From: Oscillospiraceae bacterium
GTDB lineage: Bacteria > Bacillota > Clostridia > Oscillospirales > WRJC01
Reading direction: 5' to 3'
Assembly: GCA_009780985.1 (NCBI GenBank)
Contig: WQYZ01000002.1
Coordinates: 1 to 62,691, forward strand
Length of the DNA: 62,691 nt
The notes under the pieces were generated by a model, which worked only from the letters and a program-made list of their open reading frames with translations, ran no database searches and was not told the DNA's origin. Below are positions 1-62,691 of the stretch, piece by piece; the stretch's first letter is position 1; every line of letters starts with the position of its first letter. A program made the position numbers and the translations under genes.

Positions 1-272
1 TGAACAGATCAATAAAAGAATCGCGCACAAAAATAGCCAAAGCCACGGCAAGACTTGACAAATACAGAAAAGCCAGAATAAAGCATATCTTAAAACAACG
101 CAAACTTCAGCGAAGAGAAGAAAAAGAGACCAGAAAAAAAGACCCCAATGAATTATTGTCAGATGTCATAGACGATTACGACGACGATATGACCGAAGAT
201 GAAAAATCAATAGATAAATTTGACAATGAACTCAGGGATATTATGTTCGACGAAGCGGACGAAGATGTGTGA
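1..272 (+). CDS. 3' end of an unidentified CDS entering from upstream (basic segment, then acidic tail ...FDEADEDV*)
   Basis: The frame is open from the window edge to TGA at 270-272 and is followed by a strong hairpin. No recognisable domain. Confidence 0.45.
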   Translation, partial: NRSIKESRTKIAKATARLDKYRKARIKHILKQRKLQRREEKETRKKDPNELLSDVIDDYDDDMTEDEKSIDKFDNELRDIMFDEADEDV

Positions 273-290
273 GTGCAAAAACAAAATGAA

Positions 291-337
291 CGCAAGGGTT
301 GAACCGCCGAATGTGTTCGGCACTTTCAACCCTTGCG
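291..337. terminator. Hairpin between convergent genes, likely a bidirectional terminator
   Basis: CGCAAGGGTTGAA ... TTCAACCCTTGCG forms a perfect 13-bp stem between the upstream CDS and the lexA 3' end. Confidence 0.6.
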
Positions 338-366
338 CAATTTATATAAGTATATTGTGAATCGAA

Positions 367-978
367 TTAATAAAATCTAAGCACGGAAATTACCCTGCCG
401 AGTATCGTCACGTCTTTTAATATAAGGGGACGCATCGACACATTGCACGGCTGCAGTCTTATGCTTCCGTTTTCTACAAAATATTTTTTGACGGTCGCTT
501 CGTCTTCTATCATAGCAACAACTATCTCCCCGTTTTCGGCGTAGTTTCTCTTTTCAACCACAACGTAATCGCCGTTCATTATCCCGGCTTCAATCATACT
601 GTCGCCTTTGATTCTTAAAGCAAACAGGCGGGCGTTCAGATAGCTTTGCTTATATATGGGAAAATCAAGATACCCTTCGTGGTTTTCGATTGCGAGTATA
701 GGGATACCTGCGGTGACTTGCCCCAAAATCGGGACTTTTATAGATGTGCGCCTGCCGGTGTTGTCGACATTGTCAACTCTTATCGTCCTGCTTTTGCCGG
801 CTTCTTTTTGAATATAACCTTTCTTTTCGAGTTTTTCCAAGTATGCATGAACGGTAGATGTGCTTTTTATATCGAGCGCGATTTTAATATCCCTGACCGA
901 CGGAGAAAACCCCTCTTTTTTTATTGTGTCTATTATAAACTCGTAAACTGCGCGCTCTTTATGATTCATTTCGCTCAT
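367..978 (-). CDS. lexA: LexA repressor (SOS regulator, S24 autopeptidase)
   Basis: N-terminal winged helix (SVRDI..STSTVHAYLEKLEKKGYI) and a C-terminal S24 domain with GDSM and a VVA..ATVKK Ser/Lys dyad context. Confidence 0.95.
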   Translation of the reverse strand: MSEMNHKERAVYEFIIDTIKKEGFSPSVRDIKIALDIKSTSTVHAYLEKLEKKGYIQKEAGKSRTIRVDNVDNTGRRTSIKVPILGQVTAGIPILAIENHEGYLDFPIYKQSYLNARLFALRIKGDSMIEAGIMNGDYVVVEKRNYAENGEIVVAMIEDEATVKKYFVENGSIRLQPCNVSMRPLILKDVTILGRVISVLRFY

Positions 979-1087
979 TTCAGTATCCCAGCCCTTTCAA
1001 TTCAATATTTTAATTATGTTATTACATTAATTATTTTATCAATTATATCAATTATGTTATTATATAAATAAATATTAATACAATAAT

Positions 1088-1124
1088 ATTATATCACAAA
1101 ACAATAATCTGAACAAGTTTTTCG
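1088..1124 (-). promoter_or_regulatory. Candidate lexA promoter with an overlapping LexA-box-like motif
   Basis: Minus strand reads TTGTTC-17 nt-TATAAT with TGa upstream of the -10. The -35 overlaps CGAAA-N5-GTTCA, which resembles the Gram-positive CGAAC-N4-GTTCG box but has the wrong spacing. Confidence 0.35.
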
Positions 1125-1350
1125 ATAAAAATACTCATTTTTTTTACTGAAAATTAACAATTCAATATATTTTTTATATGGTATAATAGATGTGCTCGGG
1201 AACATCAAATCTATGGCAGATTTATTCGATTATAAAGTCATGACGCTGTGAAATTATAACGTCATACAATATATAGACAGGCGTATGCAGTCACAAATTC
1301 ATACAATAAAAACATAATAATGTGAAATTGAAATTTAAAGGAGATTTTAT

Positions 1351-2413
1351 ATGTCAGAACTATTGAAACCCAGAAAAAATTATTCAGCAAATACTGATAA
1401 CAATTCGCAAAACGACAACTATGCTTTATTTAACGACATCATGCAGCATAAAAGCGCGCACTGCGGATTTTGGCACGGCAATCCGCATCCGGAAAGTTAT
1501 AAAAAATTATTTGATTATTTCGGAGTGAAAACGATTTTGAACTCGGTCTGAAACTCGGCGACACTTTTATGTGGGTTATCGACGGCTGGGGAGAATATAA
1601 ACACTCACTCGGCGATTATCTATTTGATTTATACAAAGACAAAGATATTCCTCATTTACGCGATCTCACGGATGACGATGTTGATTTGGTCAAAAAATTA
1701 AACTGGCCCGATGTCAAATATTATGATTTTTCCAATTTCGAAAATGCGGCAAATATGGCGAAAGAGTACGGCGTGCCAATATTGAGCGGCGCATGGGCGC
1801 CGTTTTATCACAATGTTGCGGATATGTTCGGTATGGAAAATTATTTTGTAAAAATGCACACAGACCCTCATTTAGTTACGGCGGTGACCGAAAAATTAGT
1901 AGATTTTTATCTCGATATGAACAAAAAACTATTCGACGCGTATGCTACGGATATAAACGCGTGTTTTTTCGGCAACGACTACGGCACTCAGCTTGATTTA
2001 ATGATTTCGCCGGAGATGTTCAAAAAATTCGTCATGCCGTATCAGAAAAAAATCGCCGATCAGGCAAAATCATATAATCTTTACACATTTTTGCACTCGT
2101 GCGGCTCTGTCGTAAAAGCGATTCCCGAAATAATAGCCGCCGGAATCGACGGACTTCACCCAATACAGGCGCTTGCCGCCGGGATGAACGCTGAAAATCT
2201 CGCGGATAAATTAAAGATAAATTGGTTTTTGTCGGCGGAGTGGACACGCAGGTTCTTTTGAGAGAGGGTACGGCAAAACAGATAAAAGACGATGTGCGGC
2301 GGCTGAAAAGTCTTTTCGGCAATAATTTCTTCGTATCGCCGAGCCATGAGGCTGTCCTGCCGGATATACCTCCGGGAAACATCGCGGCTATGTCGGAAGC
2401 GGCTTGGGAATAA
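1351..2413 (+). pseudogene. Frameshifted uroporphyrinogen decarboxylase (URO-D) family gene
   Basis: ORFs 1351-1551, 1569-2261 and 2222-2413 lie in three frames. Together they align along the intact paralog 31281-32393 (FLHSCGSV..GIDGLHPIQ / VFVGGVDTQ..SPSHEAV versus HHTCGSV..GVDILNPIQ / SFWGGIDTQ..SPAHCIQ). The frame shifts are near 1525 and 2213. Confidence 0.8.
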
Positions 2414-2464
2414 AGTGACGTTTTGGGGAAGCAGAATTTTTTTCAAAAATAATAGAAATTTAAC

Positions 2465-2493
2465 TTGCATTTTTTATTTATTTATGATATAAT
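2465..2493 (+). promoter_or_regulatory. Candidate sigma-A promoter for secG
   Basis: TTGCAT-17 nt-TATAAT with a TGa extended -10, about 60 nt upstream of secG. Confidence 0.45.
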
Positions 2494-2555
2494 AACTTTT
2501 ATATAGTATTTAAATAAGATTATGTGTTTAATTTTCAGGAGGTTGTAATTGTAAT

Positions 2556-2798
2556 ATGAGCATAGTTGAATGGATTTTCGGAGGAATACTTTTATTCTTC
2601 GCAGTATTTCTCGTAGTTGCTGTATTATTGCAGCACGGTAAAACCCACTATCTGTCCGGCACAATCGCCGGCGGAGCGGAGACTTTCTTTGGCAAAGAAA
2701 AAGGCAGAACAATGGATAAAATGCTCTCGACTGTAACATCAATAGTGGCTGTCGTATTTGTTATCGCCGTTCTTGTTCTTTACGTACTGCAAAGTTAA
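2556..2798 (+). CDS. secG: Preprotein translocase subunit SecG
   Basis: 80 aa with two TM helices and a central GGAETFFG-type loop. AGGAGG RBS upstream. Confidence 0.9.
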   Translation: MSIVEWIFGGILLFFAVFLVVAVLLQHGKTHYLSGTIAGGAETFFGKEKGRTMDKMLSTVTSIVAVVFVIAVLVLYVLQS

Positions 2799-2825
2799 TA
2801 TATTAATATAAAAATAACAAAAACA

Positions 2826-2857
2826 GAGGCGGAATTATTTTCCGTCTCGTATTTTTA
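2826..2857 (+). terminator. Intrinsic terminator after secG
   Basis: GAGGCGGAA-ttatt-TTCCGTCTC stem (one G-U pair) followed by a T-rich tract. Confidence 0.6.
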
Positions 2858-2867
2858 TTATATGTCT

Positions 2868-4001
2868 TTAAGACGTCGCGCCCGTCGTATCGGTATTTGC
2901 GTTAGTCGCCCGAGCAGTATTCTGCGCGGCTGCTGCAGTAGTCGTCGTACCTGCCGCCGGAACAACCTGCTTTCTGTAGGCGCTGTACAGCGTCAGCGCA
3001 TCCGTATACCTTGGAACATAAAACATCACGCCGTTTTCTTCCATGTAATCTCCCGGATACTGCAGCACTTCAGGCGTTTGATACGCCGTAGACAGCGAAA
3101 AAATCAAATCGGTATAACTGTTAAACGTTTTTGCGTCTATATTTGTATTAACCGCGCTGCTTTGAATCGCATTATAAATATCCTGCGCCTTAGATAAATT
3201 TTCAAGCGTTATTTTCTGCCTGAGAAATTCTTTTATAAAATCTATCTGTACTGAGGTTCTCTCTTCGTTTCCGGCGGCATAACCTTTATACCGGAGAAGC
3301 TCTATGGCTTCTTCCCCGTCTATAAGCTGCTGACCTGCTTTTAAATCTATTTCGGGTTTACTTTGATTCTTGGGATTGTCGGGATCGTCAGGATCGAAAG
3401 GAGGTTTGCTTTTTTCTTTTGCATCGTCGTACGGCAGCGGCTTATAATACATATCCATCGGCACGTTGTAATTAATATCGCCCAGAATGTCAAAAACACT
3501 CTTTATGGTATCATAGTTTACAACGCAGTAATAATCCATTTTAAGCCCCGTATACGACTTGACTGCCGCAAGCAGGGTATTAATGCCGTATTCCGCGTAA
3601 ACTGCGCCCAATCTTAATGTATAACCCTTTGCGTCCACTTTCATATCGCATGAAAGCGGCGAAATCATAATCGTTTTTGTGATTGCGTTTATATTGAGCA
3701 TAATAATAGTGTCGGCTTCACTTTTTGCATTGTCCTGCGATTCTCCGGCGTCCACCCCTACAAGCAGAGCCGAAAACACAGTGCTGTCTCCGTCCGGAAT
3801 ATCCGTATTGTCTATTGTTGTGGTTTCAAGATTGTTGTCTGGCGTGGTATCAGTATTATTATCCGAAGTTTCAGTAGTGGTCCCTGTTATGTCAGGTGTT
3901 ATATTGGTGTTTACATATTTTACTATAAAATATCCGATCGTCCCGAAAAGTAATAAAGAAATAAACAAAGCGAGAAAAAAATTCCTCAAACTCGACAGCA
4001 T
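2868..4001 (-). CDS. LytR/CpsA/Psr (LCP) family cell-envelope phosphotransferase
   Basis: N-terminal TM anchor and an LCP core (LLVGVD..SEADTIIMLNI...RLGAVY..YCVVNYD..). Low-complexity Thr/Ala C-terminus. Confidence 0.88.
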   Translation of the reverse strand: MLSSLRNFFLALFISLLLFGTIGYFIVKYVNTNITPDITGTTTETSDNNTDTTPDNNLETTTIDNTDIPDGDSTVFSALLVGVDAGESQDNAKSEADTIIMLNINAITKTIMISPLSCDMKVDAKGYTLRLGAVYAEYGINTLLAAVKSYTGLKMDYYCVVNYDTIKSVFDILGDINYNVPMDMYYKPLPYDDAKEKSKPPFDPDDPDNPKNQSKPEIDLKAGQQLIDGEEAIELLRYKGYAAGNEERTSVQIDFIKEFLRQKITLENLSKAQDIYNAIQSSAVNTNIDAKTFNSYTDLIFSLSTAYQTPEVLQYPGDYMEENGVMFYVPRYTDALTLYSAYRKQVVPAAGTTTTAAAAQNTARATNANTDTTGATS

Positions 4002-4022
4002 TTAACATTTTCCTTTCCAAAT

Positions 4023-4793
4023 TTATTTTTTTATTACGACTTTAGATTCAAAACAGTTCTGACCGCTTGATTTTATTTTCGCATTTATATAGTGCTCCTC
4101 TGTTTGTCCGTTAAGAGCGACAGTTCTGTATATTTCGATAATATCGCCGAATACCGCCTGCGAATTATAATTTAAATCGAGAGATAAAATTCTCTTTTTC
4201 AAATCGGGAGAGAGTTTTTCGCCGTCGTAATATAAATTGTCGCATATCAAATCTATATAAGCCGCGTTGTTCATATGCAGATTTGTATCAATATCGGAAT
4301 ACGCGACTTTATACTCAACCGTGCTTGAATTAACCGAATTTTCGGGGCTCTTAAACCGCCGCTGAACGGCGAAATCCAGTTCTTCGCCGTCAAATCCGTT
4401 CCTGAAATTTTCTTCTATCATATCGGGTTTAAGTATAGTTTTTTCTTTCATATCCATCAAAGCCCACGCCGAAACAGCTTCGGCGGCGATTTCTCCGTTT
4501 TTACTTTGATTGTAGATTCTGTAATTTCTCGGGAATATAACGGTTTTAGGTGGATTTGCCCATGTCTCGGCTTTTATTATGTCGTCCTCGTGAATTTCGG
4601 AATAATATCTGAAGCTGATTTTCGACAATATAAACGCAAGATTATTTTCGGCTAAAAACTGCGGGGTAGGTCCCCAGTTTTTCAGGGCGTACCACGCGGT
4701 TTCCTGCATATATCTGCCGATATAACCCGGCTTTAGGATATTGTTATAATCTGTGTAATAATAGTGAATTTTGTATTCGTTAGACCATTTCAT
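4023..4793 (-). CDS. Acyl-ACP thioesterase (double hot-dog)
   Basis: Length fits, and the second hot-dog domain carries DIDTNLHMNNAAY, matching the D-x-N-x-H-V-N-N motif. Confidence 0.82.
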   Translation of the reverse strand: MKWSNEYKIHYYYTDYNNILKPGYIGRYMQETAWYALKNWGPTPQFLAENNLAFILSKISFRYYSEIHEDDIIKAETWANPPKTVIFPRNYRIYNQSKNGEIAAEAVSAWALMDMKEKTILKPDMIEENFRNGFDGEELDFAVQRRFKSPENSVNSSTVEYKVAYSDIDTNLHMNNAAYIDLICDNLYYDGEKLSPDLKKRILSLDLNYNSQAVFGDIIEIYRTVALNGQTEEHYINAKIKSSGQNCFESKVVIKK

Positions 4794-4887
4794 AAATTAT
4801 TTTCTTTTCTATTTGACATTTTATCGCTTTTTCGCATTATATTTTATAATTCTACATTTTTTTAATTATAAATTCAAGCAATATATG

Positions 4888-5892
4888 TTAAATTTTTTTC
4901 AAGACTTTTCCAAGCAAATCAACGCACGCCTGAACGTCGTCCATACTGCACAATTCCGCGCCGCTGTGCATATATCTCGTCGGAACGGATATTGCCCCCG
5001 CGATGCTCCCTGCTCCCGCGGACTGCATAACAGCCGTATCGGTTCCGCCCGCAGCCAAAATCTCGGACTGGTATTTTATATTATTTTCTTTTGCCGTCTG
5101 CATAAGAAGATTTACCATATCTTTATGGCATATAACGGAGCTGTCCATTAATTTTATTGCCGCTCCGTCCCCGATTTTTGTCGCCATAGGCAGACATTCC
5201 GGAGTGTCCCCTGTTCTTGTGACGTCCACTGCTATAGAGTAATCCGGCATAATAAACTGCGCGGCTGTCCTCGCGCCTCTCAGCCCGACTTCTTCCTGCG
5301 CTGTAAACACAAAATACAAATCGCTTTCGAGTTTTGTATTTTTCATGTTTAACAGCGTCTGAATCAAAACAGCGCACGAAATTTTATTGTCGAGTTTTGC
5401 CGCGGCTATTCTGTTGTTCATAAGAGTTATTATTTTGGGCGCGATAGTGCATGTATCTCCGATTTTTACTTTTATCTCGGCATCTGCCTTATCTTTGGCG
5501 CCTATATCAATATACATTTTGGAAGCATCATACTCGTTCGGTTTTACATTTCCTTCCGGTACGATAACGCCGTGAAGCCCGTTCTTGAACAGAATCTCGC
5601 CGTACGCCGCAGAAATCCAGTTTATCCCACCGACGCGGCTTACTCTTATAAACCCGCTGTCTTCGATAAACGTCACGATAAATCCTATTTCGTCCATATG
5701 CGCCGCTGTCATAATTTTTTTTGCGTTCACGTTCCCTTCGCTGCTTTTCTTTACGGCGATAAGATTGCCCAATGCGTCCGATTTAATCTCGTCCGAGCAG
5801 CCCGCTATCAATTCGCGTATCTCGTCAGATACGGCTTCTTCCGCGCCTGATACAGATACGGCGTTTACTAATTTTTTCAATATATCAATCAT
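4888..5892 (-). CDS. M42 family metallopeptidase (TET/FrvX-type aminopeptidase)
   Basis: AAHMDEIGFIV, FTAQEEVGLRGA and PTRYMHS motifs. Confidence 0.9.
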   Translation of the reverse strand: MIDILKKLVNAVSVSGAEEAVSDEIRELIAGCSDEIKSDALGNLIAVKKSSEGNVNAKKIMTAAHMDEIGFIVTFIEDSGFIRVSRVGGINWISAAYGEILFKNGLHGVIVPEGNVKPNEYDASKMYIDIGAKDKADAEIKVKIGDTCTIAPKIITLMNNRIAAAKLDNKISCAVLIQTLLNMKNTKLESDLYFVFTAQEEVGLRGARTAAQFIMPDYSIAVDVTRTGDTPECLPMATKIGDGAAIKLMDSSVICHKDMVNLLMQTAKENNIKYQSEILAAGGTDTAVMQSAGAGSIAGAISVPTRYMHSGAELCSMDDVQACVDLLGKVLKKI

Positions 5893-5922
5893 AAATATTT
5901 TATTCAGCTTTCTGTCTTAATT

Positions 5923-6243
5923 TTATCTTTTGAGTTTTATCACATTTTCAATAAGAATTTTGCATCTGCCGCATTCCGTGCCCGCGCCTGTGGTTTCGCC
6001 GACTTTTTCCACAGTGTCCGCGCCGTTTCTGACCGCATTCACCACCGTTTCAAGCGAAACGCCTTTACACCCGCAGACCGAGCTTAATATCCCGTCGAGT
6101 TCGCGCATACAGCCCTCGCATTCAAGGCATGTATTTGCCATTTCTTTTAATTCTCTTTTTGTTCTCGCGCCGCTGCTCATTGCCTTGCGCACCGTCATAT
6201 AATCCACATTGTTTTTATCGCAAATTGTTCTGTTTCCTGCCAT
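5923..6243 (-). CDS. BFD-like [2Fe-2S]-binding domain protein
   Basis: Cys pairs CLECEGC, CGC and ECGRC within a small protein of about 100 aa. Confidence 0.75.
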   Translation of the reverse strand: MAGNRTICDKNNVDYMTVRKAMSSGARTKRELKEMANTCLECEGCMRELDGILSSVCGCKGVSLETVVNAVRNGADTVEKVGETTGAGTECGRCKILIENVIKLKR

Positions 6244-6287
6244 ATATTATTTTCTCCCGTAATTTTATTTATAATTTTTATTTTTCT

Positions 6288-6316
6288 ATTATACATGATA
6301 TTTCAGTTAAATGCAA
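6288..6316 (-). promoter_or_regulatory. Candidate promoter of the BFD-like gene
   Basis: Minus strand reads TTGCAT-17 nt-TATAAT, about 45 nt upstream of the ATG at 6243. Confidence 0.45.
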
Positions 6317-6322
6317 TATATT

Positions 6323-6377
6323 TTTGTAAATTTTGCGTTTATTTGCGAATTTTGTAAAATTTGTAAAATTTGTAAAA
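6323..6377. repeat. Phased 9-bp repeat array (TTTGTAAAA x3 perfect, plus 3 degenerate units)
   Basis: Tandem TTTGTAAAA at 6351, 6360 and 6369, preceded by TTTGCGAA, TTTGCGTT and TTTGTAAA units. The array sits directly upstream of the -35 above. Confidence 0.6.
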
Positions 6378-6401
6378 AACGAGGTGTGCGATTCGCACAC
6401 C
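6371..6401 (-). terminator. Intrinsic terminator after CDS 6493-7719
   Basis: Minus strand reads GGTGTGC-gaatc-GCACACC followed by TCGTTTTTTAC. Confidence 0.65.
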
Positions 6402-6492
6402 CCGCTGATTAGAAAATGCTTATTTTTTCGGAAGTTATTTAAATTTATAATATAGTATAAGCTATAACACGATGTTGATGCCCAAAGGTTTA

Positions 6493-7719
6493 TTAAAGTA
6501 TATAATTGACTGCATTGCCGATTATGATGTCATATTCTTCAGTCTCATTGTTTTGGGTATCGGTTTCTTCCTGCGGCGGCGTGTCATCAATGATTTCAAT
6601 GCCGCCTTCATTTATAACTATCTTTTCCATTATAGCTTCCATTTGAAAATCGCGCAGATAAATCGTTCCATACAAGAAAATATTCCCGATATACTCTTGT
6701 ATATCGTCGGAGGAAATATCACCGGGAACAGTCAATGCCGCGTCGTTCTTAATAATATAACTTTGCATTGATTTAGGTTTTCTTAAAGGCATTTCATCGC
6801 CGACTATCACTAACTTACCTTTGTAGGTATTAAAACTGTTTGTTTTTACCCTGTCGAAAATACTTTCTGCAATAGTTTCGGGGACAATAACTGCTCCCTC
6901 AGTTATAAGTCTAAAGTCGATATTATTGATTAGATTTTTATCTATCTCGTCTTTAAAATGCACATCGTTGCGGGTGTACAAAGATTTTCCTTTAATGGTA
7001 TATATATTGGCAGCGCCGACAAGCAACGGTGTATCAAAATATTCGTAGTCGTCGGGAATAACTGAAACTTCTGAATATTTATGCGCAGCCTTGTAAAAAA
7101 TATCTCTATGCTTTTGATAGATTATTGCATTCCCGAAAATTGTCAGTTCCGAGATATATTTATTAAATAGCTCTGTATTTGTATCATGCGATACGTAAAC
7201 CGTTCCGAATACGGTTATTTTTGAACTTTCGTCCAAGCCGTTTATAAAACCGTCATTTATGGTGATGTTCTGCCCGTATAAAAGCGTGTCTGCCGGATAA
7301 ACTGTTGTGTTGCCATTTATATTCACGTTCAGCAAAGGCAGCATCGCCGCAAGCGTATTGGGCAGGGTGATATTTCCGTTTACTTTTCCTCCGGCTGAAA
7401 AAAGACAAGCAAATGTATCAGCTGTAATATTATTATTAACAAACCCGCTGCCATTAATATAGGTGTATACCTTTTTTTCTCCTAAAGAAGCATTGATATT
7501 TCCATCAAAGATACTGTTTCCATTCATAAAAGAAAATGTCGCGCCGTCCGCAATTTCGGTTATATTGACAATATTACCAAAATTTACTTTTCCCAATAAC
7601 GGACGCGTAGACGTTGTTACGAAAACATTTACCGCATTTTGAATCGTCAACCCTTCGACCGCTTCAGGCGTTGTGGATGTCATATCTAATATGACAACAT
7701 TTTTAATAAGTTTTTTCAT
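6493..7719 (-). CDS. Hypothetical Asn/Gly/Ile-rich protein, possibly a beta-solenoid; no signal peptide or TM helix seen
   Basis: 408-aa ORF that starts 5 nt after the sigma-factor stop. Recurrent motifs include VNFGNIVNIT, GNINASL, VNNNITAD, VNGNITLPN, VNINGNTT and QNITINDG. Confidence 0.8.
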   Translation of the reverse strand: MKKLIKNVVILDMTSTTPEAVEGLTIQNAVNVFVTTSTRPLLGKVNFGNIVNITEIADGATFSFMNGNSIFDGNINASLGEKKVYTYINGSGFVNNNITADTFACLFSAGGKVNGNITLPNTLAAMLPLLNVNINGNTTVYPADTLLYGQNITINDGFINGLDESSKITVFGTVYVSHDTNTELFNKYISELTIFGNAIIYQKHRDIFYKAAHKYSEVSVIPDDYEYFDTPLLVGAANIYTIKGKSLYTRNDVHFKDEIDKNLINNIDFRLITEGAVIVPETIAESIFDRVKTNSFNTYKGKLVIVGDEMPLRKPKSMQSYIIKNDAALTVPGDISSDDIQEYIGNIFLYGTIYLRDFQMEAIMEKIVINEGGIEIIDDTPPQEETDTQNNETEEYDIIIGNAVNYIL

Positions 7720-7724
7720 TTAAT

Positions 7725-8294
7725 TCATTCCTCTCTTTGCAATAATTTTTTCATTTTTTTGTTTGCGCGCATTCGTATGCTGCGGATTGAAGACGGCGGC
7801 ATATTTAGCTGTTCGCCGATAATTGTGCTGTCCATACCCATAAAATATGTTTTGAAAACAATATCCTGTTCCAATGTAGAGAGTTTATAAATCACTGACA
7901 TTACCATAATATTATCCAACACGGCGTTTTCAAAACCGTTATCGGAACACTGCGGCGGCATAGTCAGTGAGTCATAAGAAACTATACGCTTTTCATGCCT
8001 GCGCAAATCAATCAGAGTATTTATTATCGACTTGCTCAAAAATGCCTTTACAGACTGGTCAGGCAAAACTGACAATCTGTCATATTGTTCCCATAGGATT
8101 ATTTGGGACTTTTGGATCAGTTCGTCCGCTTCGACAGCATCACGCGCCAAACGCCTTGATTTCAGTTTTATAAAATCGAAATGCCGCATGATAAAATCGT
8201 TAATCAAATATAGTATCACCTTCTCCGTTTTATAAGTTTCATATTTTTTTGCGCGCATATATATTAAACGATTGAAACATATAAAGTGTTGCAA
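7725..8294 (-). CDS. Sigma-70 family (ECF-like, regions 2 and 4) RNA polymerase sigma factor
   Basis: Region 2 (ADELIQKSQIILWEQ) and region 4 HTH (STIIGEQLNMPPSSIRSIRMRANKKM). The start is uncertain: TTG 8294, ATG 8258 or ATG 8189, none with a clear RBS. Confidence 0.82.
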   Translation of the reverse strand: MQHFICFNRLIYMRAKKYETYKTEKVILYLINDFIMRHFDFIKLKSRRLARDAVEADELIQKSQIILWEQYDRLSVLPDQSVKAFLSKSIINTLIDLRRHEKRIVSYDSLTMPPQCSDNGFENAVLDNIMVMSVIYKLSTLEQDIVFKTYFMGMDSTIIGEQLNMPPSSIRSIRMRANKKMKKLLQREE

Positions 8295-8309
8295 TTATTA
8301 AAAATTTAA

Positions 8310-8340
8310 ATGCCCTGCAAAATAATTTTTTGCAAGGCAT
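8310..8340 (-). terminator. Possible terminator after the HTH-GNAT gene
   Basis: Imperfect hairpin ATGCCTTGCAAAA..TTTTGCAGGGCAT on the minus strand, followed by a T-rich tract. Confidence 0.4.
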
Positions 8341-8386
8341 CATTGCCGGCATGAAAGTCTGATGGTTATTTGTGAAAAAACGTTTC

Positions 8387-9097
8387 TTAAGGACGATATT
8401 CGTCTTTAAGAATAGAATATCTCATACTATCGCGCATATCCCTGCCGAATTTCCGCAAAGTTCCTTCATAAACAAACCCGGTATTTATCATTGCCTGCTT
8501 TAATATTTCATCATCGCAGTAGCACAAAGCAAAAGCAACCAATATCCCAAGTTCATTAAACCCGTAATTTAATATTAGTTTATGCGCCTCTGTGACATAG
8601 TCTACGTTGTTATACTCGTCGCAAATATGAACCTCCAATTCTCTGTACCCCTTATATCTGTCTATGTCAACAAGCCCGACAACTCCGATAAGTCTGCCTG
8701 TTTCCTTTAAAATAACAGGGTACATTTCCTGATACTCTTTCCATATTTTGATAGTATCTAAGCTCTCATTCAATGTGGTGATTTTGATATAATGCATAAA
8801 GTGAGGTGATTTTTGTTTTACTTCAAGTAATCCGGTTGCGTCGCTTTCGCTCCATTCTCTGATTAATAATCTGTCAGATTCAATGGTTTTCATAACATTC
8901 CCTCCGATATTTAATAAGTAATCAACAGTAACATGGAAATGTTTTGCTAAAATCGGCAGCATAACAATATCGGGATATGTTACCGACGTTTCCCATCTTG
9001 ATACCGTTTGCATACTGACATTTAGATATTCTGCAAGCTGATGTTGCGTTATGCCGCTTTTTATTCTTAATTTTTTGATCGTTGTCCCAATATCCAT
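8387..9097 (-). CDS. XRE-family HTH fused to a GNAT (RimJ/RimL-like) acetyltransferase
   Basis: N-terminus LRIKSGITQHQLAEYLNVSMQTVSRWE. The C-terminal ~170 aa has a GNAT pattern (RLLIREW.. GVVGL.. GYGTEA-like). Confidence 0.88.
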   Translation of the reverse strand: MDIGTTIKKLRIKSGITQHQLAEYLNVSMQTVSRWETSVTYPDIVMLPILAKHFHVTVDYLLNIGGNVMKTIESDRLLIREWSESDATGLLEVKQKSPHFMHYIKITTLNESLDTIKIWKEYQEMYPVILKETGRLIGVVGLVDIDRYKGYRELEVHICDEYNNVDYVTEAHKLILNYGFNELGILVAFALCYCDDEILKQAMINTGFVYEGTLRKFGRDMRDSMRYSILKDEYRP

Positions 9098-9126
9098 GTT
9101 TATTACTCCTGATTTGAATTTGTAAT

Positions 9127-9140
9127 TTGTAACGTTACAA
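9127..9140. promoter_or_regulatory. Perfect 14-bp palindrome, candidate operator
   Basis: TTGTAACGTTACAA lies 30-43 nt upstream of the HTH-GNAT start codon. Confidence 0.4.
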
Positions 9141-9259
9141 GCCGATTATATCACAAAACCATTTCATTTTCTATGGCACAAAACGAGAATGCCTTAAACA
9201 TATTATGATATTATTGTGTAATATAGAATATTGCGTATCATTCATCAACGAAATAAGCA

Positions 9260-9976
9260 TTATTTTTTATAAAACCTGTCAAAAGTAAACGGAATACCGT
9301 GTCCGGGATAGACTTTGTTAATCTGATACGTTTTTATCTTGCGAACGCTTTCGGACAACTGCTTGAAGTTCACGGCATTCGGCGCGGTTTCGGGTTTTCT
9401 TATATCTGTGAAAATATCTCCCGCGATTAAATCGTGTCCGTCCGTCCATATTCCTATCGACCCCGCCGTATGTCCGGGCAGATGAATCACCTGCGCGTCA
9501 AAACCGTATTCGCTCAGGCTGTCGCCGTCTGACAGATAAATATCGGGAGTGAATTTCCCATGCTTGTTATATTCGTCGAGAGCTTTTAACGTGATTTTTC
9601 TTATCTGTTTATTCATAACTAAAAATACGAGTTTGAATAAAATACTCCTGTACTTGAAAGATTTCATCATCATATCTATATTGGGATTTTCCACCAAATC
9701 CCTGTCGTTTTCATGTATCGCTATTTTTGCGCCGAATTGTTCTCTCAGCGTCAAAGCGTTGGCGACATGATCGTTATCGCCGTGCGTCAATACAATGAGT
9801 TTCAGATTTTCGGGAGTACACCCGTATGTTTCAAGCCACTTCAATAATTCGTCATAGCGGTTGTCAAACTTTTTATCCAAAGTCAAATGCCCGCCAGTGT
9901 CAAATAAGATAAATTTCCCGTCCTGTTTGCCGAGACAACAGTTTACGCCGTTCAGATCGATTCTGCTGATTTCCAT
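9260..9976 (-). CDS. MBL-fold metallo-hydrolase
   Basis: LTHGDNDH (HxHxDH) motif and later His/Asp ligands. The preferred start is MEISRID (9976) with a GAGAGGGA RBS, 3 nt after the PadR stop. Confidence 0.9.
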   Translation of the reverse strand: MEISRIDLNGVNCCLGKQDGKFILFDTGGHLTLDKKFDNRYDELLKWLETYGCTPENLKLIVLTHGDNDHVANALTLREQFGAKIAIHENDRDLVENPNIDMMMKSFKYRSILFKLVFLVMNKQIRKITLKALDEYNKHGKFTPDIYLSDGDSLSEYGFDAQVIHLPGHTAGSIGIWTDGHDLIAGDIFTDIRKPETAPNAVNFKQLSESVRKIKTYQINKVYPGHGIPFTFDRFYKK

Positions 9977-9978
9977 GT

Positions 9979-10530
9979 TTATTTTTCCCTCTCTATAGTT
10001 ATTAATTCTGTTAAAGGTTTTCGTTCGCGTATATGCCGGCACCATTTAATATTATCCTGAACAATGCAAATTCCGTAATAAAGAGTAGATAATTTGTAGT
10101 AAAAACACTCTTTGTTTTCCATTTTGCTGAAATGTTTTTCCAACGCCTGCAGTTTACGCAGATAATTTAAATTTTTCAATTCGTATTCCTGTAAATGCCT
10201 GTTACGGATATCCTCGGGCAGTTTGTCAAAAAAATACACTTTTACCAAATGATTATTCATGTTATCATTTAAATCTGCCGGATTTGAAAGCCATTCAAAA
10301 AATGCCTCCTTTCCTTTTTCGGTAATTTTATAGTATTTTTTCTGTCTGCCGGATTGCGGCTGTTCAGTCATTATCAAATAATCTTTTTCAGTCAGTTTTT
10401 TTAACGACGGATATAAACTGCCGTAACTCGCTTTGTAAAAACTGCCGATTCCTTTTTCAATATATTTCTTAATGTCATAACCTGTAAGCGACTCGTCGAG
10501 AACCATTCCGATGATAATAAATTCAAGCAT
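9979..10530 (-). CDS. PadR family transcriptional regulator
   Basis: GYDIKKYIE...SYGSLYPSLKKLTEKDYL winged helix. GGAGG RBS before the ATG at 10530. Confidence 0.9.
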   Translation of the reverse strand: MLEFIIIGMVLDESLTGYDIKKYIEKGIGSFYKASYGSLYPSLKKLTEKDYLIMTEQPQSGRQKKYYKITEKGKEAFFEWLSNPADLNDNMNNHLVKVYFFDKLPEDIRNRHLQEYELKNLNYLRKLQALEKHFSKMENKECFYYKLSTLYYGICIVQDNIKWCRHIRERKPLTELITIEREK

Positions 10531-10657
10531 ATAAACCTCCGATATATCGTATAGATATATTATATCAATATATTTTGTTTTTGTCAAGCGGTTTGCAAAA
10601 ATATTTATAAATATCCTACCTAAACAAACTGTTTAAAGGCAAACAACAAATTGATAA

Positions 10658-10686
10658 TTGACTTATCGCCTTTATTCAAATATAAT
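10658..10686 (+). promoter_or_regulatory. Candidate sigma-A promoter
   Basis: TTGACT-17 nt-TATAAT, about 50 nt upstream of the ATG at 10739. Confidence 0.5.
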
Positions 10687-10738
10687 ATAGTCAGCAAGCT
10701 TGTTAAAGAATAAATTTTATAGAGAGGTTGTTTATACC

Positions 10739-11851
10739 ATGCTGAAAATAGGCGAAAAAATAAAAGAACTGCGCAAAAAATTAAACGTTACGCAGGAAAA
10801 ATTTGCGGAATATCTCGACGTCACCGCGCAAGCCGTATCGCGCTGGGAGAGCGGAATTTGTTATCCCGACGTCGAGCTGTTCCCCGCGATTGCTAACTAT
10901 TTCAATATATCGCTGGACGAGCTTTTCGAGGCTGACAAAAAAGAAGAAAAAATAAAGAAAATAAAAGATGAAATATATAAAAAAGATGTACATGGTTATC
11001 CTCTTGAAGCTATAGAATTGTGCAGGAACGCGCTGAAGGAGTTCCCGAACAATTACGATATTATGAGCACTTTAATCGGTTTATTAAAGAACGACGCAAA
11101 AAAAAATAAAGATGAAATTATAGAACTTTGCGAACGGATTTTAAACGACTGCGACGACAATCAAACGAAAATACGCACTCTGCGCGATTTAACAATGTTT
11201 TATAACGCCATAAATGATTATGATAAAGCGAAATCAACCGCGGAAAAACTGCCTGATATATCAGGCGGAATAGGTATGTCGCAGGAACTATGGCTTGCGC
11301 GGGTTTTGCAGGGCGAAGAAAAGCTCTTTCAAATGAGGAACGTAATATACTGGTTAATGGAATATTTAGGAAGTGAAATTAATCATTTGGTTGTGAGGAA
11401 CCGTGATTTCTGCGGAGGTGATTATAAATCCGGTGCGAAAGAACGCATAGATATGCTTGAAAGAGCCCTTAAACTTTACGAATTGATTTTCAGCGACGGA
11501 GATTACGGATTCTATAATCTCAGATTTAAAGAAAATTACAGCGACATTACAGAGGAATATTTATATCTTGAAGATTACGACAAAGCCCTTGACTGTCTTG
11601 AAAAATCTGCGGATTATTTGATTGCTTTTGAAAATGACGAGGGAGAATATCCATATACATCGTTTTTGATTCGCGGTTATACAAACGTTGCCGGATTCTG
11701 GCACAGTTCTCCCGAAACTATGAGCTATCAGTTTATTAACGAATATCTTCTCAAAAAAGAGATTTTCGCTCCCATACGCGAACACGCAAGATTTAAGGCG
11801 GTTGTAGAGAAATTGCAACCGTATGCGAAAACCGTACAATATCAGAAATAA
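10739..11851 (+). CDS. XRE-family HTH plus TPR-like helical repeat protein
   Basis: LRKKLNVTQEKFAEYLDVTAQAVSRWE HTH followed by about 300 aa of helical repeats. Paralog of 50279-51466. Confidence 0.85.
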   Translation: MLKIGEKIKELRKKLNVTQEKFAEYLDVTAQAVSRWESGICYPDVELFPAIANYFNISLDELFEADKKEEKIKKIKDEIYKKDVHGYPLEAIELCRNALKEFPNNYDIMSTLIGLLKNDAKKNKDEIIELCERILNDCDDNQTKIRTLRDLTMFYNAINDYDKAKSTAEKLPDISGGIGMSQELWLARVLQGEEKLFQMRNVIYWLMEYLGSEINHLVVRNRDFCGGDYKSGAKERIDMLERALKLYELIFSDGDYGFYNLRFKENYSDITEEYLYLEDYDKALDCLEKSADYLIAFENDEGEYPYTSFLIRGYTNVAGFWHSSPETMSYQFINEYLLKKEIFAPIREHARFKAVVEKLQPYAKTVQYQK

Positions 11852-11856
11852 ATTTT

Positions 11857-11884
11857 GTAGGGCACGGATTAATCCGCGCCCTAC
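11857..11884. repeat. REP-like GTAG-headed palindrome between convergent genes
   Basis: GTAGGGCaCGGATTAATCCGcGCCCTAC. Confidence 0.65.
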
Positions 11885-11913
11885 GATTCAAATTTTCTGA
11901 ATTATGAAGAATT

Positions 11914-14718
11914 TTATTTAAAATCTACGGCTATCGTCACGACTTCATATGCCGGAACTTCGACCGATACAGAATTATCGCTGACTTTGAGAGGTCTTTT
12001 GTACGTCTCATTCAAGTCCACGACGATCGCTTTTACCACGTCGCGCTTGAAGTCGAGAGTTGCGGTTGAGCCTTTGCCGTTTGCGTCGTACAAACGGATT
12101 ATCACAGTCTTGCCGTCTTTTGAATCTTCCGCCGTCTTGATGGCAGAAAGTATAACGTCGCCGGACAGCTTGAAGAAACTTCCGTCAAGAGGCAAATCGC
12201 CGCCGTGTTTTGTGCCGGATATAAAGGCGATTGGGTGTACAAACTCGTCTCTGATTTTTTTCAGCGTCTGATTTTGCAAATCACCGGGTATCGCTACGCC
12301 GATTGATATGTGATGTACGCCGTATTCCGGGTACGGGTCGGGGTCGTATGACGAACGGATCAAATTGACCGAAATTGAATTGTCAACGGTTCTGAATCCG
12401 TACTTCGTATCAGTGACAACCATTACCGGCAAACCTTCGTTTGTCGCCGGAATTGCGACTGCGTAACTGTTGCCGGGCATATCATGCTTATGTTCATCTC
12501 TGTCAATACTGCCGAACGGTATGTCATATCTGTATTTATTGCTGTCAAAATCCCACCGGGTTAAGAAATTCAACTGCGGCACTCCTTCTCCGGGTCTGCC
12601 GACTTCGTGCCAATCTGCCGTAATATCAAATCTTAACGTACTACTGTTATTATCAAGAGATATTTTGACATTTACTTTTGAGTTCTTGAATTTCATATCA
12701 TACTGAACCCATTTTTTTATTCCCCACAGATTTTGGTCATATACTCGCACTTTATTTTGATTAAGATTTTCGACTTCCATATATGGACCTACTCTCCAGG
12801 CAGTCATGCCGTTTACATCGTCCTCCTGAATATAACGCAATCCCCCTGAACCAACCATAAGTAACTCTTTGCCGGTTTTCTTGTCTAATATTGAGATTAA
12901 ATACATACTATTACGGGCGAATACTGCTTTAATTTTATCGTTTTCGAGAACTATATCATCGTCCGAGAAATCGTCTTTGCGTCCGCCCCTGAATGTGTCA
13001 AGGGATAAGCCTTGACGCGGTTCTTCCGTCAGGACATACGTCGCATATCCAAGAGCCGGAATTTTTGCCATAAACGCGATTTTAAAATTGTTATGCCCCC
13101 AGTAGCCGCTTTGACCCTGAGTGAGTTTCCATTCGACTGGTGTATCGTCAGAACCCTTTACACTAAGCTGTCCAATATCGTAATTCCAGTCCCAGACGGT
13201 TATTTCAACCGGATATTCACGGTCAAATTCTGTGGAATTAAACAAATGGAATATCCTGATTTTCCCGTTGCCTCTTTCCGCTTGCGGGAACTTGAATCCC
13301 TGACCGTATTCTACCGCATATCCTACTCCGCCGCCCTCTGCGATTGCGTGTTTGTCGATTTCGACAGGAATTGCGGACGTGTCAATTTTCGACGTTATTG
13401 CGCGCAGCGCGTTTGTGACGTTTGTATTGGCAGTCGCAAGAACTTTCTGGAATTCGCCGAGAGCGTATTCCCTTGTGTCAACTATGCCGGAGCCCGGAAG
13501 TATATCGTGGAAATGGTTGAACAAAACTTTTTTCCATGCTTCTGCAAAATTCTTGGAGTACGGTTTGCCGCTGAACAGAGAGGCAAATGCGCCGATTGTT
13601 TCGGCTTCGAACAGTTTATCCTCCGATATTCTGTTTGACATTTTTATTCTCGACTGCGAAGTATAACAGCCTGTGAATACAAAGTTCAATTCCTGATTTA
13701 TTACCGGGAAATTGTCTTTGTGTGCTTCGAGTTTTTTGAAGAACTCGTGATATGTGCCGAATTTTATTGTCGGCATAACAGTCCAAGTCATCATATCCGC
13801 GATTATCTCGACATCGCGCCTCGTCGGACCGCCGCCGTGATCTCCGACGCCGTAAACTTTGAGCATAACGTCCGTGCCGTATTTTTTACAGAAATTGGGA
13901 ACGTCGAAGAACATATCGTATTCTATAGAACCGCCGTACCACCATGGGTCCTTATATACCAATACTTCCGCGCCGTTGCGGGACCGCCATCTGTATATAG
14001 TCTCGTCGTCGAATGCGCGGCAGTGATAATAGTATTTCACCCCGCCTTTATTTAATATTTCGGGGATGCTCCAGTTGTGACCGAAAGTATCGGGCTCAAA
14101 ATCAAGCTGCATAGAATCGGGTTTTACGTCCAATAATTTTGATAAATATCTTTTTGTATAGAGAATATGCCTTGCCAGCGATTCGCCGTTTGGCATATTT
14201 TTGTCCGTCTCGACCCAAGTCGAAGCCGCTATTTCCCATCTGCCCTCTTTTATGCGAGCTTTGATTTCTTCGAGCATATCAGGGTCATTTTCTTCAATTA
14301 TTTTATAAACCGATGCCTGAGACTGCGAGAATGTAAATTGCGGATATTCGTTCATCAAATCAAGCATGGTCCTGAACGTGTCGACTGTGACAGCCGCGGT
14401 TTCCTGAAATCCCCACATCCAGTTCATGTCGATGTGCGCGTGCGACACGCATATGACCGTCGTTTCTTTTGCCAGCTTTGCCATAAATTCAAGTTTCTTT
14501 TCTGCTTCCTGCGCCGCCGGAGCGGTTATTGCGCCGTTTTTGTTCATATCGGCAATCAAAGAATCGACGACGGGCTCAATTTTTACGTCGTATTTATTTC
14601 CGTGTGCCGCCGAGAGTTTGAGAGCGTATCCGATTTGGCTTGAAATTCGGGACGCATGATAATTGCCGTGGGATAAATTCTTTAATAAAACAAGTTTATC
14701 AGTAAGAGATAATGCCAT
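11914..14718 (-). CDS. GH38 alpha-mannosidase
   Basis: HAHIDMNWMW metal site and a GH38 core (GRWEI..TWVETD.N.P.GESL). The ATG at 14718 is preceded by GAGGAGG. Confidence 0.92.
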   Translation of the reverse strand: MALSLTDKLVLLKNLSHGNYHASRISSQIGYALKLSAAHGNKYDVKIEPVVDSLIADMNKNGAITAPAAQEAEKKLEFMAKLAKETTVICVSHAHIDMNWMWGFQETAAVTVDTFRTMLDLMNEYPQFTFSQSQASVYKIIEENDPDMLEEIKARIKEGRWEIAASTWVETDKNMPNGESLARHILYTKRYLSKLLDVKPDSMQLDFEPDTFGHNWSIPEILNKGGVKYYYHCRAFDDETIYRWRSRNGAEVLVYKDPWWYGGSIEYDMFFDVPNFCKKYGTDVMLKVYGVGDHGGGPTRRDVEIIADMMTWTVMPTIKFGTYHEFFKKLEAHKDNFPVINQELNFVFTGCYTSQSRIKMSNRISEDKLFEAETIGAFASLFSGKPYSKNFAEAWKKVLFNHFHDILPGSGIVDTREYALGEFQKVLATANTNVTNALRAITSKIDTSAIPVEIDKHAIAEGGGVGYAVEYGQGFKFPQAERGNGKIRIFHLFNSTEFDREYPVEITVWDWNYDIGQLSVKGSDDTPVEWKLTQGQSGYWGHNNFKIAFMAKIPALGYATYVLTEEPRQGLSLDTFRGGRKDDFSDDDIVLENDKIKAVFARNSMYLISILDKKTGKELLMVGSGGLRYIQEDDVNGMTAWRVGPYMEVENLNQNKVRVYDQNLWGIKKWVQYDMKFKNSKVNVKISLDNNSSTLRFDITADWHEVGRPGEGVPQLNFLTRWDFDSNKYRYDIPFGSIDRDEHKHDMPGNSYAVAIPATNEGLPVMVVTDTKYGFRTVDNSISVNLIRSSYDPDPYPEYGVHHISIGVAIPGDLQNQTLKKIRDEFVHPIAFISGTKHGGDLPLDGSFFKLSGDVILSAIKTAEDSKDGKTVIIRLYDANGKGSTATLDFKRDVVKAIVVDLNETYKRPLKVSDNSVSVEVPAYEVVTIAVDFK

Positions 14719-14949
14719 AATTAAAATCCTCCTCAAAATTTTTATAATTCAAATTAAATTACCAGCAAAAATTTAAGATTCAAGATTATTTTACCAGAAA
14801 GATTATACAAAATCAAGCTAAAATATGAAATTTTGGCAATAAAATAAAAAATTTTCAGTTTTACAAAAAAATACATAAAATATGTGGAAAAAAATATTTT
14901 TTTGTGTTAAAATAATATAAAAAAACTATCCAGAGAGAAAAATTTATTT

Positions 14950-16203
14950 ATGAAAAACTATGATCTGCAAACCCCTGCTAAATCAACCGCCGGTAAAAAA
15001 CAGGATAAAATATTGGACGCCGCCATTTATCTTATTGTAATTATAACTATGGTTATGTTTTGTCCTTTGATATATATGTTTGCAAGCAATTATTCAAGCA
15101 GTAATATTTCCGCGCAGAACAGTAACGATAATTCAAACGGCGGAATTTCCAAAACCCGAAAATATACGGTTACTGAAAATGAATTAGATATTTCAGGATT
15201 AAAAAACACAGTATACGGGGACTTGAATTTAATCGCAGCTAAAGTGACAGACGACGGGAGAGATATTTTATTTTGCGGCGCGGCAAACAGCGTTTTTAAA
15301 ATAGCCGTAATTAATCCGGCTGAAACAGGCGGTGACGCACACAGTATTGCTATATATCAGTCCGCGCTTAAATATAATTTATATCAAAGCGTATCCGCCA
15401 AGGATTATACGTATAAAGATTACAGCGACGGAACTTTCTTTTTTTCCAACGATAAAACCGCTTTTTTATTTGACATGAATCAGATGAGGATAACTTCGAG
15501 TTACAACCTGCCGTCAAATTACCACATATATCAGACCGCTTTATCGAACGCCAAAGACAGAATTGCAATCGCGGCGGAAGAAGGTTTTTTTGTATGCGCG
15601 TCAAATGCGTTGATTACATCAAGCCCCAATCCGGCGGACATCAAAGAGCTTATTTCGACATATGTAAACGCGGGCGGCGTAAAAAATTCGGCAAGATACC
15701 CGTTTTGGTCAAACGGAGATCAATATATATATTATAAAATGTGCGCGGACAATTATGTCAAAAACGCCGGAATGACGACCGGTGTCCTCGGCGGAAACGA
15801 ACAGCTTACTTCGCTTGAATGTACTGATTTCCTGTTTTTAAACAATGATTTTATATTCTATTATTTTTCCACAAACAGCGAAACGAGCCCTGAAAATCTG
15901 TTCAGATGCGGATATTTTACCGTTTCCGATAAAAAGATGACCGACATTATGAAATCGCAGGTTTATTATTTTGATATAAACGTCAGTTCAAACGGAACAC
16001 ATCTTGCGGCATTATCTCATAACGGAAACATGGTAAAAATAAGCATCATAGATATACACACTAAAAAACTGATATATTCTTCACTGTACGATGATATTTA
16101 TGACTACTCATTTTCGCCGAACGAAAAAAATCTTATAATCTACGGCAAAAAAGACGGCAAAGATATTTTGAGCGTAATACAAATAGATTGGACGGAAGAA
16201 TAA
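14950..16203 (+). CDS. Membrane-anchored hypothetical protein, possibly a TolB/PD40-like beta-propeller
   Basis: N-terminal TM helix. C-terminal segments such as SSNGTHLAALSHNG and FSPNEKNLIIYGKKDG resemble PD40 repeats, but weakly. Confidence 0.7.
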   Translation: MKNYDLQTPAKSTAGKKQDKILDAAIYLIVIITMVMFCPLIYMFASNYSSSNISAQNSNDNSNGGISKTRKYTVTENELDISGLKNTVYGDLNLIAAKVTDDGRDILFCGAANSVFKIAVINPAETGGDAHSIAIYQSALKYNLYQSVSAKDYTYKDYSDGTFFFSNDKTAFLFDMNQMRITSSYNLPSNYHIYQTALSNAKDRIAIAAEEGFFVCASNALITSSPNPADIKELISTYVNAGGVKNSARYPFWSNGDQYIYYKMCADNYVKNAGMTTGVLGGNEQLTSLECTDFLFLNNDFIFYYFSTNSETSPENLFRCGYFTVSDKKMTDIMKSQVYYFDINVSSNGTHLAALSHNGNMVKISIIDIHTKKLIYSSLYDDIYDYSFSPNEKNLIIYGKKDGKDILSVIQIDWTEE

Positions 16204-16257
16204 TTCAGAATGTGGAAAGCGGGATTCGAAATTAATATTTAAAATGGAGAATTAAGA

Positions 16258-16707
16258 ATGGAGAAAGATAAAATACGCATATTGGTTATAGACGGTCAGG
16301 GCGGCGGGCTTGGAAAGAGTATTGTCGAACAGATAGCGCAGATAAAACAGTCAAAAAAAATGAATGAATTAAAAGATTTTGAGATAACCGCCGCAGGGAC
16401 AAATTCTGTCGCGGCGTCATCAATGCTCAAAGCGGGAGCGGATATTGCCGCATCGGGCGAAAATGCCGTCGTTTACAATTCAAAAAAATCGGATATAATA
16501 ACCGGCGCAGTTGGGATATGCTTCGCGTACTCTATGCACGGGGAAATAAGCCCCAATATAGCAAACGCAGTATGCGAAAGCGACGCCGTTAAGATTTTGA
16601 TTCCTATATCGAAATGCAATATAAATATAATGGGAGTGACAGATAAACCTATGGCGCAGTATATATCGGAAGCAGTTGAGAAGATAAGGGAATTTTTGAA
16701 AGTATAG
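16258..16707 (+). CDS. DUF3842-like protein
   Basis: N-terminal ILVIDGQGGGLGKSIVEQI motif, about 150 aa. Confidence 0.75.
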   Translation: MEKDKIRILVIDGQGGGLGKSIVEQIAQIKQSKKMNELKDFEITAAGTNSVAASSMLKAGADIAASGENAVVYNSKKSDIITGAVGICFAYSMHGEISPNIANAVCESDAVKILIPISKCNINIMGVTDKPMAQYISEAVEKIREFLKV

Positions 16708-16724
16708 TTATCATATAATATATT

Positions 16725-16887
16725 AGACCACCCCGTCGTCGTTTTCCTCGCCATAAATGGCTCGACGACGCCACCCCTCCCCAGAGGGGAATTTGGTACA
16801 ACTTCCAAATGTTAGACAAAATTCCCCTCTGGGGAGGGGTGGCAAACGCCACAAACGCAGTTTGTGTAGCGTTTGACGGGGTGGTCT
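16725..16887. repeat. Compound GC-rich palindromic element (13-bp terminal inverted repeats enclosing three hairpins)
   Basis: AGACCACCCCGTC pairs with GACGGGGTGGTCT. The inner element has a perfect 25-bp stem, GCCACCCCTCCCCAGAGGGGAATTT / AAATTCCCCTCTGGGGAGGGGTGGC, flanked by two smaller hairpins. Confidence 0.8.
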
Positions 16888-16940
16888 GTTTTAATATCCA
16901 AAAACAATAAAAACGGGAGAATTAGGAGCATTATTTAAAC

Positions 16941-18398
16941 ATGAGAAATAATTACGGAAATATCAGGACGCTGCAAAATTTCAGGGATTTTATAAAAGAT
17001 AAAAGCGTATCGGTAGTCGGAATAGCAATAAGCAATATTTCACTCATGAAATTTCTATGCAAATGCGGAGTTAAAAAAATAACGGCAAGAGACAGAAAAG
17101 ATATTTTTGCGGACGGCAATATCCCTGAGTTGGACGAATTGGGAAAAGAAAATGTCGAAATAAACTATATTTTGGGCGAAAATTATTTGGATAACTTAAC
17201 GGAAGATTTAATCTTCAAAACCCCCGCAATACGGCGCGACTTACAGCCGTTTATTGACGCAGAGAAAAACGGACAAACTGTCACGAGCGAAATGGAACTG
17301 TTTTTTATGCTGTGTCCGGCAAAAACAGTCGCGGTAACCGGAAGCGCGGGTAAAACGACTACGACGACAATTATCGGCGAAATTTTGAAAAACGGCGGTA
17401 AAAAAGTTTATGTCGGCGGGAATATAGGCGTGCCGCTTTTAGGCGAAATCGAAAATATAACAAAAGATGATTATGTTGTCGTCGAACTCTCGTCGTTTCA
17501 GTTATTTGACCTGAATAATAGCAGCTTTGCGCCGAACTATGCAATTATAACCAATATAACGCCGAATCATCTGGACTGGCATAAAGATATGACGGAATAC
17601 GCAGAGGCGAAAAAAGTCATATTTAAGAATCAACAAGCATCCGACAGAATTATTTTGAGTTACGACGACGATTTGACAAGGAGCTTTAAAAACGACGTTA
17701 ATGCGACGGCGTATTTATTTTCAATGGATTTACTGCCGGAAGAATACAAAAACGGGATTTACTGCAAAGACAATTCTATTTTTGTGCGCGAAAACGGCGT
17801 TGAGAAAAAAATCATGGACAAAAGCGATATTTTTATCAGGGGCGGGCATAATGTCAAAAATTTCATGGCGGCAATCGGCGTTACATATGATATTGTCAGT
17901 GCGGACGCGATTAAAGCGACCGCGAATACATTCGGCGGGGTCGAGCACAGAATAGAGTTTGTGCGCGATGCCGACGGTATATCTTATTATAATTCGTCGA
18001 TAGATTCAGCGCCGACAAGAACAATCGCCGCGCTGAATTATTTTGACAGACCCGGCGAAGATAAGAAAATAATAGTCATACTCGGCGGCAAGGATAAAAA
18101 AGTATCGTTTGACCCGCTTGCCCCTGTTGTTTATAAAAAGGCAAAAGCCGCAGTTTTATACGGCGCGACGAGAGAAACAATAAAAAAGTGCTTGGACGAT
18201 TACAGCGAAAACAATCCGGATTGCGAAGATTTGGATTTGCGTATAGCCGACAGTTTTGATTCCGCCGTAATGACGGCGAAAGAATTGGCATGTGCGGGCG
18301 ATATAGTCCTGTTGTCCCCCGCATGTACATCGTTTGACTGCTTCAAAAACTTCGAGGAACGCGGGAACAGGTTTAAGGAGTTGGTGAGGGGATTCTAA
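16941..18398 (+). CDS. murD: UDP-N-acetylmuramoylalanine--D-glutamate ligase
   Basis: VTGSAGKTTTT P-loop, ITNITPNHLDWH and GGVEHR motifs. Confidence 0.93.
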   Translation: MRNNYGNIRTLQNFRDFIKDKSVSVVGIAISNISLMKFLCKCGVKKITARDRKDIFADGNIPELDELGKENVEINYILGENYLDNLTEDLIFKTPAIRRDLQPFIDAEKNGQTVTSEMELFFMLCPAKTVAVTGSAGKTTTTTIIGEILKNGGKKVYVGGNIGVPLLGEIENITKDDYVVVELSSFQLFDLNNSSFAPNYAIITNITPNHLDWHKDMTEYAEAKKVIFKNQQASDRIILSYDDDLTRSFKNDVNATAYLFSMDLLPEEYKNGIYCKDNSIFVRENGVEKKIMDKSDIFIRGGHNVKNFMAAIGVTYDIVSADAIKATANTFGGVEHRIEFVRDADGISYYNSSIDSAPTRTIAALNYFDRPGEDKKIIVILGGKDKKVSFDPLAPVVYKKAKAAVLYGATRETIKKCLDDYSENNPDCEDLDLRIADSFDSAVMTAKELACAGDIVLLSPACTSFDCFKNFEERGNRFKELVRGF

Positions 18399-18427
18399 AT
18401 TGTGAAAATTTATAAGGAGTTATTATT

Positions 18428-19510
18428 ATGGAAATAAAATCGTTGATTGAAAAGTTTTCGCATGTCGTATCTGTTACAGGATACGAATACATGGCGGAAA
18501 CGGCAATAAAAAAAATAATAGACGAAGATTTTCAAGGAGTTTTCGACGAAGTTTCTTTCGATAAACTTGGCAGCTGCCGTTTGGTGAAAAAAGGCGTGAG
18601 AAAAATCGGCGGCGTAAAAAAAATCATGCTCGACGCGCATATCGACCAAATCGGTCTTGTTGTGACAGAAATCTTGGACGGCGGATTTCTGAGAGTTAAA
18701 CAGCTCGGCGGCATTGACAACAACATCCTGATTGCATCTGAATTTTACGTTTACACCAAAAGTTTCGACGACGAAAATCCGTTTATATTTTCGGCTGAAA
18801 ACAGAATACCAGCAATAGCCGTAAGCGTACCGCCTCATCTGAAAAAGACAAAAGGCGACGAACTACCCAAAATTGAGGATTTGTATCTTGACACGGGTTA
18901 CGATTCAAAGAAAGACCTTGAAAAAATCGTGAAAGTCGGCTGTCCGGTGAGTTTTAAGTCCGACTTTCTGAGCCTTGAAAACAATCTTGTCTCGTCCGTC
19001 GGTCTTGACGACAGACTGTGCGCCTTAACTCTCATGCTCGCGGTGAAATCGCTGAAAAGCCTGCCCGACGCCGATGTTCATATAGTTTTGAGCGTGAGCG
19101 AAGAAACCGGCGGTCCCGGCGCGGCAACTGCGGCGTTTGACATACAGCCGGATTTTGCCGCCGTTCTGGATGTGGGATTTGCAAAAGTCCCCGAAGTTGA
19201 CGCGGGGGCGTTTGAGATATGCAAAGGCGCGGGCATATCGTATTCTGCGGCGACCAATATGAATCTGACGAAAAAAGTTATAGCTATTGCCAAAGAGAAA
19301 AAAATTCCCATACAGCCTATCGCCGAGCCGCGAAGCACCGGCACAAACGCCGACGAAATTCAGATAACAGGCGAAGGAATACCATGCGTACTTATCTCTG
19401 TTCCAGTAAAAAATATGCACACGTTTAACGAGATATGTTCCGTGCAGGACGTAGAGAGTACGGCAAAACTTGTGGCTGAGATTATAGAAAACGCAGGGAA
19501 ATTGATTTAA
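18428..19510 (+). CDS. M42 family metallopeptidase
   Basis: DAHIDQIGLVV, SVSEETGGPGA and PVKNMHT motifs. Confidence 0.9.
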   Translation: MEIKSLIEKFSHVVSVTGYEYMAETAIKKIIDEDFQGVFDEVSFDKLGSCRLVKKGVRKIGGVKKIMLDAHIDQIGLVVTEILDGGFLRVKQLGGIDNNILIASEFYVYTKSFDDENPFIFSAENRIPAIAVSVPPHLKKTKGDELPKIEDLYLDTGYDSKKDLEKIVKVGCPVSFKSDFLSLENNLVSSVGLDDRLCALTLMLAVKSLKSLPDADVHIVLSVSEETGGPGAATAAFDIQPDFAAVLDVGFAKVPEVDAGAFEICKGAGISYSAATNMNLTKKVIAIAKEKKIPIQPIAEPRSTGTNADEIQITGEGIPCVLISVPVKNMHTFNEICSVQDVESTAKLVAEIIENAGKLI

Positions 19511-19527
19511 GAGGTGAAATAACCAGC

Positions 19528-20607
19528 ATGATAAATAAAGATTTGTTGAAAAAATTATGTCTCGCGTTCGGTCCGAGCGGAAACGAGTGCGAAGTACGAA
19601 ATATAATTATTGATGAAATCAAAAACTGCGCCGACGATTATTATACTGACAAAGTCGGCAATTTAATCGCGTTCAAAAAAGGCGCAAAAACTCCAATGAA
19701 AAAGCGACTTTTCGCGGCTCATATGGACGAAGTCGGGTTTATGATTTCATCTGTCGATAGCGACGGGTATTTAAGGTTTAAAAGTCTCGGCGGAATCGAA
19801 AGTTCCGTTATACTCGGCAAACAGGCAATAGTCGGCGAAAAAAGATTTGCCGCGGTTTTTGGCGGCAAACCCATACATTTATTAAAAAGCGGCGAAGAAA
19901 ATAAAGCGCGTCCCGCCGACAGTATTTATCTTGACATAGGCGCGCGCAAAAAAGATGAGAAAAAAGAGAAAGACGACGATAAAGAGAAAAATAAAAAAGA
20001 AGTTAAAGAGGACAAAGAAGATCAGAAACCCGTTGAAGTCGGCGAATTTGCAGTGTTTAAGTCTGAGTTTCTGGAATTGGGGCAAAACAAAGTCAAATGC
20101 AAGGCTATTGACGACCGTTTCGGGTGCTGTATTTTAATAGAGATGCTAAAATCAAAACTTGAATGCGATTCTTATTTTGCTTTCACAATCTGCGAAGAAA
20201 TCGGGCTTCGCGGGGCGCGGACTGCGTCGAATATAGTGAAAGCCGATACGGCGGTGATTTTTGAGGCGACAACGGCGGGCGATATTTACGACAGAAAAGA
20301 GAAAAACAAAGTGTGCTCTCTTGGAAACGGCGCGGTTATATCCATAATGGACAACTCGACTATATACGACAGAAATCTCATAAATCTTGCACTTGATACG
20401 GCTAAAAGCAAGAATATAAAAGCACAGGTAAAACAAGCAGTCGCGGGCGGCAACGACGCCGGAGCGGTTCAAAGGTCTGGTAAAGGCGTAGAAATTCTCG
20501 CAATTTCTTTACCGACACGATATATACATTCCCCGTCGTGCGTCGCGGATTACGGCGATATGGAGGAATGCCTCAGACTCGCGCTTGAAATGGAGAGGAT
20601 TATGTAA
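19528..20607 (+). CDS. M42 family metallopeptidase with a charged low-complexity insertion
   Basis: AAHMDEVGFMI, TICEEIGLRGA and PTRYIHS motifs, with a KKDEKKEKDDDKEKNKKEVKEDKEDQK insert. Confidence 0.9.
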   Translation: MINKDLLKKLCLAFGPSGNECEVRNIIIDEIKNCADDYYTDKVGNLIAFKKGAKTPMKKRLFAAHMDEVGFMISSVDSDGYLRFKSLGGIESSVILGKQAIVGEKRFAAVFGGKPIHLLKSGEENKARPADSIYLDIGARKKDEKKEKDDDKEKNKKEVKEDKEDQKPVEVGEFAVFKSEFLELGQNKVKCKAIDDRFGCCILIEMLKSKLECDSYFAFTICEEIGLRGARTASNIVKADTAVIFEATTAGDIYDRKEKNKVCSLGNGAVISIMDNSTIYDRNLINLALDTAKSKNIKAQVKQAVAGGNDAGAVQRSGKGVEILAISLPTRYIHSPSCVADYGDMEECLRLALEMERIM

Positions 20608-20623
20608 TAATATGCTGTTTACG

Positions 20624-21769
20624 CTACTTTCCGGTCAAATCTTTAACGACCTGTTCATATGAGTATAATGACTGACGGGGTGTTCCGTCCGGTTTTACAA
20701 TGCTGTAATTTGAACCTGCGTAATAATATTTAAACCAGTGGAATCTTGTTATTTGCGGAATGTCATATGCAGTTTTCATATAAAGTTCCAGTATTTTAGC
20801 ATTTTTGACGTCGTCTGCATTCTGATCGCCGAGTTCGGTAAGCCAAACCGGCATATTTTCATCGCCGTATTTTCTCATTGTATTCAGCGCGACGCCTTTT
20901 ATCGCTGATTCTAAATCATTCTCTGTAACGTCAAGATTTGTATCCACATCTACTGTGTTGTACGGGTGAATTGCCATTACGTCAAACGGCGAACGGTTGT
21001 ATTTTGCTTTAAATGCCGTATATGCGTCCGTTTTATAAAATTTCGCTAACCACTGCTGCGCAGTGCCGTTTATCCCCTGTGGAAACCCGACGTTCACAGC
21101 GTCGAGACCCCCAAACACAATAACGGCGTCTTCGTCCCATTTGTCCGTATATTTACATCTTTCATACACCTGCGTGATAAGCGCGGCGTATTCGTCCGGC
21201 GTCAGATTCCACATGCCGTCTTCTTCATTCCAGATTTCCCACGCGGTGACACCCTCGTCTTTGAAATGCGGTATTGCCTGCGCAAGCACATCAATCAGGT
21301 CAAGCGAGTTTGTGAAGTGCATTATCGGACCCCAGCCTAAATCAATGCTTTCACTTTTGCTGGCATACGATTCGTAACTTACCAGCATCATTACTTCGAT
21401 GCCTTCTTTAGCCGCTCTCTGCACAACTTTGTCGTAATCGTCCCATGAATGGGAAGCCTGCAGATGAATACGCAGACTTTTTATGCCGATGAGTTTATAA
21501 TTTGCCCATTCGTCGTCGGAAATATAATTGCTGTCAGTCGGTGAAATCCCGAAAAAGTAGCTTTTATCGTCGGCTGTTATAGTCCTTGGACCGAAAATAT
21601 CTGCAGTTTGTCCGGCGGTTGTTTGAATGGGTTCTGACATATTTTTGCTCGCCCCGCTTTCTGTATCGTTTGGATTTGTTGTATTTGTCGTTTTACAACC
21701 AGTGAAATTGAAGAAAATGACGGTAAGTGCGGTTAAAAGTATAAGTTTGATTTTTATATTTGATTTCAT
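20624..21769 (-). CDS. Lipoprotein glycoside hydrolase, clan GH-A TIM barrel (family not assigned)
   Basis: Lipobox FNFTGC after MKSNIKIKLILL. WEIWNEED (acid/base NE) and VWLTELG (nucleophile) motifs. Confidence 0.78.
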   Translation of the reverse strand: MKSNIKIKLILLTALTVIFFNFTGCKTTNTTNPNDTESGASKNMSEPIQTTAGQTADIFGPRTITADDKSYFFGISPTDSNYISDDEWANYKLIGIKSLRIHLQASHSWDDYDKVVQRAAKEGIEVMMLVSYESYASKSESIDLGWGPIMHFTNSLDLIDVLAQAIPHFKDEGVTAWEIWNEEDGMWNLTPDEYAALITQVYERCKYTDKWDEDAVIVFGGLDAVNVGFPQGINGTAQQWLAKFYKTDAYTAFKAKYNRSPFDVMAIHPYNTVDVDTNLDVTENDLESAIKGVALNTMRKYGDENMPVWLTELGDQNADDVKNAKILELYMKTAYDIPQITRFHWFKYYYAGSNYSIVKPDGTPRQSLYSYEQVVKDLTGK

Positions 21770-21877
21770 AAAAGACTTTATTTCTATTCTCCTTTTGTAA
21801 TATTTGACATTATTATACTTAAAATACAAAACAAAGTAAACAGATTTTTGTTAATTTTATATTTTCAGGAGACAAAA

Positions 21878-22393
21878 ATGGAATTATTTGATTTTCTTGA
21901 TATTAACGGCAACCCCACAGGGATTGTATTGGAAAAAGGCGCGACTCTGAAAGACGGGCAATATTATCTTGGCATACACGCTTATATCTTTAATTCCGGC
22001 TTTGAATTTTTAATACAGCGGCGATCATATAATAAAAGTTTTGCGCCCGGCATATGGGACATACATTTAGGTCATATGATTGCAGGCGAATCATCTGTAG
22101 AGTGTATGATTAGGGAAGTAAAAGAAGAAATCGGATTGAATATAAATTGTAATGATATTTGTGCGGTTAAACGATTTTTCTGGGATGAGAAAGACCGCCA
22201 TATAGTCGATATATATTTCATCAGAAAAGAATATGACCTTGATAAAATCATATTGCAAAAAGACGAGGTTATTGCGGTAAAGAAAATCGCGGGAAAAGAA
22301 ATGACAGATATGATCAGGAATATGGATTATCGTCCCTGCGAATATAGAAATATTGTTTTGGAAGAAATCAAAAACATTCATCCCATGTCATAA
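21878..22393 (+). CDS. NUDIX hydrolase
   Basis: Nudix box GHMIAGESSVECMIREVKEEIGL. AGGAG RBS before the ATG at 21878. Confidence 0.88.
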   Translation: MELFDFLDINGNPTGIVLEKGATLKDGQYYLGIHAYIFNSGFEFLIQRRSYNKSFAPGIWDIHLGHMIAGESSVECMIREVKEEIGLNINCNDICAVKRFFWDEKDRHIVDIYFIRKEYDLDKIILQKDEVIAVKKIAGKEMTDMIRNMDYRPCEYRNIVLEEIKNIHPMS

Positions 22394-22409
22394 ACAGAGG
22401 AAACATTTT

Positions 22410-23330
22410 GTGAAAAAGTTATTTTTATTATTAATTTTGCTTTTTATTTTATCGGGGTGCACCGCTCACAGTGATGACAATTCAATTTTAAAATATAATA
22501 ATAAACCTGTAAATTATCTTTTATTTGAACAAGATGATTTTACAGTAATAAAAACAAAGGCGGAAAATATAAAGCCGGAGACAATAAGATCTCCAATATG
22601 TTCGGATTATATACGGAATCTCGGATATTATGGCATAAACGCGGGATTTTTTAATACAGTGTACAGAGGAGCGAAACCCGCAGATGCAGATTTTATCAGT
22701 ATGTCGATTGCATGGAGCAAAGAAGATGCGGAAAAAGACTTGGAAGTATGCGAGTTCAGCGTGAGAGATCCGGAGAAAGTCGCACTCGGCGAGGGACCTT
22801 ATATTTCGAGAGGGACTTTATTTCTTTACGAGGACGATACAAACGGCGTATATGAAGCCGGCGTAATATCGGCGGAAAACTGCGACGATGTAGAAAATCA
22901 GATGAAACTGCGCACAGGTCGGGATTACGATTACATATATATGGTTGGCGGAGGTAATTTCTATTTAAACGAATATCCGAATATAGACGACTGGGATAAA
23001 TGGAGAGAAGAAAAATATCTTACAGAAGGTCCGCTTGTAAGTGAAAATGGGAAAACCGGCAGAAGCGGAATCGGGATAAAAAAAGAAAACGGCGCATGGT
23101 ATGTATATCTTGTAACGTCAGGGACAAACGGCGAGGGAAAACCTAAAACATTGAAAGATTTAAGGGATTTGTTTATATCTCTTGGCTGTTCCGACGCCAT
23201 ATATCTGGACGGGGACGGCTCTTCACAGATGAGATGTGCGGACAACAACGGCAACGTGATAGAAAACCCCGGAGATAACAGATATATATGGGCTATGGTC
23301 AGACTTATAAAGTCAAATGACTCAAACTGA
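22410..23330 (+). CDS. Lipoprotein, phosphodiester glycosidase (DUF2233/NAGPA-like) family
   Basis: GTG start with an AGAGGAAA RBS, lipobox LSGC, and C-terminal AIYLDGDGSSQM resembling the LDGGGS motif. Confidence 0.72.
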   Translation: MKKLFLLLILLFILSGCTAHSDDNSILKYNNKPVNYLLFEQDDFTVIKTKAENIKPETIRSPICSDYIRNLGYYGINAGFFNTVYRGAKPADADFISMSIAWSKEDAEKDLEVCEFSVRDPEKVALGEGPYISRGTLFLYEDDTNGVYEAGVISAENCDDVENQMKLRTGRDYDYIYMVGGGNFYLNEYPNIDDWDKWREEKYLTEGPLVSENGKTGRSGIGIKKENGAWYVYLVTSGTNGEGKPKTLKDLRDLFISLGCSDAIYLDGDGSSQMRCADNNGNVIENPGDNRYIWAMVRLIKSNDSN

Positions 23331-23356
23331 ATTTACAGAAATTTAACATAGACATC

Positions 23357-23385
23357 TTGCATTTTTTATTTAGATATAGTATATT
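23357..23385 (+). promoter_or_regulatory. Candidate promoter of the CXXC/polyferredoxin/TlpA/asnA transcription unit
   Basis: TTGCAT-17 nt-TATATT. Confidence 0.4.
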
Positions 23386-23424
23386 ATTTAATTAATCAAT
23401 AATTTGAAAGGGGCTAATTTTACT

Positions 23425-23523
23425 GTGTTTAAGGCAACAGTTTATATTATTTACAACAGTAATAATAACAATAATAATAAGTCTGCGCCTAATAATTGGA
23501 GACAGGCTTTTAGTCCCTTTTGA
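23425..23523 (+). promoter_or_regulatory. Asn-codon-rich mini-ORF (candidate leader peptide)
   Basis: GTG..TGA, 32 codons: (M)FKATVYIIYNSNNNNNNKSAPNNWRQAFSPF. AAAGGGG lies 11 nt upstream. This could also be chance in AT-rich DNA. Confidence 0.3.
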
Positions 23524-23572
23524 TTTTTATAAAAGTTAGCGTAAAAAATAACTTACAATAAGAACGCAAAGC

Positions 23573-23622
23573 GGCTAAGGACACACGAAAAAATCGTGAA
23601 AAGACCTTAGCCATTATTTTAT
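23573..23622 (+). terminator. Intrinsic-terminator-like hairpin in the leader
   Basis: GGCTAAGG..(CACGA-aaaaa-TCGTG)..CCTTAGCC followed by ATTATTTTAT, 20 nt before the next ATG. Confidence 0.55.
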
Positions 23623-23641
23623 AACAAAAGGTAACTGTATA

Positions 23642-23797
23642 ATGAATAATACGCAAAATAAGAAAGCAAAAAAATTATGGGCTGTATTGCTGCCGTTGGG
23701 AATTTTGTTGATTGTTGCGGGAATAATTCAGAATGATTATCATGATACTTTAATAAAAGCGGTAACAATTTGCTTGGAGTGTATCGGGATTGGGTAA
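23642..23797 (+). CDS. Small membrane protein with a C-terminal CXXC (CD1871A-like family)
   Basis: 51 aa, missing from the ORF track because it is under 60 aa. One TM helix, ending ...ICLECIGIG*. It overlaps the start of the next gene. Confidence 0.7.
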   Translation: MNNTQNKKAKKLWAVLLPLGILLIVAGIIQNDYHDTLIKAVTICLECIGIG

Positions 23798-24671
23798 TAT
23801 AATAAAGAAAATAAAAATAAGCAGACGCAGAATTATACAGCTTATGTCGGCGGTTATATATAACTTAAATTTTAAGGGATTTGCCGAAGGCAAAATTTAC
23901 AGGGGAAATATTAAAGGCGTCTGCGTTCCGGGTTTGAACTGTTATTCCTGCCCGGGAGCAATAGCCGCCTGCCCTTTGGGAAGTCTGCAATCCTCGATGT
24001 CGTCGCTTAAATTCAAACTGCCGCTTTATATCGTCGGTATTCTCATAGTTTTCGGCATACTCCTCGGACGCGCAATATGTGCGTTTCTCTGCCCGTTCGG
24101 CATGATACAGGAACTCCTGCATAAAATACCGTCGCCGAAAGTGAAAAAAAGCATGTGGACGCGCAGATTATCGCTGACAAAATACGCGGTACTGTTTTTA
24201 TTCGTGTTCGCGCTTCCCATATATTATTATATCAGCGCAGGAGCGGCTGTCCCGACTTTTTGCAAGTATATATGCCCCGCCGGAACATTGGAAGCCGGTA
24301 TCCCTCTTGTTTCCGCAAATTCCGGTCTGCAAAAGATTGCCGGTGTATTATTTAACTGGAAAATATTTTTATTGATTATAATTGTTATTCTGTCGGTTTT
24401 TATATACAGATTTTTCTGTCGGTTTCTCTGCCCTCTCGGAGCGATATACTCGTTTTTCAACCGCCATGCGATGATTGGTATTTCCGTCGATGCCTCAAAG
24501 TGTACAAATTGCGGGAAGTGCGTACGCTCCTGCAAACTTGATACAGTTTATATAAACGACCGGGAATGTATACGCTGCGGCGAATGCCGGCATGTATGCC
24601 CCGTCGGCGCGATTAAAACAAATAAAATTATTAAGATTAACAAGGAGAAAACCCATGAGAAAGAAACTTAA
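23790..24671 (+). CDS. Membrane polyferredoxin (NapH/MauN-like 4Fe-4S binding protein)
   Basis: CPGLNCYSCPGAIAACP, CPFG and CPLG membrane CxxC-type motifs, plus CTNCGKCVRSC and CIRCGECRHVCP ferredoxin motifs. TTG start. Confidence 0.86.
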   Translation: MGNIIKKIKISRRRIIQLMSAVIYNLNFKGFAEGKIYRGNIKGVCVPGLNCYSCPGAIAACPLGSLQSSMSSLKFKLPLYIVGILIVFGILLGRAICAFLCPFGMIQELLHKIPSPKVKKSMWTRRLSLTKYAVLFLFVFALPIYYYISAGAAVPTFCKYICPAGTLEAGIPLVSANSGLQKIAGVLFNWKIFLLIIIVILSVFIYRFFCRFLCPLGAIYSFFNRHAMIGISVDASKCTNCGKCVRSCKLDTVYINDRECIRCGECRHVCPVGAIKTNKIIKINKEKTHEKET

Positions 24672-25266
24672 AATTATAATACAGATAACTGCCGTAATTT
24701 TTATTATTCTATTTGTTTCAGCTGCGAATTTCAGCTGTAACGTTAATAATACTTCAAATTTTTCCGGCGCTTCAAACGCTCCCAGCCTTTCAGACAATAG
24801 TTCAAATCCAACTCAAATTGAAGAAAAGGTTGCGGAAGGCTACATGGCTCCCGATATCAGTATTGACTTGCTGAGCGGCGAAACCGTGAAACTTTCGGAT
24901 TATCGGGGTAAAGCAGTGCTTCTCAACTTCTGGGCTTCATGGTGTCCGCCCTGCGTCGGCGAAATGCCGGATATTCAGAAACTTTCCGAAGCGTATCCCG
25001 ACGATTTGGTAGTAATAGGGGTAAACTGCGGAGAAAAGAAAAATACGGTTGACGATTTTATCAAGAAAAACAGCTATACTTTCAACATAGGGATTGACGA
25101 AAATTTAAAGTTACAGGAAAAATACCCGTCAACGGGCATACCCTACACGGTAATCATTGACCCGGACGGAATAGTCACCGCCATACAGCTTGGGGTAGAC
25201 CCTAAGAGAGATATGTATTCAGTTTATGAAGAATATATAAAATCCGCTTTGGATTATAAACAATAA
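24655..25266 (+). CDS. TlpA/ResA-family thiol-disulfide oxidoreductase (membrane-anchored thioredoxin fold)
   Basis: NFWASWCPPCVGEMP active site with an N-terminal anchor. Confidence 0.9.
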   Translation: MRKKLKIIIQITAVIFIILFVSAANFSCNVNNTSNFSGASNAPSLSDNSSNPTQIEEKVAEGYMAPDISIDLLSGETVKLSDYRGKAVLLNFWASWCPPCVGEMPDIQKLSEAYPDDLVVIGVNCGEKKNTVDDFIKKNSYTFNIGIDENLKLQEKYPSTGIPYTVIIDPDGIVTAIQLGVDPKRDMYSVYEEYIKSALDYKQ

Positions 25267-25295
25267 ATTATTTATGAAAGGTATTGATTGAAATT

Positions 25296-26303
25296 ATGAG
25301 CAAACTAATAAAACCTTCGGATTATAAATCCGTATTGTCAGTGTATGAAACACAGAAAGCTATCGGAATAATAAAGAGAACGTTTGAGGATAATTTATCA
25401 GCCGCGCTTAACCTGAAAAGAGTGTCCGCGCCGCTTATTGTCGAACCTCAGACAGGATTGAACGACGATTTAAACGGAATTGAACGTCCGGTGGAATTTG
25501 ACATTCCTGAAACAAAATCAACCGCGCAGGTTGTTCATTCGCTCGCCAAATGGAAGCGTATGGCTTTGCATAAATACGGCTTCCCTGTCGGGGAAGGTCT
25601 CTATACGGATATGAATGCTATCCGGCGCGACGAGGAATTGGATAATCTCCACTCGATTTATCACGACCAATGGGATTGGGAAAAAATCATCACCCATTCC
25701 GATCGCAATATTGATTATCTGAAAAAAACGGTCAAAAATATTGTAAACGCCGTATGCGATACGCAGGATAAAATAAAATCTGTATATCCGAAATTAAGCC
25801 CGAATCTGTCAAGAGAAGTATCTTTTATCACTTCGCAGGAACTTGAGGATATGTACCCTTCGATTTCGACTAAAGAACGCGAGGATGCATATGTGAAAGA
25901 AAGAAAGACTGCGTTTATAATGCAAATCGGCGATATTCTGAAATCAGGCAAAAAGCACGACGGCAGAGCTCCCGATTACGACGACTGGAAACTCAACGGA
26001 GATATTATGTTCTGGAGCGATATATTAAACCGCGCTGTTGAGGTTTCGTCGATGGGTATCCGCGTAGACGAAAAATCGCTCGACGAACAGCTTACAAAAG
26101 CTAAATGCGATAACCGCCGTCAACTGCCTTACCATAAAATGCTGCTTGACGGACAGCTGCCACTTACAATCGGCGGCGGCATAGGGCAGTCGAGACTGTG
26201 TATGCTTTTAATGGAAAAAGCCCATATAGGCGAAGTGCAGGTTTCCGTATGGGACAGCGATACAATCTCCGACTGTAAAGAGGCGGGAATAGAGTTATTA
26301 TAG
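25296..26303 (+). CDS. asnA: Aspartate--ammonia ligase (asparagine synthetase A)
   Basis: AsnA-type class II synthetase-like pattern (RVSAPLIVEPQTGLNDDLNG ... GGGIGQSRLCMLL). An alternative TTG start exists at 25284. Confidence 0.9.
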   Translation: MSKLIKPSDYKSVLSVYETQKAIGIIKRTFEDNLSAALNLKRVSAPLIVEPQTGLNDDLNGIERPVEFDIPETKSTAQVVHSLAKWKRMALHKYGFPVGEGLYTDMNAIRRDEELDNLHSIYHDQWDWEKIITHSDRNIDYLKKTVKNIVNAVCDTQDKIKSVYPKLSPNLSREVSFITSQELEDMYPSISTKEREDAYVKERKTAFIMQIGDILKSGKKHDGRAPDYDDWKLNGDIMFWSDILNRAVEVSSMGIRVDEKSLDEQLTKAKCDNRRQLPYHKMLLDGQLPLTIGGGIGQSRLCMLLMEKAHIGEVQVSVWDSDTISDCKEAGIELL

Positions 26304-26323
26304 AAATATTTGGGGGAATAAAT

Positions 26324-27115
26324 ATGCTTAAACATCACGAAGAATCCATACAAAAATTAATTGATTATTTTTCTGGCAACCCGGAGGTATTGGCTGTTAT
26401 TCTGGGCGGCTCCGTCGCCAAAGGATTGGAGAGACCCGATTCAGATATAGACGGGGAAATTATTGTAACTGATAAATACTATGACGAATTGCGCAAAGAA
26501 AACAAAGTGTCGGAATGTGTCTGGGGATATTGTACATATGAAAACGGGTATTTTGATATAAAATATTACACGAAAGATTTTCTAAAAACAGCCGCAGTTA
26601 AGGGAAGCGAACCCGCAAGAAACGCGTTTATAAAATGCCGCTGCCTTTTCAGCAGAGACGGCGAAATCGACGAAATCATTCCAAAAATCGGAGTGTTTCA
26701 GGAATCTGAAAAGAAAGAAAAAATGGACTCGTTTTACAGTGCGCTCATGTTAAATTACAACTACTTTTTTCCGGTATCAGTACCGACAAATAATCTTTAT
26801 CTCCGTATGCGCAGCGCCTGCGATTTAATATTGTTTGGATACCGCCTGTTACTGCAGGATAATCACGTTCTGTTTCCATGTCAGAAAAGTCTCGGCGACG
26901 CTGTCGCTAAATTGCCAAACAAGCCGAACAATATCGTCGAAAAAGGCGAATGTCTGTTAAAAACCATGAGCGGCGAGGCGGCGAAAGATTTTGTGGAGAC
27001 TATATTAAACTTTATTCAATATCAGCCCCCTAAGGATTACGAAGTTTCAACAAGATTTATCGACGACAATGAGTTGTGGTGGTATAAAGTCCGCCCGGTT
27101 ATCGCCGAGTGGTAA
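26324..27115 (+). CDS. Nucleotidyltransferase-domain protein (KNTase-like architecture)
   Basis: GGSVAKGLERPDSDIDG (GS..DxD) followed by a helical C-terminal domain. Confidence 0.75.
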   Translation: MLKHHEESIQKLIDYFSGNPEVLAVILGGSVAKGLERPDSDIDGEIIVTDKYYDELRKENKVSECVWGYCTYENGYFDIKYYTKDFLKTAAVKGSEPARNAFIKCRCLFSRDGEIDEIIPKIGVFQESEKKEKMDSFYSALMLNYNYFFPVSVPTNNLYLRMRSACDLILFGYRLLLQDNHVLFPCQKSLGDAVAKLPNKPNNIVEKGECLLKTMSGEAAKDFVETILNFIQYQPPKDYEVSTRFIDDNELWWYKVRPVIAEW

Positions 27116-27170
27116 GAAAATATATTCAGGAAGAAGGTGAAAAGTTTGAGACTTGATAAACGAGTTAACT

Positions 27171-27213
27171 TCTCGGTGCGGTTGAGATAATCTGCCGGCA
27201 GATTGCACCGAGA
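27171..27213 (+). terminator. Compound hairpin, possible terminator
   Basis: TCTCGGTGC ... GCACCGAGA encloses the perfect 16-nt palindrome AATCTGCCGGCAGATT. The T-tract is weak. Confidence 0.4.
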
Positions 27214-27310
27214 TTAATAATTCTGAATTTGCTGTCAGTTCATCATCCGCGCCTTTTTAATTTTTAATAAAATCAATTTATAAATTATAAAATTAAAAAC
27301 AGGAGCATGA

Positions 27311-29011
27311 ATGATGATATTTAAAGAATTAATAAAAAAGCACAAAAAAGTTGTTATATTTTCTATTGGATTAAGCATTACTACTATTATTTTGGAAGCA
27401 TTGGGCGTCAATATTTTTCAAAAGGTGATAGATAGGTTTACGGACCATACGCTTACTGTTTCGACTGTTTTGTTATACGGAGTTATTATAACGACGGTTG
27501 CCATCCTGTGGTATCTAAGCAATATCCCCAATACAAAATTGCCGAACGGTATTTATCTTGACTTAAAAGTAATGGCGTTGAAAAAAATGAGCGTGATAAA
27601 CTACGCAGACTATCAGAAGTTTGGCGTAGGCAAGCTGATTCAGATGATTGAAAACGGAGCAACAGCCGGAAAGAATATATTAGTTGAATTTTATTTCCGT
27701 ATATTCGGAGAACACCTGCCGAATATAATTATAAGCATAATTTTCATTGCGTTGATAAATATAAATCTTGTCTGGTTTATTTTTATCGGTTATATTGTAA
27801 TTTTTATTATTACGAATATTGTTTTGAAATACTTGTACAAATATAAGAACCGTATATTGATAAACGAAGAATTTATGAATCATTATCTTGTGCGCGGATT
27901 AATGGAGCTTGTCGTTTTCAGAACAAACAAAAGATACGCGACGGAAATTAAAAAGACGGAAGAAGCGTCAAACGCGATCGTTTCGAATAAAACAAAAATT
28001 GAGCTGACACACGAGTTCTTTTTTACTTTTTTCTATTTGATGGTTATCATGTTAAGAATCGCTGTGATTTTATACGGACTGTTGTCAAAAGCGTTGTCAA
28101 TCGGCGAAATTGTAGCTCTGATGACTTTTTTGGATAAAGCGTATCAGCCTATAGCGATTTTTAACGTGGGTTATGTGCAGTATAAATTGGATAAAGTCGC
28201 TTTTGAACGGTACAAAGACATATTGTGTTCGCCCGACGATATAGCTCTGAGTCAGGGCGAAAAAATCGATGTAGAACAGGGTAAAATTGAGTTTAAAAAC
28301 GTCGGATTTTCTTACGACAGTAAAACAGTCATGAAAAATCTTTCGTTTGTTATTCAGCCGAATTCCTCCGTCGCATTTGTCGGCGAGAGCGGCGCGGGGA
28401 AATCGACTGTTATCAAACAGATTACAGGGCTGATAAAACCGTGCGAAGGCAATATTTTTATAGATGGATATAACTTGTCGAGTATGGATTTAAATCATTT
28501 CTATGACTATATATCTTACACGTCGCAGGATTCGCCCGTATTCAATGGAACGCTATATGAAAACATAGTATTTGACCGGCAAGTTCCCGAGGAGCAAATC
28601 ATACGGGTATTACGACTTGTAAATTTAGACGAGTTTTATCAGGGTTTGGAGAACGGACTTTCAACGGAAGTGGGCGAAAGAGGGATTTTGCTTTCAGGAG
28701 GCGAGAGACAGCGTCTTGCGCTTGCGAGGATATTCTTTCAGAAAGCCAAAATTATTATATTGGACGAAGCCACGTCCGCGATGGATAACATAACCGAAGA
28801 AATTGTGATGAACAATGTGATGGAAGCCTTTCGCGACAGAACTGTTATTATCATTGCGCACAGGTTAAGCAGTATAAAAAAAGCCGGCAATATCTTCGCC
28901 TTAAAAAACGGCTGTATTGTCGAGCAGGGCAAATTTGACGGTTTATTGCAACAGGACGGATATTTCAAAGAATTATGGAACAGGGAAACACATAAACAGG
29001 AAGAAAGGTGA
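27311..29011 (+). CDS. ABC transporter, fused permease/ATP-binding protein (exporter type)
   Basis: Six-TM N-terminus, Walker A GESGAGKST, signature LSGGERQR and Walker B IIILDEATS. Confidence 0.92.
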   Translation: MMIFKELIKKHKKVVIFSIGLSITTIILEALGVNIFQKVIDRFTDHTLTVSTVLLYGVIITTVAILWYLSNIPNTKLPNGIYLDLKVMALKKMSVINYADYQKFGVGKLIQMIENGATAGKNILVEFYFRIFGEHLPNIIISIIFIALININLVWFIFIGYIVIFIITNIVLKYLYKYKNRILINEEFMNHYLVRGLMELVVFRTNKRYATEIKKTEEASNAIVSNKTKIELTHEFFFTFFYLMVIMLRIAVILYGLLSKALSIGEIVALMTFLDKAYQPIAIFNVGYVQYKLDKVAFERYKDILCSPDDIALSQGEKIDVEQGKIEFKNVGFSYDSKTVMKNLSFVIQPNSSVAFVGESGAGKSTVIKQITGLIKPCEGNIFIDGYNLSSMDLNHFYDYISYTSQDSPVFNGTLYENIVFDRQVPEEQIIRVLRLVNLDEFYQGLENGLSTEVGERGILLSGGERQRLALARIFFQKAKIIILDEATSAMDNITEEIVMNNVMEAFRDRTVIIIAHRLSSIKKAGNIFALKNGCIVEQGKFDGLLQQDGYFKELWNRETHKQEER

Positions 29012-29020
29012 TAATATAAT

Positions 29021-29650
29021 ATGAAAAAAGTGTCATTTATAGGCAACAGCCACACATATGGGGAGAACCTGCCGTGGCTGTTCGCCGACGTCTGTAGGCA
29101 GGGCGGCGTTGAAGTTTACGCGGTAATGTGCGCGCAAGGCGGCTGCGACTGGCAATGGCATCTTACTTCACACTGCGCGCTGCCGAACCTGCGGTATGGA
29201 AATTATGATTTTACGGTAATTCAGCAAAAAGCGCACCCGTTTGACGGCGCGGAAATGCTGATTGAACAGGGGAGCCCGTTAATCATGGAAATACAGGCTG
29301 TTAAAACGAAAGCCGTATTGTTTAATACATGGTCGGAGAAAAACAATCCGGACGGACAAAAAATTATTGACGACGCACATAACATGTTTTGCGAGCTGTT
29401 TGACGGCTGCCTGATTGCGAGGTGCGGTCCGGCGTGGCATTCACTGCGCGGGATTATAGATTTATATGATACTGACGGCTTACATCAGAACTCGTGCGGC
29501 GCGTATCTCAACGCCTGCGTGCTTGCCAAGACAATTTTTGCGGTTGACCCTCTTGCTTTGCCTGACGAAATTGAGACAAAAACGCTGACGAGAACGTTGA
29601 CGAAAGATGAAATAAGACTTTTGCAGAAAACAGCGGCTGTGTTTGCATAG
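29021..29650 (+). CDS. Hypothetical protein, weakly SGNH-hydrolase-like
   Basis: IGNSHTYG (block I-like) and DGLHQN (block V-like). The functional call is tentative. Confidence 0.55.
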   Translation: MKKVSFIGNSHTYGENLPWLFADVCRQGGVEVYAVMCAQGGCDWQWHLTSHCALPNLRYGNYDFTVIQQKAHPFDGAEMLIEQGSPLIMEIQAVKTKAVLFNTWSEKNNPDGQKIIDDAHNMFCELFDGCLIARCGPAWHSLRGIIDLYDTDGLHQNSCGAYLNACVLAKTIFAVDPLALPDEIETKTLTRTLTKDEIRLLQKTAAVFA

Positions 29651-29653
29651 AAA

Positions 29654-29682
29654 TGTAGGGGCGAACTGTGTTCGCCCCTACA
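29654..29682. repeat. REP-like GTAG-headed hairpin, bidirectional terminator position
   Basis: TGTAGGGGCGAAC-tgt-GTTCGCCCCTACA (13-bp stem) followed by GATTTTT, between convergent genes. Confidence 0.75.
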
Positions 29683-29701
29683 GATTTTTGCCCCCATCGT
29701 G

Positions 29702-30796
29702 TCATAAATGCGCGCATTTTTCCGCCAATTTTATTAAATCGTTCGCTTCGTCAATATCCTTTATCCCCGAAACCACTATAATCAGTCCTTTATGCGACAG
29801 ATTTTTGAGCAAAAACGGCACTTCGTCCAAGTCGGGGGCTAACACAAGCCCCTTTCCGGCTTTTTGTATTTTATGAAAAACATCGATAAAATTTGACATC
29901 CTCGGCTGTCCCGCGACAGCCGTCCACTGGATATTATCCAATCTTTTTACAGACAAAATCAAATCTAAATGGCGTATCTGCTCCTGACCATCAAGATGAT
30001 ATGTGCTGTTGTCGTAAAACGACGTGCAAGCTTCGAGTTCGGGCAGGACAAATCTTTCATAAAACGCAGGCGAAATCATAACTGAAAAATCGCACTGCAA
30101 CTGTCCGTGTATCCCTCTCGACCACGTCTGCATCCAGCTGTGCGATGACCCGCCGTCGTTGCTGCCTTTCGATAAATCGTAAAACTGTTTCTGCGTCTTT
30201 TTCCAGACGTCCGTGATTTTATCGCGGGCAGCTTCTACAAATTCGGGATTGTCCACCATATCGACCAGAAGCGCGGCGTTGTCTCTGAGATTCGAGAGCG
30301 CGTCTATTATGCCGCAGTTGTCGTTCATGCCGACCATAAACAATCCTTTTGCGCGTTCGGATAAATCCGACGTAAGCTTTTTGTGAGCATTAAGCGCGAC
30401 CTCGTCTTTATCATATACAAGTTTATTTATATCCGGTTCATCTATAACCGATTCAAACCATATTGTATCGGGCGCGTGTATTTGTTTTGCGCCGAAGTAA
30501 CACGCCTGCGCCGCCACGCCGAATCCGGGCATCAAACTCGGTATCGCTTCCGCCAGATGAATTGTGTTTTTCGTGTAATGGTCAAAATGTCTGAAAATAT
30601 AGTCCGAATCCGTGCGGGTTTCTTCCAGAGTGTATTCAGATTTCGATAGAACCAGCGGATCCGAATTATACGATAAATCCGATTTATCTTTACGCAATTT
30701 TATCGACAGACAGCACCTGTCGATATATTCTTTATTCCAAAAAGCGTCCATACGCTTTTTCGTTTCTTCCCAGTTTTCTTTGTATTTTATTATCAT
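29702..30796 (-). CDS. Hypothetical protein, possibly a distant URO-D-like TIM barrel
   Basis: 364-aa ORF. The context and features such as STYHLDG...IQWTAV suggest the methyltransferase/URO-D-like superfamily, but the similarity is weak. Confidence 0.6.
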   Translation of the reverse strand: MIIKYKENWEETKKRMDAFWNKEYIDRCCLSIKLRKDKSDLSYNSDPLVLSKSEYTLEETRTDSDYIFRHFDHYTKNTIHLAEAIPSLMPGFGVAAQACYFGAKQIHAPDTIWFESVIDEPDINKLVYDKDEVALNAHKKLTSDLSERAKGLFMVGMNDNCGIIDALSNLRDNAALLVDMVDNPEFVEAARDKITDVWKKTQKQFYDLSKGSNDGGSSHSWMQTWSRGIHGQLQCDFSVMISPAFYERFVLPELEACTSFYDNSTYHLDGQEQIRHLDLILSVKRLDNIQWTAVAGQPRMSNFIDVFHKIQKAGKGLVLAPDLDEVPFLLKNLSHKGLIIVVSGIKDIDEANDLIKLAEKCAHL

Positions 30797-30829
30797 AGCT
30801 ATATTTTCCTTTGAATAATCAAATTAATT

Positions 30830-31258
30830 TTAAAGTTTCAATTCCATTTTCAAGTGAGGGATATTTTCTTCTAAAAATTCTTTGCCGACGACTTTAAATC
30901 CTAATTTTTTATACAAATCAACGACATATTTCTGCGCGTCAAGCATAATTATATCCGATTTTTTGGATGCGATTGCTATATCCATAAATTTCTTGCAAAC
31001 AGTCGTGGCGTAACCCTTTCGCCTGTATTGTGTTAAAACGGCAACCCTGCCTATATGGGCGATTTCGTCCGTATAATATAACCGTCCGCAGGCGACAGGG
31101 ATTTCATTTTCAAACAATACGGCGTGATGAGAGACTTTATCGTGTTCGTCATATTCATTTTCCTCGGGTATATTTTGTTCTTTCACGAATACCGAAAACC
31201 TTATTTTTAAAGCCTCCGAATAATCTTCGCCGGGCGATATTATTTTCACTGTCACCAT
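30830..31258 (-). CDS. GNAT family N-acetyltransferase
   Basis: VLTQYRRKGYATTV acetyl-CoA binding motif, 142 aa. Confidence 0.9.
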   Translation of the reverse strand: MVTVKIISPGEDYSEALKIRFSVFVKEQNIPEENEYDEHDKVSHHAVLFENEIPVACGRLYYTDEIAHIGRVAVLTQYRRKGYATTVCKKFMDIAIASKKSDIIMLDAQKYVVDLYKKLGFKVVGKEFLEENIPHLKMELKL

Positions 31259-31280
31259 AGTTTTATCTCCATTCTACCCA

Positions 31281-32393
31281 TCACATATAAATCGCGACGA
31301 CGTTCTCCGCAGGAACGTCTTCCTGAATACAGTGCGCCGGAGAAAGTATATATCCCCCGTCCGTGCCGAAAATCGACAGTATCCTCTCCGCTTCTTCCCT
31401 GACCTGTTTGGGAGAACTGTTGACAAGCAAATCCTGCGTGTCTATCCCTCCCCAAAACGACATCTGTTTCCCGTATTCGGATTTTAACCGCTCCGGTTCC
31501 ATTTCAAATGCGTTGGGCTGAATCGGGTTGAGAATATCCACGCCGCAGTCAATCAGCGACGGAATCAGCCTGAATACAGACCCGCACGTATGGTGCTGAT
31601 AATACGCTTTTGTGAAAGTTTTTGTGTATCTTATCCGCTCTTTCATATACGGCGCGACAAACTCGTCAAACATATTCACAGACATAAATAATCCGCGCTG
31701 TGTGCCGAAATCGTCGCCGCTCGTCGTGCAGTGAATATATTCGCCGATTGCCCCGTAATACATTTTTATGACTTCTTTCTGATATTCCAGAATTTTTTCA
31801 AAAAACCAGTGAACTGTTTCGGGTTCTCCCGCAAGCCTGTACAAAAAGTCGTCGAACCCGAACATCCAGCAGCCGATTTCAAATATCCCGAAACACGGGT
31901 GTTCCCCGACTACGGCGTAATCCGTGTTTTCATACAGATTTTTTGCGCGGATTCTGTACTGTTCAAACACATTTTTATCTATGTCGGACGCTTTGGGAAA
32001 CGGGAATTTTTTCACTTCGTCAAGCGTCATATCTTTCAACGGATTTTTCGCTATTTCCCAGCGACCGCCAACGTCGGCGTAACCTATTCCCCATATATCC
32101 ACTCCGACATATTTGCCGGCGTAATCTATGTATTTATATAACGCGTCGTTTTTCGGCGAAGGCATACCGCCGGTCATTCGCGTGTCGATATGCAGTTTCT
32201 CAAGTATCCGCTCGTCCGTGTATCCCGGACCCAAATATTCCCCGCTTATGTTCAGTACTTTCTTTATATCTTCGACTGTTTTTGAACTCATAATCATAGT
32301 CTGCGGGCACCCGTATAAATCAAATACGGCGCGGTCAACCGTTTTATGCGCCGCCGCGTTTAAAAATCTTTCCCGGCTTGTGATTTTGGGCAT
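31281..32393 (-). CDS. Uroporphyrinogen decarboxylase (URO-D) family protein
   Basis: HHTCGSV..GVDILNPIQ..FWGGIDTQ..GGYILSPAHCIQEDVP. Confidence 0.88.
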   Translation of the reverse strand: MPKITSRERFLNAAAHKTVDRAVFDLYGCPQTMIMSSKTVEDIKKVLNISGEYLGPGYTDERILEKLHIDTRMTGGMPSPKNDALYKYIDYAGKYVGVDIWGIGYADVGGRWEIAKNPLKDMTLDEVKKFPFPKASDIDKNVFEQYRIRAKNLYENTDYAVVGEHPCFGIFEIGCWMFGFDDFLYRLAGEPETVHWFFEKILEYQKEVIKMYYGAIGEYIHCTTSGDDFGTQRGLFMSVNMFDEFVAPYMKERIRYTKTFTKAYYQHHTCGSVFRLIPSLIDCGVDILNPIQPNAFEMEPERLKSEYGKQMSFWGGIDTQDLLVNSSPKQVREEAERILSIFGTDGGYILSPAHCIQEDVPAENVVAIYM

Positions 32394-32412
32394 ATTAATT
32401 CAACCTCGTTTT

Positions 32413-32437
32413 TAGGGCGGGAAAACCCCGCCCCTAC
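32413..32437 (-). repeat. REP-like GTAG-headed hairpin between co-directional genes
   Basis: Minus strand reads GTAGGGGCGGGgttttCCCGCCCTA. Confidence 0.55.
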
Positions 32438-32448
32438 ATATTAAATCC

Positions 32449-35658
<3,210 letters not shown>

Positions 35659-36255
35659 TTATATATTCTCAAAAATCTTATTTATCGGCACATGCAGTTC
35701 TTCGCCGAACGTATGCGTGACGATTTCTTTTATTTTTATTTGCTCTTTGTCTATATCGTCGATTCCGTTTTCGATTTCTTTAATTTCCTTGTCAGAATAA
35801 TAGTGATAGATAACAGGGTCATTATATCCGCCGTTTTCCAAAATATAAACATTAATATTTTTAGTGTAAATATCTACAATCCAATATTCTTTTACTCCAT
35901 GTTTTTGGTACAGATTTTTTTTGACAACCAAATCATGCGACAAATTGCTCGGACTTAATACTTCGACGACGAAATCCGGTGCGCCTTTTATGTTTTTGCC
36001 GTCTGCAACCATAGAAAAATCACTGATGATTTTTAAATCCGGCTGTACTGTATTTTCGTTATCAAATACAACGTCAACAAGTTCGCCGTAAACACTAAAT
36101 TTTTTGCTGTTTAAAATACTTTTAAATAAAGTTTGTAATGTATAAACAGTATCATGATGGTCTATAACTGGAGCTGGCGGCATATATTTCTTTCCTCCTA
36201 TTATTTCATAGAATCTTTCTCTTTCATTATAAGGTTTTACCGCAATATTGCTCAT
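35659..36255 (-). CDS. Uma2 (DUF820) family restriction-endonuclease-like protein
   Basis: QPDL...PDFVVEVLSPSN...EYWIVD motifs. Confidence 0.85.
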   Translation of the reverse strand: MSNIAVKPYNERERFYEIIGGKKYMPPAPVIDHHDTVYTLQTLFKSILNSKKFSVYGELVDVVFDNENTVQPDLKIISDFSMVADGKNIKGAPDFVVEVLSPSNLSHDLVVKKNLYQKHGVKEYWIVDIYTKNINVYILENGGYNDPVIYHYYSDKEIKEIENGIDDIDKEQIKIKEIVTHTFGEELHVPINKIFENI

Positions 36256-36282
36256 AAAATCGCGCCTCTCTTTCTATTTGAT

Positions 36283-36329
36283 GACGGGCGGCAATAAATT
36301 CGCCTACGGCGAATTTTAGCCGCCCCTAC
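36283..36329. repeat. REP-like palindrome between co-directional genes
   Basis: GGGCGGC..AAATTCGCC-tac-GGCGAATTT..GCCGCCCCTAC. The left head is degenerate. Confidence 0.55.
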
Positions 36330-36343
36330 AACTTTACTATTCC

Positions 36344-37069
36344 CTATATTTTAATTACATCTTTTCCGAAATAATCCTCGCGGTTAGGGACAATAAAATC
36401 TGGTTTCGCCCAATAAATCGCGTTTTCGATGATTTTCAGAACATGCGGATTATAGTATCCCGGATTTGAATTATGCCCCGGCTGGAAATAGAATATTTTC
36501 CCGTTGCCGCGTCTGAACGTTACTCCGCTCCTGAATACGCTGCCGTGATTGAACCAGCCGATAAATACAACTTCATCGGGATTGGGTATCCCGAACGGCT
36601 CGCCGTACATTTCCTCTGAATCAATGACAAAATATTCCGGAACGTCTTTCGCAATCGGATGCGACGGAGTCACAGTCCACATGACTTCTTTTTCGTCGTC
36701 GCACCAGTGGAGGCGGCAGCTTGTTCCCATGAGGCGCATAAACGGTTTTGACATATGTGCCGAATGTAACGGGACAAATCCCATTCCGTTCAAAACTCTC
36801 CTCTGGACTTTATTCGCGACTTCGTCGGGCACTTCGCCGTGATGTCCGTGTCCCCACCACAGTAAAACGTCGGTGTTGTTCAAAAGCTCGTCCGTGAATC
36901 CGCAGTTCGGCATTTCCATTGTGACGGCTGTAAACTCGATTTCCGGGTTTTTAGCCAGATAATCCCCTATTGCGCCGTGAAGCCCTTTGGGATAAACTTT
37001 CGCGCAGTTCGCGTCGTGCAGTTCCTCAAGATATTCATTATACATTGTAACTCTAATTTTTTCTGACAT
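36344..37069 (-). CDS. ThuA-domain (trehalose-utilisation-like) protein
   Basis: Class-I glutamine-amidotransferase-like ThuA pattern (DVLLWWGHGHHGEV, FYFQPGH). Confidence 0.82.
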   Translation of the reverse strand: MSEKIRVTMYNEYLEELHDANCAKVYPKGLHGAIGDYLAKNPEIEFTAVTMEMPNCGFTDELLNNTDVLLWWGHGHHGEVPDEVANKVQRRVLNGMGFVPLHSAHMSKPFMRLMGTSCRLHWCDDEKEVMWTVTPSHPIAKDVPEYFVIDSEEMYGEPFGIPNPDEVVFIGWFNHGSVFRSGVTFRRGNGKIFYFQPGHNSNPGYYNPHVLKIIENAIYWAKPDFIVPNREDYFGKDVIKI

Positions 37070-37117
37070 TTGTATACTCTCCTTTTTTATTTTTGATTTA
37101 TATAAATTAATTTTTTA

Positions 37118-37480
37118 TCATGTTATTTCCGTATTCATTAAGTCTTTAACTACTTTTATCAACTTTTTATCCGCGCAATGAACTATACAGGCATACGCAA
37201 GGACATTGGTTATTGTGCCGTAAGCGTGGCTCGCCGTATTTCTGAATTCTTTTATTATCGGCTTTTTCAACGGGATTTGCGCTAATACATCCTCGCTCAT
37301 CGGAACAGTTAATTCAAAAATATCAGCTACCGTTTGCACCATTCCGCGGCGCATCATAATATGTAAGTTATTTAGGTCGTTGGGACATGATATTTTTAAT
37401 TCTTTTATTGCAGAAGATAGTGCCATTTGATTTTCATAAATTTTCTTTAATAAATACAGGTCTTTTCTGGTCATAACCAT
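37118..37480 (-). CDS. hepT: HepT (DUF86) toxin of an MNT/HepT type VII TA pair
   Basis: R-x4-H-x-Y motif (RNTASHAY). Overlaps the upstream NTase gene by 10 nt. Confidence 0.85.
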   Translation of the reverse strand: MVMTRKDLYLLKKIYENQMALSSAIKELKISCPNDLNNLHIMMRRGMVQTVADIFELTVPMSEDVLAQIPLKKPIIKEFRNTASHAYGTITNVLAYACIVHCADKKLIKVVKDLMNTEIT

Positions 37481-37797
37481 ATGACCTCATCTTTTACGGC
37501 AATATCGTTTAAATGATTTAAAGGGTCGTTTTCAAAATGAATCAAATCAACTTCTCTTCCATATATATTAATTAATGTTTCATTTATCTTGTTGCATAAT
37601 TCACAAAACCGGGTGAACCGTTCAAACTGGAAATCAGGAGTAGAAGCATATTCTATTAATATATCTATGTCGCTGTCAGCGTTATAATTTCCGCGTGCGA
37701 GCGAACCGAAAATCCCTATTTTATTCACAAGTTCAGAACTGTTGGAAACTATACTATGAATATCTGATGAAACATTGTTTAAATTTAAAATCTTCAC
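37471..37797 (-). CDS. mntA: MNT nucleotidyltransferase antitoxin
   Basis: GSLARGNYNADSDIDILI (GS-x10-DxD). Confidence 0.85.
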   Translation of the reverse strand: MKILNLNNVSSDIHSIVSNSSELVNKIGIFGSLARGNYNADSDIDILIEYASTPDFQFERFTRFCELCNKINETLINIYGREVDLIHFENDPLNHLNDIAVKDEVIWL

Positions 37798-37909
37798 TTA
37801 AAAACATTCGCCTCTTTTTGGTTTATATAAATTAAATTTTATTTGTGTTTTGTGAAAGTTGTGTAAATTAATATGTAAAGTATTTATTTGAATATAGAAA
37901 ATGCTTTTA

Positions 37910-38314
37910 CTATTCGCCGTTTATCACTCCAATTTGATATTCATCCTCATAAATTATTCTACCTGCATAATTTGTATAAACAATATCATAAGGGATTTGA
38001 TACTTGTCTAATAATTTAAATATGGGAGCTAAACGCTCAAACATAATTTTTGCATTATCATTATTTTTGAAAAAGGTAATTGCGCCGATGGTATTGGCAT
38101 TGGGATCGTCATTGTTTTCTCCGTAAAAAGGAGGATACGGTAAATTTTCCACAAACCAATTCTCAGTCTCCATAAATTTTTCTTTATCTTCTTCGCTGAA
38201 TATGTCGTTTTTGACTTTACGCCAGCCAAGCGCAAAAATGCCTACAGGTTTTTTTGTTACCCATGCTGTTTCACGCCCCTGTATCCGCACATATTTAGGT
38301 AAATCCATTTTCAA
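37910..38314 (-). CDS. Hypothetical protein
   Basis: 134-aa ORF with no recognisable motif. Confidence 0.65.
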   Translation of the reverse strand: MKMDLPKYVRIQGRETAWVTKKPVGIFALGWRKVKNDIFSEEDKEKFMETENWFVENLPYPPFYGENNDDPNANTIGAITFFKNNDNAKIMFERLAPIFKLLDKYQIPYDIVYTNYAGRIIYEDEYQIGVINGE

Positions 38315-38357
38315 TTACCCTCCGAAAATTTATATTTCTACATTTCAATATAATAAA

Positions 38358-38818
38358 AAACTGCTGTCAATCCGTAAGCCGAGTTCTGTCTTGAACAATC
38401 ATCTATCTTGACCGCCGGTTGCCTGGCGGTTCTTTGCCGCCTCATGCGGAAAAACAGGGCGCGTTCTGCAGGACTTTTAAATCCCGCATAATTCCGTCTT
38501 ACATCGGCGTTGCTTCGGATAGGGTTTACACATTTAGTCTGCGATTACAAGAATCACAGATATTTGCGCAAAGTTGCCATTGCGCCGGTGAGCTCTTACC
38601 TCGCCTTTTCATCCTTACATGTAGGGACGAACTGTGTTCGTCCGTTAATAGCGGTGTATTGCGGACGAACACAGTTCGTCCCTACATGCGGTAATTTTCT
38701 GTTGCACTTTCCCTAAAGTTGCCTTCGGCGGACGTTATCCGTTATCCTTTGCCCTAAAAGCTCGGACTTTCCTCACTCAGATTTTACTCTGGCGCGATTG
38801 TTTGTACTGGCAGCAGTT
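38358..38818 (-). ncRNA. rnpB: RNase P RNA (bacterial type A-like)
   Basis: Minus strand carries GAGGAAAGUCCGAGC, GUGCAACAGAAAAUUACCGC, GGUAAGAGCUCACC and ACAGAACUCGGCUUAC in canonical order. P1 pairing is CUGCUG/CAGCAG, followed by a U-run. Confidence 0.88.
38618..38688. repeat. REP-like inverted doublet forming the P12 hairpin of rnpB
   Basis: Perfect 26-bp stem CATGTAGGGACGAACTGTGTTCGTCC / GGACGAACACAGTTCGTCCCTACATG. Each arm is nearly identical to the intergenic hairpin at 29654. Confidence 0.85.
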
Positions 38819-38833
38819 TGTTATATATGCTAT

Positions 38834-38862
38834 ATTATAAACTATCTGTATGAATTTGTCAA
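38834..38862 (-). promoter_or_regulatory. Consensus sigma-A promoter for rnpB
   Basis: Minus strand reads TTGACA-17 nt-TATAAT, ending about 15 nt before the P1 5' strand. Confidence 0.65.
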
Positions 38863-38886
38863 AGATATTTTATGTTTTTTGTTATT

Positions 38887-39957
38887 TTACCAGCTTATTT
38901 TAACTTCGCCGCCGATTCTTGCGGATTCGTAAATCGCGTCTATCATCTTCATCAGAACAACGCCGTCGTGAGCCGTGCTGCGCGGCTGTTTATTATTTTC
39001 CACGCAGTATATAAAGTGCGCCATTTCTTTGTCGAATATAACCTCGTCGTGATTCGGCGCGGTTAATGCCGGCTGAATATTTACGAAATGTTTGTGCATA
39101 TCGGAATATATCTCTATTTCCGGGTCGATTCTTACACCCGCTTTTGTGCCGAAAACCTCGACGTCGGCGTAATCCTGCTTGACGTTGAGATTAAACGACG
39201 CTTCCACTGATAATGTAAACCCGTTGTCAAATCTGACCAAAGCCGTGGTAAAATCTTCGACGCTGTGAACAAATTTCGAGGCGTCATAACTCGACACAGC
39301 CCAGCTTACAGGAGCGTCCTTGACTCTGTTCGGTCCCATATTGGAGAATGTCGTCCCGTATGCCGAGACTGGAAGCGGACATCCTGCAAGATAGCGGGTC
39401 AAATCCATGACATGCACGCCAAGATCAATCAGCGGACCGCCGCCGGAATAACTCTTATCGCCGAACCAGCCGCCCGGACAGCCGTTTCTTCTCACATATA
39501 CAGCTTTTGCGTAATATATATCGCCGAAAAATCCGCCGTCGATAAAATCTTTGACGATTTCCGTATCGCCGCCGTAACGGCGCACAAAACCTATCATAAG
39601 TATTTTGTTGTTCTTTTTTGCCGCGTCTTCCATTTCCATCGCTTCTTTTGCGTTTAACGCCATAGGCTTTTCGCACAAGACGTTCACTCCGGCGTTCAAT
39701 GCGGCGATTGTCGCGGGTTTGTGAACGCTGTTCCATGTTGTCACACTGACTGCGTCGAGATGTTCTTTTGCGAGCATTTCGTTGTAGTCAAGATAATATT
39801 TGGATACTCCGTGACGGCTTGCGTAATTTTTGACTTTATTCTCGTCTATATCGCAGACTGCCGCAACTTCGACTTTATCGCCAAGTTGTTTATAACCGTG
39901 CATATGAACATAGCTTATTCCCCCGGTGCCTATGATTCCGACTCTGATTTTTGACAT
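38887..39957 (-). CDS. Gfo/Idh/MocA family oxidoreductase
   Basis: N-terminal Rossmann motif VGIIGTGGIS and an EKP motif (LCEKPMA). GGAGG RBS before the ATG at 39957. Confidence 0.9.
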   Translation of the reverse strand: MSKIRVGIIGTGGISYVHMHGYKQLGDKVEVAAVCDIDENKVKNYASRHGVSKYYLDYNEMLAKEHLDAVSVTTWNSVHKPATIAALNAGVNVLCEKPMALNAKEAMEMEDAAKKNNKILMIGFVRRYGGDTEIVKDFIDGGFFGDIYYAKAVYVRRNGCPGGWFGDKSYSGGGPLIDLGVHVMDLTRYLAGCPLPVSAYGTTFSNMGPNRVKDAPVSWAVSSYDASKFVHSVEDFTTALVRFDNGFTLSVEASFNLNVKQDYADVEVFGTKAGVRIDPEIEIYSDMHKHFVNIQPALTAPNHDEVIFDKEMAHFIYCVENNKQPRSTAHDGVVLMKMIDAIYESARIGGEVKISW

Positions 39958-40271
39958 AAAAAATTCCTCCAATATTTGGTTAAAATATTTATTTTAAATT
40001 CACAATTTTAAAACGATTCAGGAAAACCGTTTTATTTTGTTTATATTGTTTCAAATGGAATATGTTTTGCAACATATAAATAAATTTATGGGACAAAATA
40101 TAATCAGACAATTTAAAAATACTATTTTGAGAAAAAAGATAAACTGAAATTTCAGTAAAAATATAAAAGATATAAAAAATAAAATAATATAAAAGACGAA
40201 AAAAATACAGATGTTTTTTATATAAGATTCGATAATAAAAAGGATACAAAAAATTCAGGAGGTTAAAAAGT

Positions 40272-40460
40272 ATGGCTTCATTAACTTCAAAAGAGCTTAC
40301 AGCTTTAGAAGACCAGCTTACAATGGAACAAAACGTTATAAGCAAGTACAGAATGTATTCTCAGACTGCTATAGACAGCGATATTAAAAACAAATGCGAC
40401 TGTTTTGCAAACAAACACCAAAAGCATTATGATACGCTGATAAGCCAGTTGAAAGGCTAA
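40272..40460 (+). CDS. Small spore-coat-protein-like (CotF-related) protein
   Basis: 62 aa with an LEDQL..E....KY pattern, directly upstream of the Coat F gene. Confidence 0.55.
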   Translation: MASLTSKELTALEDQLTMEQNVISKYRMYSQTAIDSDIKNKCDCFANKHQKHYDTLISQLKG

Positions 40461-40547
40461 TATTTCCTAATTATGCTAATAAGCCGGAAGAAGAATAAAA
40501 AACAGGATGTCGAAAAACAAAAAAGTTGAAGACGGAGGAAAATAAAA

Positions 40548-40814
40548 ATGAACAGCACAAGCACAATGTTTTCGGATAAAGACAGATTGCAGGACGCTCT
40601 TGCATCTCAGAAACTTATCACAGGAAATTACAACACTTTCACAAATGAATGCGTAACACCCGAAGTCCGCGGAGTTTTCATGTCTATATTGAAAGAAGAA
40701 CACGATATGCAGAATGAAATTTTTACAGAAATGCAAAAAAGAGGCTGGTATCAGGTCACTCCTGCAGAACCGCAGAAAATTCAGCAGACTAAGACAAAAT
40801 TCGGCGTACAATAA
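40548..40814 (+). CDS. Coat F domain spore coat protein
   Basis: DRLQDALASQKLITGNYNTFTNECVTPEVR..L.EEH pattern. GGAGG RBS. Confidence 0.8.
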   Translation: MNSTSTMFSDKDRLQDALASQKLITGNYNTFTNECVTPEVRGVFMSILKEEHDMQNEIFTEMQKRGWYQVTPAEPQKIQQTKTKFGVQ

Positions 40815-41009
40815 TTACGCTTGTAATTTATTACTTCGTAATTATATATCTCCCTTTTAAATTTGGGAACAATGTCAGTATAAATATTTTAGGTGGCGAA
40901 CTTATCGCTCTAATCAATTTAAAAATATAAAAATATACTCGTTGAAAAAAAAGCCAATAAAATACTTGCGTTCGTTGCAAGATATTTATTTAAGAATTAA
41001 ATTCAGCAT

Positions 41010-41042
41010 AGAAAGGCAGCGTCGCACAAGGCGCGCCTTTCT
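41010..41042 (-). terminator. Possible terminator hairpin after the esterase gene
   Basis: AGAAAGGC ... GCCTTTCT 8-bp stem. The T-tract is weak. Confidence 0.3.
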
Positions 41043-41048
41043 TGTATC

Positions 41049-41873
41049 TTATCTAAATAATATCTCGTCAATCCATTTGATTGCCATATCAATCCAGCGC
41101 GCCACATACGGCATAACCATGTTCTCATTCGGCGCGACTTCTTCATTTGCGAGCGACAAGCCGTGTTCGCCGTACGGAAATACATGCAGTTCAAACGGGA
41201 TTTTATGCGCCGCGAGAGCTTCGCACATATAAAGCGAGTTTTCTACGGGAACTCCGGAATCCTCGGATGTATGCCATACAAATGCCGGACATGTGTCAGA
41301 ATCCACATGCTTTTCAAGAGAAAATCTGTCCAATTCTTCATGTGTTGCGGGTCTGTTTTCCGCGTCGGCTAATTTCAATATGGACCCTCTGTGTCCTTTC
41401 TCTCCCGACGTGATTACGGGATAACCCAAAATCATACCATTGGGTCTGATATAGGAGTTTTCACAACCCAAAGTTTTTGATATAACGTCAAGTTTCCACA
41501 GTGTACCGATAGTTGCAGCAAGATGTCCGCCAGCGGAAAATCCGCAGACGACAATTTTATCTTTGTCGATATTCCATTCGCCGGCATGGTCGCGGATATA
41601 TTTCATTGCCGTCGCCGCGTCCAAAAGCGGAGTATATCCAACCGCTTCTTCTTTTACGGAATATCTTAAAATAAACGCATTCATGCCAGCCGCGAAAAAC
41701 GCTTTTGCGACAGGTTCGGCTTCCCTGTCGCTTGTGATATAATAACCTCCGCCGGGTAAAACGAGCACGGCTTTTTTCTTCAGGTTGCGCAGTTCGGGCG
41801 AATTTTCAGACACATAGGTTGTAAGAGTGATGTGCGGTCTATCTGGATATAACGGTATAGTTTTGTAAATCAT
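41049..41873 (-). CDS. Alpha/beta hydrolase (esterase/lipase-like)
   Basis: VLPGGGY oxyanion region and GFSAGGHLA nucleophile elbow. Confidence 0.88.
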   Translation of the reverse strand: MIYKTIPLYPDRPHITLTTYVSENSPELRNLKKKAVLVLPGGGYYITSDREAEPVAKAFFAAGMNAFILRYSVKEEAVGYTPLLDAATAMKYIRDHAGEWNIDKDKIVVCGFSAGGHLAATIGTLWKLDVISKTLGCENSYIRPNGMILGYPVITSGEKGHRGSILKLADAENRPATHEELDRFSLEKHVDSDTCPAFVWHTSEDSGVPVENSLYMCEALAAHKIPFELHVFPYGEHGLSLANEEVAPNENMVMPYVARWIDMAIKWIDEILFR

Positions 41874-41912
41874 ATGTATTTTCCCTTCGATTTGGTTTTA
41901 TTTTAACGGTTT

Positions 41913-42455
41913 TTAGTTTTTATGTTTTAAATATTTTATCGTTCCGCGATAGAACAGCCAATCTTCAAACAATTTGAAAACGCTGAAAAATGTAAAACCT
42001 ATAATTCCTCCGCCTATAGGTATTGCCGTTCCTATAATAATGCCTATAAACGCGTCGTTCGTTGACCACAGCCGCAGTATAGCGATAATTCCCATAGCCA
42101 GTCCGACAAAAACAAATGCTGCCGAAATCGCCCATTTTACGACTTTTACCGCAACTGTTATTATGTCGTACATATCGGTTTTACCGACAGTCAGTTTTAT
42201 TTCTTCAAACATCATAACATTTTCGTTCAGATAATCTATAACTTCGGGGTCTTTTAATTTTTTAATATCGCATAGATTTCTAAAGTGCGAAATCGATTCG
42301 CGATAATTGGTTTCTCCGAAAATATTTCCTGTATGATTTATATGTTCTTTGCATATATTGCAGATTAATCTTTTATTTCCGGTTTTGTCCGTGAATAAAA
42401 AATATTTATTTTTTTCGTCTGTAATTTTTGATTTGCATATACAGCATCTTTCCAT
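41913..42455 (-). CDS. Hypothetical membrane protein with an N-terminal zinc-ribbon-like CxxC...CxxC
   Basis: CCICKS...CNICKEH followed by two to three TM helices. Confidence 0.7.
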   Translation of the reverse strand: MERCCICKSKITDEKNKYFLFTDKTGNKRLICNICKEHINHTGNIFGETNYRESISHFRNLCDIKKLKDPEVIDYLNENVMMFEEIKLTVGKTDMYDIITVAVKVVKWAISAAFVFVGLAMGIIAILRLWSTNDAFIGIIIGTAIPIGGGIIGFTFFSVFKLFEDWLFYRGTIKYLKHKN

Positions 42456-42485
42456 ATGTAATAAAACACCTCCGTTCCGGCATAG

Positions 42486-43430
42486 TCAGGCATAATCCCT
42501 GTATTTTTTCCAGACGTCAAGAACCAGCAAATATCTTTCGAGCGGGAGACCGTGAAAAGGTACGTTGCTTGTGCAGAAAATATAACCGCCGTTCGGTTTA
42601 CCGTTTTCGATTGCATATTCCGCGCTGGCGATTACTTCCTCATTCGTGCCGGTCTGCATGAGAGCGCAGTTGACGTTTCCGCAAAGGCAGATTTTATCGC
42701 CGATTAATCTTTTTACTTCTTTTATGTCAACTCTTGCCATAGGGTCGAGGGAATGTATGCCGTGAGGCTCGCACTCTGCGAGCTGGTCGAGGATAGGCAT
42801 AATATCGCCGTCGGTGTGCTTGATTGCATATGCGCCGGAATCCCGTATGCTTTTTATTATTCTTTTCAGATACGGGGTTATGTATTCCCTAAACATAACG
42901 GGAGAGAGGAACGGACCGGAATTATAACAGTAATCGGAGCATAAAATAAACGAGTCAAAACCGGCGTCAACAGCCTTTTTATTGGATTCTATCGCCCAGT
43001 TTGCCCAATCCTCAGCCTGTTGTTTAACCCCGTCCGGGTCGTCCGCAATTCTGTACGCGAAGTCGTACATACCGTTTCCGTCGGGAATACTGAACGTTCC
43101 GTCGCCGTGTTTTGTAAGCATATATTTGTCCCCGGAGATTTTTCTGATTATTCTTGCGGTTTCAAGCTGATTTTCAAAGTTCAGATGGTGTATGGGAATT
43201 ATGGAATATTCGAGTTTCTCAAAAAGTTCAAGCATAAATTCTGCGTTTTCGCGAAGTTTTTTATCTGTTTCGGATTTGGATAATCCGTCGAGTTCATGCT
43301 GTCTTAAATAATCTTTACCCATATATTCCCTTGTAAGCTGGAATTCAAGTTCAAAAGTCGGGATTTGGTCCGGTATTTTGCACGTCAAAGCGGCGATCGC
43401 GCGCTCTTTGGGCGTCATTTGCGCAGGCAT
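42486..43430 (-). CDS. Uroporphyrinogen decarboxylase (URO-D) family protein
   Basis: TPKERAIAAL N-terminus, KHTDGDI..GIHSLDP..CGNVN..GGYIFCTSN. Confidence 0.86.
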   Translation of the reverse strand: MPAQMTPKERAIAALTCKIPDQIPTFELEFQLTREYMGKDYLRQHELDGLSKSETDKKLRENAEFMLELFEKLEYSIIPIHHLNFENQLETARIIRKISGDKYMLTKHGDGTFSIPDGNGMYDFAYRIADDPDGVKQQAEDWANWAIESNKKAVDAGFDSFILCSDYCYNSGPFLSPVMFREYITPYLKRIIKSIRDSGAYAIKHTDGDIMPILDQLAECEPHGIHSLDPMARVDIKEVKRLIGDKICLCGNVNCALMQTGTNEEVIASAEYAIENGKPNGGYIFCTSNVPFHGLPLERYLLVLDVWKKYRDYA

Positions 43431-43506
43431 AAATACGTTCTCCTTTTATATTTTTTATTTCATAAATTCATATGTATATTATATACTATGTATGATCAAA
43501 AGTCAA

Positions 43507-45048
43507 TTAAATTTTTTTATTTATTCTAATCCTGATTAACCAAATTATGCATATTACGATAAATATCCATGCCAGATATAACATAAAATCGCCGAAAACA
43601 GTATAAACTGTTTTGTCTTTTACAACTCCGACTTCCGCACTCAAAACCTCAGTCTGCAAGGCATCCGACTGTTTTATTATATCCCCCGTAGGTGAAATAA
43701 ACGAGGAAATTCCGGTGTTTGCCGACCTAACTACATATCTGTTGTTCTCGACTGCGCGCAGTACAGCCTGTGCGTTGTGCTGATAGACCGCCGGGGAATC
43801 CCTGAACCATGAGTCGTTTGTTGTTATAATCAGTATATCCGCGCCGTCGTTGACTGATTTTCTCGCAAGCTCTGGGAAAATAGAGTCAAAACACACAAGA
43901 CCGCCGTAATTTATCCCGTTTACGCTCATAATATTGGAGTTCTCTCCCGGGGTCAGCAGCGAATCAAACAGCGATATATTTGCGACAAACGGGAAAATGG
44001 ATTTCAGAACATTTTCCATCGGCAGATATTCCCCGAACGGCACAAGATGACGTTTACAGTACGGCTGTATAAAATCGTAGTTTTTATCAAACGCCATAAT
44101 CGCGTTATATTCGCTGTCTCCGGAATCATAAAAAGCCCCCGTAAACACAGTTAAATTATTTTTTTCCGCGAACTCGCATATATTGCTGTATAAAGAACTT
44201 CCGTAATCTATATTTGTCGGAATTGCCGTTTCGGGCCAAACGGTAATATTAGTATTTTCATCTTTGTATTTTTCCGATAGAGATTTGTATTTATTCAGCG
44301 AGACAGTAATTGCATCGTCAGCCCATTTTTCGTACGATGATACATTTCCCTGCACAATCTGAGCGTTTATCTTCTGCGTTTCCGATGGTTTATCGATATA
44401 ATCGTAATACTCAATCCTGAAATACCCGAAATATGAATTTGCGAAATATAATAAAATAACGCATAAAATCAGCAGATTATTTTTACTTACAGGAATTATG
44501 AGCTCCGATTTGTTCAGTTTATTTAATATATACAACGCTATTGCCGAGTTTATGAAAATAATTATAAAACTCACAAAATATGTACCGAACAAAGATAAAC
44601 TCTGTATAAAAAATAAGTTTGTGTACTGTGTCAAAGACAGTTTCGCCCACGTAAGCCCCGACAAAAACCATGACTGCGCCCATTCGACAATCACATACAG
44701 GCACGCCGTAAGGATCGGAAGATAAAATATATTAAATACAGTCGTATTTATTTTTTCGCGGACCCATACTCTCCCGAAAAGTTTAAGGCCCAGAGGCAGA
44801 ATAAGCATAACAAAAGTCTGCAGAACAGGAAATCCGACCCACGCCGCAATCACTATAAAAAGACTTTGCAGAGGCGTGACTCCCGTCTGCTCCATAGGAT
44901 ACATCCATAAAAACCAGATATATACCGGAAGATAAAAACTCATTCCAAAGACGACAGTATATCTTATTAATTTATATCTTTTGTTTTTATTATTTAATAT
45001 CTCGTTGAATAAAATCAGAAAAAACGGGATGCCCGCCGCAAACGACAA
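43507..45048 (-). CDS. lnt: Apolipoprotein N-acyltransferase-like protein (multi-TM N-terminus plus CN-hydrolase domain)
   Basis: CN-hydrolase triad context VWPETAIP (E), CKRHLVPFGEY (K) and GGLVCFDSIF (C). The frame stays open about 90 nt upstream of the TTG at 45048. Confidence 0.82.
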   Translation of the reverse strand: MSFAAGIPFFLILFNEILNNKNKRYKLIRYTVVFGMSFYLPVYIWFLWMYPMEQTGVTPLQSLFIVIAAWVGFPVLQTFVMLILPLGLKLFGRVWVREKINTTVFNIFYLPILTACLYVIVEWAQSWFLSGLTWAKLSLTQYTNLFFIQSLSLFGTYFVSFIIIFINSAIALYILNKLNKSELIIPVSKNNLLILCVILLYFANSYFGYFRIEYYDYIDKPSETQKINAQIVQGNVSSYEKWADDAITVSLNKYKSLSEKYKDENTNITVWPETAIPTNIDYGSSLYSNICEFAEKNNLTVFTGAFYDSGDSEYNAIMAFDKNYDFIQPYCKRHLVPFGEYLPMENVLKSIFPFVANISLFDSLLTPGENSNIMSVNGINYGGLVCFDSIFPELARKSVNDGADILIITTNDSWFRDSPAVYQHNAQAVLRAVENNRYVVRSANTGISSFISPTGDIIKQSDALQTEVLSAEVGVVKDKTVYTVFGDFMLYLAWIFIVICIIWLIRIRINKKI

Positions 45049-45185
45049 TATGCTCAGCTGCGGGAAAATAAAAGGAACGGCAAATAAAAGTCCGGAGAGA
45101 ATAATATATAGATATCTAAATTTTATTTTTATAATAATGCCTCCATGTTTACATTAATTAAAACTAATTTTTTATTGTTATAATT

Positions 45186-45307
45186 AGATGTGTCCGGAAA
45201 CCCCGATTTACGTAGGGGCGGATGGTAATCCGCCCGTGATTTTACGGGACGATTACTTAAATTCAACGAAGTTTAATTTGTGTCCCCTACAGTTTCCGGA
45301 CAGATCT
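45186..45307. repeat. Compound REP-like element with terminal inverted repeats (variant copy of 62383-62474)
   Basis: Shares identical blocks of 16, 45 and 24 nt with the 62-kb copy and differs by two internal indel segments. Confidence 0.85.
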
Positions 45308-45358
45308 ATTATACATCAACAAAAATCGTTTGTAAATAGAAAAAATATATTATTTTAT

Positions 45359-45387
45359 TTGACAATTTTCGATTTAACTGGTATAAT
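45359..45387 (+). promoter_or_regulatory. Consensus promoter for the CPBP gene
   Basis: TTGACA-17 nt-TATAAT with a TGg extended -10. The ATG at 45396 would be nearly leaderless; in-frame GTG 45408 and TTG 45420 are alternatives. Confidence 0.6.
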
Positions 45388-45395
45388 TAATTTAA

Positions 45396-46631
45396 ATGAA
45401 ATTAAAAGTGGGTGATTCATTGTCCGATAATTATAACAGTTATGATAACAACAAAAATAATATAAACAAGAAAAATAATGCAAACCGGTGGGTTTACACT
45501 ACAAACTATGATAAGAGGCAGTTTATTTTCACTATGCTTTTGATTTCCTTTGCCGTTTTAATTCAGTTTATTCTCCTGGGAAAACTTAGCGAGTTGATAT
45601 ACAATGCATGGAACAGTTATTTTCAATATACTTTCAATCCAAGAAGCATATTTTATAAATTTTTTATGTCAATGGATTCGGACGAATTTAATAATTTTAT
45701 AAGCAGCATATCGGAAATAATCGTTTATATTATTTCTTTTGCGGTAGTATTTACCGTACTTATATTTTTCCTGCGCAAAGCGGCTGCGAAAACGGACATG
45801 TACGTCCAAAACAGGGTTTCATTTAAATTCAGACTGCCGAAAAACACCTGGGCTTTATTGATACTTGGTCTTTCGATTGTTTATCTTTGCGGTATGATTT
45901 CCAATGTTTTAGACTACTTTTTCAGATTTTTCGGCATAGATAAGATTTATTACGACACTCCCCTGCTTCCTAAAACCTGGTATGGATTTGTGCTTTATTT
46001 TATCGCTATTGTATTAACACCTGCGTTTTTCGAGGAAATTTTCTGCAGATTTCTGATACTGAATTCTCTCCGTAAATACGGAGGCGGATTTGCGATTATA
46101 ACAAGCGCAATCCTGTTCGGCATGCTCCACGGACGCACAGACGCGTTCTTGTATGCCACTGCTATAGGGCTCTACAGCGCGTATATCGCAGTCAAGACAA
46201 AATCAATATGGTTTTCGATAATACTTCATGCATTTGTAAATGCAATGACATTAGTCTGGGGCTACATATCGGAACTGAAATCCTTGTCGTCCGACCATCT
46301 GGACATAATATATCTTTTGTTTTCGTGCGCAATATTTATATTTTCCATTGTTTATTTAATAATCACATTTATAATAAAGAAAAAGAATTTGACGCTTACA
46401 AAACACATAAACTATGTATATATAAGAAGAAGCAGAAAAATTTTGTTATTTTTCAATATTGCAACAATAATATTTTTATGCCTGGCAATATATCAAGCTT
46501 CGCAGGATTACAGTATATCGACCGGAAGTTCGGGATCATCGGGTTCTTCCCAAAGTCTGAGCGTTATCCCTGAACCTATGAATCAGAGATATGATATAAA
46601 TATATGGGATATGGACAGATATGGAGTATAA
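45396..46631 (+). CDS. CPBP family intramembrane glutamic endopeptidase (CAAX protease-like)
   Basis: EEIFCRF, FGMLHG and ILHAFVNA motifs. Ser/Gly-rich tail. Confidence 0.85.
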   Translation: MKLKVGDSLSDNYNSYDNNKNNINKKNNANRWVYTTNYDKRQFIFTMLLISFAVLIQFILLGKLSELIYNAWNSYFQYTFNPRSIFYKFFMSMDSDEFNNFISSISEIIVYIISFAVVFTVLIFFLRKAAAKTDMYVQNRVSFKFRLPKNTWALLILGLSIVYLCGMISNVLDYFFRFFGIDKIYYDTPLLPKTWYGFVLYFIAIVLTPAFFEEIFCRFLILNSLRKYGGGFAIITSAILFGMLHGRTDAFLYATAIGLYSAYIAVKTKSIWFSIILHAFVNAMTLVWGYISELKSLSSDHLDIIYLLFSCAIFIFSIVYLIITFIIKKKNLTLTKHINYVYIRRSRKILLFFNIATIIFLCLAIYQASQDYSISTGSSGSSGSSQSLSVIPEPMNQRYDINIWDMDRYGV

Positions 46632-47085
46632 TACTGACGATTATTTCTATATGAAAAAAGCTCTGGAACATGCGGAAACGGCGAAAAATATAGACGAAGT
46701 CCCGGTAGGATGCGTCATTGTAAAAGACGGCAAAATAATCGCGTCGGGATATAACCGCAGGGAAAGCGACCAGAACGCTTTGGCTCACGCAGAGATTGCG
46801 GCTATAAAAACAGCGTGCGATAAAACGGGATTCTGGCGGCTCGACGGCTGTGATTTATACGTGACGCTTGAACCCTGCGTAATGTGCGCGGGAGCGATTA
46901 TAAATTCGCGAATAAGACGCGTAATATTCGGCGCATCCGATAAAAAAGCCGGAGCGTTCGGCGGCGTGATAAATTTAAACGATTATCCGTTTAATCACAA
47001 ACCCGAAATAATAAGCGGCATATGCGAAAATGAAACAGGCGCTCTGCTCAGTGAATTTTTCTCGTATTTGCGAAAGAATAAATAA
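46621..47085 (+). CDS. tadA: tRNA adenosine(34) deaminase
   Basis: HAEIAAI and LEPCVMCAGA zinc-binding motifs. Confidence 0.93.
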   Translation: MEYNTDDYFYMKKALEHAETAKNIDEVPVGCVIVKDGKIIASGYNRRESDQNALAHAEIAAIKTACDKTGFWRLDGCDLYVTLEPCVMCAGAIINSRIRRVIFGASDKKAGAFGGVINLNDYPFNHKPEIISGICENETGALLSEFFSYLRKNK

Positions 47086-47110
47086 TAAATATGTCTTAAA
47101 TCTATTTAAC

Positions 47111-47138
47111 GCAGAGACACGATATATCGTGTCTCTGC
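47111..47138. terminator. Bidirectional terminator hairpin
   Basis: GCAGAGACACGA-tata-TCGTGTCTCTGC between convergent tadA and the RCC1 gene. Confidence 0.7.
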
Positions 47139-47147
47139 GTTATTCTC

Positions 47148-49010
47148 CTATCCTTCAAATTTTTCAAACATTCTGTACAGCAAAATCGCAAAATCGCCGC
47201 GCGTCATTGTTTCGTCGAATGCGAGCCTGTTGTCTATACGTTTTAAAATAAGCCCCTCTTTTATCGGGAAGGCAATCTCCGCCCTGCTTTCTTCCGTACT
47301 TGCCGCAAATAAAAATTCATACCCGTCTGCAAAACCTCTTATATAATCTATACTTTCCCCGCCGTCGGGAAATTTGCAGTTCGCATATGTTGTCAGAATA
47401 TGCGTGGCAATATCAAATATTACCTCTCTTGACATTTCCGCGTTCGGCGCAAACGATGTCGAAGAAGTTCCATTAATTATATTAAATTGATCTGCTTTAT
47501 ACGCTTCGTTGTAAAACCAATCCGATTTTTTTACATCTGTAAAGTAATCTAACTTTGCATTGTTCAAGTCCATAGATATTCCGAAATATTCAAGAAGCCG
47601 TACGGTAAACGCCGCAACTTCGGCTTGTGTGACGGGTTTATCCGGCGCAAACAGATTGTCCGATTCGCCTTTTATTATGTTTTTTGATTCGAGAAAATGT
47701 ATCGCATTTTGCATTTCCTGCGGTTTTTTTGATATATCCGTAAATTTTTCCTCATATTTACCCTCTGTGTCGGAATTTATACTGGAATCATAAATATAAA
47801 CGGAATTTGATAAACTCTTCGCGAAAAGCATTACATCGCCGGTAATTTCACCTGATATGGGCTTTTGCGTATATACTCCGTTGCCGTAGCCTGTATTGCC
47901 TTGCCGGTCGTATCCCCAGCTCCACAAAGTGCCTGCGCTTATGCTGTCGAATTCCACTGCTATTGTACTTGCATATCCCGCCGAAATCTGTATTATCCTT
48001 GTGCTGATATTTTTGATTTTAACCGGCGCCGATTGCGGCGCAAATGTTCCGTCGCCGAACTGACCGTCGCTGTTATCACCCCAAGCCCACAGGCTTCCGT
48101 CAGATTTTATCGCAACGGTGTGCAGACCTCCAGCAGAAGCCTGAACAACATTATCCATAAGTTTATAAGGCGTGGGGCTGTACGAATTAACGCGCCCTGT
48201 CCCAAGCTGACCGAGACTGTTGTCTCCCCAAATCCACAGACTGCCGTCTGTTTTTACCGCCGCCGTATGCCATTGTCCGGCTGAAACCTGCATGACGTTA
48301 TCCATGATTTTAACCGGAGTGAGTTTATTTACCGTTGTATTGTCGCCGAGCTGACCTGTGCTGTTATCACCCCAAGCCCACAGACTGCCGTCCGATTTTA
48401 TTGCCATGGAAAAATCGGCTCCGAGAGAAATCTTTATGACGTTATTCATTATTTTAATCGGGGTCAAATGCTCGAGTTTCGTGCCGTCGCCGCTCTGCCC
48501 ATAATAATTGTCACCCCAAGCCCACAGACTGCCGTCCGATTTTATTGCCATGGAAAAAGAACCGCCCGCCGATATTTGAATCACACCGTCCATAATCTTG
48601 ACGGGGGACGTTCTGTTTATCGTAAAACCGTTGCCAATCTGACCTTTGTCGTTATCACCCCAAGCCCACAGACTGCCGTCCGATTTGAGCGCGAGAGTAT
48701 GCCACCCTCCGGCTGAAACCTGAACGACGTCGTCCATGACTTTGACGGGCTGTTGTCTGTAAACGGTCGTGCCGTCGCCGATTTGCCCGTAGTTATTCCA
48801 GCCCCAAAGCCACAGGCTGCCGTCAGATTTAATAAAAGCCGAGTGATTTCCTCCTGCGCTTATCGACGAGAACGAATCCCCGACTGCGTACGCTTTAATT
48901 GAGCCGACGGAAGAAACAGCGGGTACAAGCGCAAGCATTAATAAAAACGCCAGAAAAACGCTCAATAATCTGTTTTTGTTTCTCAAAATCTTTTTAATAT
49001 TCATAATCAT
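47148..49010 (-). CDS. Secreted RCC1-repeat beta-propeller protein with C-terminal SLH-like domains
   Basis: Signal peptide, seven SAGGxH..KSDGSLWAWGDN..GQ.G blades, and a C-terminus with SLH-like FTD...FAPDKPVTQAE segments. Confidence 0.85.
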   Translation of the reverse strand: MIMNIKKILRNKNRLLSVFLAFLLMLALVPAVSSVGSIKAYAVGDSFSSISAGGNHSAFIKSDGSLWLWGWNNYGQIGDGTTVYRQQPVKVMDDVVQVSAGGWHTLALKSDGSLWAWGDNDKGQIGNGFTINRTSPVKIMDGVIQISAGGSFSMAIKSDGSLWAWGDNYYGQSGDGTKLEHLTPIKIMNNVIKISLGADFSMAIKSDGSLWAWGDNSTGQLGDNTTVNKLTPVKIMDNVMQVSAGQWHTAAVKTDGSLWIWGDNSLGQLGTGRVNSYSPTPYKLMDNVVQASAGGLHTVAIKSDGSLWAWGDNSDGQFGDGTFAPQSAPVKIKNISTRIIQISAGYASTIAVEFDSISAGTLWSWGYDRQGNTGYGNGVYTQKPISGEITGDVMLFAKSLSNSVYIYDSSINSDTEGKYEEKFTDISKKPQEMQNAIHFLESKNIIKGESDNLFAPDKPVTQAEVAAFTVRLLEYFGISMDLNNAKLDYFTDVKKSDWFYNEAYKADQFNIINGTSSTSFAPNAEMSREVIFDIATHILTTYANCKFPDGGESIDYIRGFADGYEFLFAASTEESRAEIAFPIKEGLILKRIDNRLAFDETMTRGDFAILLYRMFEKFEG

Positions 49011-49132
49011 ATGTAATCCCCATAATATAACAATTTAACTTACTTTATTTTATATTCAGACAGTCTATATAATTAATTATATCACGGGAATATATATTTT
49101 GTCCACTGTTATATTTTATATATTTGAAAACA

Positions 49133-49963
49133 TTATTTCCGTTCCAGAATCTTTTTGACAATCTCCGAATTTACGGCGATCTGATCCATATATTTTTGAA
49201 ACATGCCGACTACGACTACGTCAATATCTTTTATATTGGCGAATGTCTCCTCAAACGCTCCTTGAATCTGTCCGGGAGTTTCGCAAAGCCTGCCCGCGCC
49301 TAAAATTTTAAATTCATGGCACTGTTTGGATACGGATTTTATCGTTTTATACATCAGTTCCCGGTCTTCCCTGTAAAACGGCTCGCCGTTGTTGATTTTT
49401 CCGGTAACGGCGGAACTGACCCTTTCTATTCTGCTGAGATTGTACAGACACGTCATATAGAAATCCACGTCAAAATTATGTTCCTCGGCATACTCCACAA
49501 CCTGCGGCATATGAGTGCACAGTCCTACAGATACGCCCGTATCTCGCATTATTTTTAGACGGGTTTTCAATTCGTCATACTTTTTTTCTTTAAAAAGAGC
49601 GTCTGTTATTGTCCCGTGATGATATATCGAAACCGGCTTATAATTCATTATCTGGTAAATATTACCCTCAAAAGACGACATCTCCGAAGCGGTCTGCGCT
49701 ATCCACTGCAGCGAGCCGCCGTCCTGACGGAATTCCCTTATAATTCTGAAAATATGCTTGTCTCCGCGCAAAGTCATTGTGTTTATGCCGCATTCTTCAG
49801 CGCGGAACAGAGCTTTTTTTATATTTGCAGTTGTGTAGTAATCTTCCATTTCATTGTCCGCTTCAGACGACATATGCGACGTTCCGCTGAATATATTGCC
49901 GCCTATTATCATTCTGCTGATATTGACGTCAGAACCGCTTAATTTTACTGTGTTTATTTTCAT
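49133..49963 (-). CDS. Hypothetical protein
   Basis: 276-aa ORF with no confident motif. Confidence 0.7.
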   Translation of the reverse strand: MKINTVKLSGSDVNISRMIIGGNIFSGTSHMSSEADNEMEDYYTTANIKKALFRAEECGINTMTLRGDKHIFRIIREFRQDGGSLQWIAQTASEMSSFEGNIYQIMNYKPVSIYHHGTITDALFKEKKYDELKTRLKIMRDTGVSVGLCTHMPQVVEYAEEHNFDVDFYMTCLYNLSRIERVSSAVTGKINNGEPFYREDRELMYKTIKSVSKQCHEFKILGAGRLCETPGQIQGAFEETFANIKDIDVVVVGMFQKYMDQIAVNSEIVKKILERK

Positions 49964-50047
49964 ATGGTTGTACCTCGTATAATTAACCTAAGTTTTAAAT
50001 GTATAACTTTGCAAACATCGAACATTTGCGCTGAAAAAAATAATTAT

Positions 50048-50278
50048 TAGACCTGTCCGAAAACTGTTTCTTTTGCCCTCTTTATTAAAGAGGGTGCCGC
50101 CTGCAGGCGGCGGGTGCTTTGTCAATTTTGATGTTGTGCGGGGAGGCAAAACACCTGTCACGCGGATTACACGCTGTTTTACAGTGGGTTACGCAGGTTC
50201 TCGCGTGCCACCCTCTTTGCGAAAGAGGGCTTTTGGTGCGACACATTTATGTTGTTCCACAGTTCTCGGACATGTCTA
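50048..50278. mobile_element. MITE-like non-coding element with 20-bp terminal inverted repeats
   Basis: TAGACCTGTCCGAAAACTGT pairs with ACAGTTCTCGGACATGTCTA (18/20). Inside are two copies of the hairpin CCCTCTTT-N3-AAAGAGGG and the palindrome GCCGCCTGCAGGCGGC. No coding capacity. Confidence 0.7.
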
Positions 50279-51466
50279 TTAATTTATTGCTGTGTGCTTG
50301 CGTAATTCATTCCTTATTTCTTCAAGCTCCGAAGCGGGTAGAACCGAATCAAGCCTGCGGCTTTTTTCAAGCAAATACTCCGTCATGGTATATGAGCGCG
50401 CAATCGTAATAACCGGGAACTTAATGCCTTTGAACAGCAGATTAGTATACTCCTCCCTTGAGTCATCGTTGACTGGGAGTATAGAATCATGCAGGACGGC
50501 GTATTTAGCGGCAAGTTTAAAATGATTCAGTGCGGCGGCGGCATCATTTTTCTGAGCGTAAAGGAACGTAAGGTTTTGGTGGGCTTCAAAAAGCCGATAA
50601 TTAAAATCACCTAAACTGCCTTTTTCTGTAAGAATATTTATTATATCAATAATTTTGTGATGCAACTCTATAAGCTCATCAGAATTGTACGGCTCTGTTC
50701 CGTCGTCAAGGGTGGTGTACATTAAGCCGTCAATGTAGTTCAGAGCAGAAAGTATGTCAGTCAAAATCTCATTCTGTAGGTGGTTATATCTTTCCGTACC
50801 CATAAGTGTTTGGGTAATTAAATTATTTCTTGAAAAAATTTTAGACGGCATTTTTTCCGCAAAAGATTTGGCTTTTTCTAATTCGCCCATAGAGGCGTAT
50901 GTACCGCACAGATGTTGTATTGCCAAATGCCTGAGTATATCATCCGTACACTCAGCAAGAATTCTTTCGCTGAGTGTAATAACCTCTTCCCGAACTATTT
51001 TACCTTCTTCCAGAAGTACTTTACTCCCTAAAGGAAATATTTTTCCCTCTTTTTCAATTATTTTTTTTTCTTCATCATTAAAATCTCTGTAGTAGTGACT
51101 TTCATTTGAAGAAAGGGCTGACACAAGGCTATACATTAGAATGTGGCTGTTTGGATATTCTTTCAATCCGGCGCGAAGCAATTTTTCGGCTTCATCGTAC
51201 TGCTTATTAGATAAATAGTTACTTGCCTCTTTTCTGATTGTGTCTATCCGTTTTTCTTTAGCGTCAATGTCAACGCCGAGAAGCATATCAGTTGTTACGT
51301 CAAACATATTCGCGAGTATGGGTATCATCGTTATATCGGGAAGCGTTAGATTAGTTTCCCATTTTGAAACGGACTGCGGGGATATATTCAGGTATTCGGC
51401 AAGCTGTTCCTGCGTCATGTCTTTTTGTTTGCGTATTCTTTTTAAAGTTTCACCAAAATCTTTCAT
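50279..51466 (-). CDS. XRE-family HTH plus TPR-like repeat protein (paralog of 10739-11851)
   Basis: IRKQKDMTQEQLAEYLNISPQSVSKWE HTH followed by helical repeats. Confidence 0.85.
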   Translation of the reverse strand: MKDFGETLKRIRKQKDMTQEQLAEYLNISPQSVSKWETNLTLPDITMIPILANMFDVTTDMLLGVDIDAKEKRIDTIRKEASNYLSNKQYDEAEKLLRAGLKEYPNSHILMYSLVSALSSNESHYYRDFNDEEKKIIEKEGKIFPLGSKVLLEEGKIVREEVITLSERILAECTDDILRHLAIQHLCGTYASMGELEKAKSFAEKMPSKIFSRNNLITQTLMGTERYNHLQNEILTDILSALNYIDGLMYTTLDDGTEPYNSDELIELHHKIIDIINILTEKGSLGDFNYRLFEAHQNLTFLYAQKNDAAAALNHFKLAAKYAVLHDSILPVNDDSREEYTNLLFKGIKFPVITIARSYTMTEYLLEKSRRLDSVLPASELEEIRNELRKHTAIN

Positions 51467-51618
51467 ATCAATTTCTCCTGTTATAATTATTTTAAATATT
51501 CAAAAACGTTTTTGTAATTACATTATAACAGAGATTTTTTGTAAAAACAATATATCGTTAGGTGATATTAATTCGCCCGTGGGGTGTTTTCTCGAGCAGA
51601 TTTAATATTTATAGAACT

Positions 51619-52692
51619 TTACAAATTCTTTTCAAAGAACGGATAAACATCGGTTCCGTTCCATTTGTGACCGTCGTCGAAAGTTGTATGTTTGACTTTG
51701 TCGCCGCTATTGCATACATCATACGCTTTTTTCGCTATGTCAAGCTGCGCCGTGACGTTCGCAACGCCCGACGCGCCGTTTAAACCATCTTTTGTGCCTG
51801 TTTCGATAATAAGCGCGCGAGGGGCTATCAGCGACGCTATATCGCCCATGTCAAAATGCGTCCATAAATCCGGCACATAATTGCAGTCGCAGTTATCGTT
51901 CATCACAAGTAGCGATTCCAATGCGCCGTAAAAATATCCGCTTGTGCACGTGCATTTTATTCTCTCGTCCACAGCCGCGAGATACAGCGACTGCAAACCT
52001 CCGCCGGATAATCCCGCCGCGCCGATACGGCTGACGTCGCAGTCGGGACGTGTATGTATGTAGTCGATAAGTTTAGTCAAATCCCATACGCTCATGCCGA
52101 TAGCGCACCTGCCCAACGGTATACCCATATAATTTATGGCTTTGCAGGTACATCTCCATCTGCCGTCTTCCTGCGCATTATATTCCGCGCGTTCTCCGAA
52201 CCCCCTCGCGTCGGGGCAGAATACTATATATCCCATTTCCGCAAATTTTACGCCGTATGTTATATTAAATTCCGTCATATCGTCAACAACTCCGGGATGT
52301 TCGGTAACGCCCGCGACGCTGTCTTTGAAATTTTTAAAGTGCCCTTGCGCAGCTATAATTACCGGACGCTTTTCGCCGGGTTTAATATCGTTCGGGAGCA
52401 GAAGATACGACGGCACATACACCATTTCTTCAGTTTGTAGCAGATATTTTACTCTGGTATATTTATCAAGTTCGACGCGTTCAAGCTCTACATACTCGTT
52501 TTTGCACGGTTCAAACGTGTCAAAACCCAATAACTGCGAAAAAAGTTTTCTGTTTTCTTTCTGCCATGACTTCAATTCGCTTTCGGTATTACCTGTAAAT
52601 CTGTTTTTACAGCCTTTTCTGAATAACGCTTTCATTTGTTCTATGCTTGTATAAAAAGTTTCGCCCTTTGAATTTTGATTCGCGTAATACAT
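51619..52692 (-). CDS. Alpha/beta hydrolase (acetyl-xylan-esterase/dienelactone-hydrolase-like)
   Basis: GLSGGG nucleophile elbow and a C-terminal DDGH context. Confidence 0.78.
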   Translation of the reverse strand: MYYANQNSKGETFYTSIEQMKALFRKGCKNRFTGNTESELKSWQKENRKLFSQLLGFDTFEPCKNEYVELERVELDKYTRVKYLLQTEEMVYVPSYLLLPNDIKPGEKRPVIIAAQGHFKNFKDSVAGVTEHPGVVDDMTEFNITYGVKFAEMGYIVFCPDARGFGERAEYNAQEDGRWRCTCKAINYMGIPLGRCAIGMSVWDLTKLIDYIHTRPDCDVSRIGAAGLSGGGLQSLYLAAVDERIKCTCTSGYFYGALESLLVMNDNCDCNYVPDLWTHFDMGDIASLIAPRALIIETGTKDGLNGASGVANVTAQLDIAKKAYDVCNSGDKVKHTTFDDGHKWNGTDVYPFFEKNL

Positions 52693-52731
52693 ATTTCTAA
52701 ATCTCCGTTAATTATATTTGATATGTTTGGA

Positions 52732-52811
52732 AATCCGTAGGGGCGCGCATTGCGTGTCCGTGTCGTAAATGAGACTCAATCACGGACGCGCAATGCGCGC
52801 CCCTACGGATT
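52732..52811. repeat. REP-like inverted doublet (31-bp stem)
   Basis: AATCCGTAGGGGCGCGCATTGCGTGTCCGTG pairs with CACGGACGCGCAATGCGCGCCCCTACGGATT: 30 Watson-Crick pairs plus one G-T, with an 18-nt loop. Confidence 0.85.
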
Positions 52812-52821
52812 ATTATAATTT

Positions 52822-53523
52822 CTATTTCAATCCCGATGTTTCCACCGTATCGTCAAATTCGCGACCTCCCGTTTCATATAAACCGCGTCTTGCGATTTTG
52901 TCGTTTTTCATCTCCTGATACGCATATTTGTAAACGTCGTAGATAAGTTTGTTCGGCACAACGATTACGCCGTCGCCGTCCGCGACGACTAAATCGTCGG
53001 GATATATCGCGACGCCGCCTATTGCTATGGGTATGTTTTTCTCATAATAGCGTATGCGCGCCTGATCCATAGGCTGTGACACATGCTTTGAAAATACAGG
53101 AACTTTCTCAAGTATAACTTCGTCAGTGTCCCTGATTCCGCCGCCGTTCAGAAGAAACCCTACCGCGCCTTTGTTCATATGGCTTAAAGTGTTGTTCGAC
53201 CCCAACAATCCAACGTCAAGACCGCATATATCCAGACAGACAAAATCTCCCGGGACAATATCCTCTCCCCATTTGTCAGTGCAAATATTGCCGTAATACC
53301 AGCCGACCCATTTGGTATATTCTTCGCCCGTAACCATCGGGACAGGTCCCTCATAAGGCAGATAACGCGCCGTGCGCGCAAATCCTATAGCGCGGGTTCT
53401 CCAGAGCGGCTTTATGCTGTGATGCACCGTACCGTAATGATGATAGCCGCACCAATCCATGCCGTCACGGACGTCTGTCACGCGAAAATCCTTGTACATT
53501 TCTAAAATTTCTTGTTTGTTCAT
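52822..53523 (-). CDS. RraA-family protein (RraA / HMG-aldolase-like fold)
   Basis: GAVGFLLNGGIRDTDE and VVADGDGVIVVP patterns. Confidence 0.78.
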   Translation of the reverse strand: MNKQEILEMYKDFRVTDVRDGMDWCGYHHYGTVHHSIKPLWRTRAIGFARTARYLPYEGPVPMVTGEEYTKWVGWYYGNICTDKWGEDIVPGDFVCLDICGLDVGLLGSNNTLSHMNKGAVGFLLNGGGIRDTDEVILEKVPVFSKHVSQPMDQARIRYYEKNIPIAIGGVAIYPDDLVVADGDGVIVVPNKLIYDVYKYAYQEMKNDKIARRGLYETGGREFDDTVETSGLK

Positions 53524-53570
53524 AAAAAATCTCCTTCTAAAATTTCTTTAATATTAAAGTTGATAACAAA

Positions 53571-53996
53571 TCAAAAATGTTTATTGATTATATTATCAAT
53601 CACTTTTATTTTAATATCTTTTTGTTTATACGCTTTAAATCCGAATATTACAAAAATTATTATCTGCAGAATATATACGACTTGATTGATAATTCCGGGC
53701 AATGACTGCGATAAAAAATAATAAAGGTTAAAATCATAGTTTGAACTTTTGCTGAAAATTATACTTACCGCATATGGTATCCCCAATGTCAAATGAGTTA
53801 TTAACTGTACAATTATTGTGAAAAATATTGAAAGTATTAACACTTTAACTGCCGTTTTTTTCAGCCATACATTTGTTTCAAAAAATAAAATATATCCGGT
53901 TATAAGCGCGACAATAAATATATTGTCCGCCGCGCAGATAAAATAAAGTATTGCGGCGAATAAACCTATTGAAATTCCCAATCTGCTCTTTTCCAT
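53571..53996 (-). CDS. Hypothetical membrane protein (about 4 TM helices)
   Basis: Hydrophobic 141-aa ORF. Confidence 0.7.
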   Translation of the reverse strand: MEKSRLGISIGLFAAILYFICAADNIFIVALITGYILFFETNVWLKKTAVKVLILSIFFTIIVQLITHLTLGIPYAVSIIFSKSSNYDFNLYYFLSQSLPGIINQVVYILQIIIFVIFGFKAYKQKDIKIKVIDNIINKHF

Positions 53997-54017
53997 AATA
54001 AATCCCCCATTAAAACC

Positions 54018-54458
54018 CTATATAGAATTTATATCCGTCAGTTTCAGAATCTTATCTTCAGTTCTGATTCTGTAAAAATCGAAGCCGTCCAGTTCGCCGA
54101 TAACAACTTCTGCCAGATACAAAACCCTGCACCCGTGTTCCAAATGACCGGCATACGCGTGTTCACGATCGCCCACAGTCATATGCAGATGAGGCGAACC
54201 GTCTGCGATAACGCCGTCTATCGAAGTGATTTCAAGCGGTTTATCCTCCCATTTTACAAATTCGTCAACCGGAGGCAGAGTCGTCGTCCCAACCATGTGC
54301 ATAACGCAGTAGTCAAGCGTGCCTATCGCGGAAACAACGGCGGCGTTGCGTATGTTTTTGCTTGCGATAAAATTCTCTATGCTCTCCAGAAGATATTCTC
54401 CCCTGTCAATCCGCAGGACATGAACTTTCCCGAATGCACTACCCGTAAATATTTGCAT
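54018..54458 (-). CDS. PPC (DUF296) domain protein
   Basis: GSPHLHMTVGDREHAYAGHLEHG pattern. Confidence 0.8.
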   Translation of the reverse strand: MQIFTGSAFGKVHVLRIDRGEYLLESIENFIASKNIRNAAVVSAIGTLDYCVMHMVGTTTLPPVDEFVKWEDKPLEITSIDGVIADGSPHLHMTVGDREHAYAGHLEHGCRVLYLAEVVIGELDGFDFYRIRTEDKILKLTDINSI

Positions 54459-54481
54459 AATTTATATTTCACCCCGCAATT

Positions 54482-55606
54482 TTATATATTATACATTATA
54501 TCATAAAATTCTTTCATCTTCTCTAAACGGTTTTTGAAAGCGTCATATAACCCGTCGGCATTTTCGCGCATTGTGCGTTTGGTATTTGTGAACGGGTTTA
54601 TTTTTGTCGCCGAATCCACCTGCTCAATCCATTTCGCAGGCACAGAATCCGCTCCGGTAAGCGCGCCTGATAAACCCGCCGCAATCGCCGTGACGCAGTC
54701 CGTATCGCGACCGAGATTTACGCCGGAAATTATCGCCTGTTTTACGTCGCCGTTTACCAATTTGAATATACATACGGCTTTTGTGACGACTTCGTTTGCG
54801 TAACTCATACAGTACGGCATACCCACTCCGTTATATACAGAATCGAACGCTTTGCGCAAATCCCTGAAATCTTTGCATTTTGCCGTGAGTTTAAGCCCTG
54901 CGTCTATTTCGTCCGCGATATTAACTCCCGCATAGTCTGCGTACCAGTTTTCACGCCCGTCCACAACAGAACGTCGGTCGCAGTATTTGTATATATCGGC
55001 AATCACGCTGTCTACTGTCGAATTAGGTTTCGTTGCGGACGCGATTCCCGCCGCTGTGACGCACGCCCACTGCAAACCTCTGCTGTTGGACGTCTGATAT
55101 AACTGTCCCACTTCAAATATATCGTCAACTGCGGACGCTGGGTCGCCGGCGTTGATTAATCCTATCGGGTGACAAGCGCGGGCAAAACTGTTAAGACCTG
55201 CATAATCACAGTATTTACCTATATCCCTCGCGGGGATTTTCGATTTTGCAATAGCGAGCAGTTCCCCCTCGAACGGTTCGGAAACGTTGCCCGGAGCTTT
55301 CGGATTTATTTCCGTGCGCCATACGGCTCTGACGTCTTCGGCGTTTATTCTGCCGCCTTTACGCATAATTGCCGTAATCATCAATTTTTGACGTTCTATG
55401 CCGTCTTCTGTCGTTCCGGCGTCGCGTACCCAGCCGTTGTTGTAATGCTCATACGGAAGAAGCTCATCAAGCGTTCCGTACTTGTTTTCCACAGATTCAT
55501 AAGACCAGCCTTCTACAACCGCCCCCATTGACGAGCCTATATGCGCTCCGCATATACAGCCGTAAAACTTTTCGCGCAACACAATATCCGTTGATATGTC
55601 TGACAT
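54482..55606 (-). CDS. ADP-ribosylglycohydrolase family protein
   Basis: N-terminal GAHIGSSMGAVVEG and C-terminal GRDTDCVTAIAAGLSGAL. Confidence 0.88.
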   Translation of the reverse strand: MSDISTDIVLREKFYGCICGAHIGSSMGAVVEGWSYESVENKYGTLDELLPYEHYNNGWVRDAGTTEDGIERQKLMITAIMRKGGRINAEDVRAVWRTEINPKAPGNVSEPFEGELLAIAKSKIPARDIGKYCDYAGLNSFARACHPIGLINAGDPASAVDDIFEVGQLYQTSNSRGLQWACVTAAGIASATKPNSTVDSVIADIYKYCDRRSVVDGRENWYADYAGVNIADEIDAGLKLTAKCKDFRDLRKAFDSVYNGVGMPYCMSYANEVVTKAVCIFKLVNGDVKQAIISGVNLGRDTDCVTAIAAGLSGALTGADSVPAKWIEQVDSATKINPFTNTKRTMRENADGLYDAFKNRLEKMKEFYDIMYNI

Positions 55607-55712
55607 AATTTTATCCCCAACTTTCCTTAATTTAAATTTTGATTTACATAAATAAATTCTATGCTTTTCTTTTAACTTTGAAAATAAATATAGCGATTAC
55701 CGAAGAAAATAC

Positions 55713-56480
55713 TTACTTTGTCGTTTTGAATATCAATTCTAACATATAATCGACAAATTGGATTTGTTGGGTTTCATCATTGGAAAACGCCGAGCCTTTG
55801 ACATAGTTGTTTAACATTGCTGAAATAAGATTATGATATTTTTCGGGAAGGTTTGCCAGCCCCCATTTCCCGCCCTGTTCCTTAGATAAAACCAACCCGT
55901 CTTTTATGTACGCATAAACACGGCATGAATTCAAGATGATATATACAGGGTCAAAAGCGATGTCTTCCTTAGTGCTTGAGCCTACTACATCTTTGCAAAT
56001 GCTGTCTAAATAAGCCTCGTGCGGCACAACGCCAAAAACATTTTCTATTTGTACGCCGCATATCACAATTCCGACACTTTTTATGACCGTAAAATCAGCG
56101 GCTAAACCCTCATCGGTTCGGTCGTCATCGTATAACGAAAGCTGTTTTTTCAAATACCATTCATTCCAACAACTTTGAAAATGCAGTTCACACGGAGTCG
56201 GATAAACAAATGCTTTACAATATTTTTCAAGCACTATGCTCATCTCAAACCCTCTGCGCGGAGCTTGCTCTCCGAGGTCTTTTAACACTTGCAAAAGTTG
56301 TAGTTTTGTTTGCTGCGGTATGGGTTCATTTATTACTACAATAAAATCAATGTCGCTCTTATCCCAATTAAAGCAACCAAATGCAATAGACCCATGCACA
56401 TATATCCCAACTAAATTTTTGTCTAATAATTTATTATACTTTTCAGATATAATTTCCAATAATTCACTAAAATCCTTCAT
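55713..56480 (-). CDS. Nucleotidyltransferase with a DUF4111-like C-terminus (ANT(3'')/ANT(9)-like architecture)
   Basis: VGIYVHGSIAFGCFNWDKSDIDFIVV (GS..DxD). The overall length matches aminoglycoside adenylyltransferase-like proteins. The substrate is unknown. Confidence 0.72.
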   Translation of the reverse strand: MKDFSELLEIISEKYNKLLDKNLVGIYVHGSIAFGCFNWDKSDIDFIVVINEPIPQQTKLQLLQVLKDLGEQAPRRGFEMSIVLEKYCKAFVYPTPCELHFQSCWNEWYLKKQLSLYDDDRTDEGLAADFTVIKSVGIVICGVQIENVFGVVPHEAYLDSICKDVVGSSTKEDIAFDPVYIILNSCRVYAYIKDGLVLSKEQGGKWGLANLPEKYHNLISAMLNNYVKGSAFSNDETQQIQFVDYMLELIFKTTK

Positions 56481-56550
56481 ACAATTTCTCCTGTTTATTT
56501 ATATTAGATAACCGATAATATAAATAACCTACATTTTTAACTATATCTTT

Positions 56551-57351
56551 CTATAAATTTTTCATATATTCAATAAACTGCGGCAGTGCGATTTCCGGTT
56601 CTTCTATATCGGGATGCCACCGCTTTTCCCATTCAAAACTGATATAACCCTGATAATCTATACTGCGCAGAGCTTCAAGACATTCTTTTACCGGCACTTC
56701 TCCCTCTCCCATAAGGCACAGCTTAGTTTTGCCGTCTTTATCTTTGTATAAATCTTTCATATGTATATGGGCGCATTTAGTCCCGACCGCGTCAAAAAAG
56801 CCTTTGACTGATTCGCCGCGCTCATAATTATTGCCCACGTCCCATAAAACAGCCGCTCCTTTTGACGTGATTTTGCTGAAAGCAAGTTTCATAAGTTCGC
56901 CGCCGCACCATGCGTCGTGAGTTTCAAACGCGACTTTTATACCCAGTAAATCGGCAAAATCGGCGCAGTAATTCAGATACGGCGCGGCGTAGTCTATAAC
57001 CTGTTCGTTTGTCAGATTGGGATTTTCACCCAGAAATGACCGAACTACGGGAACGTTCAGATCGCGGGCGAGAATTATGTCGTCAATAAGAATTTGTCTG
57101 TTTTGTTCAAGATTTTTTTCATCTGAGGAGGCGAACTGGCTGTAAGCGCAAATCCCGCATATTTCTATCCCATGCTTTGCAAATACATCTCTGACATATT
57201 TGCGGTGGGAGAGCGGCGGATTGGGATACAGGCACGTACTGTCACTGTGAGAGCGCAGTTCTATGCCGTCATACCCGTATTCTGCCGCTTTTGCGGCAAT
57301 TTCTTCAAGATTCCAGTTAGGACACGCAAGGTTTGTGAAAGAAAATTTCAT
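56551..57351 (-). CDS. Sugar phosphate isomerase/epimerase (xylose-isomerase-like TIM barrel)
   Basis: Pattern GYDGIELR...AFETH...HIHMKD...FEWE. Confidence 0.86.
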   Translation of the reverse strand: MKFSFTNLACPNWNLEEIAAKAAEYGYDGIELRSHSDSTCLYPNPPLSHRKYVRDVFAKHGIEICGICAYSQFASSDEKNLEQNRQILIDDIILARDLNVPVVRSFLGENPNLTNEQVIDYAAPYLNYCADFADLLGIKVAFETHDAWCGGELMKLAFSKITSKGAAVLWDVGNNYERGESVKGFFDAVGTKCAHIHMKDLYKDKDGKTKLCLMGEGEVPVKECLEALRSIDYQGYISFEWEKRWHPDIEEPEIALPQFIEYMKNL

Positions 57352-57522
57352 AAATAAATCACCTTTTTCGTTTTATTAATTTTGTTATTGGGTTAATGCA
57401 GAAAATACTTATTAGCGGTATCTGTTTATCGTTTCATCGCTCCATACCTGCGCTTCAATATAAGTATGGTTTGTCCAAAAAGACATATATTCGGTGCGTA
57501 TCGGTGGCATGCCCTGCTTTTT

Positions 57523-58002
57523 TTAAATATCTATGATTTCATCATAAGTGTATAAATTGTACTCCGGTTCTTCCTCAGTCCATGGCTTAAACGTGGGGAA
57601 TGAGTCGCCGTATGTGAATGAAAGCGTGCTTTTATCAAATTCGTCGATGGGAATTTTTATCACGCCGCAATCAATAAACCACTCATAACATTCTTCCAAC
57701 TCATTTTCTGATAATATCCCATAGTAAGGAACTTGCCGTTGTGGTTTACCGCCCTTTCTGATAAACATGGAGTAAGCGCGTTTCTCTACAATCCGGCGGA
57801 CAAATATATATTTTCCATTAGCAAGACGCTTAGAATAACGTTTTGCATATACTTCACTTTTGGCGGCTAAATCAATTTGAACTTGTATTGCTTCGTCATC
57901 GTTTAAGTCTGATAAATTCACAAAAGGTCCGTGTTCTTTTTCAAAATAATGATATAGGTAGTACATCTTTCCCTCCCATACAAAAGTATAAATTTTCCAC
58001 AC
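57523..58002 (-). CDS. Hypothetical protein
   Basis: ORF of 159 aa. The start is likely MYYLYHYF at 57966. No motif recognised. Confidence 0.65.
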   Translation of the reverse strand: MWKIYTFVWEGKMYYLYHYFEKEHGPFVNLSDLNDDEAIQVQIDLAAKSEVYAKRYSKRLANGKYIFVRRIVEKRAYSMFIRKGGKPQRQVPYYGILSENELEECYEWFIDCGVIKIPIDEFDKSTLSFTYGDSFPTFKPWTEEEPEYNLYTYDEIIDI

Positions 58003-58057
58003 GTTTCAATACTTTGTTCAATTCACCTTGCATATCTATAATAGCAAATTAGAAATA

Positions 58058-58393
58058 TTAAATATATTTACTATAATCCATACTTCCATGAAAAACCCGC
58101 ATCACATTTACGATTTTATTTTTCTTGTCGATTGTATATAAGATAACATACTTTTTCACAGTTGCCCGCCTGTACCCCCGGCTGGCAAGCGCCGAATCAA
58201 GCGATAGACTAAACCGCTCCGGCATTTCATTCAGAGATAATATCATATCCTGAATTTCGCGCATAAGTTTAGCCGCACTTTGCTCGGCGTATAAAGTATT
58301 GGCAATATATGAAAAAATTTCATCTAAATCGTTGTTAGCCGCAAGCGAAATATTTACTGTATATTTAATTTCTTTGAAATTATTAATAGCCAT
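58058..58393 (-). CDS. RelE/ParE family type II toxin
   Basis: 111 aa with a ParE-like pattern (..DLDEIFSYI...RFSL...YVILY...V.VMRVFHG). Overlaps the antitoxin gene by 11 nt. Confidence 0.85.
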   Translation of the reverse strand: MAINNFKEIKYTVNISLAANNDLDEIFSYIANTLYAEQSAAKLMREIQDMILSLNEMPERFSLSLDSALASRGYRRATVKKYVILYTIDKKNKIVNVMRVFHGSMDYSKYI

Positions 58394-58643
58394 ATTTTTT
58401 CCTCAACGCGTCAAATGCAGTTTCGGCATTAACCGCTTCGCCGTTCGCAATCTGATTTTCGGCAACTATTAATTTACGGTACACCTCAACCAAAGCAAAA
58501 TCACGCTCATAGGCTTCAATACTCATCACAACCATATCGCCGTGTCCGTTTTTGGTGATAAAGATAGGCTCGTTTAATTTGCGGCAGGTATCGGAAATTT
58601 CGTTTGTATCACGTAAAACCGTGATAGGCATAATTTTAGGCAT
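58383..58643 (-). CDS. Phd/YefM family antitoxin
   Basis: ITVLRDT..EPIFITKNGHGDMVVMSIEAYE. Confidence 0.88.
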   Translation of the reverse strand: MPKIMPITVLRDTNEISDTCRKLNEPIFITKNGHGDMVVMSIEAYERDFALVEVYRKLIVAENQIANGEAVNAETAFDALRKKYGY

Positions 58644-58713
58644 ATAATCAACTCCTTTATGTCATAATAATATCATAATTATGACAGAATGTCAATAGAA
58701 ACTTTCTTATTTT

Positions 58714-59316
58714 CTAAAATTTACTCTCATAAAGCGGCTTATATATAATTTTTGTATATCGTCTTTCCCCGCCGGAATCTTTCACGACTGTAACGTCCTG
58801 TATGCTTTCCATAAGGGTTATAGCATTTATATTAAAATTAATCGGCGGGAATTTTATCTGATTTATATCTTTGCTGGAAATGCGCCAAAATTCGACTTTT
58901 CGCGCGATTGTCACATGCGGCGAAAATTTATTGTGTTCTTCTTTAACATTAATTCCGCAGTTTGACAATTCGCCGAGAAGCGTTTTATTGATATTGCCCA
59001 GTATATTTTCCGGATTTGTTTTTACTCCCGCCCATAATAATTCCTCGCCCGGACGCGCAAAAGTCCCAAGTCCGTCTATCGTGCCCTTTATAGGCAATAT
59101 TTTAGACAAATCCAGTTTTTTAACAGTTTCGGCGGCGGCTTTTCTCAGCGAATCAAGTTCGCTTACCTCACATTCCCCGACAAAAACCAAGGTTATATGA
59201 AAGTTGTCTCTCGCTGTGAAACTTCCTCTTAAAGTATGTTTCCGTATCTCTTCAAGACTGTCAGTCAGAGCCTGTTTAACGTAATCCGCAAATTTTACGG
59301 CATAAAATACCCGCAT
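58714..59316 (-). CDS. thpR: RNA 2',3'-cyclic phosphodiesterase (2H family, ThpR/LigT)
   Basis: Two H-x-T motifs: HITLVF and HVTIAR. Confidence 0.88.
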   Translation of the reverse strand: MRVFYAVKFADYVKQALTDSLEEIRKHTLRGSFTARDNFHITLVFVGECEVSELDSLRKAAAETVKKLDLSKILPIKGTIDGLGTFARPGEELLWAGVKTNPENILGNINKTLLGELSNCGINVKEEHNKFSPHVTIARKVEFWRISSKDINQIKFPPINFNINAITLMESIQDVTVVKDSGGERRYTKIIYKPLYESKF

Positions 59317-59405
59317 AATTTTATCATCTCCTGTGACTTTATTTTATAATTTTAAACAAAATTTTAAATATTCTTGATTATTTTATGTAATTTATAAAAA
59401 ATCTC

Positions 59406-59435
59406 TTGACATTATGTATGCTGTTATGTTATAAT
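59406..59435 (+). promoter_or_regulatory. Promoter of rplU-rpmA
   Basis: TTGACA-18 nt-TATAAT with a TGt extended -10, followed by a leader of about 115 nt. Confidence 0.6.
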
Positions 59436-59556
59436 AATATGCCGCTTATGTATGGCTGTAAAAATTTTGCAAAACAAATTTGCCATAATATTAATTACTA
59501 TTTATTAATTGTTAATTGAGCATAGCGAGTCTATAATTGAAAGTGAGGTGCTTTTC

Positions 59557-59868
59557 GTGTTTGCAGTAGTCCAGATAGGCGGAAAGCAATACAAAGTCCA
59601 GGAAGGCGACATCATCTTCGTCGAAAAATTGACCGCGGCGGAAAATGAATCCGTAACGTTTAACGATGTTTTCGCAGTTTCAAACGCAGACGGATTTGTC
59701 GTCGGAACCCCTACGGTTGCCGGAGCGTCAGTCAGCGCGAATGTGGTTAAACACGGCAAAAACAAAAAAATCTATGTTATGAAATACAAATCCAAAAAGA
59801 ACGAGAAAAAGAAAATCGGTCACAGACAGCCTTATACAAAATTACAGATACAGACAATCACTGTTTAA
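59557..59868 (+). CDS. rplU: 50S ribosomal protein L21
   Basis: (M)FAVVQIGGKQYKVQEGD. GTG start 6 nt after GAGGTG. Confidence 0.93.
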   Translation: MFAVVQIGGKQYKVQEGDIIFVEKLTAAENESVTFNDVFAVSNADGFVVGTPTVAGASVSANVVKHGKNKKIYVMKYKSKKNEKKKIGHRQPYTKLQIQTITV

Positions 59869-59946
59869 AATTATATCACAAATCTAAAAATAATTCAATA
59901 CATTAATAATATTTATTATTTAGCGTTTAGGAGGTGCAATAATTAA

Positions 59947-60201
59947 ATGGCACATAAAAAGGGCGTGGGCTCAACCAAAAACGGACGCGACTCCGAATCG
60001 AAACGTCTCGGCGTGAAAAAATCAGACGGGCAGATAGTCTTAGCCGGAAATATATTAGTCAGACAGAGAGGCACAAGAATACATCCGGGATTAAATGTAA
60101 AAAAAGGTTCGGATGACACTCTGTTCGCATTAGCCGGCGGTAAAGTAAAATTCGAATATTTTAAAAAAGATAAAAAATGCGTAAGCGTATATACGGAATA
60201 A
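59947..60201 (+). CDS. rpmA: 50S ribosomal protein L27 (no N-terminal pro-peptide)
   Basis: [24 protein letters not shown]... AGGAGG RBS. Confidence 0.95.
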
Positions 60202-60233
60202 CGCAAAGTTTTAAATAATATGCCTAAAATAAA

Positions 60234-60267
60234 GAAAGAGTCCCTCAAAACCGGCGGCTCTTTTTTG
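60234..60267 (+). terminator. Possible terminator after rpmA
   Basis: AAAGAGTCC...GGCGGCTCTTTTTTG, an imperfect stem with a T-run. Confidence 0.4.
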
Positions 60268-60391
60268 CTTTAATAATACCTTTTTTCCCTCTTTTTCATA
60301 CAATAATAATGTTGGCAAATATGACTTAAATTGATAAGTTTTTGCTAAACCAACAATAAAATAAGTATGAATATAAGAAGAGGGAATATAT

Positions 60392-61255
60392 ATGGCTTCA
60401 AATCTTACTCCTACTGAAATTAACGATTTAATGCGCAGAGCGAGCGGTTTCGACCGCGACTGCGATTGTAAAAATAAAAACAATAAATGTGATAAAAACC
60501 ACAACAGAGATAACGACTGCAAATGCCATGACAAAGATGATGATTGCAAATGCCGTGATCACGGCAAAGACGATTGCGACAGACGCAGATGCGTTACTGT
60601 CTGCGACGGCGAAAAAGGAGAGCGCGGAGAGCGTGGCGAAAAAGGTGAGCGCGGCGAAAGAGGAGAGAATGGACGACATGGTGAGCGCGGTGAACGTGGC
60701 GAGAAAGGCGAACGCGGTCCTCAGGGACCTAGAGGAGAGCGCGGCGAAAGAGGCGAAAATGGTAGAAACGGTGAACGTGGCGAGCGTGGTGAAAGAGGAG
60801 AGCGCGGAGAACGCGGGGAAAGAGGAGAGCGCGGAGAAAAAGGCGAAAATTTGGAAACTCTGGCTTTATCCGCGCACAATCTGTGCGAACAGGAAATCTG
60901 CGTCGACGAATGCGGCGCTCATATTCCGCTGCCTGAAATAACGTACAGCAACGGGTTTACTCCCGACGAATGTTTCCGCAAATTTAAAGTGCACGAAAGC
61001 GGGCATTATTTCATCACCTACGAAATTTATACTTCAGATCCAAGTCATATATCATCGGCGGTATTTGACAACGACCATGTTATAGAAACAACGATTTGTA
61101 TACCGAGACTCAACGGCGACCAGTTTACTGTTTCAACTATTGTATTCCTGCATAAAGACGATTATGTATCGTTAGTATTGCTCGGGGAAGAAAAAGGAAT
61201 ATCTTTACAGCCCGGCACCGGCGCAAGCCTTGATATATTCAGAATTGCGAAATAA
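60392..61255 (+). CDS. Collagen-like triple-helix repeat protein with a Cys-rich N-terminus and a globular C-terminal domain (BclA-like architecture)
   Basis: 27 uninterrupted G-X-Y triplets, mostly GER/GEK. N-terminal DCDCK..DCKCH..DCKCR..DCD..C..C cluster and a C-terminus of about 135 aa rich in beta-strand-forming residues. Confidence 0.88.
   Translation: MASNLTPTEINDLMRRASGFDRDCDCKNKNNKCDKNHNRDNDCKCHDKDDDCKCRDHGKDDCDRRRCVTVCDGEKGERGERGEKGERGERGENGRHGERGERGEKGERGPQGPRGERGERGENGRNGERGERGERGERGERGERGERGEKGENLETLALSAHNLCEQEICVDECGAHIPLPEITYSNGFTPDECFRKFKVHESGHYFITYEIYTSDPSHISSAVFDNDHVIETTICIPRLNGDQFTVSTIVFLHKDDYVSLVLLGEEKGISLQPGTGASLDIFRIAK
60608..60850 (+). repeat. Coding 9-bp tandem repeat (GGN GAR MGN) encoding the collagen-like region
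   Basis: Direct read of GEKGERGER...GERGEKGEN. It creates spurious ORFs in other frames and on the other strand. Confidence 0.9.
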
Positions 61256-61262
61256 TAAAATC

Positions 61263-61294
61263 AAGGCTGGGGAAACATATGTTTCCCCAGCCTT
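61263..61294. terminator. Bidirectional terminator hairpin
   Basis: AAGGCTGGGGAAAC-atat-GTTTCCCCAGCCTT (14-bp perfect stem) between convergent genes. Confidence 0.78.
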
Positions 61295-61298
61295 TAAT

Positions 61299-62066
61299 TT
61301 ATATACTTATTCTGCTCAGAACATTGCCTATTCTGTCTTCATGTATTGCAATATCGAATTTATAATCAAAATCCGTTTCGGATTTATTAATAATAACGCT
61401 TTTTTTATCTTCTTTATTATTTTTATTATCCGAAAAGAAGTATCTTACATAATATGCCGCCGGATAAACTGAGAGAGACGTTCCTCCCACAATAAGCATA
61501 TCGGCGTTTAGCATATATTCTATAGCGGAATTTACGCAATCCTGATTTAACTGTTCTTCATAAAGCACAACGTCCGGTTTTACTATTCCGCCGCAACCGT
61601 CGCAGCATGGAACTCCAACGGCTTCTGCAATATAAGCCAAATCAAATTTCTTATGACATTTAATACAGAAATTTCTGGTTACGTTTCCGTGAAGCTCTAT
61701 AACATTTTTTGACCCCGCCTGCTGATGTAAATTGTCTATATTTTGCGTAATAACCGCTTTAAGTTTGCCTTTTTCTTCGAGCTTCGCAAGAACTTTATGC
61801 GCATTATTGGGTTTTGCGTCAAGATACAGCATTTTGGATTTGTAAAATTCATAAAATTCTTTGGTGTGAGCGAAAAAATAAGTGCGCGACAGCATGACTT
61901 CCGGCGGTGCATTATACTTTTTACCCTGTTCGTTGTACAGTCCGCCCGCACTTCTGAAATCCGGTATGCCGCTTTCGGTCGAAACTCCGGCTCCGCCGAA
62001 AAACACGATATTGTTTGATTTGTCGATATATTCAGACAATTTTTTTATTTTTTCTTCGAAATTCAT
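61299..62066 (-). CDS. cobB: NAD-dependent protein deacylase (Sir2 family)
   Basis: GAGVSTESGIPDFRS, QNIDNLH, ELHG and a CIKC...CDGC zinc ribbon. The ATG at 62066 lies directly after the upstream XRE stop codon. Confidence 0.9.
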   Translation of the reverse strand: MNFEEKIKKLSEYIDKSNNIVFFGGAGVSTESGIPDFRSAGGLYNEQGKKYNAPPEVMLSRTYFFAHTKEFYEFYKSKMLYLDAKPNNAHKVLAKLEEKGKLKAVITQNIDNLHQQAGSKNVIELHGNVTRNFCIKCHKKFDLAYIAEAVGVPCCDGCGGIVKPDVVLYEEQLNQDCVNSAIEYMLNADMLIVGGTSLSVYPAAYYVRYFFSDNKNNKEDKKSVIINKSETDFDYKFDIAIHEDRIGNVLSRISI

Positions 62067-62067
62067 G

Positions 62068-62298
62068 TTATTTATTAACCTCCGGGGTATTTGTCCTGCC
62101 GACGAGATAATCAATTGATACATTAAAATAATCGGCAATTATCATGGCTTTATCTAATGTAGTTTTGCTTCTTCCGTGTTCCATATCATTTATTGCTTGT
62201 TTGGATAGTCCAACCGCTTTGCCTAATACAGGTTGACTTAGATTATTATCTATTCTTAATTGTTTTACTCGTTCTGAAAAAAAATTTAAATTTTTCAT
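62068..62298 (-). CDS. XRE-family HTH transcriptional regulator (76 aa)
   Basis: LRIDNNLSQPVLGKAVGLSKQAINDMEHG. Confidence 0.88.
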   Translation of the reverse strand: MKNLNFFSERVKQLRIDNNLSQPVLGKAVGLSKQAINDMEHGRSKTTLDKAMIIADYFNVSIDYLVGRTNTPEVNK

Positions 62299-62307
62299 AA
62301 AAACCTC

Positions 62308-62336
62308 TTGACAATACGTAAATAACGTACTATAAT
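62308..62336 (+). promoter_or_regulatory. Consensus promoter with an inverted repeat in the spacer
   Basis: TTGACA-17 nt-TATAAT. The spacer contains TACGT-aaata-ACGTA. It is divergent from the XRE gene. Confidence 0.65.
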
Positions 62337-62382
62337 GTAAATATAGTATGCAAATACCATATTGCGAAAAAATAACAATAAT

Positions 62383-62474
62383 AGATGTGTCCGGAAACTG
62401 TAGGGGCGGATGGTAATCCGCCCGTGATTTTACGGGACGATTACCATCGTCCCCTACAGTTTCCGGACAGATCT
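62383..62474. repeat. Compound REP-like element with terminal inverted repeats (intact copy)
   Basis: AGATGTGTCCGGAAACTGTAGGGG ... CCCCTACAGTTTCCGGACAGATCT (one mismatch). The inner arms GGCGGATggtaATCCGCC and GGGACGATtaccATCGTCCC are each self-complementary. Confidence 0.85.
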
Positions 62475-62492
62475 AATAAAGGAGAAAAAAAC

Positions 62493-62691
62493 ATGGAAAT
62501 CAAAGTGAAAAAAATAATGAACCGCATGGATTTGCGCCAAATCAGAAACTTCGCCTTCGACCAGGGGCTCGACTCCTTCGTATACGAAAACTCCGCTACA
62601 TACGAAGACCATATCTCAGAGGGCGCCGCACTTATACTGAAAAGGCTGAACGAGGCTTACAGGGACGACCCGCACTCGCGCAGTGACGCCA
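62493..62691 (+). CDS. 5' end of an unidentified CDS running off the window
   Basis: AAAGGAG RBS 8 nt before the ATG. Open frame of 66 codons to the window edge (MEIKVKKIMNRMDLRQIRNFAFDQG...). Confidence 0.55.
   Translation, partial: MEIKVKKIMNRMDLRQIRNFAFDQGLDSFVYENSATYEDHISEGAALILKRLNEAYRDDPHSRSDA

Follow-up and report, generated by a model that had tools for sequence, protein, structure and literature searches.

The distal part of helix P12 in the RNase P RNA gene (rnpB) of this Oscillospiraceae bacterium is very probably a dimer of a GTAG-tagged repetitive extragenic palindrome (REP), with its GTAG heads outward as in a REPIN, that entered the gene secondarily and is transcribed as a likely tolerated, near-neutral passenger of the ribozyme. 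A short native P12 would have had its apex replaced or interrupted by the dimer, with the conserved base of the helix (CC-G-C-A-U / A-U-G-U-AA-GG) kept. The P12 arms are members of a REP family that is dispersed through the window (i.e., the whole 62,691-nt, or 62.7-kb, stretch of DNA that was analysed). The rnpB locus comprises the following features:

38359..38814, minus strand: rnpB, class A RNase P RNA, 456 nt (RF00010, 194 bits, E 3e-61, model positions 1-367/367)
38834..38862, minus strand: rnpB promoter, consensus sigma-70, TTGACA-17 nt-TATAAT (12/12 consensus positions)
38613..38691, minus strand: whole P12 helix, made up of the CC/GG and G.U base, the 27-bp repeat-derived stem, and the loop (covariance-model alignment; fold)
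38663..38685, minus strand: 5' REP unit of the dimer in the RNA, GTAGGGACGAACTGTGTTCGTCC, itself an 8-bp palindrome with a 3-nt loop
38645..38661, minus strand: spacer or apical loop of 17 nt, CAAUACACCGCUAUUAA, unique in the window
38621..38643, plus strand: 3' REP unit of the dimer, the same 23-nt sequence as the 5' unit

The single Rfam match in the entire window is RF00010 at 38814..38359 on the minus strand (cmscan), where the score of 194 bits compares with a gathering score of 100 and the full model is covered. The conserved class A blocks are all kept (GAGGAAAGUCC, ACAGAAA, GUAAGG-UGAAA, and ACAGAAC-CGGCUUA). In the long-range P4 pairing, the A of GUCCGAGC pairs with the U of ACUCGGCUU; this A/U pair is common to most, not all, members of the clade, and G/C is found there in three relatives. 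The initial annotation had read a minus-strand rnpB with its conserved blocks and an RNA of about 460 nt, both in agreement with the covariance model. The promoter lies directly upstream of the gene; with this consensus promoter and all conserved blocks in place, the repeat should be transcribed together with the rest of the ribozyme. No change is seen in the conserved junctions that touch the substrate region, and catalytic function is probably retained by the insert-bearing RNA. The insert is most likely tolerated as a near-neutral passenger, because distal P12 is a peripheral and dispensable part of the RNA and the most length-variable one.

RF00010 scores range from 188 to 211 bits in this clade, compared with 250-290 bits in more distant Clostridia, which have a shorter P12 and fewer peripheral insertions. 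The termite-gut relative L082 scores only 188 bits despite a short P12, so other clade-specific insertions also lower the covariance-model score. Within rnpB, further lineage-specific helix extensions of the clade are found at 38530-38585 and 38440-38500 (minus strand). An extra hairpin follows P13/P14 (CUGUGAUU...AAUCGCAG, covarying with CCGCAGAA...UUCUGCGG in L082), and an inserted hairpin lies in the P16/P17 region; non-standard pairs are flagged there by the covariance model.

In the RF00010 alignment, the surplus nucleotides of the RNA are all assigned to a single insertion within the P12 hairpin, bounded by ACAGAAAAUU-ACCGC and GUAAGGAUGAAAAGG; the P12 arms of the model are ACCGCAUGUAGG on the left and CCUACAUGUAAGG on the right. 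A repeat search returns the same interval as a 71-nt hairpin (38618-38688), the arms of which (38618-38644 and 38662-38688) are 27 nt each, 100% complementary, and 17 nt apart. The 71-nt hairpin that the initial annotation had placed at the P12 position is therefore located inside P12 by the strong RF00010 match that had been suggested as a check. The stem is perfect, as had been described, with a length of 27 rather than 26 bp, and the arm sequence given earlier was correct apart from its last base, which in the arm (GTAGGGACGAACTGTGTTCGTCCG) is G and not C. Beyond the 27 bp, the RNA stem extends through a G.U pair, an AA bulge, and then CC/GG, and the resulting rod of ~30 bp has a predicted folding energy of -55.4 kcal/mol, compared with a shuffle mean of -18.4 (z = -12.5). 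In the RNA, the repeat would form this rod projecting from the specificity domain. Inside the arm, GGACGAAC/GTTCGTCC is an 8-bp palindrome with a 3-nt loop, and the GTAG heads of the two arms face outward in a head-to-head dimer; the insert is thus an inverted pair of palindromes with no tandem period. Across 117 arbitrarily sampled class A genes, the distance from J11/12 to J12/13 has a median of 31 nt; in the window it is 82 nt. No complement of at least 6 nt to the apical loop occurs elsewhere in rnpB, and a pseudoknot partner for the loop was rejected on this ground.

The motif GTAGGGRCG occurs 10 times in the window, compared with 0.29 occurrences expected (0 of 100 shuffles reach 10), and GTAG with a directly adjoining stem of at least 7 bp occurs 13 times, compared with 3.4 in shuffles. 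The window holds 11 GTAGGG units in all, and the family occupies eight loci, seven of which are intergenic, the rnpB copy being the exception; five loci lie 5-15 nt after a stop codon. Single units are present at 11857, 29655, 32437 (minus strand), and 36329 (minus strand), and four of the eight loci are inverted pairs with GTAG outside (38621/38685 in rnpB, 45212/45290, 52737/52806, and 62400/62457). The loci outside rnpB are:

11857..11884: single palindrome GTAGGGCACGGATTAATCCGCGCCCTAC, between convergent genes
29655..29681: single palindrome of the P12-arm subfamily, GTAGGGGCGAAC TGT GTTCGCCCCTAC, 5 nt after a stop codon and between convergent genes
32413..32437, minus strand: single unit GTAGGGGCGGGGTTTTCCCGCCCTA, 12 nt past the end of a GH2 gene (from its stop codon)
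36285..36329, minus strand: unit with a longer, composite stem (GTAGGGGCGGC...GCCGCCCG), 15 nt past the stop codon of ThuA
45187..45310: head-to-head dimer enclosed by an outer palindrome (GTGTCCGGAAAC...), another copy of the element at 62379
52732..52811: head-to-head dimer with 31-nt arms, 97% complementary, and an 18-nt spacer, 11 nt after a stop codon
62379..62478: head-to-head heterodimer in an outer palindrome, with 47-nt arms, 87% complementary

The hairpin at 29655-29681 (GTAGGGGCGAACTGTGTTCGCCCCTAC) differs from the P12 arm by the compensatory pair G7A/C21T and in the last base, which bears out the near identity and the compensatory change reported for a hairpin at 29654 in the initial annotation. 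The 23-nt arm pattern, with up to three mismatches, has a chance expectation of 0.00. Beyond GTAGGGGCG, the stems of the family vary widely; a dimer and a singlet represent the CGAAC type in the window, and two dimers represent the GGAT type. In the heterodimer at 62400, each unit has its own perfect stem and the long hairpin has mismatches. The elements at 45187-45310 and 62379-62478 are two copies of a composite of ~100 nt with the outer palindrome (T)GTCCGGAAAC...GTTTCCGGACA, and the 45187 copy has two stretches of extra DNA, one of ~10 nt in front of the first GTAG and one of ~26 nt within the second unit. Ordinary intrinsic terminators are only a partly tenable description of the family: the copy at 29655 is followed by a T-run, and most copies are without one. 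Three other hairpins in the window are unrelated to the GTAGGG family: a perfect 36-bp palindrome between convergent genes (47107-47142, TAACGCAGAGACACGATATATCGTGTCTCTGCGTTA), a hairpin with 33-nt arms (16770-16843, GCCACCCCTCCCCAGAGGGG...), and a terminator-like hairpin with 24-nt arms between convergent genes (61255-61302).

In the published GTAG-REP superfamily, a unit of 20-40 bp (stem of 5-13 bp, loop of 2-20) bears a terminal GTAG tag; most are arranged as head-to-head dimers, and REPs also lie inside genes and pre-existing palindromes (Di Nocera et al. 2013, PMC3733652). The P12 unit fits this definition: its 23 nt comprise GTAG, a stem of 8 bp, and a loop of 3 nt. The family as a whole is likewise multi-copy, dispersed, mostly extragenic (7/8 loci intergenic in the 62.7-kb window), and found mostly just downstream of ORFs. 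As in GTAG REPs, a GTAG head is joined to a GC-rich 8-bp stem with a loop of 3-5 nt, inverted GTAG-out dimers that can fold as one long hairpin are frequent (4/8 loci), and some copies are nested in palindromes or genes. Unlike a classical REP family, the stems in the window are unusually heterogeneous. The dimers have the architecture of a REPIN (Bertels and Rainey 2011, PMC3116915; PMC3337134). Firmicutes are absent from the main text of the 2013 GTAG-REP survey (PMC3733652). A limited literature check found no description of a GTAGGG family in Clostridia.

The P12 region was compared across relatives from several collections. A contig scan with the pattern GAGGAAAGTCCGAGCTN{40,60}GGAAAGTGCNACAGAAAA yielded at least 119 loci from many phyla; L082 (termite-gut MAG Oscillospiraceae bacterium Nt197P3bin116) is the sole close relative, and the closest rnpB in the genome collection, among the matches listed. 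The same sample was reused as the background for P12 length and GTAGGG hairpin density. Relatives L121-L127 came from a clade-specific rnpB pattern applied to a metagenome collection, and L129-L132 and L136 came from ENA assemblies by rnpB-ThuA synteny. The flanks of P12 are invariant across the clade (...GGGAAAGTGCAACAGAAAA before and GTAAGG[A/G]TGAAAAGG after), and TTACCGC stands right before P12 in nearly all clade relatives. The content of P12 is as follows:

Window: REP doublet
L125: CAT-GTAGGGACGAAC-AAT-GTTCACCCCTAC-GTG, a REP singlet with two internal mismatches and the same junction as the window
L124 and L082: CCC-GCAA-GGG
L132: short, CAGCAGGG-TATA-CCCGCTG
L129: short hairpin
L121, L126, L127, L122, L123, L130, and L136: unrelated AT-rich hairpins
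L131: long, with an internal GTAG-headed 10-bp hairpin of different sequence

The doublet is present in P12 of none of the 10 relatives with a full-length rnpB in the tree. Eight of these 10 have a short or AT-rich P12 without a GTAG palindrome, the exceptions being L125 and L131; the comparison of related rnpB genes suggested in the initial annotation thus returned relatives without the long P12, and neither of the two refuting conditions named there was borne out. The L131 hairpin was rejected as a family member (it does not recur in its 11.6-kb locus and fails the stem criteria) and is a possible third case only. In distant Clostridia, P12 continues beyond its conserved base for 5 bp in L039 (CCGCAUGC-GUUU-GCAUGUAAGG) and for 3 bp in L105. 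L136 retains the CAU/AUG pairs found on either side of the repeat in the window, which suggests that the insert replaced only the apex of the native hairpin.

Neighbour-joining trees were built from the non-P12 columns of rnpB. In the first tree (nine sequences), the window groups with L121 (96% bootstrap) and then with L127 (92%), and L125, L129, and L131 form a second group (100%). In a larger tree (11 sequences and two outgroups), L136 and L132 join the window group and the same split into two subclades is recovered, with supports that are mostly low (80% for the window and L121) and that may be misassigned after re-rooting. The nearest rnpB relatives of the window are without the repeat, and L125, the only other carrier, belongs to the other subclade.

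A function for the insert is improbable, whether as an RNase III site that splits the ribozyme, as a stabiliser of S-domain folding, or as a handle for a hairpin-binding protein. A duplex of ~30 bp exceeds the usual length requirement of RNase III. The stem (27/27) is also more perfect than those of the other window dimers (97% and 87%), but recent insertion explains perfect arms equally well. Apical extensions of P12 can gain function, as in D. radiodurans, where a pseudoknot between P12 and P9 matters for activity (PMC8457005); the P12 loop of the window, however, has no complement elsewhere in rnpB. The nearest relatives are without the insert, which is thus not required. The two arm hairpins, of 8 bp each, may also become kinetically trapped while the RNA is being transcribed.

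It is somewhat less probable still that P12 was acquired as a cassette from a co-resident relative through homologous recombination rather than by transposition into rnpB in this lineage. P12 is flanked by clade-invariant blocks (at least 36 nt upstream and ~38 nt downstream), its content is discordant with the rnpB tree, and all of the relatives come from the same kinds of samples. These homology arms are short, however, and no donor with the same P12 doublet was found among the relatives: L125 has a singlet with a different loop and two mismatches.

The direction of transfer, from the dispersed family into P12 or from P12 into the family, is informed most strongly by L132, a member of the rnpB subclade of the window. 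This relative carries an intergenic head-to-head dimer (14488-14561), the two arms of which (GTAGGGACGAACTGTGTTCGTCCG ... CGGACGAACACAGTTCGTCCCTAC) are each identical to a P12 arm at 24/24 nt, the A/T variant and the final G among them; a 26-nt spacer, different from that in P12, separates them, and the P12 of L132 itself is short. The same dimer thus exists as a free-standing element outside rnpB. Around it, a 520-nt intergenic region holds a BIME-like GTAGGG cluster (14340-14640) composed of GTAGGGGACGCTGTCCTCAGCGTCCC, a GGGTCGCAGAGGACTGCGACCCC palindrome, the CGAAC dimer, and a CCCCTAC end at ~14626. Head-to-head dimers are found in both L132 and L134, GTAGGG palindromes with other stems in L082, L123, L125, and L134, and hairpins of the GTAGGGGCGAAC type as far afield as loci of Nitrospiria and Planctomycetota. 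The initial annotation had left two alternatives, a repeat colonising a structural RNA or P12 as the source of the repeat family. The sequence comparisons support the first, through the free-standing L132 dimer, the dispersed family, and the relatives without an insert. They disfavour the second, because the family has many stems, is present in relatives without a P12 copy, and includes the same dimer in L132, where P12 is short.

Only a slim chance attaches to the proposal that the palindrome is ancestral in P12 of the clade, or that P12 is the master copy of the GGGACGAAC subfamily, and that other members lost or overwrote it. The window and L125, from different subclades, both have CCGCAT-GTAGGGACGAAC at the 5' side of P12, and the same GTAGGGACGAAC head at the same junction in L125 could reflect ancient presence rather than recent insertion. 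The high transcription of rnpB, which often leaves its DNA single-stranded, would also favour the proposal. Against it, palindromes that share GTAGGG but have many other stems are found throughout these genomes as well as in unrelated phyla, and the identical dimer of L132 is intergenic. P12 lacks a GTAG-headed palindrome in 8 of the 11 rnpB sequences in the tree, which come from both subclades and include L121 and L136. Ancestry would require about five or more independent replacements, compared with two gains; as the nearest relatives lack the repeat and the second carrier belongs to the opposite subclade, the scenario of two gains is the more parsimonious.

An independent MEGAHIT assembly (L001, ENA ERZ27257292) is 99.7% identical to the window over 13.4 kb, with 36 substitutions and one 3-nt gap, none of them in rnpB. 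Its rnpB, including the hairpin, is identical to that of the window, and the hairpin is therefore real sequence. Assemblers sometimes create perfect inverted repeats, but an artefact has almost no probability for a hairpin that is internal to a 62.7-kb window and shared with an assembly that differs elsewhere, nor has a chance likeness to the repeat, given the zero expectation for the arm pattern.

The repeat would most likely have reached P12 either through copying directed to hairpins or single strands, carried out by a RAYT-type HUH tyrosine transposase, or through gene conversion with a copy elsewhere. The dimers at 62379 and 45187 are nested in palindromes, as are REP dimers in published genomes (PMC3733652). 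In REPIN-RAYT systems, near-identical dimers form a population within one genome and the cognate RAYT is usually flanked by REPs; no RAYT was found in the 62.7 kb of the genome covered or in the related loci. No Y1/HUH transposase (RAYT, IS200) was found among the 61 ORFs of the window (Pfam, 62.7 kb of the genome) or among the called genes of L001 and L128-L137. A tblastn search with IS608 TnpA gave no match in ~1 Mb and carries low weight.

The GTAG...CTAC singlets (29655 and P12 of L125) may be dimers that collapsed by deletion between 8-nt direct repeats (GTTCGTCC...GTTCGTCC). Deletion between the GTTCGTCC repeats of the doublet gives exactly a GTAG...CTAC singlet with a TGT loop, as at 29655, and P12 of L125 would be a decayed form of this singlet. 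The match of the collapse product to the 29655 form fits the published view that REP singlets are remnants of dimers (PMC3733652).

A further reading, which goes beyond secondary entry and is itself unlikely, holds that P12 is a recurrent, preferred landing site for GTAG REPs or REPINs in this clade and that the ~30-bp duplex is processed, for example by RNase III, to give a split or remodelled RNase P RNA. Such a landing site would imply that at least two lineages were hit separately at one and the same junction (CCGCAU|GUAGGG), and machinery that targets the apex of a pre-existing DNA hairpin. If this were so, the series from no repeat to doublet to collapsed singlet, in a scaffold that aligns perfectly, would be a natural record of REPIN birth and decay.

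Other features of the window concern the neighbourhood of rnpB and the gene content. Between rnpB and ThuA (37118-38314, minus strand) lie three small ORFs, which encode a 134-aa hypothetical protein, a 108-aa NTP_transf_2/Polbeta nucleotidyltransferase, and its 120-aa partner; the last two may form a toxin-antitoxin-like pair. In L121, ThuA directly follows rnpB and the three ORFs are absent, and the block looks like an accessory insertion beside rnpB. The window includes three URO-D family paralogues (1569-2261, 31281-32393, and 42486-43430), three M42 peptidase paralogues (4888-5892, 18428-19510, and 19528-20607), and several glycoside hydrolases (GH2, GH38), a content that fits a carbohydrate-degrading gut anaerobe. 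Firmicute-type genes encode an SLH-domain protein, a BclA-type collagen-like protein, LexA, and a Mur ligase, with Coat_F (Pfam) in L001. A look-up of the neighbouring GFO/IDH/MocA protein (TTG start) was without a match, and that of the ThuA protein returned L001.

The nearest precedent is the occurrence of STRR (short tandemly repeated repetitive) sequences in P12 of heterocyst-forming cyanobacteria, in which P12 is described as dispensable (Vioque 1997, Nucleic Acids Res 25:3471, as cited in PMC2858038); P12 is absent altogether in a few lineages (PMC2858038; bioRxiv 2020.03.05.979740). As far as the cyanobacterial case is described in the citing source, a dispersed genomic repeat there also occupies and lengthens P12 and is tolerated. 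STRRs are tandem heptamers, whereas a palindromic REP dimer with GTAG tags makes up the insert of the window; its host is a Firmicute of the Clostridia type, and close relatives differ in the state of P12 (none, singlet, or doublet). P12s built from heptamers or short tandem repeats are also found in unrelated phyla (L038, L107, L010, L056, and L074). The segment from J11/12 to J12/13 in L038 is ~183 nt, and GGAAGTA-type heptamers pair there with CTTCCCA repeats in P12; L107 (Planctomycetota) and L010 (Bacillota) have heptamer-like arrays in P12. From their sequences, these lengthened helices look like the STRR-in-P12 phenomenon outside cyanobacteria, and repeat accretion in P12 seems to be widespread.

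Other mobile or intervening elements offer partial parallels. The Rickettsia palindromic elements (RPEs) lie inside protein genes. Like RPEs and intragenic REPs (PMC3733652), the P12 insert is a selfish palindrome tolerated at a permissive surface site of an essential product; unlike them, it resides in a ribozyme, where the palindrome is used directly as an RNA helix. Two GC-rich GTAGGG hairpins lie in frame within a Mur ligase gene of L082 (provisionally murD; 1920-3392, minus strand). They are located at 2111 and 2648, encode VGRDDPDAPRK and VGDGVLDVPH, and correspond to variable loops in comparison with the window orthologue (69% identity), so the GTAGGG family is also found inside an essential protein gene. 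Intervening sequences in helices of 23S rRNA are removed by RNase III. Like these, the P12 insert is a long extra hairpin at a peripheral helix of an essential structural RNA; unlike the insert, the 23S intervening sequences are not REP family members, and excision is a feature of theirs. In a limited literature check, neither a GTAG REP nor a REPIN dimer turned up in rnpB or another structural RNA gene, and no precedent for P12 insertions or REPs in rnpB was found beyond STRRs.

The finding does not challenge current understanding and is best seen as a tidy natural system. Palindromes of the REP and REPIN type are usually regarded as extragenic, yet they can become part of an essential ribozyme and be expressed within it, and the 1997 observation of STRRs in P12 is extended to a different class of repeat and a different phylum. 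Annotation is affected as well, since inserts of this kind make rnpB longer (~456 nt) and lower its score against the covariance model. The case also allows an in vivo test of how much helix extension and perfect-duplex length are tolerated by RNase P. Since the content of P12 varies among close relatives within invariant flanks, these genes provide a clean, alignable system for the insertion of REP dimers and their decay to singlets.
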